This document shows positions 1-64,000 of a stretch of DNA of 64,000 nucleotides, in pieces. A model generated the notes under the pieces. The model had not been told where the DNA came from, did not search any database, and saw only the letters and a program-made list of their open reading frames with translations. Made by a program: the position numbers and the translations under genes. The stretch comes from Dictyostelium discoideum (lineage: Eukaryota), in NCBI GenBank assembly GCA_000004695.1, contig CM000152.2:2208001-2272000 (forward strand), in the 5' to 3' direction. Positions within the stretch are counted from its first letter, which is position 1, and the number at the start of each line of letters is the position of its first letter.

Positions 1-42
1 AATGATGTTGTTGTTGTTGTTGTTGAGCATGATTTAAATTTA

Positions 43-91
<49 letters not shown>

Positions 92-339
92 TACATTATC
101 ATGATAACTATTATTTAATTCGTTCTCCTTTTCAGGTTGTAAATAAATCGAAAATAGTTGTTCTTCTTGTTGGCTACCATTGGAATTATGATTTATATAA
201 ACTTGAGATTGTGCATTATTATGTTGAATATTATTATGATTTTGATTATTATTGTTATTATTATGATTTTGATTATTATTATTACTATTATTATTATTAT
301 TACTACTACTACTATTATTATTATTATTACTACTACTAC

Positions 340-391
<52 letters not shown>

Positions 392-577
392 AATTAAACC
401 ATTTGATTGTTTATTTTGTTGTTGAATTTGTTGTTGTTGTTGTTGGAAATTATTAAAAACATTTGCATTCTTTTTAAATTTATTTGGGCTATCGGGAACG
501 ATACTTGATGCAAAATCGATACCAAGATCTTGAGTTTGGAATAAGTTGTAAATGGAGTCACCTTCAATAAGACTCAT
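1..577 (-). CDS. 5' portion of an Asn/Gln-rich protein gene (product unknown). ATG at 577-575; continues beyond the window start.
   Basis: The minus strand reads aaaaaATG AGT CTT ATT GAA GGT... = MSLIEGDSIYNLFQTQDLGIDFASSIVPDSPNKFKKNANVFNNFQQQQQQIQQQNKQSNGLIYNNNNN..., open to position 1. The A-rich context before the ATG is typical of Dictyostelium. The plus-strand ORFs 158..397 and 211..456 are antisense or off-frame readings of its (AAT)n repeats. Confidence 0.5.
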
Positions 578-2280
578 TTTTTCAATTGGAAATTATTATT
601 ATTATTATTAATAATTAAATAGATTAGATACCAATCGTTTATTAATATTATTATTGTTGTTGTTATTGTTGGTGATATTATTATTTTATTTGTAGATTTT
701 TATTAATAAATATTAATTATACGTAATACTATTTATTTTGATTGAATTTATTATTATTATTATTATAAACGTTTTAGTTTTTAGTAAATTCTTTTTTTTA
801 ATTTTTTGAATTTGTTTGGATACAATCGTTTCAATAAAAGAGAAAAAGAATAAATTATAAAGTGTAAATTTTAAAATATTTGGTGGCAAGTGTTTCTAAT
901 TGAATTTAAGAATTTTATGAATAATGAAAAAAATATATTAATATTTACTATTTTATTTTATTTATTTATTTATTATTTAATTATTTAATTATTATTATTT
1001 TTTTATTATTTTTTTTTTTTTTTTTTATTTTTTTTATTTTTTTTTTATTACTATTATTATTATTTTAAGGGTATAACAACAAAGTAAAAACAATATAATA
1101 TTTGAAATTATTTGTATTATTATTATTATTATTATTACTATTAAAAGTCTTTAAAAACAATTTTTAAATTTACTATTACTACTCTATTATTATTTTGAAT
1201 TTTAAATAATGAGATTCAGAACAAAATGGGTAGTGAATAGAAAAAAATTTTAAATTTTTAAATATATATTGGATATATATTATTTATAAAAAAAAAAAAA
1301 TTACAAATATTAAAATTTTTAAAAAATAAATAAAATATTATTTTATCTAAAAGTAATAAAAATTCAATCTATATGACTAATTATTTGTAATGGTTTTCCA
1401 AATTTTCATACCAAAAGTAATAGATAATGTTGTTTTTTTTTTTTTTTTTATTAATGCATTGAAAAAAAAAAAAAAATTAAATAATTAAATAAATAAATAA
1501 ATAAATAAATTATTATAAAAATAATAAAAATAATAATAATAAAATTAAGTTGCAGTTAAAAGAAATATTATTTTATAAATTTAACAAAAATAAAGTGCAA
1601 TGAATAAAATAGGTTTTAAAAAATTTTTTAATATTATAAAAAAAAATAAAATGATAATAATAAAATAATAAAAATAAACAGTTTGTTTTGAAAATAGTAT
1701 TACTACCTTTGAATTTTTGTTTTTGTTTTTCTTTTTCTTTTTTTTTTTTTTTCTAAAAGTTATTATTATTTTAATTGAGGTTATTTATTTTTTATTATTA
1801 TTATTAATGCTTAATATTGGTAAATTTGATTTTTGAAATAATATTGAAAAAATAAAAAAAAAAATATAATAAAATTTATTTTTATTTTATTTGCAATCAC
1901 AATTGTTGATGATTATTTGTAATTTTAAAAAAAAAAATTGATTTTTTGTTTGTGTTTTTGATGTTGGGAAAAAAACAAATTAAATAAAATAAAATAATTT
2001 AAATAAATAAATAATTAAATAATTTTTAAATAAAAATAATTAAAAATTATCAAGTTAAAAAAAAAAAACGGAATTAATAAAAGATTTTTTATCAATGAAT
2101 GAATTATTATGGAGGTGTATAAAAAATATTTGATTATATTATTTTCTTTTATAATTTTATTGAAAGTGGAAAAAAAAAAAAAAACAAAAAAAAAAAAATT
2201 ATTATTATGGTGTGTGGTTTATAAAAAATAATTATAATTATAATTTTATTTTAAATAAATAATTAAAATTATTATTTGTT

Positions 2281-2480
2281 TTAAAATTGGGTGTGGAACA
2301 CATGTATATGTGGTAAGTATATATAAATATTTATTGTGGTGTTATATATTGTGTATGTGTGTGTTTGGGTGTGTGTGTGTATGTGTGAGTCCAACCTTTC
2401 ATTGTGACATTGTTGACTAGATTAAAATGTGGTGATGTTTTGGTGTATTTGTGGTTGTTTTTAAAGAAGGGGTGTGTATA
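2281..2480. promoter_or_regulatory. GT-rich block (gggtgtgg, gtttgggtgtgtgtgtgtatgtgtgag, ggtgtatttgtggttg) inside a roughly 4-kb ORF-free intergenic region.
   Basis: Direct reading. This is a strong local departure from >85% A+T. It is G-box/CA-element-like, reading CA-rich on the minus strand, which is sense for the gene starting at 577. Confidence 0.3.
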
Positions 2481-2580
2481 TGATTGATCTGCGACAATTT
2501 CTATTTCATTTTTTTATTTGATAATAAAACAATAACAATATTTCTCAAACCAAAAAAGAAATTTAAAAAAAAAAAAAAAA

Positions 2581-2940
2581 AATGACACACCACCACACAT
2601 AATTTTAATGATTTTTTAAAATAACAAAAGTTTAATATATAATTGGGTATGGGTGATGATATAAAGTTAAATATCATTCTACATGCATGTATTTTGAGAA
2701 CGATAGATTAAAAAACCAAAAACCCACATTAGAATTGAGTTTAAATGGGGGGATGGGATTATTATAAAAAATAATGAAATAAATTAGGATAAAATTAGAA
2801 TTTTAAAAAAAAAAAAAAAAAAACTAAACATAAATATTACCACCAACACCACCCCCCATTCATATATTATAGATAAAAATAACAATGACAGGAAAATTTT
2901 AAAAACATACCAACACACACACACATATAAACCACACATT
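2581..2940. promoter_or_regulatory. CA-rich blocks (cacaccaccacacat, accaccaacaccacccccc, ccaacacacacacacatataaaccacacat) on the plus strand, sense for the GPCR gene at 4555.
   Basis: Direct reading. It mirrors the composition of the 2281-2480 block. Confidence 0.3.
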
Positions 2941-3771
2941 TTATTTTTTTATTTTATTTTATTTTTAATTTTTTTTTTTTTTTTTAAAAAAAATATTTTA
3001 ATATGGAAATAGATAAAAAGACATTTGTCGTGTGATATTATAATTATCACTTACCTTTTTAATGTATTTTAAAAAGAAAGTGATAACAATAAAATAAATA
3101 ACTATTCCAATAAGGAAAATAAAAAATATAGAAAATAGAAGAGAAATAAAATAAAACAAAATAAAAAACTATTTATGTTGCAATATATGATAATTCTTCT
3201 TTATTTCCTTTCTATTATTTCATTTTTTACCGTTAAAAAATGTGAACCCAATTTTTTATATAGGAGTAAATACAAAAAAGAAATAAAAATGATATAAACA
3301 AAGTTGATGAAAAGTTGTAAAAGATGAAAATAAACTAAAAAAAAATGAAAAACAATATTTTAAATAATTTAAAAATTTAATATTAACTAAAAATATATAT
3401 ATATATATAATACTAACTATTAATTGTAAAATTATTATAATTTCTAAAATTCTTTTAATTATACTTTACAGATTATTTTCAATGATTTAATTTTTTATTT
3501 TTTTTTTTTTGGAAAAAATTAATTTTTATGATTATTTATTTAATTTATTTAATTATTTTTTTATATTTATTATTTATTATTTTTTATTTTAAACAATTTA
3601 TTTTTACTTTATTTTTTTTTTTCTTTCTTCTTTTTTTATTTTTATTTATTTAATATAAAGAAAAATATTATTAGTTAATTAAAAACTAAAGTAAAGAGAA
3701 AAAAAGAAAAAGAAAAAGAAAAAAAAAATTTTTTAATCTATTAACTATAGTTTACAAGGTGTTTAAAAAAT

Positions 3772-3811
<40 letters not shown>

Positions 3812-4351
3812 AACCCTCTCTTGATTTTCTTTTTTCTCCCATTTTATCGGAGTGTGGTGGTTTTTACTTTTAATATTTTCATTTTGATTTTTAAAAACCA
3901 ATATTGATATGGAATCGATTTTTTAAAATTTTGTTTTTACTATATCAATACATAATAAAAATATATTTTTTTTAATTTTTTTTAATTTTTTTTTTTTTTT
4001 TCTAAACACACCTTTTTTTTTTTTTTTTTTTTTTTTTTTATTTTCCAAACACATTTTTTTTCTTTTTTTTGTTTTTATTGGGCCGACTTAATTTTTCCAA
4101 AAAAAAAAAAAAAAAAATAAAAATAAAAATTAAATTTAATTTTATTTAATTTAATATGAGACACTTTATTTTAATTCTCTCCCCAAACCATAGATATAAA
4201 AAACCATTACCAAATTTATTCTTAAAAAACTTAATTTAATCTTTATTTTTTATATTATTTTTTTTTTTTTCCCATTTTTTTTTTTTTTTTTTTCTTCCCA
4301 TTATTTTAAATTTTTTTTTTTTATTTTTTTTTTTAAATCCTTAACAAAAAC

Positions 4352-4382
<31 letters not shown>

Positions 4383-4554
4383 AATCCAAACAAAAAAAAA
4401 AAAAAAATAATATCCCAAATAAACAAATAAAATTTTTTTTAACTACCACATATCCAATAAACACTAACAACTAAAAACAAAAAAAAAAAACTAATAATAA
4501 TAATAAAAACAAAAAAATAAAAAATAAAAAAAATATAAAAAGAAAAAAGGAATA

Positions 4555-6173
4555 ATGTCCTCTATTATATTTATTCCAAATGATGCTGATAATATAAATT
4601 CAATAATGGTAACAATTTCATCATCATTATCATTAGTAGGATGTTTATTCATTCTTTCTATTTATATTTATTATAAAGAGTTAAGGGAATTTCAACTTAA
4701 ATTAATTTTTATAATGACAATAAATGATTTTATAATTTCAATAATATTTTTAATAGCAACACATATCCAAACAAAATATTTTGACGCCATAACAAATGTT
4801 TTCCCCTTCTTTTGTAATTTCCCCGATTCATTATTACATTATTTTTTTTTATCTTCATTTTTTTGGGAAGTTTGTATTGCTCATACATTAATTCAAGGTA
4901 AATTAAAGTTAACTTTTTTTTTTTTTTAAAAAAAATAAAAAAAAAAAAAATCAAATACTAATTTTAAATTTAAAATATATTATTATTATTGTTATTATTA
5001 TTGTTATTATTATTATTATTATTATTTTTAGTTATAAAATATAATAATGATAAAGTTGAAGATAATTTAAAGAAATATTTTATATTTTCAAATGGACTTT
5101 CAGCATTAATAATGGTATCATTATTTTTTATAAGAAGTTATAGTAAAATCGATTGTCATCATGATTCAATCTTTCCCCATCTTTTATTCTTTATACCATT
5201 ATTGTTAACTTGGATTTACAATATTATAGTTTGTGCATTATTAACCAAAACATTTAAAGAACAAGCAATGAATTTTGGCTACTCTTTAGGTATTAATGGT
5301 GGTAGTGGTAGTTATATAAACTTTACTAATAACAATAGTATTGATAATTACTCAAATATAATCATTAAAAATGATTTAATAATAAATAATAATAATAATA
5401 TCAATGTCAATAATAATAATAATAATATAAATATATTATTTCATGTCAATGTCAATAATAATAATAACAAAATAATAATAGTTTAAATTTAATAATAGTA
5501 TTAATAATATAAACATTAATAGTATCAAAATAATGGTAGTAGTAGTGTTAAAATAATTCAAAGAAAAGAATTAGAAAAACACCAAATATAATATGGACAT
5601 CAATTTTCTTTTTATTTTCATTTGGATTCATTTGGTCATGGTCAATATTGGTGATAATATTGAAATATTTATCATTGGATGTAAAGTATATTCTAATGAT
5701 ATCCTATTTCTTTATTCCATTACATGGTTGTATGAATGCAGTTTGTTTTGGTGTAAATGATAGACTTAGAATGAATCTCAAGAAAAGTTGTAAAAATTAT
5801 TATTATAAATTTTTAGGTTTATTTAGTTTAGATAAAAGGAAATCATATGGTATAAATGGAAATAATAAAAATAATAAAAATAATAATGGGGCTAATTGTG
5901 AAGAAAGAAGTTTAATTGATTATTCTCCTGATGATGATGATGATGAAGATGATGATAATAATAATAATAATTATAGCGATGGAAATTATTATCAAATTCC
6001 TTCACCTTTTTTAATTGATAGTAGAAATTCTTCAAATTTAACAGATTATTCTGTAATTTTAGATAATAACAATAATAACAATAATAATGGTCCTTATAAT
6101 CCAACAAGATCTAACTCCATTACTGAATTACTTTATAATAATATAAATAGTTTAAATGCAATTAGAATTTTAA

Positions 6174-6242
<69 letters not shown>

Positions 6243-6319
6243 TCAATAATAATGATAACAATAATAATAATAATAATAATAATAGTTTTTGTACAATAGA
6301 TGAAGATGAAACCAAATAA
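4555..6319 (+). CDS. cAMP-receptor-like (cAR/Crl family) 7TM GPCR. Exons are about 4555..4897, 5032..(5290-5480), and (5564-5575)..6319; the second intron boundaries are unresolved.
   Basis: The three ORFs at 4555, 4989 and 5648 sit in three different frames and are joined by introns. Intron 1 has donor caag|GTAAAT at 4898 and acceptor ...attttTAG at 5030-5031 (phase 1), giving ...WEVCIAHTLIQG/VIKYNND. The product has 7 TM segments. Its TM3 (FFWEVCIAHTLIQVIKY) aligns to cAR1 CWLWTLCLAISIYMLIVK, and its TM7 (IPLHGCMNAVCFGVN) aligns to cAR1 LSVSHGFWASVTF. Intracellular loop 3 and the C-tail are poly-Asn rich. Stop at 6317-6319. Confidence 0.7.
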
Positions 6320-6565
6320 ATTTAATTAGTTGTAAATAAAATAAAAAATTTTTTATTTCATAGTTTAACTATTTTTATTTTGTTTTTATTTTTATTTTTG
6401 TTTTTATTTTTATTTTTTTTTATTTTTTTTTATTTTTTTTTTTTTGGCACGAGAAAAAACGAACGATTTTTTTTTTTTTTTAATTTTTTTTTTTTTTTTT
6501 TTTTTCATTAATTGGTTTTATTTTATTTTATTTTTTTTTCTTTTTTTGGATTGATCAAATAGAGA

Positions 6566-7872
6566 ATGGATAGAGTCAATTTTAGTATTGATCAATTATT
6601 AGAGGAAACCTCTAAATTGGTTTCATTAGGTATCATTAGTAAACAAGAATGTAAAGATATTATGAAAAAAAGAGAATATCATGAAATTAAAATTTTTAAT
6701 AGAAATTCTCATAAATCTGATTTCTTGACATACATCAAATATGAATTAGAATTAGATAGATTATTTCATAAAAGGGGTAAAGCTAAAAGTAAGTTTTCTT
6801 TTTATTTTATTCAACTTTAATAATATTAATTTTTTAAAGTTTGTATATGTTTTTTTTTTTAATATTAATATTCTAACAATTTTTATTTTATTTATTATTA
6901 TTATTTATTATTATTATTATTTTAAAGATATCGAGTTTGATTATCGTTTAAGATCAGCATTAAGACATGCAATTATATTATTTGGTAGTGCAACAAAGAA
7001 ATTCCCAAAAGATGAAGCATTATGGATTAATGCATTAAATATTAGAATGAAGAGAGCAAGTAAAGAAGGTACAGGTAGATTATTTTCAATTGCACTTTCA
7101 AATTTACCAAGATCAGCAAAACTTTGGAAATTAGCAGCAACATTTGAATTTGAAGTTAATAAAAATATTCAAAATGCTAGAAATTTAATTCAAGCTGGTA
7201 TTCAATTTAATAAAACTGATAAATCATTATGGCATTATTTCTTTTTAATGGAATTAACTTATATTTCATTATTATTTAGTGATATTACTTTTATTGATGT
7301 AAGTTTTTTTTTAAAAATAATGATAAAATAAAATAAAATAATTAATTTTAAAATTTAAAAGAAAAAAATTGAAGAAGAAGAAGAAGAAGCAATTAAATTA
7401 AATTTAGATAGTTTAAGAAAATCAGAAAAGATTGAGAAGGATGAATTCATTACATTTGGTAAAGAAATTTTAAGTGCAGATAAATTAAAACAATCATCAT
7501 TAATTAGAGGTCAAATCGCTCAAATCGTTTTTAGAAAAGCAATAAAGAGTAGTATTGGTCAAGATTTTGATTTTAGAAAACATTTTTATAAGATTGCCTC
7601 TAAATTTTTAGATATTGGAAAAGACTCTGAAAATCCAATGGGTGCTGGTGAATTACTTCAAAAAGAAATTTTGGAATCTTTAGTTACTGATTTCCCAAAT
7701 GATGATAAAACTTATATCTTTTTAGCTTCAATTGAACAATCAAAATCTTCTGAACCATCTTTATTAAAAAGATTAAATAATTCAACTAAAATTCTTAATC
7801 AAGGTTTAACTGTAATGTATTATAAATTTATAATATATAACGAATTAAATTATTTCTAATACATATATATAT

Positions 7873-7927
<55 letters not shown>

Positions 7928-8943
7928 TAGATTATTAAAAGTGAAAGTTATTTATTTAATTATATTCATTTTATTAGACAAATTATAGTTGATATTAAAT
8001 TAAAAGAAAATAAATTAATTGAAAATATTACAGATATTTTATTGAAAGCTTATAAATATTCAATTGATAATAATATATTAAAGGAAAGTGGTTATCAATA
8101 TTATATTGAATTATTATTAGAATTAGGTAAAACCAATGATGCAATTAAAGTTTCAGAAGAATCTGTTAAATTATTTAAAAATTCAAATCAACTTTGGAAT
8201 CAAAGAATTAATTTATTAATTAAAAATGAAATGGTTGTTAAATTATTTGATAATTTATCAAATAATAATGAATATAATAATATTGATAAATGTTTTGAAA
8301 TGGCAGTTAAGAATTGTACTTCTTCAACAACATCAACAACATCATCAACATCAACATCATCATCATCAAATTTATTCATTGAATACTTTAAATATCAAGT
8401 TGTTTTCAAATTTGATAAAGATTATAAAAAGATTGTAGATTTATTTGAAAAATTATTAAAACAATTAGATGGTAATGTTAAAGTTCAAAATACTCTTAAA
8501 AATTTCCTTTTAGATTATACATTTTTAAATTTACCAAAAGATAAATTAAAACAAATTTATCAATTGTAAGTAATTAATTTAATTTATAATAATAATAATA
8601 ATAAACCAAAAATCCAAATATTAACATTTAAGTATTTATTTATTTATTTATTTATTTTTTGGCAATTAGATGTTTTAATTATTTACCAATTTCCAAAGAA
8701 TTTTACCAAAAATGCATTTTATATGAAGAAGAAAGAATTGAAAAGAATATAAATGATATTAGATCATTGTATGAAAAATGTTTATCAATCAAAGAAATCT
8801 CATCAAAAGATGTTGATGTTTGGTTAAATTATAGAAATTTCGAATTAAAATCAGCTGGTGATATTGAAAGAGCAAATACAATTGCGACAAGAGGAAAGAA
8901 ATCCCTTGCTGATCCATTACCACTTCTCTCTCAATTACAATAA
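6566..8943 (+). CDS. utp6: U3 snoRNP protein UTP6 homolog (HAT-repeat protein). Exons 6566..6788, 6928..7298, 7362..7811, 7931..8565, 8670..8943, about 650 aa.
   Basis: The N-terminus MDRVNFSIDQLLEETSKLVSLGIISKQECKDIMKKREYHEIKIFNRNSHKSDFLTYIKYELELDRLFHKRGKAK matches the conserved UTP6 N-terminal domain (...LFS..EIK.IIKKR..LEYKI.RR...K.DF..YVQYE..L..L). The following HAT-like repeats (LWINALNIRMKRASKEGTGRLFSIALSNLPRSAKLWKLAATFEFEVNKNIQNARNLIQAGIQFNKTDKSLWHYFFLMEL) align with human WLSYVAFC...PALWIMAAKWE...LYKEYFRMEL. Donors are aaaa|GTAAGT (6789), gat|GTAAGT (7299), act|GTAATG (7812) and tt|GTAAGT (8566). Acceptors are at 6926-27, 7360-61, 7929-30 and 8668-69. Phases are consistent across all five exons. 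Confidence 0.75.
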
Positions 8944-9026
8944 TCTTTTTCTAAACAAAGAAAAAAAAAACAAAAAAAAAAAACAAAAAAAAAAAAAAAA
9001 AAAAAGGAAGATAAATTATATAAATA

Positions 9027-9057
<31 letters not shown>

Positions 9058-9098
9058 AAATTCATCATTATTTTTTTAAATTATTTCTATTTACAAAA

Positions 9099-9113
9099 GG
9101 GGGGGGGGGGGGG
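9099..9113. repeat. G15 homopolymer (aaaaGGGGGGGGGGGGGGGagagg) between the convergent 3' ends of utp6 and the 9133..10055 gene.
   Basis: Direct reading. It is the only long G/C homopolymer in the window. It reads G15 on the plus strand and C15 in the mRNA of the minus gene. Confidence 0.9.
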
Positions 9114-9132
9114 AGAGGTAAGAATTTTATTA

Positions 9133-9617
9133 TTATGAATCGAGTGACACAGAAAGATCAACTATTTTTTTAATATTTTCTATTTTTGTATTAATTTGGT
9201 CAACTAAAACTGTTTTTTGTTTCTCTAAATCTGTTTCTTGTCTTTTTATCTTTTTATTTTCATTTAATAGCTATATATAGTTATAATTATTATTATTGTT
9301 ATTATTATTTTGGTTAATGTTAGTAACAAAAAATAATAAAAAGTAAAAATTAATAAGTAATTACATTTTGATAGATTTTTAATAATCTTTCCCTTTCAGT
9401 CATCTTTAAATCTATGATTTGTGACATTATTTGTTCTTCAGGATTAATTATACTTGATGGAGGTGCTCTTTTATCGTTGAGAATGGTTGGTTGTTCACGA
9501 AGTAATCTTTCTAATTCACTTAATCTAATTGAAATTTGTCTTTCTTGACATATTAATTGAAAATCACTCTATACAAATATATATGTATATATTAAAATTA
9601 AATAAAGTATTGTTAGT

Positions 9618-9661
<44 letters not shown>

Positions 9662-10002
9662 ATAAAAATAAAAATTATAATGATGTAAAATATATTACCT
9701 TTATTCTTTCTGATAAAGTTTGAAATACATTTGTATAAAGATAAGATAAAAATGATTTTGTATTTAAGTTATTATTATTTAAAGATGAGTAACAATCATA
9801 GAATTTCTGAAACGGTAATTCTGATAATGATTTATCTATTACTAAATCGTGAAACATTCTTAATTTTATCATTCTAATTCCTTCTATCTCTCCTGAAATA
9901 CATTTTAAAATGTCACTCTCACCAATTTCCAAATTTAATATACCTTTATCATAATCTACATTTAGTGTTGTGGTTTTTTCTATTGTATTATTACTTGTTT
10001 TG

Positions 10003-10042
<40 letters not shown>

Positions 10043-10055
10043 TATTATTATTCAT
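9133..10055 (-). CDS. Hypothetical protein of about 232 aa, with a globular N-terminal part and a coiled-coil C-terminus. Exons 9699..10055, 9365..9568, 9133..9270.
   Basis: ATG at 10055. Exon 1 is MNNNNSNN...TIEKTTTLNVDYDKGILNLEIGESDILKCISGEIEGIRMIKLRMFHDLVIDKSLSELPFQKFYDCYSSL...FQTLSERIK|, with donor aag|GTAATA. Exon 2 is SDFQLICQERQISIRLSELERLLREQPTILNDKRAPPSSIINPEEQIMSQIIDLKMTERERLLKIYQN|, with donor aat|GTAATT. Exon 3 is LLNENKKIKRQETDLEKQKTVLVDQINTKIENIKKIVDLSVSLDS*. All three are phase 0. No family assignment is possible from memory. Confidence 0.55.
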
Positions 10056-10122
10056 TGTTTTTTCTATTTCTTGTTTGTTTTTTTTTTTAGTTTTTGTTTT
10101 TTTTTTTTTTTTTTTTTAATAC

Positions 10123-10204
10123 TTAGGCGCCTAAATTTTTTTTTTTTTTTTTTTTTGAATGAAACCTAATTATTTTTTTTATTTTTTAACATTTAGGCGC
10201 CTAA
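10123..10204. repeat. Two copies of the perfect 12-bp palindrome TTAGGCGCCTAA (10123-10134 and 10193-10204), each followed by oligo-T, about 70 bp apart, upstream of the 9133..10055 gene.
   Basis: Direct reading: aatacTTAGGCGCCTAAattttt and aacatTTAGGCGCCTAAaatttt. The GGCGCC core sits in >85% AT DNA. Confidence 0.9.
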
Positions 10205-10848
10205 AATTTTTTTCCCAAGTATAATGAATCACCAGAAGAAAGACTAGCATAAATAAAACCAAGGAGAATGAACCGATGAAATGGCCCAATAAGTAACAAA
10301 GGACAGAAGACAAGAGAAAGAACCACACCAAAGTCAAAGAATTATATTATTCTAACAATAGAAATAAACTAATTAGAGGTAGAAAGAGAAGATAATTTTT
10401 CATTATTTATTTAAAATTTTTATTATTATTGGTTTGTTGTATTAAAATTAAAAATGTAAAATACCTAAATTTTTTTTTTTTTTTTTTTTTTTTCTCCCAA
10501 CCTCAATAATAAACTATTTATACAGATAGTGTATTAAAAAAAAACAAAAAATTATTATTATTATTAATAAAAAACAAAAAATTAATAAAAAATTAATACT
10601 AATAAAACTATTATTTATTTTATTTTTTATTTATTTATCTATTTTTTTTTATTTAATTATTTATAATAAAAATCTATTTATAATAAAACTATTATTTATT
10701 TGATTTTTTATTTATTTATTTATTTATTTTTATTTAATATATATTTATTTTTTGTTTTTTTTTTTTTCATTTACCTTGATTTTTAAAATCTTAGAAATTA
10801 ACTTGTTTGGATTAATTAATCAGAAGTTAAATGATTTTATTATTTTTT

Positions 10849-12534
10849 TTATATAATAAAGTCTGGATATTTTTCAAATAAAATTTTGTTATAAATTTGG
10901 CTATCGATTAGTGAGTTTAAAATTCTATTATCTTTTTTAGAATAACTTTGTAGTTTATCAATTGTAGTATCATATAATGTTGGTTTATCTTTAGGTTTTG
11001 TTGGAATTCTATCTATCAGTAATTGAACCATTTCAAAATTTTCATTCTTTATTGCAAAATTGATTGGATCTCTTGAAATTTGGATTTCAGGTAAATTTTC
11101 AAGAAAATATTTTAAAATATGTGTATAATTTTTTTGACAAACTTCATCAATGCATCTATATGTTAATTTTACTCTTTCACCATCTGAGCTATTAAATTTA
11201 TCAATAATGAATTTAGCAAATTCTAAATCTCCATCAAATGCAATATTAAAACAAAGATCATTAAATATATAATTTTCAAAATTTTCATAACAATATTTAA
11301 CAATTTCGAAACTTGTATTTGAAAAGTTAATACCAATAGGATTTAATCTTGATTTAAATGCTGATTCAACTAAATATTTAAATAATTGGAAATCTCTATT
11401 AGTAGATGCATATGATAAAAGTGAATTTGGGATAAACTTTAATGTTGGTTTAAACTTTTGTTTCACGTCTTCTAAATATTTCAAAGTTTCTAAATCATAA
11501 ACTTGATCAATCCCATAACTTAATTCTTTTGATTCTCCATTAAAACCAAGACAATTTTCTAAAAAGTTTTTAAAATGGTGAACTGATAAATTTGTTAAGA
11601 ATTTATAATTTGTAAAAATGGGATGAGTACATGATAAAGTCCTATTTGAAACTAACATTTGATAAACTTCAAGTGATTTATGGAAAACTCTATTATATGC
11701 AAAAACTAATTTATCCTGTCCTTTACTTGACTGATTTGGAAATTTATTAATAAATATTCTAGCCATTTCAATTGAACCAAGTACAACCATACGAACAATT
11801 AATTGATTTCTCGTTGTCCCAATATCACCATATTTACACTTGAATGGTAAATCATTACCATTCTCATCAACAATTGAATCCATTGATAAATCCATAATAG
11901 TTTGAAAACAAGACACTTTATTTAAATCTAAACAATCCATTATTGGTTGAAATTTTAATGATAATGGATTAGATTTTTGTTTTTCTTTCTCTTGTTTTGA
12001 AATTATTCTACAATTATTATTATAATTAAAACTATGATTTTTAAAACAATCAATTACATAAAGTATTGTATTAATATTATCTTGTTTAGATTGACACATT
12101 TTACCAATATATAATTGAAAATGATTAATATCAAATTTATAATTTTTAAATTTAATTAAAAATTCAATTATTTCAATACCAATTTTATTATTAAGTATAG
12201 ATAATTTTAAAATTTTATTTTTCTTTTTTTTTAATAAATTTTCATGATCATTATAAATTAAAATAAACTCTTGAATTGTAATTATATTTGATAAAATGAA
12301 ACTTTCTAAAATATAAATATCATTAAATTGAAATTTAAAATTAATTGCATTTTCATTATTTTTATTGAATAAATAACTTTGATAATATAAATTAAATAAA
12401 AATCTATTCTCTAAAATTCTAGTTAAATCTATATCTTTTAATTGTCTACCATTCCCTTTCCCATTTTTAACATAATTATAAATTATTGTAAATAAATATT
12501 TATTTTTAAAAACTTTAAAATATAAATTATCCAT
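10849..12534 (-). CDS. Dictyostelium-lineage protein with degenerate ankyrin-like repeats (561 aa, single exon).
   Basis: A continuous ORF with ATG at 12534. Its N-terminus MDNLYFKVFKNKYLFTIIYNYVKNGKG is typical of a large Dictyostelium paralogous family. Repeated ...LE.AK.II..F / ..N.E.VQLLIDR segments look like degenerate ankyrin repeats. Confidence 0.55.
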   Translation of the reverse strand: MDNLYFKVFKNKYLFTIIYNYVKNGKGNGRQLKDIDLTRILENRFLFNLYYQSYLFNKNNENAINFKFQFNDIYILESFILSNIITIQEFILIYNDHENLLKKKKNKILKLSILNNKIGIEIIEFLIKFKNYKFDINHFQLYIGKMCQSKQDNINTILYVIDCFKNHSFNYNNNCRIISKQEKEKQKSNPLSLKFQPIMDCLDLNKVSCFQTIMDLSMDSIVDENGNDLPFKCKYGDIGTTRNQLIVRMVVLGSIEMARIFINKFPNQSSKGQDKLVFAYNRVFHKSLEVYQMLVSNRTLSCTHPIFTNYKFLTNLSVHHFKNFLENCLGFNGESKELSYGIDQVYDLETLKYLEDVKQKFKPTLKFIPNSLLSYASTNRDFQLFKYLVESAFKSRLNPIGINFSNTSFEIVKYCYENFENYIFNDLCFNIAFDGDLEFAKFIIDKFNSSDGERVKLTYRCIDEVCQKNYTHILKYFLENLPEIQISRDPINFAIKNENFEMVQLLIDRIPTKPKDKPTLYDTTIDKLQSYSKKDNRILNSLIDSQIYNKILFEKYPDFII

Positions 12535-12593
12535 TATTTTATTTTTATAATTTAAATAAATTAAAAAAATAAAAATAATATTAAAATGATTTG

Positions 12594-12639
<46 letters not shown>

Positions 12640-12985
12640 AGAAATAAAAAACGTGAAAATGGATTTGCAAGATTTTTAAAATCAGAAAAACAGAAAAAAA
12701 AAAAAAAAGTATAATAAAAAGAAAAAAAATTAATCTGTACTGTTTTTATTAAATTTTCTGTTGTAACAAATATATATTTATACATTTATATCAAAATAAA
12801 AAATAATAATAAAAATAATTTTAATTCTATCATACTTAAAAATATTCTATAAATAAAAATAAAAAAAATAAAAAAAAAAAAGGAAAAATGAAAAATGAAA
12901 AATGAAAAAAAAAAAAAAAAAAATTATTTAACATTCTCCTCGATTTCATATAATATTAAAAAAAACAAAAAAAAAAAAAAAAAAA

Positions 12986-13876
12986 ATGGAAGATAGAGGA
13001 AACCAAGATGGAGAAATTGAAGAAGGAATGATAGGTCAAGAAAGTTATGATGATATTAGAGAAAGAACCAAACAAAGGGAGTTAGAAAAATTAGAAAGAG
13101 AAAAGGAGAGTCAAAACTACAGATACAATAAAAGAGATTTCGACAGAAGAGATAATCATTATAGAGACCGTAACAGGGATGGACATAGAGATGGACACAG
13201 AGATAGAGATAGAGATAGAGATAGAGATAGAGATAGAGATAGAGATAGGGATAGGGATGGATATAGGGATGGACATAGAGATGGACATAGAGATGGACAC
13301 AGGGATAGGGATAGAGATAGAGACAACAGAAATAGAGATTTAAGAGACAACAGAAGTAGTAACAGAGACTTCAATAGAAAAGATAACCATAGAGATAATG
13401 ATAGAAGGGATAATGATAGAAGAGATAATGGCAGAAGATCCCATTCAAGATCAAGATCCAGATCAAGAAGTAGAGAACGTGATAGAAAAAGACAAAGAGA
13501 TCATAGTAGATCAAGGTCAAGATCAAGAAGTAGAGATAGAAGAGACGGTGGTGATAATGGTAGTAAATCAAATAAACAAAATGATAAGAATAATAAACCA
13601 CCCTCAAATGATAAATCACAACAAACCAATGACAAAAAGAAACAAAATCAATCAACTAAAGAAGGTGATCAATCAAATAATAATAATAATAATAATAATG
13701 AAAATGAGGAGGATGAAGATGACGGATTAGATCCTGAAACTAGAGAAATGATGAGACAAATGGGTGTACCCGTTAATTTCTCTTCAACAAAAGGAAAAAA
13801 GGTTGAAGGAAACTCACAAGGTGGTACAAAACTTCAATTTACAAGAGAGTATAGACAATTTATGAACAAAAGGTAA
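12986..13876 (+). CDS. U4/U6.U5 tri-snRNP 27-kDa protein (SNRNP27)-like, with an RD/RS dipeptide-repeat region and a conserved C-terminal domain.
   Basis: ATG at 12986 after a poly-A run. The product contains (RD)n and HRDG repeats, then RSHSRSRSRSRSRERDRKRQRDHSRSRSRSRSRDRRDGG, and ends ...ETREMMRQMGVPVNFSSTKGKKVEGNSQGGTKLQFTREYRQFMNKR*. This C-terminus matches the SNRNP27/DUF1777 end (...MGF.GFDSTKGK.V.G...........R.YRQYMNRKGGFNRPL). The stop overlaps a GTAACA, so a short extra 3' exon cannot be excluded. Confidence 0.6.
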   Translation: MEDRGNQDGEIEEGMIGQESYDDIRERTKQRELEKLEREKESQNYRYNKRDFDRRDNHYRDRNRDGHRDGHRDRDRDRDRDRDRDRDRDRDGYRDGHRDGHRDGHRDRDRDRDNRNRDLRDNRSSNRDFNRKDNHRDNDRRDNDRRDNGRRSHSRSRSRSRSRERDRKRQRDHSRSRSRSRSRDRRDGGDNGSKSNKQNDKNNKPPSNDKSQQTNDKKKQNQSTKEGDQSNNNNNNNNENEEDEDDGLDPETREMMRQMGVPVNFSSTKGKKVEGNSQGGTKLQFTREYRQFMNKR

Positions 13877-14280
13877 CATTATTATTATTATTATCATTTT
13901 TATTTTTTTTTATTTGTATACTTTTTAAAAGTTATTAACATATTTTTTTTTTTTCCCTAATTTGGTTATTGCTTAAACTAAAATAATGGTACATTTTTAG
14001 AAAGAGAGAACAAAAATAAAGATATTTTCCTTTTTTTTTTTTTTTTTTTTTTCCTTTTTTTTTTATTAAAATTTATTTGATTTACAAATAGAGTATTTTA
14101 TTCTCCTATTCAAGATGGATTTACAAGTTTTTTTTTTTTTTTTTTTTTTTTTTTTCTTTTTTTCTTTCTTTTTTTTTTTTTTTCTTTTTGTTTGGTGCTT
14201 AAAAAAAATTATGTACAAAATAGTTAAATTATTAAATTTGTTTCTTAAAAAAAAAAAAAAAACTATTTTTTTTTTTTTTC

Positions 14281-14410
14281 CTTTCTTCCTTTCTTTTCTT
14301 TTCTTGTTTTCTTTTCTTTTCTTTTCTTTTCTTTTCTTTTCTTTTCTTTTCTTTTCTTTTCTTTTCTTTTTCTTTTTCTTTTCTTTTCTTTTCTTTTCTT
14401 TTCTTTTCTT
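14281..14410. repeat. (CTTTT)n/(TTTTC)n microsatellite of about 25 units between the convergent 3' ends of the snRNP27-like gene and pkaR.
   Basis: Direct reading: cttttcttttcttttc... Confidence 0.9.
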
Positions 14411-14667
14411 TGCTTTTTTGATTTGGTAATATTTAGTATTGCATGTTTTTTTTTTTTTGTTTTTTTGTTTTTTTGTTTTTTTTTTTTTTTTTTTTTTTGA
14501 TTTGTTTTGATTTGTTTTGATTTGTTATTATTGTTATTTTTTTTTTTTTTTTTTTTTTTTTTATTATTTTTTTTTTTTTTTTTTTTTTTTGTTTTTTTTT
14601 TTTTTTTTTTTTTTTTTTGTATTAGCCTTGGTGTTTGTTGTTATTATTAAAAAAAAAAAAAAAGAAA

Positions 14668-15895
14668 TTAAGATTTTTGAGAGGTTAAATTTGGTGAAGA
14701 AGGTGGTCTATTTAAAAATTGATTATAAGTTTCCATATTACGACGAAGCATTTGATCAATAGGACCACAAAGACGATTAAATCTTTGTCTATCCAATTCT
14801 ACACATTTTGTATAACCAATAGAAGTTACAGTTGCAGCTCTTGGTCTATCAGTAAGTAATGCAATTTCACCAAAGTAATCAGAAGGATGTAATTCAGAGA
14901 CTACATGACTAGTGGAATGATCACCAGGAACTGTTTCTTGAGTGACAACAACTTTACCTTCAACGATAATGTAAAATCTATCACCTGGATCACCTTGACG
15001 CACAATAACCTCACCATCTTGAAAATTAACAGGTTCCAATGCATCTGCTAATGATACTCTTTCATATTTATCAATATGACGTAAAATTGATACTTTTTCT
15101 AAAAATTCTTCATATAATTTTCTCTTTTTAATTGTTTGATCCATTAATATACGTCTATAAGTTGCTCCATTTAATGCCCATAATCTAACATCAGTTCTTG
15201 CCTTTTAAAAAATTAATTGTTTACAAGATATTAAATAATATTAAATAAATTAATTTTATTATTAAAAAAAATAAAATAAAAAAAAAAATTAAATAAAAAA
15301 AAATAAAATAAAAATAAAAAAAATTATGATTAGTCAAATTTAGATCTTTTTTTTTTTTTATGATAAATTTAAATTTAAAATAAAATAATAAAAAATGAAT
15401 TAAATATTGGAAAAAATAAATGAAAAAAAAAAAAAAAAAACTTACAATAACAGTTGCAGCTCTTGGACTACCATAAATTAAAGCTAATTCACCAAAACTA
15501 CCACCTTCAAATACTTCCATTACTAAAGTTGGGGAACCACCATTTTGACAAACATAAATATCACAAATACCAGAATCAATAACATAAAATAGATCACCTT
15601 CATCACCTTGTTTTATGATGATATCACCCGCTTTATAGAGTACTTCAACCATTGCTAAAAATACAACGTTTCTTTCCTCCTCTTCTAAATGACTAAACAT
15701 AATATTATTTGATAATGCTTGTTCTAAACGTTGTTGTGTCTCTACTGTTTTTGGAATATTAGGTAATGGTGTTGCTGGTTTATCTCCCAGTGGTTCACTA
15801 CTAATTGCACCTCTTCTTTTTCGTGTAATATTATTATTATTTTGTGCTTCTACTTTTTCTGTTGCTTTTTGGTTATGTGATATATTATTTGTCAT
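14668..15895 (-). CDS. pkaR: cAMP-dependent protein kinase regulatory subunit PkaR (327 aa). Exons 15446..15895 and 14668..15201.
   Basis: Exon 1 is MTNNISHNQKATEKVEAQNNNNITRKRRGAISSEPLGDKPATPLPNIPKTVETQQRLEQALSNNIMFSHLEEEERNVVFLAMVEVLYKAGDIIIKQGDEGDLFYVIDSGICDIYVCQNGGSPTLVMEVFEGGSFGELALIYGSPRAATVI|, with donor att|GTAAGT. Exon 2 (acceptor ttttaaaAG|GCAAGA) is ARTDVRLWALNGATYRRILMDQTIKKRKLYEEFLEKVSILRHIDKYERVSLADALEPVNFQDGEVIVRQGDPGDRFYIIVEGKVVVTQE...FGEIALLTDRPRAATVTSIGYTKCVELDRQRFNRLCGPIDQMLRRNMETYNQFLNRPPSSPNLTSQKS*. It carries two cNMP-binding domains, and the 150+177 aa total equals the known 327-aa D. discoideum R subunit. The M at 15919 in the ORF track is poly-A read-through upstream of the real ATG at 15895. 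Confidence 0.95.
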
Positions 15896-16197
15896 TTTTT
15901 TTTTTTTTTGTTTTCTCAAAAAAAATAATAAATAATAAAATTTTTCTTTATACTATTTTTATTGTTTTATTATTATTATTACTATTACTATAATTTAAAA
16001 CTTTAGTTTTTTGTCCTAATTTTTTAATTTTTTAAAATTTTTTAATTTTTTTTTTTCTTTCTTTAAATTTTTTTTATTTTTTTTTTTTTTTATTTTTCTT
16101 CTATTTTTTTTTATTTATATAAATTTTTACTATTGTGTTATTATTTTATATTATTTTATTTAATATTGCAGGAACTGAAAGAAAAAAAAAAAAAAAG

Positions 16198-16232
<35 letters not shown>

Positions 16233-16474
16233 GGGTTTTAATTTAAATTGTATATATGTGTGTGTGTGTAAATTTTAGGAAAATCTTTTTTTTTTTAATT
16301 ATTTTTTTTATTTTTTTTTTTTTTTTTTTTTTTTTCAATTTGTAAAAAAGTTTTTGTTTTAAAAATAGCAAAAGAAAAAAAAAAAAACTTAGCACAATTT
16401 AAATAAAGATTATAATAAAAAATATAATTGATAAAATAAAAAAAAAAAAAAAAATAAAATAAAATAAAAAAAAA

Positions 16475-16507
<33 letters not shown>

Positions 16508-16707
16508 GTAATAATTATATTATTATTATTATTATTATTTTATTTTTATTTTTTTTTTTTTTTGTTTTTTTTTTTTTAAATATATATACTGATGAAAGAT
16601 AGTATAAATTTATATTTTTGATTTGTTTTATTTTTATTTATTTATTTTTATTTTTTTTATTTTTTTTTTTGATTTGGTTTTTTTTTTTTTTTTTTTTAAT
16701 TTTTTTA

Positions 16708-16741
<34 letters not shown>

Positions 16742-16743
16742 TT

Positions 16744-19700
16744 TTATTTTGAGGAAAATGTAAGTTGAGCAATTTCTTTAACCAAGATTTGATTTAAAAG
16801 AGATTGAGGAGATTTAATATCAAAAGAAATATTACCATCCTTTTCTTTCACCAACATTGCGATATGATGATTTTGAGTAGTTTTAGCATAAAAGGAAGCT
16901 GTTTGACCATTTGGATGAGCTTGTACAACTTCAATAGATAATTGTTGAGCAAGTTTTTCAATGACCAATGGCATTGTTAAGGATTGGCCAGTGATTTTAG
17001 TTGAATCCATTGCACTTACTTGACCTGATTTTTGAAGGATTTCAGCAAACTTATCTTTTGGTAATTTTGTAGCAACAATAAAGAATGAGAATGGTAAATC
17101 GATTGATAATTGATTTGTGATTGATGGTGAAGAGGATGGGGATGCCAATAAAGTGAATTGTAACTCTTGGCTATTCAATACATTGACAACATTCAATAAC
17201 TCTGTATGAGTAGTGGATGCATCAGCCTCCAATACACCAATTTCACCACTATTCTTTATGGAAACACATTGTTCTGCTGGATTCTTTAAACTAATTGAAA
17301 CATCTGACATATCTTCATCAGTTTTATTTTGTACTTTCATTGTTAACTTGATTTGATTATTATCTGTTTCATTTGATGGTGATACTTTAAGAATTTCACA
17401 TGTAATCTTAAAATTATCATCATCCAAAATTGTTTTTAATACTTTTTTGACAATTACTGGTGGTGGTGCTACTACAGCTGCTGCTGCTTGAGTTGATTTA
17501 GTAGTGGTAGTAGTTGAGGAGGTGGCTGCTGGTTTCTTGCTTGATTTTTTAGCAGTTGGTGGTGGTGGTGGATTTGAACCAGCAGCAGCTTTTTTAGTAG
17601 CTTTTTTAGCAGGTGCAATCTCTGGTGATGTAACTTCAGAATAATTTGCAGTTGATGGTGGTGATTTTGGTGATAGTTTTGCATTTTTCTTTGCCAACAT
17701 TGCCATTTCTCTTTCTTTCTCTTTTATGATATCAGTTCTATGACGAGAAGTATGTAAAACATCACTTGCGGTCAATGGTTCTGATAAGTTTATATTTGAA
17801 AGAGCATCATTTTTGTATTTGTTATCTTTTTCATCCTCATCATCAGATTCTTTTGCACCCTCTGGCATTTCAGTGGTAGTATCGATGGTATAATGTTTTT
17901 TTGTTTTTTTACTACCTTTTGATGGCATTGGTCTATTTGATGATGCACCAACATGAAGATGACCTAAATCACCAGTTAGTTGAACCACTGGAATATTTTC
18001 AGGATCATTGGTTGATAATTTCTTTGATACTTTACCACCCAACATATATGGATTATTAGCTTGTTTTCTTAATCTTTCTTCCTTTTGTCTTTGAATATCA
18101 ATTGGATGACGATTGAAATTACTACTTGAATGACCTGAATGAGAACTATTGGTTTCATCATCTTCATCATCATCACCATCATATCCTCCACGGTGATGTT
18201 TGTGATGTTTCTTTTGATGACTAGATGTACTTGTATTGAAAATATCATCATCTTCATCCTCTTCAATTGGTTCTTGATGTTTTGGATCATTAATCCATTC
18301 ATCTAAATCTAAACCTTCTGGAATTGGTACTTTCTTTTGAGCTTTTGGACCAACTGGATTTAATTGTTCTGTGAACAATGAAATTAACTCCTTTGAAATA
18401 TTATTACCTTGTTCTTTAGTGACTGTGTAGAATGATAATAATTCATTAATAAGACAAGCACGTTCTTGTACATTTAGGTAAATACTATGAGTGAAAATTG
18501 TTAAACGTGATTTAATAATTTCAAGACATTCTTGAACGATTTCATGAGTGATTTCATTTTGGTCCTCTTCTTCTTGTGCTTCCTCTTCCTCATCATCATC
18601 GTCTAATGATGGGATTTTGTCACCGTTTGCTTTTGCACAAGCATGAGAGAAAACTTTTAATGAATTTAACATGTAAACTGATTGAATATGTGATGGTAAT
18701 ACACAAACACGTGGTTGTAAGAATGCTTCCAATGCGTCTATTGGACGATTGACATAACCAGAGAACTCACCAACAATCCAAGCGGCAGCATATAAAACTT
18801 CACACATACCACCTTCGGTTGGATTTGACATGAGTTTTGGATTCTTTAATAGTTCAATCATTTGTCTGGTACTATAGGCACGTACGATCTTTACACGAAT
18901 TACAACGTCCAATAATTGAGAGGCAATTAATTTACCATGAATTGAATCTTGAATTTGTGATAATTTAACCAAGATATTGATATACCATTCGAAGTCGGTA
19001 ATGAATTGATAAGTGCCCATTGAGCATAGTTCAATTATTTTCTCGATGATTTGCTCTTTATATTGACCCTCTGCATTGTCTAAATGATCCAATAGTTTGA
19101 ATACGATATCACCGATGTTCTTCTTGCTGGTCATGCCTGGCAAGAGATCCAATGCTCTCAAACGGATGGAGATATCATCGTCCTCCAAACAATTCAACAC
19201 TAAATCCCTATGCTCTGACACAGCCTTTGGATGAATCTTCATAATGTTATTCAATGCCAATAGACCAAGATACTTTAAATTCTGGTCATTATGCTCGATC
19301 AATGTTCTCAACTTTGAAATACACAACTTCATCAATGGTATATGGTCAGACATACCAGTGATGCAAGTTTGAATGCACTCGTAAAGCAATGAAACCGATG
19401 GTGACGAATTGATAATGTTTGTGAGTGGGTCTATTAGCTTCTTGCCCAAACGTGGCTCGTGTGGTGTCAATGCTGCAAACAACTTTACAATCTTGATTAA
19501 CATCCAATAGTTGTTGGTGGTGTTGGTTAGAATTCTGAATAACACAGGTGCCAATGGTAAATAGTTCTTTGGATTTCTTCTGGCAAGTTCGCAAATCACA
19601 TTGACTGAGCATGATACAACCGATGGCTCGGGATCATCCAATTTCTCTCTTAACTTTGGGAATGCTGGTCTTAGCGATTCTGGATATCTCAAGAATATCT

Positions 19701-20036
19701 TATATAACACCGTGATGGCTCTCTTTAAAATATGTGTTTTTTGTGTACTCAATAATGTTAGGATATCATTTGCCAACTCTCTTGCTAAATCGGTTGTACA
19801 AATATTTGAAAGACAATTCAATGCTAAATAGGCTTCACTTTGATTCGATGATAAGAAATCCTTTCTAATTTGATGAGTTGCCAATACAATAACATCTGTT
19901 CCTTCATTAAAACTTTGTGATGCTGCTAAATATCCAATTCTTTTTGATGAAAATTTATTACAACTCATAACTTCAACAATTTTAAATGATGCCCAACTAA
20001 TATCAAATCCTAACATTTGAATCTAATTTTAATTTT

Positions 20037-20093
<57 letters not shown>

Positions 20094-20335
20094 TAAATAA
20101 ATTAATAAATATATAATATATATGTGAATATTATGAATAAAGTATTTAAGAGTTTTTTTTTATTTTTTAAAAAAATACACACATATGTTAATTTTTGGAC
20201 GGCAACTGTCTTTTTTTGCATATCACCTTTTAATTCTTCTTTAATTTCATTTATACATTGATTTATAAATTTAGTTTCATTCTTTTTATGGTTTCTAATA
20301 CCTCTGATGAGGTCAACCAATGTTCTTTCAAACAT
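16744..20335 (-). CDS. ap3d1: AP-3 adaptor complex delta subunit (about 1143 aa). Exons 20183..20335 and 16744..20022.
   Basis: Exon 1 is MFERTLVDLIRGIRNHKKNETKFINQCINEIKEELKGDMQKKTVAVQKLTY|, with donor tat|GTGTGT at 20182 (human AP3D1 is MFDKNLQDLVRGIRNHKEDEAKYISQCIDEIKQELKQDN...KLTYLQMLGYDISWAAF). Exon 2 (acceptor ttaaaattAG|ATT) is IQMLGFDISWASFKIVEVMSCNKFSSKRIGYLAASQSFNEGTDVIVLATHQIRKD..., a 1092-codon ORF with acidic and Lys/Ser-rich hinge and ear regions. The M at 20341 in the ORF track is a TTG; the real ATG is at 20335. Confidence 0.9.
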
Positions 20336-20419
20336 TTTCAATAGTTTTTGGTGAATGAAAATATAAAAATAATAAAAAAAAAAAAAATCAAAAAAAAAAA
20401 ATTAAAAAAAAAAAAAAAT

Positions 20420-20454
<35 letters not shown>

Positions 20455-20943
20455 AGATATTGAAAATTTATTTACTCAAATGAGCCACGAAGTTTTTGAA
20501 TTGTTGTTTTGAGTAGGCAAAAAAAAAATTTATATTCATTTTTTAATAATATATATATATATAGCAATATATATCTATATATAGAAATATTATTTTTAAT
20601 AAATCAAGATTCCAAAAAAAAAAATAAAATAATAATAATAAAATAAAATAATTTTTTAAAAAAAAAAAAATAATAAAAATAAATTTTTATTTTTACAATA
20701 ATAAAAATAAATTTTACAATTCATATGTTAATTATTTATTTAAATATATAAATTCTGCATCCATTTTTTTTTTTTTTTTTTTTTTTTTTATATTTATTTT
20801 TTATTTTATTTTATTTTTTTTTATATTTTTTTAATTTTTTTTTTTTTTTCAATTTTTTTTATTTTTATTTTTATTTTTTATATTTTTTTTTAATTTTTTT
20901 TTGAAGAACATTAAACTTTTTGTCACATATATAATTAAATAAA

Positions 20944-21034
20944 ATGTCAGAAAGACAAAAAGATGGAGAATATGGTGTATTTGTTGTATGTATTATCTTT
21001 TATTTTATTTCTATTTTCTATTTAATTTTTATTT

Positions 21035-21065
<31 letters not shown>

Positions 21066-21415
21066 CGATGAAATTATTAATTACTAATTTTTTTTTTTTT
21101 TTTAAACTTTTTAGTCCGATATCGCAAGAGGTGTAACAGATGAACAATTAAAAGAAGAGTTTTCAAAGATCGGTGATGTTTTAGAAGCTGTAGTTGTAAA
21201 GAATAAACATTCTGGTGAAACTAAAGGTTATGGTTTTGTTAAATTTTATCATATGGCCGATGCTCAACATGCAATTGAAACACCAAATCCACCATTATTT
21301 AAAGATGGTATTACAGGCAAACCGTAAGTTAATAATTATTATATTATTATTATTTTACACATATTTATATATATCTATACTTTCTCATTGTCATCACACC
21401 ATTGTCGTATTTTAC

Positions 21416-21457
<42 letters not shown>

Positions 21458-22224
21458 TTATTTCAGTATATTGTTCTTTTATTTGCGCAGGTTATTAATT
21501 TGGATTGGATTAAACACATTTAATTTGTTTCTTTTCTTTTTTTTTTTTTTTTGTTTTTTTATTAATTCTTTAACCTTTATTATTATTTTATTTTTTTTTT
21601 TTTAAACTTTGAAATTTTCAAAAGAAGTTGAAAAAAAAACCAATACAATTTTAAATAATAATCACATTTATTGAATAATTTTAAAAATCATTAATAGAAA
21701 AAAAAAAAATCATTAATCATTAATCATTAATCACTTTTACATTTTATATTCCACATATTATATAATATAAAAAAAAAAAAAAAAAAATAATATAATAACA
21801 TTATAATTTCTTAATAATTTAAAAAACATATAATATAATAAAAAAAAAAAAACAAAAAAAAAAAAAAAAAAAACAAAACAAAACAAAACAATCAATCAAT
21901 CAATCAATCAATCAAACAAACAATCAAACAAAAAAAAAAAAAAAAAAAACTGAATGAATCAAACAAATCATAATATTATTCAACAAATCTTAATCAAATA
22001 TAAATTTTAAAAAAAAAACAAAAATAATTATAAAATATTTGGTATGTATCTACACCTTTTTTTATTTTTAAACCCCCCATTTTTTTATTTTTTAGACAAA
22101 TGGTAAAAGTTACTTTAGCAGATTCAAAAAATACTCTTTACATTGGTCATATTCCAAAAGGTTTAACTGAAAAAGAAGTAAGAGCAGAATTAGAAGAGAT
22201 TGGTATGGTATGTGTTGTTTAATG

Positions 22225-22263
<39 letters not shown>

Positions 22264-23145
22264 AAATTTATTATTAACAAATTTTATTTAATTATTTAAT
22301 TAGTGCACACTTAAATCATTTGAATTTGATGGACCATCAAAACTTTATGGATATGCACAATTTAAAGATCATGAAACAACAATTAAAGCAATTAAATCAA
22401 TTCAAAAATCTAAGTATACAGCATCACTTACACCAAGCAAGAGATCAAATGATGATGGAAAATCACCAACAACCAAAGTATTATTTGTTAGGGGAATTAG
22501 AAGTCAAGATGAAGGTGAGTTATTAAGAAAACAATTAGGACCAGAACTTATTGAAAAGATTGTTGTACCATTGGATTCACAAAAAAAGACACCACTAGGT
22601 CATGCTTTCATCTATTGTAACTCAACATCGGACGCAAAGATCATCATGGATCACAATCATGACTTTGATTTCATGGGTCAAAAGTTAACAATTTCATGGG
22701 GTCTTCCAAAACAAAGAAAGATGATGGATGGTTATTTCGCAGCCAATACACCATTGGCCGCTCCACCATATGATTATCATTACTACTTTCCAGGTTCCGT
22801 ACCACAAGACTACTATTATACTCCACAAATTCCAATCGTTGATCCAAGACGTTCAGGTTACACTGGTCAAAATATGACTGGGGGTCCAGGCGGTAAGTTT
22901 GACCATAAAAAAGAAATGTATCACCCTTATCCAATGGTTACTCCAACAACTAATCCTTATGCTAAATATGATACTTTTGGTTATCCACCACCACAAGAGT
23001 AAGTTTTTATTTTTTTATTTTTTTTTTTACATATTAAAAAATAATATGAAATATACTAATTTTCTTTTTTTTTTTTTCTAGCCGTTATGGTAAAACTCAA
23101 GGTGGTAAACCACAACAGAGTAAATATAGATTTTCTCCATATTAA
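20944..23145 (+). CDS. hnRNP R/Q (SYNCRIP)-like RNA-binding protein with three RRMs (about 373 aa). Exons 20944..20985, 21115..21323, 22096..22207, 22304..22998, 23082..23145.
   Basis: Exon 1 is MSERQKDGEYGVFV|GTATGT. Exon 2 is SDIARGVTDEQLKEEFSKIGDVLEAVVVKNKHSGETKGYGFVKFYHMADAQHAIETPNPPLFKDGITGKP (RRM1). Exon 3 is QMVKVTLADSKNTLYIGHIPKGLTEKEVRAELEEIGM|GTATGT, comparable to human RLFVGSIPKSKTKEQILEEF. Exon 4 is CTLKSFEFDGPSKLYGYAQFKDHETTIKAIK...KVLFVRGIRSQDEGELLRKQLGPELIEKIVVPLDSQKKTPLGHAFIYCNSTSDAKIIMDHNHDFDFMGQKLTISWGLPKQ..., comparable to human KVLFVRNL...DYAFIHF, followed by a Tyr/Pro-rich tail ...GYPPPQ. The last exon is inferred from donor ga|GTAAGT at 22999 and acceptor tctAG at 23080-81, giving ...DRYGKTQGGKPQQSKYRFSPY*. 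Without that splice the ORF ends PPPQE* at 23002. Confidence 0.75.
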
Positions 23146-23333
23146 TTCTGTTTGAGGACAAAAAAAAAAACAAAAAAAAAAACAAAAAAAAAAAAAAAAT
23201 TAATATTATTTGCAACTCTGTTTATATAATTCATTTTCATACCTTCTCTTATACCACTAATATCATAATTATCATCACATCATATTATTTCTCAATTTTT
23301 TAATTGTAAACAAACATGTAAATAGATCCAATA

Positions 23334-23371
<38 letters not shown>

Positions 23372-24509
23372 AACAATTACTTGTGTTTAATTTGTATATT
23401 ATTTTTCATATTTCCAATTTTTTTTTTTAATTTTTTTTTTATGTTATATCAATGTTGAGGCCCGTTATTTTAAAAACTATTTTTAAATTTTTAAGTTTAG
23501 TAAGATTTATATACATTTTTTTTCTTTAATGTCAAATATCCCCCGTGTGTGTAATTATTCAAACTTTTTTCTTTATTTTTAAAATTAAACCCCAAAATTT
23601 GTTATTAAAAAGGTGATTAGTTAGAAAGGGTGTCAAGAATGAATTTTTTTTTTTTATTTTTTTTTTTTTTATTTTTTTTAATATCAACCTTAATTAAATT
23701 TTAAAAATTTTTTTTTATTTTGAACCCAAACTGGGTGTGTGGTTATAATAAAATTTTTTTTTTTTTTTCACCCTAAATTTTTCTTTATTTTTAAATTAGT
23801 TTTATTAATTAGAAACACAATTGTTTTAATGCATATTTATAGTATTTATTGGTAGAATAAAGTAATATAGTTTATAAAAAGTTGTTAGATAGAGTATATT
23901 AATTATAAAAATTGCTATAAAAAAAAGTGGGGTTAAATAATAATAATAGTAATAGTAATAGTAATAGTAGTAATAGTAATAATAAAAATAACAATAATAA
24001 TAATAATAATAATAATAATGATGTTGTGTTTTGTAAATTAAACCTAAAGGCATAAATATCTGAAATAGCAATAAAATTAATAACTAATAATATAGTAATT
24101 AATTTCAATATTTAAAGATCTTTTTTTTTTTTTTTTTTGTCATTCATTCATTCATTCATAATTCATTAATTCACTTTTTCACTCTTTCATTCATTCATTC
24201 ATTCCCTTACATAGTAAAAAAAAAAAAAAAAAAAAAAAAATTAAACTTTATCTATTTTTATCTTTTTTTTTTATCTTTTATTAGTTGTGTTTAAAACACC
24301 AAAAAAATAAAGATAAAAAACAAAAAACAAAAATAATAAAAAAAAAAAAATAAAAAAAAAAAACAAATAAAATAAAAAAACTATCATATATTTTTTTTTA
24401 TTTTTTTATTAAAAATTAAAAAATTAAAAATATTATAATATCTATTTATTCATAATTGTTTTATTAAAAAAAAAAAAAAAAAAAGAAAAAAGCAGCAAAC
24501 ATATATTCC

Positions 24510-24540
<31 letters not shown>

Positions 24541-24589
24541 TAATAATAATAATAATTTAAATACAGCCAACCAATCAACATATTGAATA

Positions 24590-27046
<2,457 letters not shown>

Positions 27047-27558
27047 GAAAAAAAAAATAATTAAAATTAAATTATATAAACTTCTTTTCTTTTTTTTTTT
27101 TTTATTTTTTTTTTTTTTTTTTATTTAAAAACACATTTTCTAAATTTAAAATCTAATTATAAAAAGAAAACTAAGTTTCTAAAATACAATTTATAAAAAA
27201 TATAATTATTTTAATTTATATTATTAATATTGTTATCCTTATTTAATTTTTTTTTAATGTTTAAATATTAAAAATAAAGAAGTTGGAAACTTGTAAATTA
27301 ATTTTATTATAAAAAAAAAAACAAAAAAAAAATCTGAAAATTAACAAATTTACATTAAACCCCAATAAAAAAAATTAGAATTTATAAAAATGATAGTAAA
27401 TGGAATTCTATTAGTAATAATGTGTAATTTTTTTAAAATTTATTTTAAAATAAAAAAATAGTATTAAAATAAAATATAAAATTATAAATAGAATTTTTAT
27501 TTTTTTTTTTTTATTTTTTTTTTTTAGTTGGAATTAAATAATCAACTTTATTAAAAAA

Positions 27559-28280
27559 ATGAAATTATTTTTATTTTTAATTTTATTAGCACTAACTTTT
27601 GTGGCCAATGCAAATGAGGAGCGTTGGGGATTATGTATAGGTTTTGGATGTCCAGAGGGAAACCATTGCCAAGTTGTTGGTGGTTATCCAGTTTGTGTTA
27701 GAGATCCAACTTGTGTAGGACATCATTGTCCAAAAGGTTTCAAATGTACAATGGATTATGGTGAACCACACTGCATTAAATCATTACATTCACAATGTGA
27801 ATTAACTGCTTGTCCAAGTGGTAAGTTATTTTCTTTTTTAAAAATATTGAAAAAAACTAACTAACAATTATTATAAATAAAAAAGGATATAGTTGTGAAA
27901 GATTGAATTCAACTGTAATTTCTTGTATATCAGAGGATAGTTCATGCAATACTGTTTGGTGCCCAATAGGAACATATTGTTTCAGTAGTTCTGGTACACC
28001 AAAATGCTATTCAGCCGATGAATATCCTCAATTATGTAGATTCACTAGATGTCCTGTAAACCATTATTGTGAAATGAATGGTCAAAATATTGATTGTATA
28101 CAAGGTGGAATTGTCCCACCAACTGACACACCAATTCAATGCCCAACATGTCAAGATCTTCCATGTTCAGCTGCAGGTTTAATATGCGTTACAGTTCCAA
28201 ATAATTGTAGATCAACTAATTGTTGTCAAACAAGACCAATGTGTATCGCCAATCCAAGTACATCAACAACTACTGCATAA
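27559..28280 (+). CDS. Secreted protein built from repeated roughly 16-aa CP.G..C......P.C modules. Exons 27559..27820 and 27886..28280.
   Basis: The signal peptide is MKLFLFLILLALTFVANA. Modules are CPEGNHCQVVGGYPVC, CPKGFKCTMDYGEPHC, CPSG|YSCERLNSTVISC (the intron splits this one; donor g|GTAAGT at 27821, acceptor aaaAG at 27884-85, phase 1), CPIGTYCFSSSGTPKC and CPVNHYCEMNGQNIDC. These are followed by CPTCQDLPCSAAGLICVTVPNNCRSTNCCQTRPMC and a T-rich end. Stop at 28278-80. Confidence 0.7.
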
Positions 28281-28356
28281 TTATAAAAAAAATGAATAAA
28301 AACTATTTTTTTTTAAAACTATTTTTATATTTAAAAATAATATATTATTGTTTTGA

Positions 28357-28722
28357 TTATTCTGATGGTAATTTATTTTTTTTACAGGAATTAATTAAAC
28401 CAGTTATCCATTCCTGATGTCCATTAATCATTGGGTTAGGTACAGTTGAAGCCAACTTTCTTGCAGGTTTTCCATTTTGTGATTCTTGAGTTAAAATACG
28501 AACTCTTCCTCCTGGTAAATCTTCGATAAGCCAAGCACGAGTAACATCCAATCTAGTTTCACAATCTCCTTCAGCCCATCCATGCCAAGATAATCGGCCA
28601 GCAATTCCTTTTGAAGGGTAAACATATCATTTCATTTGATGAAAAATTATCTGTAGTTCCAGGAATATACTCTTGTGGCCAAATAATAGCAGATTGAAAA
28701 TTTGATTGTTGAATTGATGACA
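28357..28722 (-). CDS. Small gene (about 120 aa) whose reading frame is broken by an apparent single-nucleotide frame discontinuity near 28627. It is either a pseudogene or a sequence error.
   Basis: ATG at 28722: MSSIQQSNFQSAIIWPQEYIPGTTDNFSSNEM. This frame then hits TGA at 28573-71. The +1 frame is open from 28626 and has good Dictyostelium codon usage: YVYPSKGIAGRLSWHGWAEGDCETRLDVTRAWLIEDLPGGRVRILTQESQNGKPARKLASTVPNPMINGHQEWITGLINSCKKNKLPSE* (stop at 28357). The two open frames overlap only about 55 nt, which is too short for an intron. The ORF-track start MDVTRAWL is a TTG. Confidence 0.45.
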
Positions 28723-29136
28723 TTTTTTTAATTAAAATTAACCTTAATACATATAAAAAATAAAATGGCATATTTAAAAAAAAAAAAAAAAAGCAAATTT
28801 AAAGTTGAACCTTTAGATTTATTCTAAAATTTTTTAATGTTAACCCACACCGGCATACATTATGTATATTTTTTATTTTTTTTATTTTTTAAAATAGAAA
28901 TTTTTACAAAACACTTCACCACAAAGAATATTTTTTAAATTTTTTAGTGTTGGAAATTATCTGTATCATTAAAATTGAAAGAAAAAAAAAAAGATAAAAA
29001 ATAGAAAAATATCTACTAAATAATTTTTCGATACTTTTATTAGTTTTTTATCCATTATGTTCTATTTTTTTAATAAATTGAAAATATGAGATAAATATTA
29101 ATTTTATTTTGTTAAAAAATGAAATAAAATTAATTA

Positions 29137-29173
<37 letters not shown>

Positions 29174-29324
29174 TTGTATTAAATGATTTTAAAATAGTTT
29201 AATATATGTAAGGTTATTAAAAAAATAATAATAACCCCATCTAACTGATAAGAGTGAGTGTCTCTAACCTGATTTATTTTTGATTATTAATTTTTTTAAA
29301 ATTAGTAATTAATTCGGGACTTTC

Positions 29325-30381
29325 TTATTCATCATAATCTGCGGATAAAGAAATCTCTATATTAGTTTTTATTGAATCTTCAATCTCTTCCATTCTCATT
29401 TTTGCATATCTAATGGCATCAGATCCTAATAAAAGCATTGGTGATGGGTTTTTCAATAATGCAAATTTAATAATTGCAGTAGCACCTTTTTCTGGATCAC
29501 CTGGTTGTTTATTATTTAATTCTGAATCATGATACTCTTTACTTTTATTAACCAATGTGTATTCCTTAATAACTTTTGAAGGACGAACCAATACATCTTT
29601 TTGTAAGAAACAAGTACGGAAATAACCTGGATTAACAGTGGAAACATGAATTCCAAATTCTTTGAGTTCGATTCTTAAACCCAAACTTAATCCATCAATA
29701 GCAAATTTTGTAGAACTAAAAAAAAAATATTAATCAATTTGCAAAAAAAAAAAAAAAAAATTTAATCTAGATTTTTTATAATTATATATTATATCAATTA
29801 CCCATAAACTGAAAATCCTGGAAAATAATTACAAAATCCTTTATTTTTTTTTATAAAATAAATTTCAAAAGTTTTAATAAATAATAATAATTATAAAAAT
29901 TATAATAATAATAATAAATTAAGTAATAACTACCTGCAATAGATGAAATGTTAATAATACGTGGACCATCATCAAAGAATTTATTAGCACGTAAATGTGG
30001 TAAAGCACATCTTATTGTATTCAAAACTCCTTTAAGGTTAATATTAATATTTACATTAATATCACTTTCTGAAAATTCTTCAGTTGCTCCTTGAATACCA
30101 TAACCTGCATTATTAATTAAAATGTCAATTCTTCCAAACTTTGAAATTGTTTCATCAATTGATTTTTGAACTGAATGTTCGTCTCCTACATCAACTTGTA
30201 ATGGTAAAAAGTTTATTGAATTTCTAACTTCCTCATCAACACTTTTTATTAAGCCTTCCTTATTTCTACTAGTTGAAGCTACATAAAATCCATTTTTCAA
30301 TAATTGATTTGTAAGACATAAACCCAAACCCTTTGATGCTCCTGTGACATAGAAAACTTTTTTATCTTTTTGTGAATCCAT
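29325..30381 (-). CDS. Short-chain dehydrogenase/reductase (SDR, 284 aa). Exons 29934..30381, 29802..29817 (16-nt micro-exon) and 29325..29715.
   Basis: Exon 1 is MDSQKDKKVFYVTGASKGLGLCLTNQLL... (TGxxxGxG cofactor motif) ...ILINNAGYG...PRIINISSIAG|, with donor g|GTAGTT. The micro-exon ttttccAG|GATTTTCAGTTTATGG|GTAATT encodes GFSVYG. Exon 3 (acceptor tttAG|T TCT ACA AAA) is STKFAIDGLSLGLRIELKEFGIHVSTVNPGYFRT...SADYDE*. The micro-exon alone makes the total length (448+16+391=855) divisible by 3, and it supplies the catalytic Tyr of the Y-x-x-x-K motif (YGSTK). Introns are 116 and 86 nt. Confidence 0.75.
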
Positions 30382-31532
30382 TTTTATTATTAATTAAAAT
30401 TAAATAATATAAAAAATTTTAAAAAAAATTAAAAAATAAAAAAAACTTAATACTTTTTTAAAATTGTTGTTTATTTAAATAAGAAATTTAAATTGAAATA
30501 ATTTAGTTTGACCATTTTAAAATATTTTCAATTCAAAAAAAGATTGGACCGTAATGATAAAAGAAAATAACAAAAAAAAAAAAATATACTCTTCCATAAA
30601 CTATTAAATGATTGAATGTTTTTAAAGATTATTTTTTATTCTTTCAGCATTTTCTGGAAAAAAATACAATTTTTTTTTTGACCAATTTAAATTTAAAATA
30701 TAATAATAAATATTTAAATTTTAATAATTTTTTTATTACACTTTTTGATTTTTAAAAATTATTTTAAAATAAAAAACTATTGGTATTTTTTTTTTTTTTT
30801 AAAATATCTTTTAGCACCCAATAAAAAAAAAAAAAAATTTTTTTTTCTGAAATCATAATGTAATTTAATTAAAAATGAATTTGTAATTAAGGTTTAATTA
30901 ACAAAAAAAAAATAAAAAAAATATTTATAATTTTTCATTTCTCTTTTAGTAAAAAATAAAAATAAAAATATAAAAATAAAATGGAAATAAAAATATTTAA
31001 AAAAAATTTTATTTTTATTTTTATTTTTTACAATGATTTAATTTTATTTATTTTAAAATGAATTCAGTATAGATAAATAGAACACTCAAAAATACACAAA
31101 ATGATATAAAATATAAAAATGAGTGTAATCATTATATTTTTTTTTTAATATTTTTTTTTTTTTTTTTGTGAATTTTAAAAAACTAAAATATATTTATTCC
31201 CTACTCATTGTTCTTCAAAATAAAAAATAATTATGAAAAATGAATGATAAATAGTTAAATCCTAAAAATAAAATTTTAGATAAAAAAAAAATTAATAATT
31301 AAAAAAAAGAATAGTTAAATTTACTTTTTTTATATTTTATATTATTTTGTGTATTTTTGAGTTCTAAATTTTTGTAAACTAAATTCATATTAAAAATAAA
31401 TAAAATCAATTCATTATTAAAAAAATAAATAAATAAAAATAAAATAGATATAGAAATATAAAAATAGAAATAAAAATAAAAATAAATAAATAAAAATAAA
31501 AATAAAATAAAAATGAAAATAAAATAAAAATG

Positions 31533-31581
<49 letters not shown>

Positions 31582-31672
31582 GAGACATTAAATTGTCTTG
31601 TGAAAAATTTAATTTTAATTTTTCAGAGTTTTCAATAAAAAAAAGAAAAATTTATTTTTAAACAACCAAACA

Positions 31673-31832
31673 ATGATAAGACAGATATATTATTATAAAA
31701 AATCATTTCCAATAATAAACCATTATACTAAATGTTTTCTATCAACATCCAGTAATGGAATTAATAGTGGAAATATAAACATTAAAAATAATCGCAATAT
31801 AAAAATTAATAATGAAGTTACAACTGACAATG

Positions 31833-31900
<68 letters not shown>

Positions 31901-32569
31901 TTTTTAAAAAATGAAAATATAGGAAATATAGAAAATAAAAATGAAAATAATAATAATAATTATAATAATTTAAAAAAAACCGAATCAGTTAAAAAAGAAA
32001 TTATAGCTATGTTTGAAGAAGATTTATATGAAAATGAAAATCAAAGAGAATCAATATTAAAATCATCAGAATTTCCAGAAAAGTCATCAAAAGATTGGGG
32101 AGATAGTGTTTTAAATTATTCACCATATATTAGAATGATTGGAGTTAATAAAATAGCAAAGATTATTAATCCATTAGAGAAATATTTGCTTTTAAAACCT
32201 CAAGAATATCGTTACAACTATTTATTAGATTGCGATAAATGGATTGATAAACAAGTAATTGAAAAACAAGTACAATCACAACTCATCAATTTCTTTAAAG
32301 TTTTAAATAAACGTGATCAACTTGAACTAAAAGAGATCACTTCAACTTGGTTATTTAAAATATTATCAACTTGTTCCAATCATTTATCAGAATATGATCA
32401 ATTAAATGTAAACTATCATTTCAATATCACAAATTTCATTTCAACTCAAAGAGGTTACATTTCATATTCTGCCAATAAAATATTTATAACTTTTCACTTT
32501 ACTTTTAATGGTAATAATTAATTATTTTTTTTACTTTTTTCCAAAAAAACTCTATAATTTAACTAATAC

Positions 32570-32619
<50 letters not shown>

Positions 32620-32817
32620 CAATTAAAAATAGGTGATTTAGGAGTTAATGAACATATTTCAGCTATAAAAAATTTTAAAAGCTCAATTATTTTTGAATCT
32701 ATAGTACCAGAATCACAAGAATCATCTGATTTCAGGTGGAAACTTTGTTTCCTTAATCCATCAACAATTTCAATGTTATCTGTTGAATCTATAATACCAT
32801 TATTTTTAAAAAAATAA
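31673..32817 (+). CDS. Hypothetical protein with a mitochondrial-presequence-like N-terminus (MIRQIYYYKKSFPIINHYTKCFLSTSS) and poly-Asn tracts. Exons 31673..32510 and 32633..32817.
   Basis: ORF 31673..32521 ends ...FHFTFNG|GTAATA (phase 1). Downstream of the (AAT)n-rich intron, the acceptor aaaatAG at 32631-32 opens a 61-codon stop-free stretch: DLGVNEHISAIKNFKSSIIFESIVPESQESSDFRWKLCFLNPSTISMLSVESIIPLFLKK*. That stretch is less AT-rich than its surroundings, which is improbable by chance. The function is not recognised. Confidence 0.45.
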
Positions 32818-33014
32818 TATTAAACAATTGGTTTTACCAATAAATTTTATAAAGTTAAACTTTTTTTTTTTTTTTTATATATTTTTAAAAAAAAAGTTTC
32901 CTCTGTTTGTTTTTTTTATATATTTTTTTTTATATTTTTTTTTTATTCTTTTTTTTCTTTTTTTTTTTTTTTTACTACCTATATATATTTTAATATATAA
33001 ATATTTTAAAGTAT

Positions 33015-34522
33015 TTAATTGAGACTCTTTTTCTTGGCGAATTCGAGAGACAAAACAAGGTAATCGTATCTGTGACCATTGAGTTGTTTCAAAGCTTTTT
33101 CAGCTGAATCAAGATGATTGTAGGTAACGTAGGCAAAACCCCTATTAATTTTAAAATGAATGAATGAATTAAATTTGATAATGGTTAGTAAAACATAAAT
33201 ATATAAGAGCTTGAAATCTTTCTCCTTTATATATATATATATCTAAAAAAAATATAATAAAACACATACTTTGATGAACCTTCCATTGATTTTGGAATTG
33301 AAACTCTGCTAACTGGACCAAATTGACCAAATAATTCGTAAAGATCTTTTTCGGTTGCATTTTGTGAAAGATTGGAAACCATAATACTTGGTACATCACT
33401 ACCACTTGGTGCAGAACCAGTGTATCCACCTCTTAAGTTTGGTGCAATGTATTTGTTTGAAATTGGTTTCTCTTCTTTTTCTGATTTTTGTGGTTGAGTG
33501 GCTAAAATAAAAAAATAAATAAAAAAAATAACATATGATTAGCGAATAAAATAATAAAAGTTAAAAGAGAATGAGGCTACAGGCGCATATAATAATTATT
33601 TTCTTTTGAATTGTTTTTTTAAATGTATGTATTATCTCTATTGATCTATCATCATTCTATCCAATTATTATAATAGATTCTTCTCATAATTCCTAAATTT
33701 TTAATTCTGTTGTTTGTTGAACCAACATTTAATGCATCTGTTTCTTTATTACTTTTTTTACTATTATTGAAGAGGAGGAGGGGAAGATTGATTTATTTTG
33801 AAATAAATGAAATGGAATTGATTTAAAATGATAGTTGACATTTGTAATATTGAATACCTGAATACCTAAATTTGTTTTGCCTGTCCTCATCTCTTGTATG
33901 CTAGAGATTATATAAACAAATAATAATAAATCTTACTTAATTCTAAGGCATCCTTGTATGGGCACTTTGTAGTGAAATGGTTCTTTTTACAAATTCTACA
34001 TTTAACAACATCTTTCTCTTCTTCTTTCTATATATATGGTTGAAACCCAAAGTAAATGAATAAAATTGTTAAATAAATATGAAAAATAAATAAATAAACA
34101 AATATATATATAATTAAAAAAAATAATAACATACAACTTCAGCACCTCTAGTTAATACTAAGAATTGTTCATCACCATATGCAGTATTTTCTAAACCAGT
34201 TTTATTATCACATTCACCGAATTTTTTCCATTTCTTTCTTTCATCAACCTTTCTATTTCTCTTTACAGTGATTTGATATTCTTGATATCTTTTAATAACT
34301 TTAACTTCTTCACCTTTATCATTCTTAACGATGACTTCAATGGTTTTTTCAATTGGTACTCTGTTATCACTATATTTAATATGAATGGGAATTGATTAGT
34401 TAATCAAAAAAAAAATTTATTTTATTCTTATTTTTATTTTATTTTTATTTCTTTTTCTTTTTTTCAAGAAATAAATGAAATGAAATTAAAAAATAAATAA
34501 CATACATGTTTGTGGATGTCAT
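33015..34522 (-). CDS. eif3G: Translation initiation factor eIF3 subunit G (about 233 aa). Exons 34506..34522, 34135..34369, 33937..34027, 33270..33501, 33015..33141.
   Basis: Exon 1 is ATG ACA TCC ACA AAC AT|GTATGT, only 17 nt. Exon 2 is IDNRVPIEKTIEVIVKNDKGEEVKVIKRYQEYQITVKRNRKVDERKKWKKFGECDNKTGLENTAYGDEQFLVLTRGAEV|GTATGT, comparable to human KIVRTFRIETRKASKAVARRKNWKKFG. Exon 3 is KEEEKDVVKCRICKKNHFTTKCPYKDALEL, the eIF3g zinc knuckle (human CRICKGDHWTTRCPYKD). Exon 4 is TTQPQKSEKEEKPISNKYIAPNLRGGYTGSAPSGSDVPSIMVSNLSQNATEKDLYELFGQFGPVSRVSIPKSMEGSSK, the start of the RRM. Exon 5 is GFAYVTYNHLDSAEKALKQLNGHRYDYLVLSLEFAKKKSLN*, carrying RNP1 and comparable to human SKGFAFISF...GYDHLILNVEWAKPS. 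All phases check. Confidence 0.85.
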
Positions 34523-34600
34523 TTTTGATTATATTTATAAACTTCACACTAAAAAAAAAAAGAAAAAAAAATTAAAAAAAAAAAAAATTGAATTCACGAC

Positions 34601-34631
<31 letters not shown>

Positions 34632-34949
34632 AAAAAAAAAAAAAAAAAAAATGAAAAAAAATTTAAAAATTGAATTTTGAGCAAAAAAAAAGAATTAATA
34701 ATATTATTTATATGTCAATATTATTAAATTAAAAAAAAAATTAAAAATTAATAAATAAATAATAAATAAAAAAAAAGGGAAAAAAAAGAGAAAAAAAATT
34801 ATTGAAAAAAAAAATGTACACAATTTTTTTTTTTTTTTTTTTTCCCAAATTACAAAATTATTTATTTATTTTTTTCCAAAAATTACTTATTTATTTTTTA
34901 TGTTTATAAAAAAAAAAAAAAAAAAAAAGAAAAGTTAAGAAAATTAAAT

Positions 34950-35738
34950 TTAATATTTTCCAATATTTGGGAAAATATTTGAAATTGATTTAGAATATTT
35001 TTGAATTGATTGAGTTGAATCTAAATTCAAATTCCAACATTGTGGTGGTAATTGGAATAATTGAGAATCTGGTTCATCCATAAAATTATAAAAAGTAATT
35101 AATGAAAATCCGGCTGGATATAATGGAGTATTATGACAATTTGAAGACATAAAATAACAATTATCAGAATTTACAATTAAAGTATTTGAAGTATAATTAT
35201 TAGTTTGAGGATATTCTAAAAAATCAACATTAACACCACCCATTGTACCTTGACTAACTAAATCTAATGGTGGTATAGTAAATTGAGTTTCTGGATCAAT
35301 CTTTCCAACTGAACAATTTCCACCATCTAAGCTATCCAAAAAATATTGAGTTCCCTAAAATAAATTAAAAAAAAATTAAATAAATAAAATAAAATAAAAT
35401 AATATTAATTAATAAATAAACATAATTACATTTGATTTAAATGCAACTAATTTGCCTTCTTCCCAAATTGAATTTTCATTTCTTCTATATTGGTAAAATA
35501 CTTGGCCATTAATATAATCAGCTGAAAATAAACCTGCTTCATAGAATGTCATTTGATCCAATTGGTCAGTTAAAGGGTTCATATAGTTTGCATTATATGC
35601 AGAGTCAATATATTCATATGTGACCCCTTTAAATCCTTCTGATCCTTTTGAAAAACATTGTTGTACTGATGATGATGACGATGATTCAACAAAACTATTT
35701 ATAGCCAAAATGAGGATTATGGCTAAAAAGAATTGCAT
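34950..35738 (-). CDS. Secreted hypothetical protein (237 aa). Exons 35430..35738 and 34950..35354.
   Basis: The signal peptide is MQFFLAIILILAINSFVESSSSSS. Exon 1 ends ...GKLVAFKSN|GTAATT. Exon 2 (acceptor ttttAG at 35355-56) is GTQYFLDSLDGGNCSVGKIDPETQFTIPPLDLVSQGTMGGVNVDFLEYPQTNNYTSNTLIVNSDNCYFMSSNCHNTPLYPAGFSLITFYNFMDEPDSQLFQLPPQCWNLNLDSTQSIQKYSKSISNIFPNIGKY*. Both exons are phase 0. No family is recognised. Confidence 0.6.
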
Positions 35739-36073
35739 TTTTAGTATTGAAAAAAAAAAAAAAAAAAAAATGGTTTTTCTTATTTAGTGGTGTGTGAATT
35801 AAAAAAATAAAAAAAAAATAAAATAAAATAAAAAAAATAAAAACCAAAAGATTTTTTATAAAAAAAGTCAGAAACTTTGGTTTAGGAAGGAAGAAAATAA
35901 AATAAAAAAAAAAAATAAAAAAAAAGTAAATAAATTAAACTCTTTTTAATGAAGTGTTTTTTATTTTTAGATATTTTTACATTAATATAGATGGGTTTTT
36001 TTATTTATAATATATTATTTTGTTTTTTTTTTTTTTTTTCAAGGTTTTTGTTTTTTTTTAATATTAAATTTTC

Positions 36074-37039
<966 letters not shown>

Positions 37040-37075
37040 TTTTATTTATGAATAATTGTGTGGAAGGAAAATAAT

Positions 37076-37106
<31 letters not shown>

Positions 37107-37421
37107 CCTTCAAAAAAAAAAAAAAAAAATTAAAAAAAAAAAAAAAAAATTCAAAAAAAAAAAAAAAAAAAATTTATAATAAAAATGGTTTAAAAGTAAC
37201 CCTTTGTTCAGTTTTTTAATTCACTCACAAAATTGTGTAAATTTTTTTTTTTTTTTTTTTTTTAATTTAAATTAAATATTGAATTTTTTACCAGATCAAG
37301 AGAATGATCTTTTTTGATATTTAAAAAATCAGATAATTATTAATTTTACATATTTGTAAAAAATATTAATTATGTATGTAATAATTATTATTAATTAATT
37401 AATTGAAAATAATTACCAAAT

Positions 37422-37453
<32 letters not shown>

Positions 37454-37749
37454 TTAGTTTTTCAAATAACAAAAGCTTTTTTTTTATTTTATTTTATTTT
37501 AATATTTTTTTTTTTGAAATTTAAAAAATAAAAAAAAAAAAAAAATTTAAAATAATAAAAGACAGAATAAAAAAATAATAAAAACAGAAATATTTTTTAA
37601 ATAAAATTAAAATTTAAAAAAAAGAAAAAAAAAAAAAAAAGATAATATATTATTATCTAATTTAGCAATCTGAAAATAATAATAATAATTTTTATTTTTT
37701 TTTTTTATTTTTTTTTTCAATTTTATATACAATTTATTTATTTATTATT

Positions 37750-37771
37750 TTAATTATGATCTTGTTGCTGC

Positions 37772-37817
<46 letters not shown>

Positions 37818-39159
37818 GATGATAATCAATTAAATTATTATTTTCCATTAAATTAAATAATTGTAAATGATATGTATGAATTGAATCAACTAAAGTTGAA
37901 AAACTTTTAAATATTTCTCTTTTTTCTTTTTCATGATTTGATTTTAATTTAGCGATTGAAGTTCTAACAATATCTAATTCTTTAATTAAATGATCAATTT
38001 TAATTTGAGTTGATTCTCTTTCTTTTTCAATGATTGCTTTTTGATTTTTTAATTCACTTTGTAAATTGATTAATTCAGATTTCTTTGTTATATAGTTATC
38101 CCTATTCTTTTTAAGTGATTCATCGAGTGATAGTAGATCATCATTAAACTTTCTAATATCTATATCCAATTCATTGATTTGTCTATTTTGATCTTGGTTA
38201 ACTTTAGTAGCCTCTTTTGAGAGTTTTTTAGTGGACTTGTACAGTTTATTCTCCTTTTGATAAGTCTCAACCAATTCAAGAGTGGTGCGAATATTTTTAT
38301 TTATTTTTTCCAATTGTTTGGATTTATTTTGAAGTTTTGACATTGAGGGTTCAAATTCCTTCAAACCCTCTTTTTTAAGTGCCAATTTCTGTTTCATATC
38401 ATATAGCACCTTTTTAATTTTATCGGGTGATGGTACTATCAATACTTGCATTCTCGCGCACTCCTCAATCGTATTCTCAATGGAGGAGATTAAATTAAGG
38501 ATTTCCTGCTTGATTGATTCGTTTTTATTAGTTTTATTCAAGATGATTTTACATTGCTCATTTTGATAATGATTGGCTTGTTTTAAACGCTGATCGTCTT
38601 GTTGGTGTTGTTCTATCAATCCATTTACAATGAGGTCCTTTTCGTGCTTTTTCATCCTTTTATTCTCCAATTCTTCCAATAGTTTTTGTTCTTTTCCAAG
38701 TGTGATATCACGTTTTTCACAATTTGATTTATTTAATTTATCGAGATCAGAGTAGATCGATATCTTTAGTTCCATAAATTTGCCAAGGTTAATTATGCCA
38801 CTAAAGATTTTCTTTACTCTTGCCGCTTTTGGATTGTAGATATCTTTATAGGTGAAATCGAATAGTCCGACCACTTTCATCAGATTTGACATTGCTCTAA
38901 GGAATGTTATCTCTCCAATGGCTCCATCTTGTGTAAATAGTTCAATACCTTGTGTTAACTTATCCATACCATATTGACTGGGATGATGACTCGTTGATTT
39001 ATTATAGCCTGTAAATGTAACTAAAATATTTTCACAAAATTCTCTTATCATTGCTGATGTCGGTCGATTTAATTCTTCCATTGTAAATCTATGTCCCATT
39101 TCATCAAGACTTGTTATTATTTCATCATCTTCTAATATTGGAAAACTATATTTTGACAT
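37750..39159 (-). CDS. nuf2: Kinetochore protein Nuf2 (Ndc80 complex), 469 aa, single exon.
   Basis: The N-terminal CH-like domain is MSKYSFPILEDDEIITSLDEMGHRFTMEELNRPTSAMIREFCENILVTF...AARVKKIFSGIINLGKFME, comparable to human Nuf2 [23 protein letters not shown]...[20 protein letters not shown]. A long coiled coil and a C-terminal poly-Gln follow. The ATG at 39159 sits in A-rich context. Confidence 0.8.
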
Positions 39160-39788
39160 ATTTATTTATTTATTTATTTTATTGTTTTTTTTTTTTTTTT
39201 TAAAATTTAATAAGAAAGAAAAAAAAAAAAAAAAAAAAATTTAAAAAACATTAATTAATTTTCAAAAAAAAAAAAAAAAAAAAAAACAAAATAATAAAAA
39301 TTGGCGGGAAAAAACAATATGTGTAGATTTTTTACCTTTTTTTGTTTTTTTTTATTTTCTTTTTCCTTTTTTTGTTTTTTTTTTTATTTTACTTAATATT
39401 TTACTTTTTAATTTTTAAAATCTATTCTATTAATAATTTAAAAAAAAAAAAAAAAAAAAAAAGTAAAAAACATTTGCTTGAATTTTTGTTTAAGAAAAAG
39501 ATATTTTTTAAAAAAAAAAAGTAGGAGGATTATTACCAATGGCCTTTGTGATCGGCCAAAAGTTTGATGAAAATTTAAAATTAATTTTTTTTATTAAAAT
39601 TAATTTTTTTTTTTTTTTTTTTAAAAAAACAAAAAAAAAAAAAAAAAAAATGAAAATTTGAGATTAAAGTACAAGACCGAATTTGATAGAATTGTTTCTT
39701 TTTTAAAATTTTTTTTTTTTTATATTATTTTTGTGGTGCAGATATTCTTATTATAATCTATATGCCTTTGGTTATAATTTGAAATAGG

Positions 39789-39827
<39 letters not shown>

Positions 39828-40316
39828 AAAATAAAAAAAATAAAATAAAAAATAAAATGATGAGTTTGGTGGGGTATGCTTAGAAAATTAATAAACACAA
39901 GAACACAACTCACTTAAATCTCAAAAAAATAATAATGAATAAATAAAAAAATAAAATAAAAATAATAATAATACCACACCACAATACTATTATTAGTGTT
40001 TTTTTAGTATTCATTTTTAAAAGATTAATAAATGACCTTTTGAATGTGAATTCACACACAACAAAAAAAAAAAAAAAAAAAAAAGAAAAAAATAAAGAAA
40101 AAAAAAAAAAAAAAAATAAAATTAAAATAAAATAAAACAAAATAAAATAAATAGAAACACAAAAAAAAAAAAAAAAAAAAAAACATTGCACTAGAAATTG
40201 TTAAATAATAATAAATAAAACAAATAAAACATAAATAAAATAAACAAATAAAATAAAATAAATAATAGATCCTTTGCAAACATACAACTAACTAATATAA
40301 CATAACAAATTTATGT

Positions 40317-40349
<33 letters not shown>

Positions 40350-40373
40350 TGATATCCATGCCATTTAGTTTTA

Positions 40374-42101
40374 ATGTGGATAGTTGCGGGAGTATGCAGT
40401 GGTGTTGCAATTTTATTATCATTTTACCTTATATATAAACATTTAAGAAATTATACAAACCCAGAATTACAAAAATATATAGTTAGAATATTAATTATGG
40501 TACCGGTATGTATAATACCTAAAAATACTAGTTTAATAATAATAACTAATGCCATAATTAATCAATTTTTTTTTTTTTTTTTTAAAAGATTTATTCAGTA
40601 GATAGTTGGTTATCATTAAGATTTGTAGAGTTAAGTTTATACTTTGATGTTGTTAGAGATACATATGAAGCATATGTATTATATTGTTTTTTTTCACTTA
40701 TTGTAGCATATATAGAAAGAGATTTTGATTTAGTAGAGTTACTTCATAGCAAAGAACCATTACCTCATCCATTTCCTTTAACTTGTTTACCAAAAATTAA
40801 GTTGGATCGTGGTTTCCTTACCAATTGTAAAAGATTTGTTTTACAATTTGTATTCATCAAGCCAATTGTTGCAATCATATCTTTGGTTTTAGAAACTCAA
40901 CATAAATATGGTGAAGGTAAATTTCAAGTTGGAACAGGTTATGTTTGGTTAACAGTCGTTGAAAATATTTCAGTCGGTGTAAGTTGAAAACTACTATTAA
41001 TTTTTTTAAATCCTTTAGGATTTTTACTTTATTTTCAATTGTAATTCTAACTAATCATTTATTTTAATATACACAACATAACATAACATAAAATAACATA
41101 AAATAACATAAAATAACATAAAATAAAATAAAATAAAATAAAATAACATACATACATACATACATACATATAATTCTTATAGTTGAGTTTGTATTTTTTA
41201 GTATTATATTATAAAGCAATGGAGGAAGAATTAAAACCATTTAAACCATTGGGTAAATTTTTATGTATAAAGAGTATTTTGTTTTTCAGGTAAGTCAATT
41301 TTATAATATCAACTAATTCTTTAAGATATGATTTCTTTCTTATTAATTCATTTTAATTTCAATTTTAATTTTAATTTCAATTTCAATTAATAATTTCAAT
41401 TTCAATTAATAATTTCAATTAATAATTTCAATTTCAATTTCAATTTCAATTGATAATTTCAATCTCAATTTCAATTGATAATTTCAATCTCAATTGATAA
41501 TTTCATTTGATAATTTCAATTTCAATTTTCTGTTTCAATTCTCAATCTTTATTTCATTATTAATTTTAATCAATTTATTTTATTTCAATTTAGTTTTTGG
41601 CAAAGTATTGCAATTTCATTTTTAGTATATTTTGGAGTTATATCACCAATTGGTAGTTGGTCTGTTGATAATATATCTTCAGCACTTCAAGATTTTATTA
41701 CTTGTGTGGAAATGGTGATTTTAGCGATTTGTCACCACTTCTTTTTTAATTACCAAGAGTTTAGAGATCCACATAAAGTTCCATTCATTTATGATAAAAC
41801 TACAAAAACATTTTTCAATAACCCAAAAACAAATATTACACCTATAATAAAAGTAAATATCAAAAAAAAAAAAAAAAAAAAAAAAATATGTATATATATA
41901 AAATGATTTACTAATTTTAATTCCTTTTAATAGAATTTTTTTACAAATGTTACAAATATATCAGACGTTATTTCAGATACCAGAGAAACTTTTATTTTAC
42001 CTTTACTATCACCAGATCATCATCATAATCATCCAACTACTAAAAAGAAAGATGAAGAAAGCAATTTATTAGAACCAGAAGATAAAGATATTATAATATA
42101 G
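40374..42101 (+). CDS. TMEM184 / organic-solute-transporter-alpha (DUF300) family membrane protein (about 351 aa). Exons 40374..40505, 40589..40978, 41183..41289, 41594..41852, 41934..42101.
   Basis: Exon 1 is MWIVAGVCSGVAILLSFYLIYKHLRNYTNPELQKYIVRILIMVP|GTATGT. Exon 2 is IYSVDSWLSLRFVELSLYFDVVRDTYEAYVLYCFF..., comparable to human TMEM184 [34 protein letters not shown]. Exon 3 is LSLYFLVLYYKAMEEELKPFKPLGKFLCIKSILFF, comparable to human [35 protein letters not shown]. Exon 4 is SFWQSIAISF...LQDFITCVEMVILAICHHFFF, comparable to human LQDFIICIEMFLAAIAHHY. Exon 5 is ...DKDIII*. All splice phases check. Confidence 0.85.
41075..41165. repeat. Tandem repeat (AACATAAAAT)n/(AAAAT)n/(ACAT)n inside intron 2 of the TMEM184-family gene.
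   Basis: Direct reading: aacataaaataacataaaataacataaaataacataaaataaaataaaataaaataaaataacatacatacatacatacatacata. Confidence 0.85.
41340..41545. repeat. Minisatellite of TTTCAA-based units (aatttcaatttcaattaataatttcaatt...) filling intron 3 of the TMEM184-family gene.
   Basis: Direct reading of about 200 nt of imperfect repeats of caatttcaatt / gataatttcaat units. Confidence 0.85.
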
Positions 42102-42583
42102 TCATTTAATTAGTTGTAAAAATAAATAATAATAAAAAAAAAGAAATAAAAAATAAAAAATAAAAAATTTTATAAATAGGAGCGATTAAGTTTGGAGTAC
42201 TCCTAAGATAATTAGAGTGGAAAGATATAACTTTTTTTTTTTTTTAAAAATAAAAAAAAAAAAAAGACACCAAAACCTGGAAAAAAAAAAAAAAAAAAAA
42301 ACTAAAACCTAGAAAAAAAATCTCAAAATGAAAAAAATAAAAAAAGAATTTTTTTATAAATGTTTTATCTTTTATTTAAAAATAGAATAAATGATAAAAA
42401 AAAAAAACTAAAAAGTTGTAAAAATGAATTATATTTGATAGTACTATTTGATTATGTTTTGAAATAAAAGGGTTTGTATTGATTATTTTTTTTTTCTTTT
42501 TCTTTTTTTAATTTTTTTTTATTATTTTTTTTTTTTATTTTTTTTATTTTTTTTATTTTTTTTACTTTTCCATTTATCCTTTT

Positions 42584-44903
42584 TTAAACTTGAAGTATCT
42601 TCTTTTGAATATGAATTACGTAAGGAGTCTTAATTTGATGAATGTAGGGTACAATAATTTTTACAAGTTTTGCGTGTTGAGTATCATTACTGACGTCCAA
42701 AGCGGTTTGGATCACGAAGTTGGCATATTTATCTTGAAGCAAACTGAGGATATCAGCTTCTGTCAAAGCCTTGATGATCAATTCATAGGTTGGAGTATCA
42801 GCCAATTGTAAACACTTTTCAATGACATTGGAGCTAAACTTTTGGATGGATAATTCAGCAATGTTATCTTTGAGTGAGACAATCAATTTTGAAGAGTAAG
42901 CTTTATTCTTTGAGAGGAGATGTTGAACGACATAGTTGCCAAATTGATCTTGTACCAATTTGAGGGAATGTTCAGTGATTTTATCGACCAATTTCTCTAG
43001 TTGCTCAGGATTGGCATTATCGATACAACGATTGACGACTGTACAGCCAACTTTATGGGTACAAATCTCCTCAATATTACCCATGATTGCATCACAAACA
43101 AATTGATTGACCTCTGGTGAAAATTGTTTCAAAAATGATTGAATCAAGTAGTTACCCTTGTTATCCTTTGATAATTGTATTACCTTACCCTTGATGGAGG
43201 CAATGATGGATTCGACTTGATCGGGTGAGAGGTATTGAAGTAGCTTTTGAATACCATGAATACCATAGACATGACAGGCAAAGGTCTCTACACTTGGAGC
43301 GATTTTGTCGACGATTTGTCTTCTTTGGTTGTTGTCGCAATATTTCATCAATTGTGGAATCAAGTATTGACCATATGGATCGATCATCAATTCGTTCAAA
43401 TGATCAAATACCTCGTTGAAAATCAATGTTACATGTTCAGAGTCTGGTTTCTCTTCCAATTTCTTTTGAAGGAATCTACAACCAGCTTGATACTTGGTAA
43501 GATGATAGATTTGACCAGTGATCTCTTCCAAACTTGTACACTTTGGATCTTGATTGTTCAATCCAATTGAACTCATTGATACTGATTTGGTCATTGGTTT
43601 TCTTGGTTGATGGTCGGTTGATTTCTTTGTTGGTGAAACAGAATCATCCTTTGTGCTAGAACCATTCATTCCACTTCCAATGTTACCAAGTGAAGAGTAA
43701 ACGTTGGTATTAATTTTGCCACCTGATAAATTTGGTAATCCAGTGGAGATTGAGTTGGCAGATGAACTTAAACTACCATTGTTTGGTTTAATGTTACTAA
43801 AACTTATATTACTGTTACTATAGTTGTTATTATTATTATTATTATTACTAGCAAGGTTTGGTTTATTTGGTGATTTTAATGATTCGCCATTTAATTTACC
43901 GGCGATTACTGGCATCGATGGTGATTTTTTCATTTTACCTCCACTTGGTTGGAATGATGTTGGTGTAGTGGTTGTGGTTGTGGTTGATGGTGAAGTTGAT
44001 GATAATGGTGTGGTGGTTGTAGTTGATGGAGATACAATATTGCTTGATGTATTTGGTGAAGATTCGTTTGAAAAACCTGGTGGGATTATTGAAGTTAATC
44101 CACTACCAGATGTATTTAATTTTCTTGGAGATTTGAATGGGGCTTGTGTATTTGGTGTTGTATTAGTAGATGTTGCTGGTGATGAGGTAGATGATGAAGT
44201 TGATATTGAACCACCAGATGAATTTAATGAGGATGGTGTAGAAGATGATGATGGATGTCCAATTGGTTGTTGTTGTTGTTGTGTTTGTTGTTGTGATGAT
44301 AATGGTAAAACTGGAATTGATGGAACAGATTCAACCTTTCTTGGAGATCTTAATGGTGGAAGTGATCCTGAAATTGAAGAATTTGCTGCATGTGTTGAAA
44401 AAAATGAATTTAATGGTGTAGGTGACATTTGTGATGGTTCAACATCTCCTAAAAAAACAAAATTTTGAATTGGTCCTCCAATATCTGGTATTCTTTTTTG
44501 ATTGTAATCATCTAAAAAAAATTTATTTTTTAATTAGTAAAAAAAAAAAAAAAATTAAAAAATTAAAAAAATAAAATAATTTACATACCAACTAAAAATG
44601 ATTTACCAAGATTAGATTCAGAGAATACCATTCTCATCATACTCATTAAATTATCATCTTTTGAATTTACAATGATTGATTTTAATCTTTGGATAATTCC
44701 TCTATATTCGTGTGTTTGGTTATTTTCCAAATCGATATTGTTGTTGAATAATTCACCACCACCTAAATGAGGTGCACCAATTGGTTGTTGTGGTTGCATT
44801 ATATTTTGTGAAAATTCTTTTGTTTTGTTTTTATCAAATTTTTTTAAAAAATCTATTATCGATGAATGAAAAAAAAATATTTGAAAAATAATTTTTTGTT
44901 TTT

Positions 44904-44941
<38 letters not shown>

Positions 44942-45245
44942 TTCATAAATGTGTGTTAAGTTGTGGTGTGTGTGAATGTATGTGTTTAATTAAAAAAATA
45001 TATATTTATAAAATTATTGGTATTAGTATTTATATTTAATTTATAAATAATATTTCAATCAATCATTGAGTTATATTATTAGACATACCTGATGTATAAA
45101 CTATTTTTTGCTTTCTATCTGAATCATCAAAACCAGTATTGTTGTTATCATCTTGCAAACTTGCAGATGAAAAGTTTTGAATGTTTGGACTTTCAGTTTT
45201 ATTGTTTAAAACTTCTGTCATTGCGAAAAAAAACCTAGGATCCAT
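42584..45245 (-). CDS. Pumilio-family (PUF) RNA-binding protein (about 780 aa). Exons 45089..45245, 44589..44852 and 42584..44511.
   Basis: The C-terminal about 330 aa hold 8 Puf repeats, for example GQIYHLTKYQAGCRFLQKKLEE, FNEVFDHLNELMIDPYGQYLIPQLMKYC, GNYLIQSFL and QFGNYVVQHLL. Upstream is an S/T/N-rich region. Exon 1 is MDPRFFFAMTEVLNNKTESPNIQNF...IVYTSG|GTATGT (an in-frame stop lies just upstream of the ATG). Exon 2 (acceptor aatAG at 44853-54) is DFLKKFDKNKTKEFSQNIMQPQQPIGAPHLGGGELFNNNIDLENNQTHEYRGIIQRLKSIIVNSKDDNLMSMMRMVFSESNLGKSFLV|GTATGT. Exon 3 (acceptor ttttAG at 44512-13) is DDYNQKRIPDIGGPIQNFVFLGDVEPSQMSPTPLNS..., running to the stop at 42584. Phases check. Confidence 0.8.
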
Positions 45246-45542
45246 AAAATTATAATATTGAATATTTGTGTTTGATGATGAAGTGTTGGTTGTTGATGTT
45301 ATTTTTGAAAATATTTATTATATTAATAAAATTATTAATATAATTATCTTTTTTTTTTTTTTTTTTTAACAATAGGAAGAATTAAAAAAAAAAAATAAAA
45401 ATAAAAATAATAAAATAAAATAAAAAATAATAAAATTTTATAAACAAGAATGATATTGTAGCAGGGTTGTAGTGGTAATAAAATGAAAGGGGGTGTTGTA
45501 ATTTATTCTTTTAAAAATTTAAAAAATAGAATTGTAATGGTG

Positions 45543-45575
<33 letters not shown>

Positions 45576-45959
45576 AAATTATGAAATTATAGTAATTGGA
45601 ATATTATTAAACAAATGTATTATTATTTTTATTATTTATATAAAAAAAAAAAATAATGAAAAAAAAATAAAAAATAAAAAAAAATAAAAAAAAAAAAGGT
45701 ATGAAAATTTTGAGACAATGCCAAAATATTTAAATATCTGAGTTATCTAAAATGAAAAAAAAAAAAATGAAAAAATCTATTTTTGATTATTTTTGGGAAA
45801 AAAAAAAAAAATAAAATAAAATTATTTTTGCTATGAAATCAAGTTATTATTATTTTTATATATGATAATATTATAGGAAGTAATTTTATAAAATAGTAAT
45901 AATAATATTGTTGTTGTTGTAGTTGTTGTTCTTTTTATAATTGATTATTGTTATTTTGA

Positions 45960-45993
<34 letters not shown>

Positions 45994-46002
45994 ATTTTAT
46001 AA

Positions 46003-46039
<37 letters not shown>

Positions 46040-46244
46040 TAATTTTAATTTTTAAAATTCTTTTTACCAACACAACAATTTAGTTTTTATATTTAATTAT
46101 TATTATTAATAATATTTAAAAATACTTTTTAATATGTAAAGTAAAAATAAAAGAAAAATTGGGTATATGGTTTGATGGCACAATTTTAAAAAATAATAAA
46201 AAAAAAACCACACACAGTACATAAACAAAAATGTGGAATATATA

Positions 46245-46400
46245 TATTTGGATTAAGGTGGTGGTGTTTATGTGTGAGTGTTGTTTTGAACGAAAGTTGA
46301 CTAAAAGAATAAATTTTTAAATTTATGTGGGTGTGTTTGTTTTTTTCATTTTCTATTTTAAAATAACGTGGGGTGGGGGTTTATTTTTTTAATGTGGTTA
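46245..46400. promoter_or_regulatory. GT-rich block (aaggtggtggtgtttatgtgtgagtgttg ... tatgtgggtgtgtttgttt ... acgtggggtgggggttt) about 1 kb upstream of the PUF gene. It reads CA-rich on the PUF sense strand.
   Basis: Direct reading. The composition is like the 2281-2480 block. Confidence 0.3.
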
Positions 46401-46696
46401 AATAACAATAAAATCTAAAGGTGCGTGTTATTTAAATAATTTTGAAGGGTGGTCATAATTTTAAATTAAGCCAAATTTCACCAATGAACACATATAATAT
46501 ATATCAAGTATGAATGTGTTAAATTTTAATTTTATAAAAAAACACGATAGCAAACAAATGAGATGGTTTGTTATTAAAAATATAGATTTGGAAGAAAAAT
46601 TATGATTTTATTTAAAACAACACAATTGAAAATAAAAAAAATAAAATAAAATAAAATTAAATTAAAGTGACTTTTTTTTTAATACATATATGTGAT

Positions 46697-46739
<43 letters not shown>

Positions 46740-46951
46740 CTTTTGTTGCAAAAAGGATACATTATTATATAAAATAAAATAAAATAAAAAAAAAGAGAAC
46801 CACAAAATTTTTATAAAACCGAAAAGAAACAATGAAATATATTTCAAGTAATATATACTTTTAGATTTAATTATTTAATTATTACAAAATTTTTTTTTTT
46901 TTTTTTTGTTTTTGTTTTTGTTTTTGTTTTTTAAAAAAAAAAATAAAATAA

Positions 46952-47009
<58 letters not shown>

Positions 47010-49246
47010 CAAAAAATGATAATCTAGATTATCATTATCATTATTATACATACCAATTGTTATTATGTTAGAGAAAAAAAAAAAACTATTGATTAAATAA
47101 TAATTTTATTTGCTATGGAAATAAATTATTACTATGATTATATAATAATATCGGATTATTTTTTATACTGATAAATTTGAAATTATTCTTTTTTTTTTTT
47201 TTTTTTTTTTGTTTTGTTTTGTTGTTTTTGTTTTTTTTTAAAAAAAAAAAAAAATTATATTTCTTGTTGTAATGTTAATTTCAAGATTATATTTATTGGT
47301 ATATTATTATATTTATTATTATTATTGTTGTTGTTATTGTTGTTATTATAAATTTTTATTTTATTGATTTTATTTGATTGTTATTATTGTTATAATTATA
47401 TTACTAAAATGGAGCTTTTTTCACTTCAATTATTATTATTACTTTAATATTATTATTATTATTATTGTTATATTACTTTAGGTTGATTTATTATTATTAT
47501 TATTATTATTGTTATTATTGTTATTGTTATTATTATTATTTCTAAAAAACTGAAAACTATATTAAAAAAAAAAAAAGGTATAAATGTTTGAGTATTTGAA
47601 TGTACAAAAAAAATTAATTAAAAAGAAAAAAAAAAAAAAATTTAAAATTTATTATAAAAAAAAAAAAAAAAAAAAAATTAATTTTTTAAAAAACTTTTCT
47701 TTTCCAATGTTTTTTTTTTTTTGTTTTTCCTTTTTTGGATCTTTTGTTGAAGAGATTTTTATTTGGGGAAAAAATTTAAAAAAAATTATAATTTTATAAA
47801 AAAAAATAAATAAACCTTTTGTCTTTTTCATCAATGTAACTAAACCCCTTTGTTCATTGGATAAAATTGTTGGCTATAAAAAAAGTTTTTTTTTAATTTT
47901 TTTTTTTTTTTTTTTTTTAAATTAAATCATCACTTGAGTATACAGATTGAATTTTTCCCAAAAAAAAAAAAAATAATTAAAAAAAAAAAAATAATTAAAA
48001 AAAAAAAAATAAAAATAAAAAAAATGTGAAATTGTAAAAAGACCTTTTTAGTAAATTTAAAACATACCTTTTTATATATTTGACAAAGTGTTTTGAGGGG
48101 ATAATATAAAATTTAGAAGATTTGATTTCGTAAAAAACAGCAGTGTGTGATGAAAAATCAATTTTGTGTCTGTGGTGTGAAAATTTTTTTTTTTTTTTTA
48201 ATATATTTATGAGAATTGGTATAAATAAAATTAAAATTTTTTAAAAAAAAAAAAAAAATTAATAAATATTGTTTATATAAAAAAAAAAAAAAATTTAAAA
48301 ATTAAAAAAAATAGTAAATAAAATAGTAAAATTTAAAAATAAAAGTAAGATAGTAATGGTATTTAAATGGTATTTGTACAATGAAATTAAAAAAATGATT
48401 TTTTTTTTTTTTTTTTTATAATAAAAAAAAAAAAAAACACTATTGTTAAAGTAGATTTTTTCAAAAAAAAAAAAAAAATTTTATTTTTGATTTTTTTATT
48501 TTTTTTTTTTTTAATTTTTTTTTAATTTTTTTTTTTTTTTTTTTACAAAAACAATCTTCGCCTCGTTTTGAATCGATAACATTTATTTGAAAAACAAAGG
48601 ACTGTTTCATATTGAGGTGGTTTTTTTTTTTTTGATTTTTTTTTTTTTTTTTTTTCGCCTGTCTTCATATGAAAATAAATATTTTTTCCTTTAAAACTAT
48701 TTTAAGTGCAAACATCATGGATGTGTGTGCGTGTTATTTTTAGGTTATTTTTGTTTGGTTATTGAACTAATTATAGGAATGAAATGGTTTTTTATTATTT
48801 TATTTTAAACTAATCTAATTTTATATCCACTTATTTTTTTCATTGGTTTGTATTTTTAACACATTTAAAATTTTTTTTAGCAAAAATTAAATAAAAGAAG
48901 ATTTAAATCAGCTGATAAAAAAAAAAAAAAAAGGTTTATTTTTTAATTTCTAATTTTTTATTTTTTTTATTTTTTTACCTGTTTGGTTTTAATGATTTCT
49001 TATAATTTTTTTTTTTTTTTTTTTTTTTAATTTATTATTTTTTTTTATTTTAATTATTTTTTTATTTTTTTATTTTTTTTATTTTTTACCTGTTTCGTTT
49101 GACGATTTCTTATTATTTATAATTTTTTTTTTTTTTATTATTATTTTTTTTTTTTTCAATCTTTTTTTTTTTTTTTTTTTTTTTTGAGATATTTAAAAAA
49201 AAAAAAAAAGAAAATTTAAAATTAATTAAAATGAAAAAATGATAAA

Positions 49247-49826
49247 TTAACCATCAACTTTTAATTTTTTATTTTGATTTTCGGCTTCGTTGTTATTATC
49301 GCTTAGGATACTAATAATAGGTTGAGGATTGGAATTTAATTGACTACTATCTCTTTTGAGAGAGGATGTTGGTGATAATAGTGAGGAAGAAGAGGAAGAA
49401 GAAGAAGTTGGGGAAGAAGTAGGTGAAACCTGTTTCTCATCAATAACACATTTAACATGAATAATTTTTTTAGTTTTATTATCAATTTGAACTCCTCTAT
49501 ACATCCAATCCTCCGACTCTCCATCCCAAAACTTTTCAAACTTTTCTCTACATACTGGACAACTTGTTTGATCATCATCAGCAACCAATGTTGGCTCGAT
49601 CTTTACTTCAACTTCTTTTTTGGTATCATTAAAAAATGGAATTGCTAATTATTATTATTATTATTTTTTTTTTTTCCAATTACAAAATTTTAAAAATAAT
49701 TTAAATTTAAATATAAATAGAATATTAAAGATATTAAAATAATAAGGGCATAAAATTTTAAAATAATTTAAATATAAATATAAATAGAAATATTAAAATA
49801 ATAAATATAAATTTTAAAAATAATAT

Positions 49827-49865
<39 letters not shown>

Positions 49866-50303
49866 AAAGTATTAGTTTCAAAAATTTATTTTTAATATTA
49901 TTATTATTAATTGTTAATTGTTAATTATTACTTACAAGGTTGCTCAGAGATATCGATGGATGGATCAAATTTAAAACCTATCCAAGATTCTTCTGGTAAA
50001 TACCAAGCTCTTGACATTGGATGTTTAGCACGTTTCTTTATTCTTTGATTGACTTTATAATGATGGTCCATGTGTTGATCCATTTTGTCTTGAGTTTTAA
50101 ATCTAGCTGAACATGTTTTACATTGCAATGGATAACCTTTATAAAGATCTTCATATAAACTATATTCACTCCTTTAATATATCAATTTTAAATAAAATTA
50201 AATAAATAAATAATATTAAAAAAAAAATTAAAAAAAAATTAATATATGGGTTGTATTAAAAATAAATAGTGTAAATAAGATTTGTCTTTTTCTCTTTCCC
50301 TTT

Positions 50304-50340
<37 letters not shown>

Positions 50341-50572
50341 AGATTTACCAAAAAAAAAAAAAATAAAATAAAAAAAAAAGAGGAAAAAAAAAGAAAAAAA
50401 AAAAGTAAAGAATAGTGATACACATATTATATATATATGAATGAAAATATGCAAAAATAAATACTTTTTATTATCAATTGATCCAGATTTGTTGAAATTT
50501 GATTCAATTGACAAAGGGGATTGAGAAGGAGACATTGATGATCTAAGGTTATTATTATTATTATTGTTGTTA

Positions 50573-50664
<92 letters not shown>

Positions 50665-52333
50665 ATTGATATTATTCATCATTGGTAAATTTGTTGATAG
50701 TTTTGGCTCGCCTAATTGATATTTATCTTGAAGTACTTTAAAATCAATTTTAAGTTTATTATATTGTTGTGGGGTATGTGGACCTTTAAACAAAGTGTTT
50801 TTAAGTTGTTGAAGGTAATTTTTTAATTCGTCAATTCCACTCTTCTCAGATGGTAGTCCTTCAAAAAACTCAATCAATGAAAAGAAATAATTTTGATCCA
50901 AAGTAATTTGTTGTGTATTGATGATTTGTTGAGGTTGTTGTTGAGGTGGTGTTATTTGTGACAATGGTGGAGATTGTGTTGCCTTTGGTATCATTGGGAA
51001 ATTAATATTTGCAATACTTGCAAAATATGATGGAATTGGGCTATTGTTACCTTTATTAAAATTATTATCCATATTTGGTGAATTATTATTGTTTGGGTTA
51101 TTCATATTAAACATATTATTATTATTATTATTCATATTATTATTATTATTCATATTATTATTATTATTATTCATATTATTAATATTATTATTCATATTAT
51201 TATGATTATGATGATTATGATTATGATTATTCATATTATTGGGCATATTTTGATTATAAAAGTTATTTGGCATATTATTGTTATTGTTGTTGTTGAGGTT
51301 CATTGAATTCATTCCTTGGTTTCTATTCATGATATTTTGATTATTATTCATATTGTTCATGATATTTTGATTATTGTTCATCATTCTATTGTTGTTCATA
51401 TTGTTCATCATGTTTTGATTATTGTTCATCATATTCATATTGTTCATATTACCCATATTATTCATTCCATTCATCATATTCATATTATTGTTATTATTAT
51501 TCATACCGTTCATACCGTTCATATTATTCATCATATTATTATTATTATTGTTATTGTTATTATTCATATTGTTATTATTATTAAATCCAAAATTTTGAGG
51601 AGCGCTTCCTTTAAATCTTGGATCGATTGGTTGTGGTTGTTGATGAAAGTTTGGATTACCTTGCATTTGATTTTGAGTGTTGAATGGTCTTTGTTGTTGG
51701 TTTGGGTTATTATTACCTTGGTTTTGGAATGGTGGTTGTTGTTGTTGTTGATTAATGGATGGTCTTTGTTGTTGATTTGGATTACCTTGGAAATTAACTT
51801 GGTGTTGAGGGGTTGGACTAACTCTATTTTGAAGTTGTTGTTGTTGTTGCATTGGTTGTTGTTGTTGTTGTTGTTGAATTGGCTGTTGTTGTGTTGGCTG
51901 TTGGTAGGTTGGTTTATTTGAAGTAGGGAGTGGTCTGCTACTAGTGCTGCTACTGGTGCTAGTGTTGTTGCTACCACTTTGCTTTTTTGGGAACATAATA
52001 GCAATTCTTTCAAATTCACTTGAAAGTTGTTGTTGAATTTGAGTTAAAAGAGCAGAATTGACCAAGGATCTTTCTTTCCAAATATTATAAAGGTTTAACA
52101 TTGATGACTTGGTTTGATCGTCAAAGCCTTGGAATGAGCTTACATAGATATCGACAATATTCTTTGAAAATATGGAATTGTAAACTTTGCTAACATTTTT
52201 ATTCAACGAGTCTAAAAGGTAAATTGAACATAATTTTGTTTTTGGTAATGCACTCTAAATGAATTTTAAAAAATTATAAAATTAAAAAAAAAAAAAAAAA
52301 ACATAAAATAAAATAAAAAATTAAAATAGAGAG

Positions 52334-52364
<31 letters not shown>

Positions 52365-52974
52365 AAAAAATAAAACAAAATCAAATATTAGAATCTACTT
52401 ATGTAATATACATATATTACTTATTTATCGTTACAATCTCATATATATATAAAAAAAAAAAAAAGAAAAATCAATTTAAATTATAAGAAAAAAAAAAAAA
52501 AAAGAAATAAATGGTTTTTATTTCTCATTATAATTTTTTTTTTTTGTTTTTTTTTTTTTTTTTTTTTTTTTTGTTTTTTTTTTTTTTTTTTTTTTTTATT
52601 ATTATAAAATTGTATTTCTTTGTTTTGTTTTGTTTTGTTTTGTTTTATTTGTTTATTTTTTTTTTTACTGTTATTTAAAATAATTACCTCTTTTATTTTT
52701 TCCTCTACCATTGTGGCAATTTCATTAGCTATAACTTTATAGATTGCTGATAATTGAGTTAAATCCTTTATGATAATTGCATCGTTGGTCTTTAAGTTGC
52801 TAACTTTGCTCTAAATTCATTAATCATATCAGTGTGAGATTTCTCTTCCATTCTTCCACCTCTAAAACTACTACTGTTATGGTTGTCACTACTACTATTG
52901 GAACTATTTCTTTGTTGCGATGTTGGTTGTTGTGTTTCTACTACTCCTACTGATACTTGTGGTTCTTCTGTCAT
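49247..52974 (-). CDS. pcf11: Pcf11-like mRNA cleavage/polyadenylation factor (about 900 aa). Exons 52688..52974 (contains a frame discontinuity), 50465..52254, 49936..50171 and 49247..49644.
   Basis: Exon 1 begins MTEEPQVSVGVVETQQPTSQQRNSSNSSSDNHNSSSFRGGRMEEKSHTDMINEFRAKLAT, then hits TAA at 52794-92. The +2 frame reads SKVSNLKTNDAIIIKDLTQLSAIYKVIANEIATMVEEKIKE|GTAATT; the human CID begins SLEDLTFNSKPHINMLTILAEEN. Exon 2 (acceptor tttAG at 52255-56) is SALPKTKLCSIYLLDSLNKNVSKVYNSIFSKNIVDIYVSSFQGFDDQTKSSMLNLYNIWKERSLV, comparable to human PCF11 KLPVMYLMDSIVKNVGREYLTAFTKNLVATFICVFEKVDENTRKSLFKLRSTWDEIF (the CID), then long Q/N/P-rich low complexity up to ...SIESNFNKSGSIDNKK|GTATTT. Exon 3 is SEYSLYEDLYKGYPLQCKTCSARFKTQDKMDQHMDHHYKVNQ..., the first Pcf11 zinc finger. 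Exon 4 is SIPFFNDTKKEVEVKIEPTLVADDDQTSCPVCREKFEKFWDGESEDWMYRGVQIDNKTKKIIHVKC..., the C-terminal zinc finger, with stop at 49247. Confidence 0.7.
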
Positions 52975-53385
52975 TATAAAAAAAGGCCCTATAAAAATAT
53001 AAAGAATATAAAAAAAACACTAATATAAAACAAATAAAAAGAATTTATTTTTTGTTGATACTAGTGTGGAAAATTTTGAAATAATAAAAAAAAAAATTAA
53101 AAAAAAAAAAAAAAAAATTAAAAAAATTCAAAAAAATTCAAAAAAAAAAAAAAAAAAAAAAAAAATTTAAAAAAAAAAAAAAAAATAATTAAAAAAATAA
53201 ATAAAAATCTAAATTAGGTGAGTAAATTTTGTTAATCCAAAAATAAAAAAATAAAAAAATAAAAAAAAAATAAAAAAAAAATAAAAAAAAATAAAAATAA
53301 AAATTTCCATATTTGTTTAAATAAAAAAATAAAAAAATAAAAAATAAAAAATAAAAATTTATATATAAATGTTAAAAAATAAATG

Positions 53386-53431
<46 letters not shown>

Positions 53432-53453
53432 TTTTTTATAATTTAAATTTAAT

Positions 53454-54870
53454 TTATTGATTTTGTTGTTTTAAAAAGAAATCTGCAATGAATCTTCTTT
53501 GAATTTTACCTGAAGCAGTTTTTGGGAAATTATCAGTGATAATGATTTTCTTTGGCACTTTGAAAGAGATTAATTTCTTTTGGAGGAATTGGGTGATTTC
53601 TTCGACTGTAATTGATTGAGGTACTTTTGGGATGACGGCAGCCCAAATCTCTTCGCCATACTTTTCATCTGGTACACCAAAGCAAACAGCTTCGAGAATT
53701 TTATCATTTTCCAAGAGAGCATTATCAACTTCCAATGGGGAGATTTTCTCACCACCTCTATTGATGATTTCCTTCTTTCTACCCTTGAGAATCAAGTAGC
53801 CGTCTTGATCTAAATAACCGATATCACCAGTGAGGAACCAACCATCCTTTGTAAAGTTATCAATGTTTGCTTGTGGATTATTATGATAACCATGCATAAC
53901 ATTCTTGCCCTTGATACAAACTTCACCTACATCACCTTGTTTTTGATGCTCGCCATTGTCATTGACAATACTAATTTGAACATTGAATCCCTTACCGACG
54001 CTACCAGGCTTTCTTGGACCGTCTTGTGGCAATGGGTTCGATGCCATTTGGTGGGAAGCCTCTGTCATACCGTAGGACTCAATTACTGGACAGCCAAAGA
54101 ATTGCTCCAATGTCTCTAATAAAGTTGGTGATAATGATGACGACGATGATCTAATGAATCTAAGTAACCCTTTGTTGGAAGAGGATGCAGAGGATGTGGC
54201 CGATTGCTCGACGTTGCAAAGAATTGTATGAATTGTAGGTACGGCACTATACCAATTTACAGAGAATTGTTTAACTTGGCTCCAAAATACACTTGCAGAG
54301 AATCTTGGTGGCACAACTAAACTAGCACCAGCATTGAATGTTGATAAACAAACACCAATTAAACCATGAACGTGGAATAATGGCATGACTACATATGAGC
54401 AATCGGATGGGGTTAAATGGAATGTTGAGGAAATGTTTGCACTTGAGGTTGCCAAATTTTCATGAGTCAATGGTACACCCTTTGGTCTGCCAGTGCTACC
54501 ACTAGTATGCAAAAACAATGCTTTGTCATCTTTATCTGGAACAGTCTCCAATTTAATTTTATCACCTTCATCCTCTCCTGAAATTGTTTCACTTGAGAAA
54601 ATCAAGTCATCTCCATTGCTTGGATCTGTAATTCTATAATAAAGTTTACCTTCCTTTTCATTTTCAACATTTTCAATTTCCCAAACTTTAATACCTAATT
54701 CCTTGGCTGATTTCAATGCTTCACTTAACCCTTTTTGAACAATAACAATATTTGCTCCCATATCTTTATAATAGAAATTAAATTCTTCACTCTTATATGC
54801 TGAATTTAATGGTGCTGCAATACATCTTGCAAATGTTGATCCCTTTTTTTTTTTTTTTCTTAAAGAATTA

Positions 54871-54911
<41 letters not shown>

Positions 54912-55171
54912 GAAAAAAAAAAAAAACTTACCAAGAAACATGATAAAATTGGATAACCATTTGTAATAACTAATGAAACTACATCACCAGTTTTAATACC
55001 TTTTTCAATTAATTTATTTGCAAAGCTAACTGAATCATTTAAAAACTTTTGATAGGTGATAGAGAGTGAACCAAATGATTGACTATCCTCTTTGGCAATA
55101 GGAATTGTTATCAATTTTTTTTTATTATCTCTTGAAGTTGTATCTTTGAAAATTTGATATAAAGTTGACAT
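53454..55171 (-). CDS. Acyl-activating enzyme of the Pcs60/AAE3 (oxalyl-CoA synthetase-like) AMP-binding family (542 aa). Exons 54932..55171 and 53454..54842.
   Basis: Exon 1 is MSTLYQIFKDTTSRDNKKKLITIPIAKEDSQSFGSLSITYQKFLNDSVSFANKLIEKGIKTGDVVSLVITNGYPILSCFL|GTAAGT. Exon 2 (acceptor aaaAG at 54843-44) is GSTFARCIAAPLNSAYKSEEFNFYYKDMGANIVIVQKG...LHTSGSTGRPKGVPLTHENLATSSANISSTFHLTPSDCSYVVMPLFHVHGLIGVCLSTF... ...GEKISPLEVDNALLENDKILEAVCFGVPDEKYGEEIWAAVIPK...FPKTASGKIQRRFIADFFLKQQNQ*. It matches yeast Pcs60 almost throughout (TSGTTGRPKGVPLTHRNL...SYVVMPLFHVHGLIGVLLSTF...GGEKISPIELD...LPKTATGKIQRR). The ORF-track N-terminus MFLGKFFFFF is intron read-through. Confidence 0.85.
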
Positions 55172-55180
55172 TTTAAATTA

Positions 55181-55213
<33 letters not shown>

Positions 55214-55679
55214 TTGTGCAAATGAAATTAAAAATGAAAAAAAAAAAAAAAAATGGAATGAAAATTAAAATAAATAGAATTTTTTTTTTTTTCAACAACC
55301 ACTTCGTCTGGGGGATTCTGATATTAAAAAAAATAAAAAATAAAAAAAAAAATTAAAAAAAAAAAAAAAAAAATTAAAGATTAAGATTTTAATACCTCCT
55401 CCTTTTTTGTTTTTTCAAAAAATTATTTATTTTTTTTTTCAAAATATTATCTAGTCTGATTGTTTTATCTTTTTTTTTTTTTTTAAAACAACTGAAAATC
55501 ATTTTGGAAAATAAGAGTTTTTTTTTTTTTTTTTAATAAAAATAGAAACAAGAAAAAAAAAACAATAAAACAAAAAAAATCAATATTCTGAAAATTAAAT
55601 TCTACCTTTATTTTAATTTATAAAATTAAATTCTTAATTCTTTATTTATTTATTATTTTTTTTTTAAATAATTAAATCC

Positions 55680-55755
<76 letters not shown>

Positions 55756-56497
55756 AAAATAAATAAATATTAGAAAATCAAAAATTTAAATTTTGGTATT
55801 TTTAGTTAAAAAATAAAAATAATAAATAAAAAATGATAAGTTTTATTTATTTATTTTTTTTCATAACAATTAGTTTTATTTATTTTTAATATGGATTTAG
55901 TGTTATAATAAAGCACCCAAAAATAGAAAAAATGATATAAAATATAAAAAAAAAAAAAGAAGGCAATCAAAATATTATTTTTAAAATTTAATTTTTTTTC
56001 ACTCATTTTTAAAAATTTAAATCCAGATTTAAAAAAAAAATTAATAATTTTTTTAAAATATTATTCTTTAGGCGAAGATGAATTTAGTGAGTGATTTCAA
56101 AGTAGAAAAAAAGAAATTTTTTTTACCAAACAATTTAGATTGTAATTTGTTTATAAATAAATAAATAAATTAATTATTAGTAATTTTATTTTTTTTAAAT
56201 TTGGAAATAATTATTTGTTAATTGAGTACTTAGTCTATTTTAGGAATTTAAAAAATAAATAAATAAAAAAATAAATAAATAAAATACAACAAAAATAAAA
56301 TAAAATTTAAACATAATTAAATAAAATAATGAACAATATTGTTTAAAAAAGTTTTTTTATTTTTTTTTTTTTTATTTTATTTAATTTTTTTTTTTTTTTT
56401 AATTTTTTTTAGTTTCAAAATTTTTTTTTAATTTTATTCATTTCATTTCATTTTTTTTTTTTTTTGTCATTAATATATATAATTAGATTATTATGTG

Positions 56498-57670
<1,173 letters not shown>

Positions 57671-57775
57671 TCAACAAATAAAATAATAAAAATTGTAAAT
57701 AGGATAAAAAAAAAAAAAAAAAAAAAATAAATGTTAAATTTTCACCACAATTCAAAAAATGCACCAATTGGAAAT

Positions 57776-57810
<35 letters not shown>

Positions 57811-57878
57811 TTAATTGATTAATTAATTAATTTATGTTAAAATTTTATATTTTATATTTTATTTTATTTTTTTAAAAT

Positions 57879-58731
57879 TTAATAATCAGTTTCAATTACA
57901 CGAATAAAACCTTGACTTGAAGCAAATGCTAAACAATTTGAATAATTTGTATTTTTATTCCAAGAGACAACTGTTAGGTTTACTTTTGGATCAGGGAAAT
58001 GACAAGATTCTATTGGTTTATAAACAAACATTGATTTATTAGCAAAAACAGCTCTTTGATTTGGAAATTCTTTTAACATTTTTGGTTTACTTAAAAATAC
58101 TAATGACTCTTTTGAGGCTTCATCATTATTATTCTTATTTCTATATACTTGAATTTGTTTTTCTTTTTCACTAGTTTCTTCACTAGTTTCTTCATTATTA
58201 TTATTATTATTTTCATTATTTTGAATAGTTTGTTTTTTTAATTTTAAAGATTCATAATGAATTAATGCATTTGATTTTGATTTAAATTTATATTTTCTTT
58301 TATCATTTGAAATTGGATAAATTGTTAATTTACCATCAGAATCAACACTTGCACAATAATGTAAATTCTTTGAGAGATCGAAATCCATAATATCATTTTC
58401 ATGACAAGGTAAACCAAATTTTTGAAGATTCATTAAACTAAAAGTCTTTATATTTGAACCTTCAGAAATTAATACTGCTGGTAAATTTGAATTTTGTGGC
58501 CATTTCATTTTAGTCTTTGAACAGAAATCTCTTGAATTGGTAAATATTGGTAACGAAGAATTCCTTCTATCCCAAAATATAGTTGATCTTTGATAATTTA
58601 TTAAAAATTGATTCCTATCTAATGGATTAAATGTAACACTTGTAATATAATCCTTTTGATTATTACTAAATAATGGTTCAACAAAATATAATTCACAATT
58701 ATCATTATCATCATCATTATTATTATTATTT

Positions 58732-58763
<32 letters not shown>

Positions 58764-61163
58764 TTCAATTGATAATTGATATTGTTTAATAATTAAATTT
58801 AAATCGAAAATGAATGAGGAACCATTTGAACAACCAATTAAAATCCAAGGTGGTGAAGTTTCATCAAAACAAGATGACCAAGCAATACTTGTACCAAAGA
58901 AATCTTTTTCATCTTTTGCAGGTGTTGAAATGAATTCACAATTTTCATAGTTATTTAATGATTGATCATTTAAATTTAATGATTGATCAAAGATTGGTTT
59001 AATCTTTAAGAATTTGGTTAATTGAGTTTTAGTTTTTGAATTATCATTATTGAATTGTTTTTCAACAAAATCTGGATGAGGAATTGGCCAAATCTTTACA
59101 GTACCATCACCTAATAATGCTGATAAAACACCCAATCTAATTGGTGACTTTGTTTCCTTATCTTCATAATATCCACCATATGGCATCCATTTCAAATCCC
59201 AACAACAATTACCTTCATGTGTAATTGAGTATACTAATTTCGGACAACTTGTATCACTTGGTGTTGCATTAATATGTTCAGCTTTATTAAAATCTGGTTT
59301 TTTTTTTTTTGTTTTATTTTCATCACTTTCATTCTCTTTTTCGTTTTCATTTTTATTATTATTATTATTATTATTATTGCTATTATTATTACCATCTTCA
59401 TCATCTTCACCATCTTCATCGTCATCATCATGATTTGATTTAAAATGAGGTCTAATTGAATATTCATAAATTTGAATTATATTTTTACCTTGATAAACTT
59501 CTCTCTTTTGATGAGTTGATTTTGAATCTTTATGAGCACTAACTGCTAAATATTGTTTAGTGGTTGAACAATTGTTACCAACGATTGGCAATGGACACCA
59601 GTCCAAAGCACTAATATGACCACCACACCAAGTTAATGTATCTTTATTTCTAAATTCGGTTGGATTTTGAATGGATTCAAATTGTGAAAGTGAACGATCG
59701 GCTGTATCGTTTTTATCTGATGAGAATCTAAATTCACATGATTTCTTTTCATGATTCCAATGATACCCATTCGATTCTCTTTTACTGAGGAAAGAGAATG
59801 ATGGTTTTAAAACTTCCTTCAAATGAAGTATTGGTTTATTATCAAAATTTGGTAATTCAGTACCATAGAAAAGACCTTCATTTGGAACTCTATCAAAATT
59901 ATATGCTGGTACATAAACACTTAACGTATTTCTATTTGATGGTTCACCATCACCACCAGCACCTTCAATAATCGATAATTCTCTTGATAAAGATGGTGTT
60001 GATGATGCTCTTTTTGGTGTCGCTCTTTTTGGTGTTGCTACTCCTGCTACTGTTGATGCTGCTTTTTTTGGAGTTGCTGCTTTTTTTGGAGCTGCTGTTT
60101 TTTTTACTGTTGTTGGTTTTCCTTTTTTTGCTAATGATCTTTTATTATTCTTACTTGGTATCTTAAATTCTTGTTCAATTTGTTCTTCTTCACCATCATC
60201 TGATTTATATATTTCTGGTTCTGATTCTGATTCTGATTCATGTTCAGATGCTGTTTGATAATCATCACTTGAATCACCACTGGATGCTGACTGATAACTA
60301 TCGTCATCAGAACTTTCAATAGGTAATTTATTTACTACTTTTTTTGATGATCTTGCTGGTCTCTTTGGTGTCATAGAATTTATTGATTTTCTTGAAGGTA
60401 TTTTATTATTACCTTCATCATCATTATCACCACTACCACCACCACTAACAACATCTCCATCATTGTTTGTATTTTTTGATTCTGTAAATTTCTTTTTTGA
60501 TTCAATAAATTTATTGATAAGATTTTCATTTTTATCATTTTTATATTTAGTACCTAAGAATTCAATTTCTGGATATTCATTATTTTCATCTAAATAATTA
60601 TTATTATTATTACTATCATCATCTTCATTATTATTATTATTATTATTATTGTTATTTTTTATACTACTATCATTGTTTTTATTATTAATATTTTTACTAT
60701 TACTTTTATTTTTATTATTATCTAATGGTATTCTATCTTTACAATCTTCCGGACACTTATGACGTCTTGATCTGTGAAATTGACATGCTTTAGATGATTT
60801 TGGAGTTGATTTTGGAGTTGATTTTGGAGTTGATTTTGATGTTGATTTTGATTTTGAAGTTGATTTTGGTGTTGGTTTTGGTGTGATTACTGTTGGTTTT
60901 GTTGTTTCTGAAGTTGTTGCTGTTATTGTTGCTGTTGTTTCTGTTGTTGTTGTTGTTGTAACTGTTGCTTTTGAAATGCTATCACTACTACAATCGACAA
61001 CTACACTATTGAAATTAATATCTTTCTTTTTTTCTTTTTCTTCTTCATTTATTTTAGTTTCTTTTTGAAAAAATGATGTTATTAATGAATTTTCACCACC
61101 CGATGATTTCTTTGCATCATAAGGTTTTGGTTTTGGTGTTTTATCTTTTTCGACTTTGGGCAT
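57879..61163 (-). CDS. WD40-repeat protein with an N-terminal Lys/Pro/Thr-rich basic region (1094 aa, single exon). It may be a TFIIIC subunit (Tfc6/GTF3C2-like), but that is unverified.
   Basis: A continuous ORF with ATG at 61163. The N-terminus is MPKVEKDKTPKPKPYDAKKSSGGENSLITSFFQK. TPKS repeats and AT-hook-like KKTAAPKKAATPKKAA / TPKRATPKRASSTPS tracts follow, then Cys-containing blocks (WCGGHISALDWCPLP, NCCWDLKWMPYG, LGDGTVKIWPIPHPDF) consistent with WD40 blades, plus poly-N/D/E inserts. Confidence 0.55.
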
Positions 61164-61234
61164 TTTTAATTATTATTTTTTTTTTTTTATTTTTAAATGA
61201 TTTTGTATAAAGAACGATTAACCAATCAACTCAA

Positions 61235-61265
<31 letters not shown>

Positions 61266-61946
61266 GAGATTACACTATTTTTGAAAAAAAAAATAAAAAA
61301 TAAAAAAAAAATAAAAAAAAATAAAAAATTCAAAAAAAAAATATATTTATAATCGTTTTAACTGTTTTTTTTTTTTTATTTTCATTTGTTTTTACTAAAT
61401 ATAGAACATATGTTTTTAAATTAACATAGTTTTTTATTTTTATTTTTTATTTTTCTTCATTTATTTTAAAAATAATTGTGTAAAATTGTTTTTTTAATTA
61501 ATTTTTTTTTTTTTTTTATTTTCTTGGTTTTTTGAAACTATTATTATAAAAAAAAAAATTGATTTATTAAAAAAAAAATAAAATAAAATAAAATTTAAAA
61601 AAAAAAAAAAAAACAGTGGCAATAAAATAGAATTTTGACGAAATGGTAGATTTACACTATAGTAAGATCATCAGGTGAAAATAATTTTGATTTAAAAAAT
61701 TCGAGCGTTGCACAAAATGCAGTTAGTGTATTCTTTTATTCATTTTCTCAAAATATTCTTTATTTGGAAATAATTATTAATATCTAAAATTCAAAAAAAA
61801 AAAAAAAAAAATTAAAATATTAGTTTTTTAAAAATTAAACAAAATTGATTAAATCTTAAATAAAGATATGGAAGACTTTTAAAAATGAGATTAATTTAAT
61901 TGAAAAAAGAAAATATAAAAAAAAAATATAAATTTAAAGAAATAAC

Positions 61947-61985
<39 letters not shown>

Positions 61986-62085
61986 ATTTAATTTTTTACC
62001 AACAAACACCCTATACATATCGGTTTTTAATGATAATCTTTCAAAATTCTCACATTTAAATCTAAATTCAATAAGATTAAATTCT

Positions 62086-62128
<43 letters not shown>

Positions 62129-62167
62129 AATTTTGGTAATAATCATTTCTTGATTTAAAAATTTTAG

Positions 62168-62198
<31 letters not shown>

Positions 62199-63016
62199 AA
62201 GATTAAAAAAAAAAAAAAAAAATCAATATTTTTAATCAAAAAAAGTAAAAATTTATTTTTGGTTTTTTTTTTATTTTTATTTTTAAAAAAAATTGATTTT
62301 TTTTTAATTTATAAATCTCAAAAAAAAAGATTTAATATCTTTTTTTTTTTTTTGAAAAATTCAATTGTTTTTGTGTTAAAAATAAAAATTCACACCCAAT
62401 AAAAATGTTATTGATAGATTTGAGGGGTAATTATAAAAAAAAATTCCAAATTTAACAAAAATATAAAATAACCACATTAACGAAAATTATTTTTGGTGTG
62501 AAAAAAGTAGTAACTTCAAAATCTCGAAACCAGATTGTGTAAGGTTGACTTTGAGACCAAAAAAAAAAATTGTGGGTTAATTTGTGATATTTCCTAAAGA
62601 AAAAAGGTTATTATTGGATGTGAATAAATAATAAACTAATTTAATACCCAATCATGTTTTTAGTCTATTATTTCTATCAAGGGATATTTCCTTTTTTAAT
62701 GAAAATCATGATTAAAAACCACAACTTTTTTACATTTTTAACAACAAGTTCATTGAATAAATTAATTTTTTTTTTTTTTTGGGGTTTTTTTTTTTTTTTT
62801 TTAGTTTAAATTTAAATCCAATTCATTTTTTTCAAGATTCTAAAAATAACAAACTCATAAATTAATTTATTTAAATAATAATAATAATAAAAAAAAAAAA
62901 ATATAAAAAAAAAAAAAAAAAACTATATATACATATATTTATTAAAAAAATAAAAAAAAAAAATAAACAAAAAAACAAAACATTTATTATTCAAATAATT
63001 ATATATAAATTAAAAC

Positions 63017-63355
63017 ATGGATAAATACCAACCAATATTACCAAATAATCTTAAAATACTTTCAAAACCTATAAATGGTACTAATACCAATATTTCTAAT
63101 AATAATAATAATAATAATAATACCAATATTGGTATTAAAAACAATAATTCTAATAATAATAATATTTCAATAAATTGTGATAACACACAATTCCAAACTA
63201 TATTAAGAGAATTAAAAAAAAGAGAATTCCAAAATAAAACTAGAAAACCAATTAATAAAAAATTAAATTCAAGTAATAGCAATAACAATAACTATAATTT
63301 GAAAATTGAAGATAATTTTATAAATAATAATAATAATAATAATAAAAATAATAAA

Positions 63356-63388
<33 letters not shown>

Positions 63389-63847
63389 TCAACAGAATAT
63401 TTCGTTCCAATAAGTCATAATAGTTCATCAACTATATTTTATAAACATTTAAATGTTTATTTTGATAATAATACTACTACTGATAATCAATATTATAATA
63501 AAAACAATAATTATTTAAAAAATATATATTCCAACAATAATAATAATAATAATTTTAATAATTTTGAAAATCAAACATCAACACAAATTAAAGTTCAAAA
63601 AACTCCATCAACATTTTATTGTAATTTATTAAAAAATAAATCATTACCACCATTACCAAAATCAAAAAGAATTTATAAATTAAATGATGACTGTGTTGTT
63701 CCATCCATATATACCGAAATTGGAGAATTCTATTTAAATAAACCAAAGAAAACTTCTTCAATAAGTCTACCAAGTATAAATCAAATTCAAACTTACTCTT
63801 GGTCTTCTCTTGAACTTCCACCAATTGACGTGGATGCTGAAAATTAA
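63017..63847 (+). CDS. Hypothetical Asn-rich protein (276 aa) with a PPLPKSKR (PxxP) motif near the C-terminus.
   Basis: A single ORF with ATG at 63017 after A-rich context: MDKYQPILPNNLKILSKPINGTNTNISNNN... ...KSLPPLPKSKRIYKLNDDCVVPSIYTEIGEFYLNKPKKTSSISLPSINQIQTYSWSSLELPPIDVDAEN*. No homolog is recognised. The minus ORFs overlapping it are poly-L artifacts. Confidence 0.45.
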
Positions 63848-64000
63848 ACTTTGATATAGAAGCTTTAATTAAAATATAAAAAATAATTTTTTTGGAAACC
63901 ATGTACATAGTTCTATCTTTTTTTTTTTTTAAAAAAAAAAAATAACATATAAAAAACATATAAAAAACATATAAAAAAAACATATAAAAAATAAATAAAT

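Follow-up and report, generated by a model that had tools for sequence, protein, structure and literature searches.

Introduction

The closest described system to the element analysed here is provided by the E2F/DP-Rb sites of animals and plants, such as the overlapping inverted TTTCGCGCCAAA of DHFR and the E2F1 HT-SELEX dyad. Its targets typically include kinetochore genes. E2F/DP heterodimers read a GCGC core via an invariant RRXYD motif, and binding arrays define NNSGCGSN as the E2F-specific core (PMC4862756). The consensus in use is TTTSSCGC, in which only the T residues may be mismatched (PMC3526358), and SELEX with human E2F1 gives the dyad TTTGGCGCCAAA (PMC5449588). Metazoan CDE/CHR (DREAM/LIN54) elements likewise control mitotic and kinetochore genes downstream of Rb-family proteins.

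The Dictyostelium Rb orthologue RblA has been studied by mRNA-Seq of wild-type and rblA-null cells (Strasser et al., 2012; PMC3386910). Kinetochore genes including nuf2 are among the RblA-repressed genes, lin54 belongs to the RblA-regulated genes listed, and the Dictyostelium E2F and DP genes are named; the regulon was defined by expression alone and promoters were not analysed (PMC3386910). The literature that we searched yielded no promoter analysis of Dictyostelium E2F motifs, no report of Dictyostelium E2F binding and no cis-element linked to individual RblA target genes.

Here we describe a pair of identical GC palindromes, TTAGGCGCCTAA, that is most probably an E2F/DP-type cis-element, duplicated in tandem, within the proximal promoter of DDB_G0279531, a predicted kinetochore gene. 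With animal and plant E2F sites the pair shares a 12-bp dyad, a (G/C)GCGC(G/C) core, flanking T/A runs and a location less than about 150 bp from the start codon of a cell-cycle/mitotic gene that is derepressed upon loss of an Rb orthologue. It differs from them in the base next to the core, which is swapped (TTA-GGCGCC-TAA as opposed to TTT-GGCGCC-AAA), and in its arrangement as a tandem pair 70 bp apart within a promoter of 85-90% AT.

A duplicated palindrome upstream of DDB_G0279531

The window, the whole 64-kb stretch of D. discoideum AX4 nuclear DNA that was analysed, contains 21% GC, long A/T runs and short AT-rich introns. The features around the palindromes are:

9133..10055, minus strand: DDB_G0279531 (nnf1), predicted Nnf1-family (MIS12-complex kinetochore) homologue; three exons, Pfam Nnf1
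10123..10134, no strand: proximal E2F-type palindrome TTAGGCGCCTAA, exact match, -68 to -79 from the nnf1 ATG
10193..10204, no strand: distal E2F-type palindrome TTAGGCGCCTAA, exact match, -138 to -149, duplicated copy
10100..10213, no strand: ~70-bp local duplication with 44-nt units at 10100-10143 and 10170-10213
10205..10345, no strand: T-poor (plus strand) island, apparently lineage-specific and unconstrained
10849-12534, minus strand: ankyrin-repeat ORF, whose stop codon bounds the spacer

A 793-bp spacer, from the ankyrin-repeat ORF with its stop codon to the ATG of DDB_G0279531 (10055, minus strand), contains both palindromes and the island. A first-pass annotation of this DNA had reported two identical 12-bp palindromes 70-150 bp ahead of that ATG, and our measurements agree on identity and on distance. 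Allowing one mismatch, TTAGGCGCCTAA has no further occurrence in the 64-kb window. Dinucleotide-preserving shuffles predict 0.02 matches, and none of 100 shuffles contained two or more. GGCGCC is confined to the two palindromes, and the window contains six GCGC words in total. Both palindromes are embedded in a 44-nt direct repeat (family D2) with units that are 89% identical; the pair is thus the product of one local duplication event of ~70 bp and not of two. Each palindrome is followed by oligo-T, which is uninformative in a genome of 21% GC. Literature searches with the sequence strings of the palindromes and the island returned nothing relevant.

The GGCGCC core of both copies fits the E2F core NNSGCGSN / GCGC. 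TTAGGCGCCTAA has the same 12-bp dyad architecture as the human E2F1 SELEX motif and matches it at 10 of 12 positions, with A/T in place of the T/A of the SELEX optimum next to the core. The word TTAGGCGC, which can be read on both strands of both copies, fits TTTSSCGC with a single mismatch, located at a T position. SSCGSS is found at three places in 64 kb, the two palindromes and a GGCGGG at 39303 before nuf2, and each of the three precedes the ATG of a kinetochore gene by less than 150 bp. Neither this number (3 vs 1.68 expected from shuffles, not above chance) nor that of one-mismatch TTTSSCGC words (24 vs 23.8 expected) indicates enrichment in the window; the case for E2F therefore rests on position, gene identity and orthology.

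DDB_G0279531 is a predicted Nnf1 homologue repressed by RblA

The AX4 protein DDB_G0279531 maps to 10055-9699, 9568-9356 and 9261-9136 on the minus strand with identities of 100%, 95.8% and 100%. Its spliced translation matches Pfam Nnf1 (PF03980) with 49.4 bits (gathering threshold 23.7, E = 6.5e-13), and a PF03980 domain is precomputed for all DDB_G0279531 orthologues. The MIS12 complex of the kinetochore has Nnf1 as one of its subunits. By sequence homology, DDB_G0279531 is an Nnf1 kinetochore homologue, and we refer to the gene as nnf1. Its NCBI label is hypothetical protein, and the RblA study annotates it with 'no significant homology' (PMC3386910 Table S2).

RblA represses DDB_G0279531 12.09-fold in growth and 11.2-fold in development, with low read counts (19 in wild-type vs 209 in rblA-null cells), and its cell-cycle profile is scored merely as 'cold-repressed?' (PMC3386910 Table S2). 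The corresponding values for nuf2 (DDB_G0279553) are 8.57-fold and 16.88-fold (PMC3386910 Table S2). Among the Table S2 matches listed, at least two genes of the window, DDB_G0279531 and nuf2, are thus RblA-repressed. Naming DDB_G0279531 as Nnf1 puts a MIS12-complex member into the RblA-repressed kinetochore set. The effect of RblA on this gene may be indirect.

E2F-type cores in orthologous nnf1 promoters

For the nnf1 locus of seven further assemblies, we searched the 900 bp before each ATG for CpG-core words. All seven promoters contain a CpG-core motif at -47 to -136. The scans revealed just two other CpG-core words, both more than 770 bp upstream and at least one of them inside upstream coding sequence. 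Together with the window, all eight orthologous nnf1 promoters carry an E2F-type core, located at -47 to -149. The sites in the seven other assemblies are:

D. discoideum L001: TTAGGCGCCTAA at -70; TTAGGCGCCTGA at -136
D. cf. discoideum L007: TTAGGCGCCTAA at -52; TTAACCGCCTAA at -116
D. cf. discoideum L006: TTTTTTGGCGCCTAAA at -49; AAGCGCCAAAG / TTTTAAGCGCCAAAG at -116
D. citrinum L004: TTTTGGCGCAATT at -59
D. dimigraforme L005: AATTGGCGGTCC at -82
D. firmibasis L002: TTTTTGGCGGGTTG at -91
D. purpureum L003: ATTTTGCGCTTTT at -108

Canonical E2F sites are present in D. citrinum (TTTGGCGC) and D. firmibasis (TTTGGCGGG), and the nearest more distant relatives have a canonical TTTGGCGCC or TTTGGCGC near the nnf1 ATG. 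The sites of D. purpureum (TTTTGCGC) and D. dimigraforme (TTGGCGGT) are imperfect. The window has at most ~4e-4 CpG-core 4-mers per bp, or ~0.05 per 110 bp; as a rough estimate, the chance of finding such 4-mers in five independent lineages is ~1e-7.

The two copies of the palindrome have evolved differently. The proximal palindrome with its flanks (AAATTTAGGCGCCTAAGTATTAAAA) is 100% identical in the window, L001 and L007, as compared with 75-93% for the surrounding intergenic DNA; the spacer between the two palindromes is 75-88% identical in the three-way alignment. The orthologues of the distal palindrome read TTAGGCGCCTGA in L001, TTAACCGCCTAA in L007 and TAAGCGCCAAAG in L006, and its 1-3 changes in the three-way alignment indicate that it is decaying in the relatives. 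The two-site layout, with a spacing of 64-70 bp, is found in the window, L001, L007 and L006. Since these four assemblies, all from the D. discoideum complex, have it in common, the duplication is older than their split.

A TTTGAA word is located between the palindromes (10154-10159). We do not interpret it as a CHR, as an AT-rich hexamer of this kind is expected by chance and neither its position nor its orientation is conserved in the three assemblies.

A canonical E2F site upstream of nuf2

The third SSCGSS site of the window allows an internal comparison. The relevant features are:

37750..39159, minus strand: nuf2 (DDB_G0279553), Pfam Nuf2, E = 1.9e-33
39301..39311, minus strand: canonical E2F consensus TTTCCCGCCAA, ~145 bp upstream of the nuf2 ATG

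This site, GGCGGG within TTTTTCCCGCCAATTTT, is the only zero-mismatch TTTSSCGC in 64 kb. It reads TTTTTTCCCGCCAATTTTT in D. discoideum and D. cf. discoideum and ACTTTGGCGCCAATTTTT in D. firmibasis; the latter has TTTGGCGCCAA where the D. discoideum nuf2 promoter has TTTCCCGCCAA. In each species compared, the site is the sole CpG-core word in a spacer of 1.2-1.4 kb. The interchange of GGCGCC (D. firmibasis) and CCCGCC (D. discoideum) at an orthologous position argues that the GGCGCC dyad belongs to the same class of sites. Like the nnf1 pair, the nuf2 site precedes an RblA-repressed kinetochore gene at a comparable distance (-145), and it shares the GGCGCC core in D. firmibasis. Unlike the nnf1 pair, it is present as a single copy and is canonical and asymmetric (TTTCCCGCCAA) in D. 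discoideum.

A model for RblA/E2F control of nnf1 and its alternatives

The first-pass annotation had left three options for the locus, and the data support the one that saw the palindromes as a pair of dimeric transcription-factor sites. They also make it specific: the sites are most likely of the E2F/DP type and lie in the promoter of an RblA-repressed kinetochore gene. The data show the sequence of the palindromes, where they lie, how they are conserved and that the gene depends on RblA; we infer that E2F/DP occupies both palindromes and that RblA represses the gene directly via the dyad. In such a mechanism, the winged-helix heterodimer of E2F (DDB_G0284129) and DP (DDB_G0276799) would read the GGCGCC dyad with one CGC half per subunit, the RRXYD recognition helices making the contacts. 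With RblA bound to E2F, DDB_G0279531 would be kept silent outside the mitotic and mid-developmental proliferative window; loss of RblA derepresses the gene ~12-fold. The proximal site at -68 is presumably the working copy under constraint. The distal copy at -138 would have arisen by the ~70-bp duplication in the D. discoideum species complex and would be redundant and eroding. The A-inserted form TTA-GGCGCC-TAA would be a lineage-specific variant of an ancestral canonical site (TTT-GGCGCC-AAA). An unlikely further possibility is that E2F/DP or a DEL-like protein has a mode of binding peculiar to Dictyostelium, of which the A-inserted dyad TTAGGCGCCTAA would be the mark and which would differ from the canonical one.

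Two other explanations of the palindromes have to be weighed against E2F/DP binding. The dyad could be recognized by a different dimeric factor with a preference for GGCGCC that is unrelated to E2F/DP, in which case the RblA dependence of the gene would be indirect. The base flanking the core, which departs from the E2F SELEX optimum (TAGGCGCCTA vs TTGGCGCCAA), and the chance frequency of one-mismatch TTTSSCGC words in the window are compatible with this idea. However, a factor specific for the dyad would not tolerate the canonical, non-palindromic TTTGGCGC and TTTGGCGGG of the sister species, GGCGCC alternates with CCCGCC at the nuf2 E2F site, and both target genes are RblA-repressed; we thus regard a non-E2F factor as quite unlikely. 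That the palindromes are a functionless accident, a chance GC word copied by local duplication, is scarcely credible. A single 70-bp duplication would indeed account for the pair, the distal copy is visibly decaying and the SSCGSS total in the window does not exceed chance, yet the proximal copy has remained unchanged amid a diverging spacer, E2F-type cores occupy the same interval in 8/8 orthologous promoters, and DDB_G0279531 is repressed by RblA.

With E2F/DP-type sites as the favoured reading, the locus appears to bear out the expected mechanism, and the palindromes would be a fresh instance of a known cis-element that is unlikely to surprise cell-cycle specialists. The footprinted E2F-type sites of nnf1 and nuf2 make direct RblA/E2F control testable, and the nnf1 locus shows the turnover of an E2F site by duplication, palindromisation and decay in an extremely AT-rich genome, against which every CpG word is conspicuous.

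The T-poor island distal to the palindromes

The T-depleted stretch next to the distal palindrome is as the first-pass annotation had described it: positions 10214-10342 consist of 52% A, 19% C, 19% G and 11% T (37% GC). Four segments in the window, including the island, combine a GC content of at least 35% with no more than 12% A or T. The other three overlap long ORFs for low-complexity hydrophilic protein, and the composition of the island is therefore coding-like on the plus strand.

The island aligns only among D. discoideum-group assemblies (the window, L001 and L007) and is absent from the loci of L006, D. citrinum, D. dimigraforme, D. firmibasis and D. purpureum. At identities of 0.89 and 0.79 (0.77 and 0.66 if gaps are included), it is conserved no better than the adjacent flank (0.93 and 0.84), and the three-way alignment contains indels of 1, 2, 4, 10 and 12 nt, some of which break the frame. 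No second copy is present in the fetched loci or the 64-kb window, where BLASTN with 10100-10520 returned poly-T runs only. These comparisons suggest that the island is young, lineage-specific and unconstrained DNA that drifts no slower than the surrounding spacer; it may be what is left of a small gene, or an insertion. The E2F element does not include it. In metagenome contigs, the best-conserved 21-mer of the island had two bacterial chance matches only.

The assertion that neither strand holds an ORF with normal codon usage has to be qualified. The minus strand contains open frames of 41 and 52 codons, which are open only because this strand is A-poor and stop codons need A, and which are not conserved. 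The short ORFs of the plus strand also differ in all three assemblies. On the minus strand, the frame that starts with the ATG at 10403 (MKNYLLFLP...) is closed at codon 19 in AX4, meets a stop at codon 21 followed by a frameshift in L001, and extends over 50 codons only in L007. Frame comparison across the three assemblies identified no conserved island ORF on either strand. The 41-aa ORF has no Pfam match, an exhaustive HMMER search with a 55-codon minus-strand frame returned only a tandem-repeat artefact (E = 6e-4), and no gene is called at the island in two independent NCBI annotations.

In Dictyostelium, an island of higher GC within an AT-rich spacer is a classic pointer to an ncRNA gene, and the consensus of the DUSE that drives such genes is [AT]CCCA[CT]AA. 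The island resembles the DUSE ncRNA genes (Class I RNAs, snRNAs) in being GC-richer than its spacer and in having an upstream CCCA word. If the island, with or without the palindromes, were a small ncRNA gene, it would give rise to a DUSE-driven pol II/III transcript that starts ~60 nt after TCCCAAGT and ends at T5 near 10396. The plus strand offers the CCCA-containing TCCCAAGT (10213-10220), a TATA-like CATAAATAAAA ~35 nt on and the T5 run, and DUSEs are located ~60 nt upstream of ncRNA start sites (PMC7919456). However, TCCCAAGT does not fit the DUSE consensus and is replaced by unrelated sequence in L001, and a pattern scan with the consensus found no DUSE near the island. No Rfam family was matched by the whole window at gathering thresholds, nor by 9000-11500 when E values up to 10 were accepted. 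In single-sequence folding, each of 200 shuffles did better than the plus strand (z = +2.56), and the minus strand did not stand out (z = -0.55). When the alignment of the three orthologues was folded, the minus strand showed no compensatory pair and the plus strand hardly any structure. Unlike a DUSE ncRNA gene, the island is also conserved no better than its flanks, and it is missing from L006 and from the loci of four other species. The suggestion of an ncRNA gene with palindromic flanks thus finds no support in Rfam matches, stable folding, covariation or a DUSE consensus, and both palindromes lie on one side of the island. The island is not a structured ncRNA gene, and we consider a small ncRNA gene of any kind very unlikely.

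A decayed remnant of something functional is a possible, tentative explanation of the island. The remnant could stem from a small gene with a TATA box at 10510-10518 and the ATG at 10403 that encoded a hydrophobic minus-strand sORF, from a hydrophilic plus-strand sORF transcribed divergently from the E2F promoter, or from a mobile-element fragment inserted in the D. discoideum lineage. Such an origin would agree with the lineage specificity of the island, with a GC content of 37% amid spacers of ~12-15%, which suggests youth, and with the coding-like composition of the plus strand; in addition, TATAAATAG and an ATG with the conserved MKNYLLFLP start are common to the three assemblies, and an intact 50-codon ORF survives in L007. 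On the other hand, the reading frames differ among the three assemblies on both strands and are broken by indels, HMMER yields nothing beyond the repeat artefact, the window holds no second copy, and neither NCBI annotation calls a gene. Two specific insertion scenarios were discarded. The match between the AATAC-CTAAA-T22 repeat (10460-10490) and the proximal unit, which could have bracketed an insertion as a target-site duplication, is mostly poly-T and is not conserved in L007, and for a tRNA-targeted retroelement ARAGORN finds no tRNA.

We also considered that the island is a very young transcription unit of the D. discoideum lineage, expressed from the duplicated E2F promoter either divergently or in tandem, which we judge unlikely. 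The candidate products are MNH(Y)HQKKETSI... on the plus strand and MKNYLLFLP... on the minus strand; both are broken in AX4, and for each there is one wild relative in which the small ORF is still intact. If this were true, the birth and death of a gene would have been caught at a cell-cycle promoter.

Nnf1-family assignment and the nnf1 3' flank

For the gene that we refer to as nnf1 (DDB_G0279531, window 9133-10055, minus strand), the 2012 RblA study (PMC3386910) gave the annotation 'no significant homology', and NCBI labels the product 'hypothetical protein'. Its product scores 49.4 bits against the Nnf1 Pfam profile, for which the cut-off is 23.7, and by this profile match it is a clear homologue of the Nnf1 family (MIS12 kinetochore complex). 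A run of 15 G residues lies at 9099-9113, between the convergent 3' ends of nnf1 and the UTP6-like gene. Such a run is highly unusual given the genome GC content of 21%, and it might represent a terminator or a G-quadruplex-type feature.

The nuf2 promoter

The nuf2 promoter carries an E2F-type site, which was located in the window and in the nuf2 loci of the relatives (L010 and L011, from the D. cf. discoideum and D. firmibasis comparison):

Window 39301-39311: nuf2 promoter E2F-type site
L010, ~164 bp upstream of nuf2: nuf2 promoter E2F-type site
L011, ~152 bp upstream of nuf2: nuf2 promoter E2F-type site

In D. firmibasis the site reads TTTGGCGCCAA, against TTTCCCGCCAA in both D. discoideum and D. 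cf. discoideum; the site is orthologous and its core is swapped between species. It is the sole CpG-core word within >1 kb of spacer. In the window, the spacer upstream of nuf2 also contains several short GC-richer patches (39520-39570, 39650-39700 and 39730-39790), which lie outside every ORF of at least 60 aa and gave no Rfam match at gathering thresholds; one patch includes an imperfect inverted repeat, CCAATGGCC...GATCGGCCAAAAG.

Sequences flanking the nnf1 palindromes

The stretch at 10460-10490, AATAC-CTAAA-T22, has the sequence that the proximal palindrome unit (10118-10156) would have without its 8-nt TTAGGCGC core. It is kept in L001, the D. discoideum assembly, and not in L007, a D. 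cf. discoideum assembly, and could be either a third, decayed copy of the unit or a chance poly-T match. The surrounding flank (10403-10518, minus strand) is conserved slightly above the T-poor island (10205-10345) itself. It holds a conserved TATAAATAG box and, ~110 bp downstream of the box, the ATG of a small ORF with a hydrophobic product (MKNYLLFLPLIS...); this ORF is intact over 50 codons in L007 only and truncated in AX4 and L001.

Between the proximal and distal palindromes, a TTTGAA word occurs at 10154-10159. In metazoans, TTTGAA is the CHR hexamer found in G2/M genes under DREAM/LIN54 control; here the word is AT-rich and chance-expected, and its position and orientation are not conserved in L001 or L007. 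In the D. firmibasis nnf1 locus (L002), the upstream ankyrin-like gene has a different GC-rich patch (gattgatgtcgctccaaataaggttggtagggtactgcaacacgaagcttgggac..., 3630-3700) directly after its stop codon; this patch bears no sequence relation to the D. discoideum island.

Follow-up and report, generated by a model that had tools for sequence, protein, structure and literature searches.

Gene structure and identity of the locus

The question raised by this locus is how long the very short middle exon is that joins the two large exons of a short-chain dehydrogenase/reductase (SDR) gene: 16 nt, as proposed in the initial annotation, or 37 nt. The gene, DDB_G0279545, lies on the minus strand at positions 29325-30381 of the window (the whole 64,000-nt stretch of Dictyostelium discoideum DNA that was analysed, with an overall GC content of about 20% and a local range of 0.14-0.35), and has three exons and two GT-AG introns. 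The layout that we consider very probably correct, in which the 37-nt exon at 29838..29802 encodes G150-G162 and the proposed 16-nt exon is its 3' part, is as follows (slashes mark splice junctions):

Exon 1, 30381..29934, minus strand: 448 nt with the ATG at 30381, ending in phase 1 (...ATT GCA G/gtagtt); its coding sequence includes TGASKGLG, NNAG, Asn115 and, within NISS, the catalytic Ser147.
Intron 1, 29933..29839, minus strand: 95 nt, GTAGTT...ATAAAG, phase 1, after residue 149.
Exon 2, 29838..29802, minus strand: 37 nt, GATTTTGTAATTATTTTCCAGGATTTTCAGTTTATGG, acceptor ...ataaAG/GATTTTGT...; it encodes residues 150-162, G-F-C-N-Y-F-P-G-F-S-V-Y-G (GFCNYFPGFSVYG), of which the first and last residues have split codons.
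3' part of exon 2, 29817..29802, minus strand: the 16-nt exon of the initial annotation.
Intron 2, 29801..29716, minus strand: 86 nt, GTAATT...TTTTAG, phase 2, after residue 161.
Exon 3, 29715..29325, minus strand: 391 nt up to and including the TAA stop, coding for S-T-K165-F-A (with the catalytic Lys), PGYFRT and a C-terminal helical extension.

The reasoning that led to a middle exon was sound. Exons 1 and 3 cannot be joined directly, since their combined length (448 + 391 = 839 nt) is not divisible by three and the direct join shifts the frame and meets stop codons; the end of exon 1 in phase 1 was also obtained when the spliced frame was checked. The string ttttccAG/GATTTTCAGTTTATGG/GTAATT is present on the minus strand at 29817..29802, and insertion of its 16 nt gives 855 nt with an open frame of 284 codons, in which the Tyr stands four residues ahead of the Lys (Y-G-S-T-K, that is, YxxxK). 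The existence of a tiny middle exon that is needed for the frame and supplies the catalytic tyrosine was confirmed. Two details had to be amended. The gaps of 116 and 86 nt given for the flanking introns are those of the 16-nt boundaries, but with the 37-nt exon the upstream intron is 95 nt long. The active-site peptide had been written as NISSIAGGFSVYGSTKFA, a transcription with an extra G, and the 16-nt model actually reads NISSIAGFSVYGSTKFA.

A database search with the 284-aa product returned as best match a D. discoideum protein of 291 aa. The translation of the 37-nt model agrees with KAM9949387.1 (P0001), from a newer D. discoideum assembly, at every one of its 291 residues (100% identity), and the 90% cluster of this protein also holds the AX4 entry XP_641691.1 / DDB_G0279545 / UniProt Q54WM6; the annotation of XP_641691.1 is 'short-chain dehydrogenase/reductase family protein'. 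The locus is a known, annotated gene, and its short middle exon was present beforehand in the public gene models, which are predictions and, in the case of the newer assemblies, may come from one annotation pipeline. The concern that an ORF-based gene model would miss the exon is therefore moot. By tblastn, the short exon was located at 29839..29801, and no paralogous SDR copy was found across the window. A literature search with the gene identifier DDB_G0279545 found nothing, and tRNA and Rfam scans of the whole window were empty.

Other long open reading frames in the neighbourhood are:

16744-20016, minus strand, long ORF.
24590-27046, plus strand, long ORF.
37750-39159, minus strand, long ORF.
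12986-13876, plus strand, long ORF.
31673-32521, plus strand, ORF of 282 aa adjoining the SDR gene, with no Pfam match.

These neighbours include ordinary eukaryotic genes, with matches to SNRNP27, Nuf2, subtilase S8, and the N-terminal and C2 domains of adaptin. The local GC peak of 0.35, at 18-20 kb, coincides with the adaptin ORF. About 140 nt beyond the stop codon of the SDR gene lies a homopolymer stretch of about 45 A (29141-29190, read on the minus strand), a low-complexity sequence typical of Dictyostelium intergenic DNA.

Length of exon 2: homology and motif spacing

Gene models of the region were enumerated with GT..AG introns of at least 40 nt, one or two per model, and with boundaries within 30000..29680. 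Thirty of these models had an open frame. They were scored with an HMM built from 107 non-dictyostelid homologues (P0014-P0120), of which the named ones are bacterial and the rest metagenomic; since these source sequences are intron-less, the HMM is independent of the dictyostelid gene models. The model with the boundaries 29934/29838/29802/29715, i.e. with the 37-nt exon, ranked first of the 30 (345.4 bits), whereas the model with the 16-nt exon obtained 323.4 bits, 22 bits less. The remaining candidates were rejected. A 7-nt exon, which results from the third in-frame acceptor (29808), scored lower again (312.7-317.6 bits); models with the donors 29967, 29961 and 29991, or with the exon 3 acceptor 29685, all stayed below the score of the best model; and the best 25 of the 30 models were all of the two-intron type, with no single-intron model among them.

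The difference between the two exon lengths falls in a segment that the homologues share. When aligned with 16 homologues from dictyostelids and bacteria, the 16-nt model has a gap of seven residues (GFCNYFP) against every one of them, and the consensus of these 16 sequences across the region is GFxGxFPGFSIY. When the 284-aa product was compared with the solved structures 3m1a and 4qec, a gap of six residues was likewise seen between NISS and the Tyr. Among the 124 homologues retrieved, the distance between the catalytic Ser and Tyr, counted from the second S of NISS, was always 13-15, and 118 of them had exactly 14, the spacing that the 37-nt model also has. In the 16-nt model the spacing is halved to 7, a value found in none of the 124.

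Read in codons, exon 2 is ataaAG/GA TTT TGT AAT TAT TTT CCA GGA TTT TCA GTT TAT GG/gtaatt, and codes for the conserved motif FPG as well as for the catalytic Tyr161. The bases ttttccAG, previously taken for a polypyrimidine acceptor, are coding (TAT TTT CCA GG, Y-F-P-G), and the AG at 29819-29818 is internal and in frame, inside the codons CCA GGA for Pro-Gly.

Conservation of exon 2 in other Dictyostelium genomes

The orthologous gene was compared in four other genomes, two of D. cf. discoideum and one each of D. citrinum and D. dimigraforme. Their exons measure 448, 37 and 391-412 nt, and the short exon is exactly 37 nt in 5/5 genomes. The 21 nt that had been called intronic are conserved like coding sequence, with 20-21 of 21 positions identical and a single, synonymous change (TTT to TTC); the other substitutions in exon 2 across the five genomes are mostly at third codon positions. 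The real intron, in contrast, diverges freely: in the four other genomes intron 1 is 91-247 nt long, and its sequence is unalignable all the way to the AG at 29840-29839. The donor of intron 2, GTAATT, is conserved in 5/5 genomes.

In the window intron 1 is AT-rich and contains an (ATT)n tract. Among the closely related genomes it consists largely of an (ATT)n microsatellite (window 29839-29933; locus L001, 1949-2195; locus L006, 1949-2121).

Taken with the public annotation, homology, motif spacing and between-species conservation all favour 37 nt over 16 nt. It is a general rule of 3' splice-site choice that the first AG is used, and a spliceosome following this rule would meet the AG upstream of the 37-nt exon before the internal one. 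Homology, conservation and the first-AG rule together point to the upstream AG as the acceptor that would be used in vivo.

The predicted protein

Joined in this way, the exons of 448, 37 and 391 nt would encode a protein of 291 aa, an NAD(P)-dependent oxidoreductase of the classical SDR family. Alignment to PF00106, suggested beforehand as a check, gave a significant match: residues 8-193 of the 284-aa product matched adh_short with E=1.2e-42 and 146 bits (cut-off, 26.6), with YxxxK in place. For the 291-aa protein, the precomputed domains are PF00106 and PF13561. The cofactor motif TGASKGLG (TGxxxGxG) is found at position 13 and NNAG at position 90, and the catalytic tetrad N115, S147, Y161 and K165 occupies invariant columns in an alignment of 24 sequences, with the spacing of 14. 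The catalytic residues are spread over the three exons, Asn115 and Ser147 being encoded by exon 1, Tyr161 by exon 2 and Lys165 by exon 3. The enzyme is presumably active. It would prefer NADP(H), to judge from Lys17 (in TGASKGLG) and Arg39 (in TSR), residues that established SDR cofactor rules connect with this preference.

An AlphaFold2 model of the 291-aa protein had a mean pLDDT of 91 and a pTM of 0.90, with pLDDT values of 87-93 for residues 141-160. It places a strand at 141-145, a short helix at 148-152, a loop, and a long helix at 159-182. According to this model, exon 2 (residues 150-162) encodes the link from beta-5 to the helix that bears Tyr161 and Lys165, together with the first turn of that helix. 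The 16-nt exon would delete the link, and the residues lost would lie in the confidently predicted short helix and loop.

The protein resembles other SDRs over nearly its full length. The putative dehydrogenase 3m1a of the PDB matched over residues 6-283 with E=4e-28; 3m1a and the oxidoreductases of Bacteroidota (Chitinophaga, Flavobacterium, Pedobacter) are classical SDRs with a C-terminal extension. TGxxxGxG, NNAG, the N-S-Y-K residues, PGYFRT and the C-terminal helical region are common to all of them. The bacterial genes are intron-less, whereas the Dictyostelium gene has two introns.

Alternative splice sites

Three other readings of the splice sites were weighed against the preferred one, the 37-nt exon between 29934 and 29715. 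The first concerns the donor of exon 1, which in the AX4 model lies 3 nt further downstream, so that exon 1 ends at 29931 (A/GTTATT) and the protein has 292 aa with the sequence IAGRFCNY. This is indeed the sequence of XP_641691.1 / DDB_G0279545 (P0121), which differs from KAM9949387.1 by one residue, an extra Arg at the junction of exons 1 and 2; the GTAGTT of the window offers tandem GTs, and the model keeps an open frame. The extra Arg is nevertheless an insertion relative to the non-dictyostelid HMM (339.8 vs 345.4 bits) and is absent from all other dictyostelid orthologues. The four other genomes have GTAATT or GTATGT at this place, without a second GT, and four newer D. discoideum or D. 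cf. discoideum models end exon 1 at 29934. We regard the AX4 donor as unlikely to be the right one; probably, as the comparison of orthologues suggests, the donor was called 3 nt too far downstream in the AX4 reference protein and its extra Arg is spurious. The sequence at 29928-29934 (GCAG/GTAGTT) can also be read as a tandem alternative donor.

The second reading accepts the 37-nt exon as the main form and takes the internal AG for a 3' splice site used as a minor alternative. This AG (TTTTCCAG/G) lies 21 nt from the upstream one and in frame with it, looks like a good, frame-keeping acceptor by metazoan criteria, and has a CCAG/G context that is conserved in 5/5 genomes. Constraint on the Pro-Gly codons suffices for the last observation, however, and the FPG motif, which is also found in the bacterial homologues, fully accounts for the conservation of CCAGG. 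The minor isoform, an in-frame product of 284 aa that lacks seven residues, would not be subject to nonsense-mediated decay, and its function would probably be lost or altered. The lack of a conserved structural segment in this product also speaks against the reading. Use of both acceptors is, in our judgement, rather less probable still than the AX4 donor.

That the 16-nt exon, with ttttccAG as its acceptor, represents the true or main transcript and yields a 284-aa SDR is extremely improbable: it keeps the frame, forms YxxxK, preserves a strong adh_short match and has a T/C-rich run ahead of its AG, but homology, motif spacing and conservation led to its rejection.

The 37-nt exon was also compared with micro-exons described elsewhere. 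Strict micro-exons measure 3-27 nt according to the definition used for animal neuronal genes, and broader cut-offs extend to at most 51 nt. Like micro-exons, exon 2 of DDB_G0279545 is very short and internal, has short flanking introns and encodes a functionally critical peptide. Unlike strict micro-exons it is 37 nt long and qualifies under the cut-offs of up to 51 nt only; a length of 27 nt or less was found solely in the rejected 16-nt model. Skipping of exon 2 shifts the frame, and the exon is therefore obligatory. It is constitutive by necessity, and nothing points to regulated inclusion. Literature searches for micro-exons and alternative splicing in Dictyostelium turned up nothing specific; one match just mentions the microexon-search option of TopHat.

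Origin of the intron pair

The introns that flank the 37-nt exon are limited to the DDB_G0279545 orthogroup, i.e. D. discoideum, D. cf. discoideum, D. citrinum and D. dimigraforme. The orthogroup (loci L001, L004, L005 and L006) was compared with the paralogues (L002, L003, L007, L008 and L009), with the help of a neighbour-joining tree. In D. purpureum, D. firmibasis and D. citrinum the paralogues carry a phase-0 intron at NK/FF, introns at other positions, or none, and one D. firmibasis paralogue is intron-less. Since the introns occur in the orthogroup only and the nearest outgroup is bacterial and intron-less, two lineage-specific intron gains 37 nt apart are the most parsimonious account.

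All named non-dictyostelid proteins among the best 120 database matches were bacterial, mostly from Bacteroidota (Chitinophaga, Flavobacterium, Pedobacter, Spirosoma), with 45-48% identity over about 98% of the length; no eukaryote other than dictyostelids appeared among the named proteins of these 120. As the nearest named non-dictyostelid relatives are all bacterial, the dictyostelid SDR subfamily may have had a horizontal origin. A fuller history, in which two introns were recently gained within one exon of an SDR that may itself have been acquired horizontally, and in which the internal AG perhaps serves as a low-level acceptor, is put forward tentatively and may well not hold as a whole.

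Significance

Exons of 16 and 37 nt both restore the reading frame of DDB_G0279545, and homology and conservation alone separate them. A frame-preserving internal AG can therefore mislead a gene model built by eye, which matters mainly for the quality of annotation. For the dictyostelids themselves, the lineage-specific pair of introns around the exon coding for the catalytic Tyr provides a handy case for studies of intron gain.

Follow-up and report, generated by a model that had tools for sequence, protein, structure and literature searches.

A single missing base interrupts the CID-coding first exon of Pcf11 in a Dictyostelium discoideum chromosome 3 record and is very probably a technical dropout

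Results and Discussion

Structure of the Pcf11 locus

The window, that is, the whole stretch of 64,000 nucleotides analysed here, is Dictyostelium discoideum chromosome 3 DNA and carries on its minus strand, at 49247-52974, a single, ordinary Pcf11 orthologue; Pcf11 acts as a factor at the mRNA 3' end and in termination. Splice sites fitted by reference to the T. lacteum orthologue define four exons. Exon 1 (52688-52974), which contains a break of the reading frame, is followed by intron 1 (52255-52687; 433 nt, 90.8% A+T, GTAATT...TTTAG) and by exon 2 (50465-52254), which starts with SALPKTKLCSIYLLDSLNKNV and encodes helices alpha4 to alpha8 of the N-terminal CID and then a long Gln/Asn/Met-rich low-complexity region. 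Intron 2 (50172-50464; 293 nt, 87.7% A+T, donor GTATTT) leads to exon 3 (49936-50171) with the first zinc finger and the Clp1-interaction motif, and intron 3 (49645-49935; 291 nt, 93.8% A+T, GTAAGT...AATTAG) to exon 4 (49247-49644), which encodes the C-terminal Pcf11-type zinc finger, the tail and the stop codon. With one base added where the two reading frames of exon 1 overlap, the product comprises 903 aa. About 41 uninterrupted Asn codons are found in exon 2 (50540-50665), between the CID and the zinc-finger region. This run and the long Asn/Met/Gln-rich stretches are the same in the two D. discoideum assemblies compared below and are typical of low-complexity coding sequence in Dictyostelium.

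The Pfam CID model PF04818 matches residues 53-168 of the repaired protein with 46.4 bits (cut-off 23.9) and covers profile positions 2-119 of 120. Without the upstream part, the downstream frame reaches 43.7 bits; with a start at Met88 the score is 36.8 bits. The yeast Pcf11 CID chains 1sz9 and 2bf0 align to residues 50-157 (E ~2e-12), with no gap at 60|61. In an AlphaFold2 model (mean pLDDT 86.5), residues 1-46 are disordered and are followed by eight helices, the first of which, alpha1, is predicted for residues 47-59 with pLDDT values of about 88-98. The best PDB matches of this model are structures of the yeast Pcf11 CID (1sza, 1sz9, 2bf0), with TM(target) values of 0.84-0.90 and an rmsd of 1.2-1.5 A. 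By prediction, the eight-helix right-handed superhelical fold of the CID is present. Further downstream, the Clp1-interaction model PF11526 (Pfc11_Clp1_ID) is marginal in exon 3 with 24.5 bits at a cut-off of 24, and the C2H2-like finger preceding it reaches 19.9 bits with PF13912, under the cut-off of that model. In exon 4, PF23228 (zf_PCFS4) scores 45.3 bits (cut-off 27) and PF21936 (Pcf11_C) 20.5 bits, under its cut-off of 26.7. As to an Rna14/Rna15 (CstF-77/64)-binding region, the sole non-repetitive segment of the central region matches no Pfam model.

This architecture corresponds to that of yeast Pcf11 and human PCF11 (cleavage factor IA/CFIIm), which likewise have an eight-helix N-terminal CID, a Gln/Asn-rich stretch after it, and a Clp1 motif flanked by C-terminal zinc fingers. 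The arrangement described for ScPcf11 (PMC5159653) is the same as in our model. D. discoideum Pcf11 differs from the yeast and human proteins in a 46-residue disordered extension preceding the CID and in a much longer Asn/Gln/Met low-complexity middle, as is typical of Dictyostelium, and its coding sequence in the window is interrupted by a missing C, unlike that of yeast and human.

Two overlapping reading frames in exon 1

On the minus strand, ATG 52974-52972 starts a 60-codon ORF (MTEEPQ...DMINEFRAKLAT, with EFRAKLAT as its last residues), which stops at TAA 52794-52792. This ORF (52792-52974) is the true N-terminus of Pcf11 and encodes the disordered, Ser/Asn/Gln-rich residues 1-46 and helix alpha1 (residues 47-59) of the CID. 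The remainder of the exon (52688-52810), encoding the alpha1-alpha2 loop, alpha2 and most of alpha3, carries SKVSNLKTNDAIIIKDLTQLSAIYKVIANEIATMVEEKIKE in the -1 (equivalently +2) frame and is open in no other frame. According to the AlphaFold2 model, alpha1 is located wholly inside the 60-codon ORF and helices 2-8 are encoded in the other frame. The -1 frame stays open between 52810 and the donor GAG|GTAATT at 52688, where the exon ends, and the earliest ATG, GTG or TTG codon in it is ATG 52711. The two open frames share 16 nt, 52810-52795 (A GCA AAG TTA GCA ACT TAA).

A first-pass annotation of this DNA had described the same 60-codon ORF and an overlap of about 16 nt, and our analysis reproduces both. 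It had also stated that the remainder of the CID is open only in the +2 frame, which is correct, and that this frame is closed upstream by a TAG at 52803-52801, which is not: the TAG is found at 52813-52811, 10 nt away.

Over 52690-52989 the GC content is 0.30-0.38 without interruption and in both flanks it is below 0.15, so that the region constitutes one exon-like block. Of the 62 exon-like blocks of the window, 52 have one frame that is open over 94% or more of the block, as compared to 64% for the block of Pcf11 exon 1. The break is therefore unusual for the window and not a matter of chance stops.

The two frames might be explained without any defect in the sequence if the 60-codon ORF were a uORF or a separate small gene and Pcf11 started downstream, or if an unusual intron removed the stop codon. 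ATG 52711 does exist in the downstream frame, and 56 GT..AG pairs formally join the frames, e.g. CAA|GTATCA...ATTTAG|AGC, resulting in MTEEPQ-SKVSNLK. However, all of these bridging introns have an A+T content of 65-69% and poor donors (GTATCA, GTAGGA), as compared to 88-94% and GTAATT, GTATTT or GTAAGT in the real introns, and they would delete helix alpha1, which is conserved from dictyostelids to yeast and contains the invariant Leu58. Moreover, composition is exon-like throughout the exon 1 block, and the de novo annotation of an intact allele in an independent assembly (see below) has its start at ATG 52974 and an unbroken exon 1. We thus regard an intron or a downstream start as very unlikely. 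The earlier statement that no intron fits the junction stands, whereas the alternative N-terminus proposed along with it finds no support, given the start codon used by the intact allele and the conservation of alpha1.

Homology extends across the junction

A full scan with HMMER resulted in 490 relatives with an E-value <=0.001. The top three are the dictyostelid orthologues of Tieghemostelium lacteum (KYR02391.1), Acytostelium subglobosum (XP_012760213.1) and Heterostelium album (EFA78650.1), which in an alignment of 26 sequences are 37-44% identical to the repaired N-terminus. Domain order is the same as in D. discoideum Pcf11; the proteins are annotated as 'ENTH domain-containing protein' or hypothetical protein. 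In all three the CID is coded in a single frame, unlike in the window, and two RNA-seq contigs of T. lacteum, in which the 703-aa ORF is complete, confirm the Pcf11 mRNA of that species. The three orthologues have the motif D[MI]xxEFxxxLxxLxxNDAIxI in common, which is collinear with DMINEFRAKLAT|LKTNDAIII, the bar marking the break. In tblastn, residues 2-45 of the T. lacteum protein match frame -1 of the window up to 52801 and residues 43-90 match frame -3 from 52810. The A. subglobosum protein switches frame in the same way, its residues 13-36 matching the upstream frame up to 52801, and the orthologue HSPs in frame -3 run from 52810 or 52807 to about 52682. Such a switch, here at 52801-52810, is the classic mark of a frameshift. 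The family alignment of 26 members gives the register: the upstream frame contributes the invariant Leu58 (TTA 52803-52801) and the downstream frame the near-invariant Leu61 and Asn64, and the spacing between the two Leu codons is 5 nt in the window where 6 are required.

Concerning the gene neighbourhood, Pcf11 is followed on its own strand by a PUF-repeat gene (42584-45221, minus strand) both here and in T. lacteum, so that the two regions are partially syntenic. The D. purpureum neighbourhood of the ligase that adjoins Pcf11 in D. discoideum is not syntenic; the ligase is followed there by Tfb2, with no adjoining Pcf11.

A frame switch of this kind could also be made by the cell, if programmed -1 ribosomal frameshifting or transcriptional slippage joined the two frames and the genomic sequence were correct. 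As at known programmed -1 sites, the downstream ORF is indeed in the -1 frame and begins before the upstream ORF has ended. The shift site is at the stop codon, and the product would be exact to one residue. Unlike such sites, the junction has no slippery heptamer of the form X XXY YYZ in the 16-nt overlap and no stimulatory structure: the 126 nt from the site have a minimum free energy of -14 kcal/mol as compared to a shuffle mean of -13.3 (z = -0.24). Nor is a shift conserved, for the sequence is in one frame in the sister D. discoideum assembly and in the three dictyostelid orthologues. Programmed frameshifting is close to refuted as an explanation.

An independent assembly contains the intact allele

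The window encodes exact RefSeq proteins of strain AX4, XP_641684.1 (DDB_G0279533) and the AMP-binding ligase adjoining Pcf11. In an independent D. discoideum assembly, GCA_054883475.1 (CM142509.1), the gene beside this ligase is annotated with a 903-aa product and the same bounds. Comparison of the lesion site reveals GCAACCTTAAAG in GCA_054883475.1 and GCAAC-TTAAAG in the window; in a wider alignment, GCAAAGTTAGCAACCTTAAAGACC is opposed to GCAAAGTTAGCAAC-TTAAAGACC. On the minus strand the site (52796-52797) reads AAC|TTA in the window and AACCTTA in GCA_054883475.1, i.e. the window is without one C of a CC pair, adjoining C52796. The missing C turns ACC TTA AAG (Thr60 Leu61 Lys62) into ACT TAA AG. 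When the locus of GCA_054883475.1 is spliced at the exon boundaries of our model, its translation is exactly the repaired 903-aa protein. Its exon 1 is uninterrupted, and the de novo annotation of this intact allele starts at ATG 52974 and continues through exon 1 without a gap. Otherwise the Pcf11 exons, including the remaining ~2.7 kb of coding sequence, are identical between the assemblies, and the other differences within the gene are lengths of intron homopolymers. The 1-nt indel that had been suspected around 'gcaacttaaagacc' is therefore confirmed as exactly one C, which is present at that spot in GCA_054883475.1. The same comparison, together with the collinearity of the Pfam CID, the yeast structures and the dictyostelid orthologues, bears out the view that there is one gene and not two. 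A decayed pseudogene was considered and rejected: there is one lesion only, the remaining 2.7 kb of coding sequence do not differ from the intact allele, and every domain can still be recognised.

The two assemblies were compared over three stretches, about 57-59 kb of the window, in which they are 99.2-99.6% identical. Nearly all of the differences concern the length of homopolymers or are A/T changes, and they lie in A+T-rich non-coding DNA. Recently, Nanopore plus Illumina de novo assemblies were reported (2025; PMC12745789), and identity between AX4 and AX2-214 was 99.5% at another chromosome 3 locus. Since the window encodes exact AX4 RefSeq proteins and the ~99.5% identity matches the published figure, we infer that the two assemblies are the AX4 reference (the window) and AX2-214 (GCA_054883475.1).

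At most of the sites that differ in length, long homopolymers are shorter in GCA_054883475.1. In the opposite direction, 14 bases are present there and missing from the window: 11 in a patch at 5433-5553, the Pcf11 C, a G at 55467 and one base of a T-run at 45767. The patch (plus strand) lies inside the gene at 4555-6319 and comprises seven small indels in ~130 nt, with 11 bases missing and a 4-nt stretch found only in the window, which is thereby net 7 nt shorter. It splits an ORF that is continuous in GCA_054883475.1 (545-aa product) into 4989-5486 and 5648-6319 in different frames, and looks like a low-quality assembly patch. At 55467, the window is without a G (GA-TAAAAC as compared to GAGTAAAAC). 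The site belongs to the intergenic DNA some 300 nt before the start codon of the ligase and is the sole other non-homopolymer single-base dropout within the 15.8 kb around Pcf11.

It could be argued that the window is right and that the extra C is an insertion error in the long-read assembly GCA_054883475.1, which clearly miscounts long homopolymers. Outside 5433-5553, however, it has only three bases in ~59 kb that the window lacks, and the chance that a random insertion falls into the 16-nt zone in which it restores a frame flanked on either side by conserved residues at the spacing of the orthologues is ~3 x 16 / 59,000, i.e. <0.001. In addition, GCA_054883475.1 would have been built from Nanopore and Illumina reads if it is, as it appears, one of the assemblies of PMC12745789. 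An insertion error is thus extremely improbable.

Cause of the missing base

The remaining alternatives are a base lost by the record and a base lost by the organism. In our assessment the missing C is very probably a technical single-base dropout in sequencing or assembly, in a gene that is otherwise ordinary and intact. One C of the CC pair in codon 60 would have been lost while the record was sequenced or assembled; this loss would create the immediate TAA and move the rest of Pcf11 into the -1 frame, and the organism itself would have an unbroken exon 1 and make the normal protein of 903 aa. The case resembles known single-base indel errors in reference assemblies, which result in apparent frameshifts or pseudogenes: the break is isolated in an otherwise conserved and intact gene of an essential type, an independent assembly of a near-identical strain has the intact sequence, and the window contains a second cluster of ORF-breaking dropouts. 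Most of the differences between the assemblies are technical, because they are too many to be explained by mutation between two sister laboratory lines, and the patch at 5433-5553, which breaks a second ORF, shows that the assembly of the window does drop single coding bases. Against a technical origin, the affected CC is a run of only 2 nt and not the classic homopolymer context of such errors; in typical reference indel errors a long homopolymer is affected.

Alternatively, the deletion could be real and recent, a 1-nt loss private to the sequenced laboratory clone, which would then carry a frameshifted Pcf11 allele. Axenic laboratory lines accumulate private mutations, which counts in favour of such an event, and so does the fact that the break is truly in the sequence and that the rest of the gene is undamaged, as expected of a very young lesion. 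A real deletion would leave a 60-aa peptide only, or else an 815-aa protein made by reinitiation at ATG 52711 (Met88). The latter would lack CID helices 1 and 2 and part of helix 3. As a Met88 start keeps only positions 39-119 of the CID profile, with the first two helices and half of the third lost, the resulting CID would be unlikely to fold. Yeast cells cannot live without the N-terminal domain of Pcf11 (PMC5159653, citing Sadowski et al. 2003), so that its loss in a laboratory strain would be unexpected. Further points against a real deletion are the intact allele in an assembly that is 99.2-99.6% identical, the overwhelmingly technical nature of the differences between the assemblies and the second patch of evidently technical coding indels. 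We consider a real deletion unlikely. Slightly less probable still is its strongest form, namely that the widely used strain of the record has the single-C deletion and lives without a functional Pcf11 CID; survival would then depend on reinitiation at Met88 or on low-level unconventional -1 decoding at ACU-UAA. A sequencing or assembly error had been the first of the causes listed in the first-pass annotation, and our analysis likewise favours it over a mutation of the strain.

Representation in databases and consequences for annotation

Homology searches and exact look-ups in protein collections revealed no D. discoideum protein for the Pcf11 locus, although the neighbouring AX4 proteins are present there. 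By exact look-up, neither of the short ORFs (60 and 76 aa) was present, nor was the variant starting at Met88 or any of three full-length versions of the repaired protein. Word-indexed searches, in which the repaired CID or the zinc-finger region of the C-terminus served as query, likewise gave no match. A missing protein entry fits with annotators of the reference having met the same break and is silent on its cause; in the reference annotation, Pcf11 may be marked as a pseudogene or have no protein assigned. A scan of metagenomes for either allele of the site gave no match, and the literature searched held nothing usable on dictyBase notes about frameshifts or reference errors, on the assembly accession or on the annotation name of the gene.

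If the missing C is a technical dropout, the value of the observation is mainly one of curation. D. discoideum Pcf11 should be modelled as a 903-aa protein from four exons with an intact CID, and the record needs one C put back beside 52796. Uncorrected, it leads to Pcf11 being missed or truncated in orthologue inventories of the 3'-end machinery, in the design of knock-outs and CRISPR experiments and in proteomics databases. The second broken ORF at 5433-5553 shows that dropouts recur in this assembly; they can be found systematically by comparison with newer long-read assemblies. If, on the other hand, the lesion were real, it would be a naturally occurring Pcf11 allele without a CID, whereas yeast cannot dispense with the N-terminal domain of this factor, and would bear on the dispensability of the Pcf11 CID in an amoebozoan.

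Other sites in the window

No tRNA or other overlapping features were found in the window. Besides the two indel lesions, the sole coding difference in the compared stretches is a G/A difference at 8886, in the last exon of a UTP6-like gene, which is synonymous (GCG and GCA both encode Ala). At 40372, the assemblies differ by 1 nt in the length of a short T-run directly upstream of the ATG of Solute_trans_a, i.e. in the 5' leader, and coding is unchanged. At 9099-9113, a run of 15 G in the window is opposed to 11 G in GCA_054883475.1. It is situated in the short spacer of the converging UTP6-like (6566-8943, plus strand) and Nnf1-like (9133-10055, minus strand) genes, and is the sole G/C homopolymer of at least 8 nt in the window, the G+C content of which is 21%.
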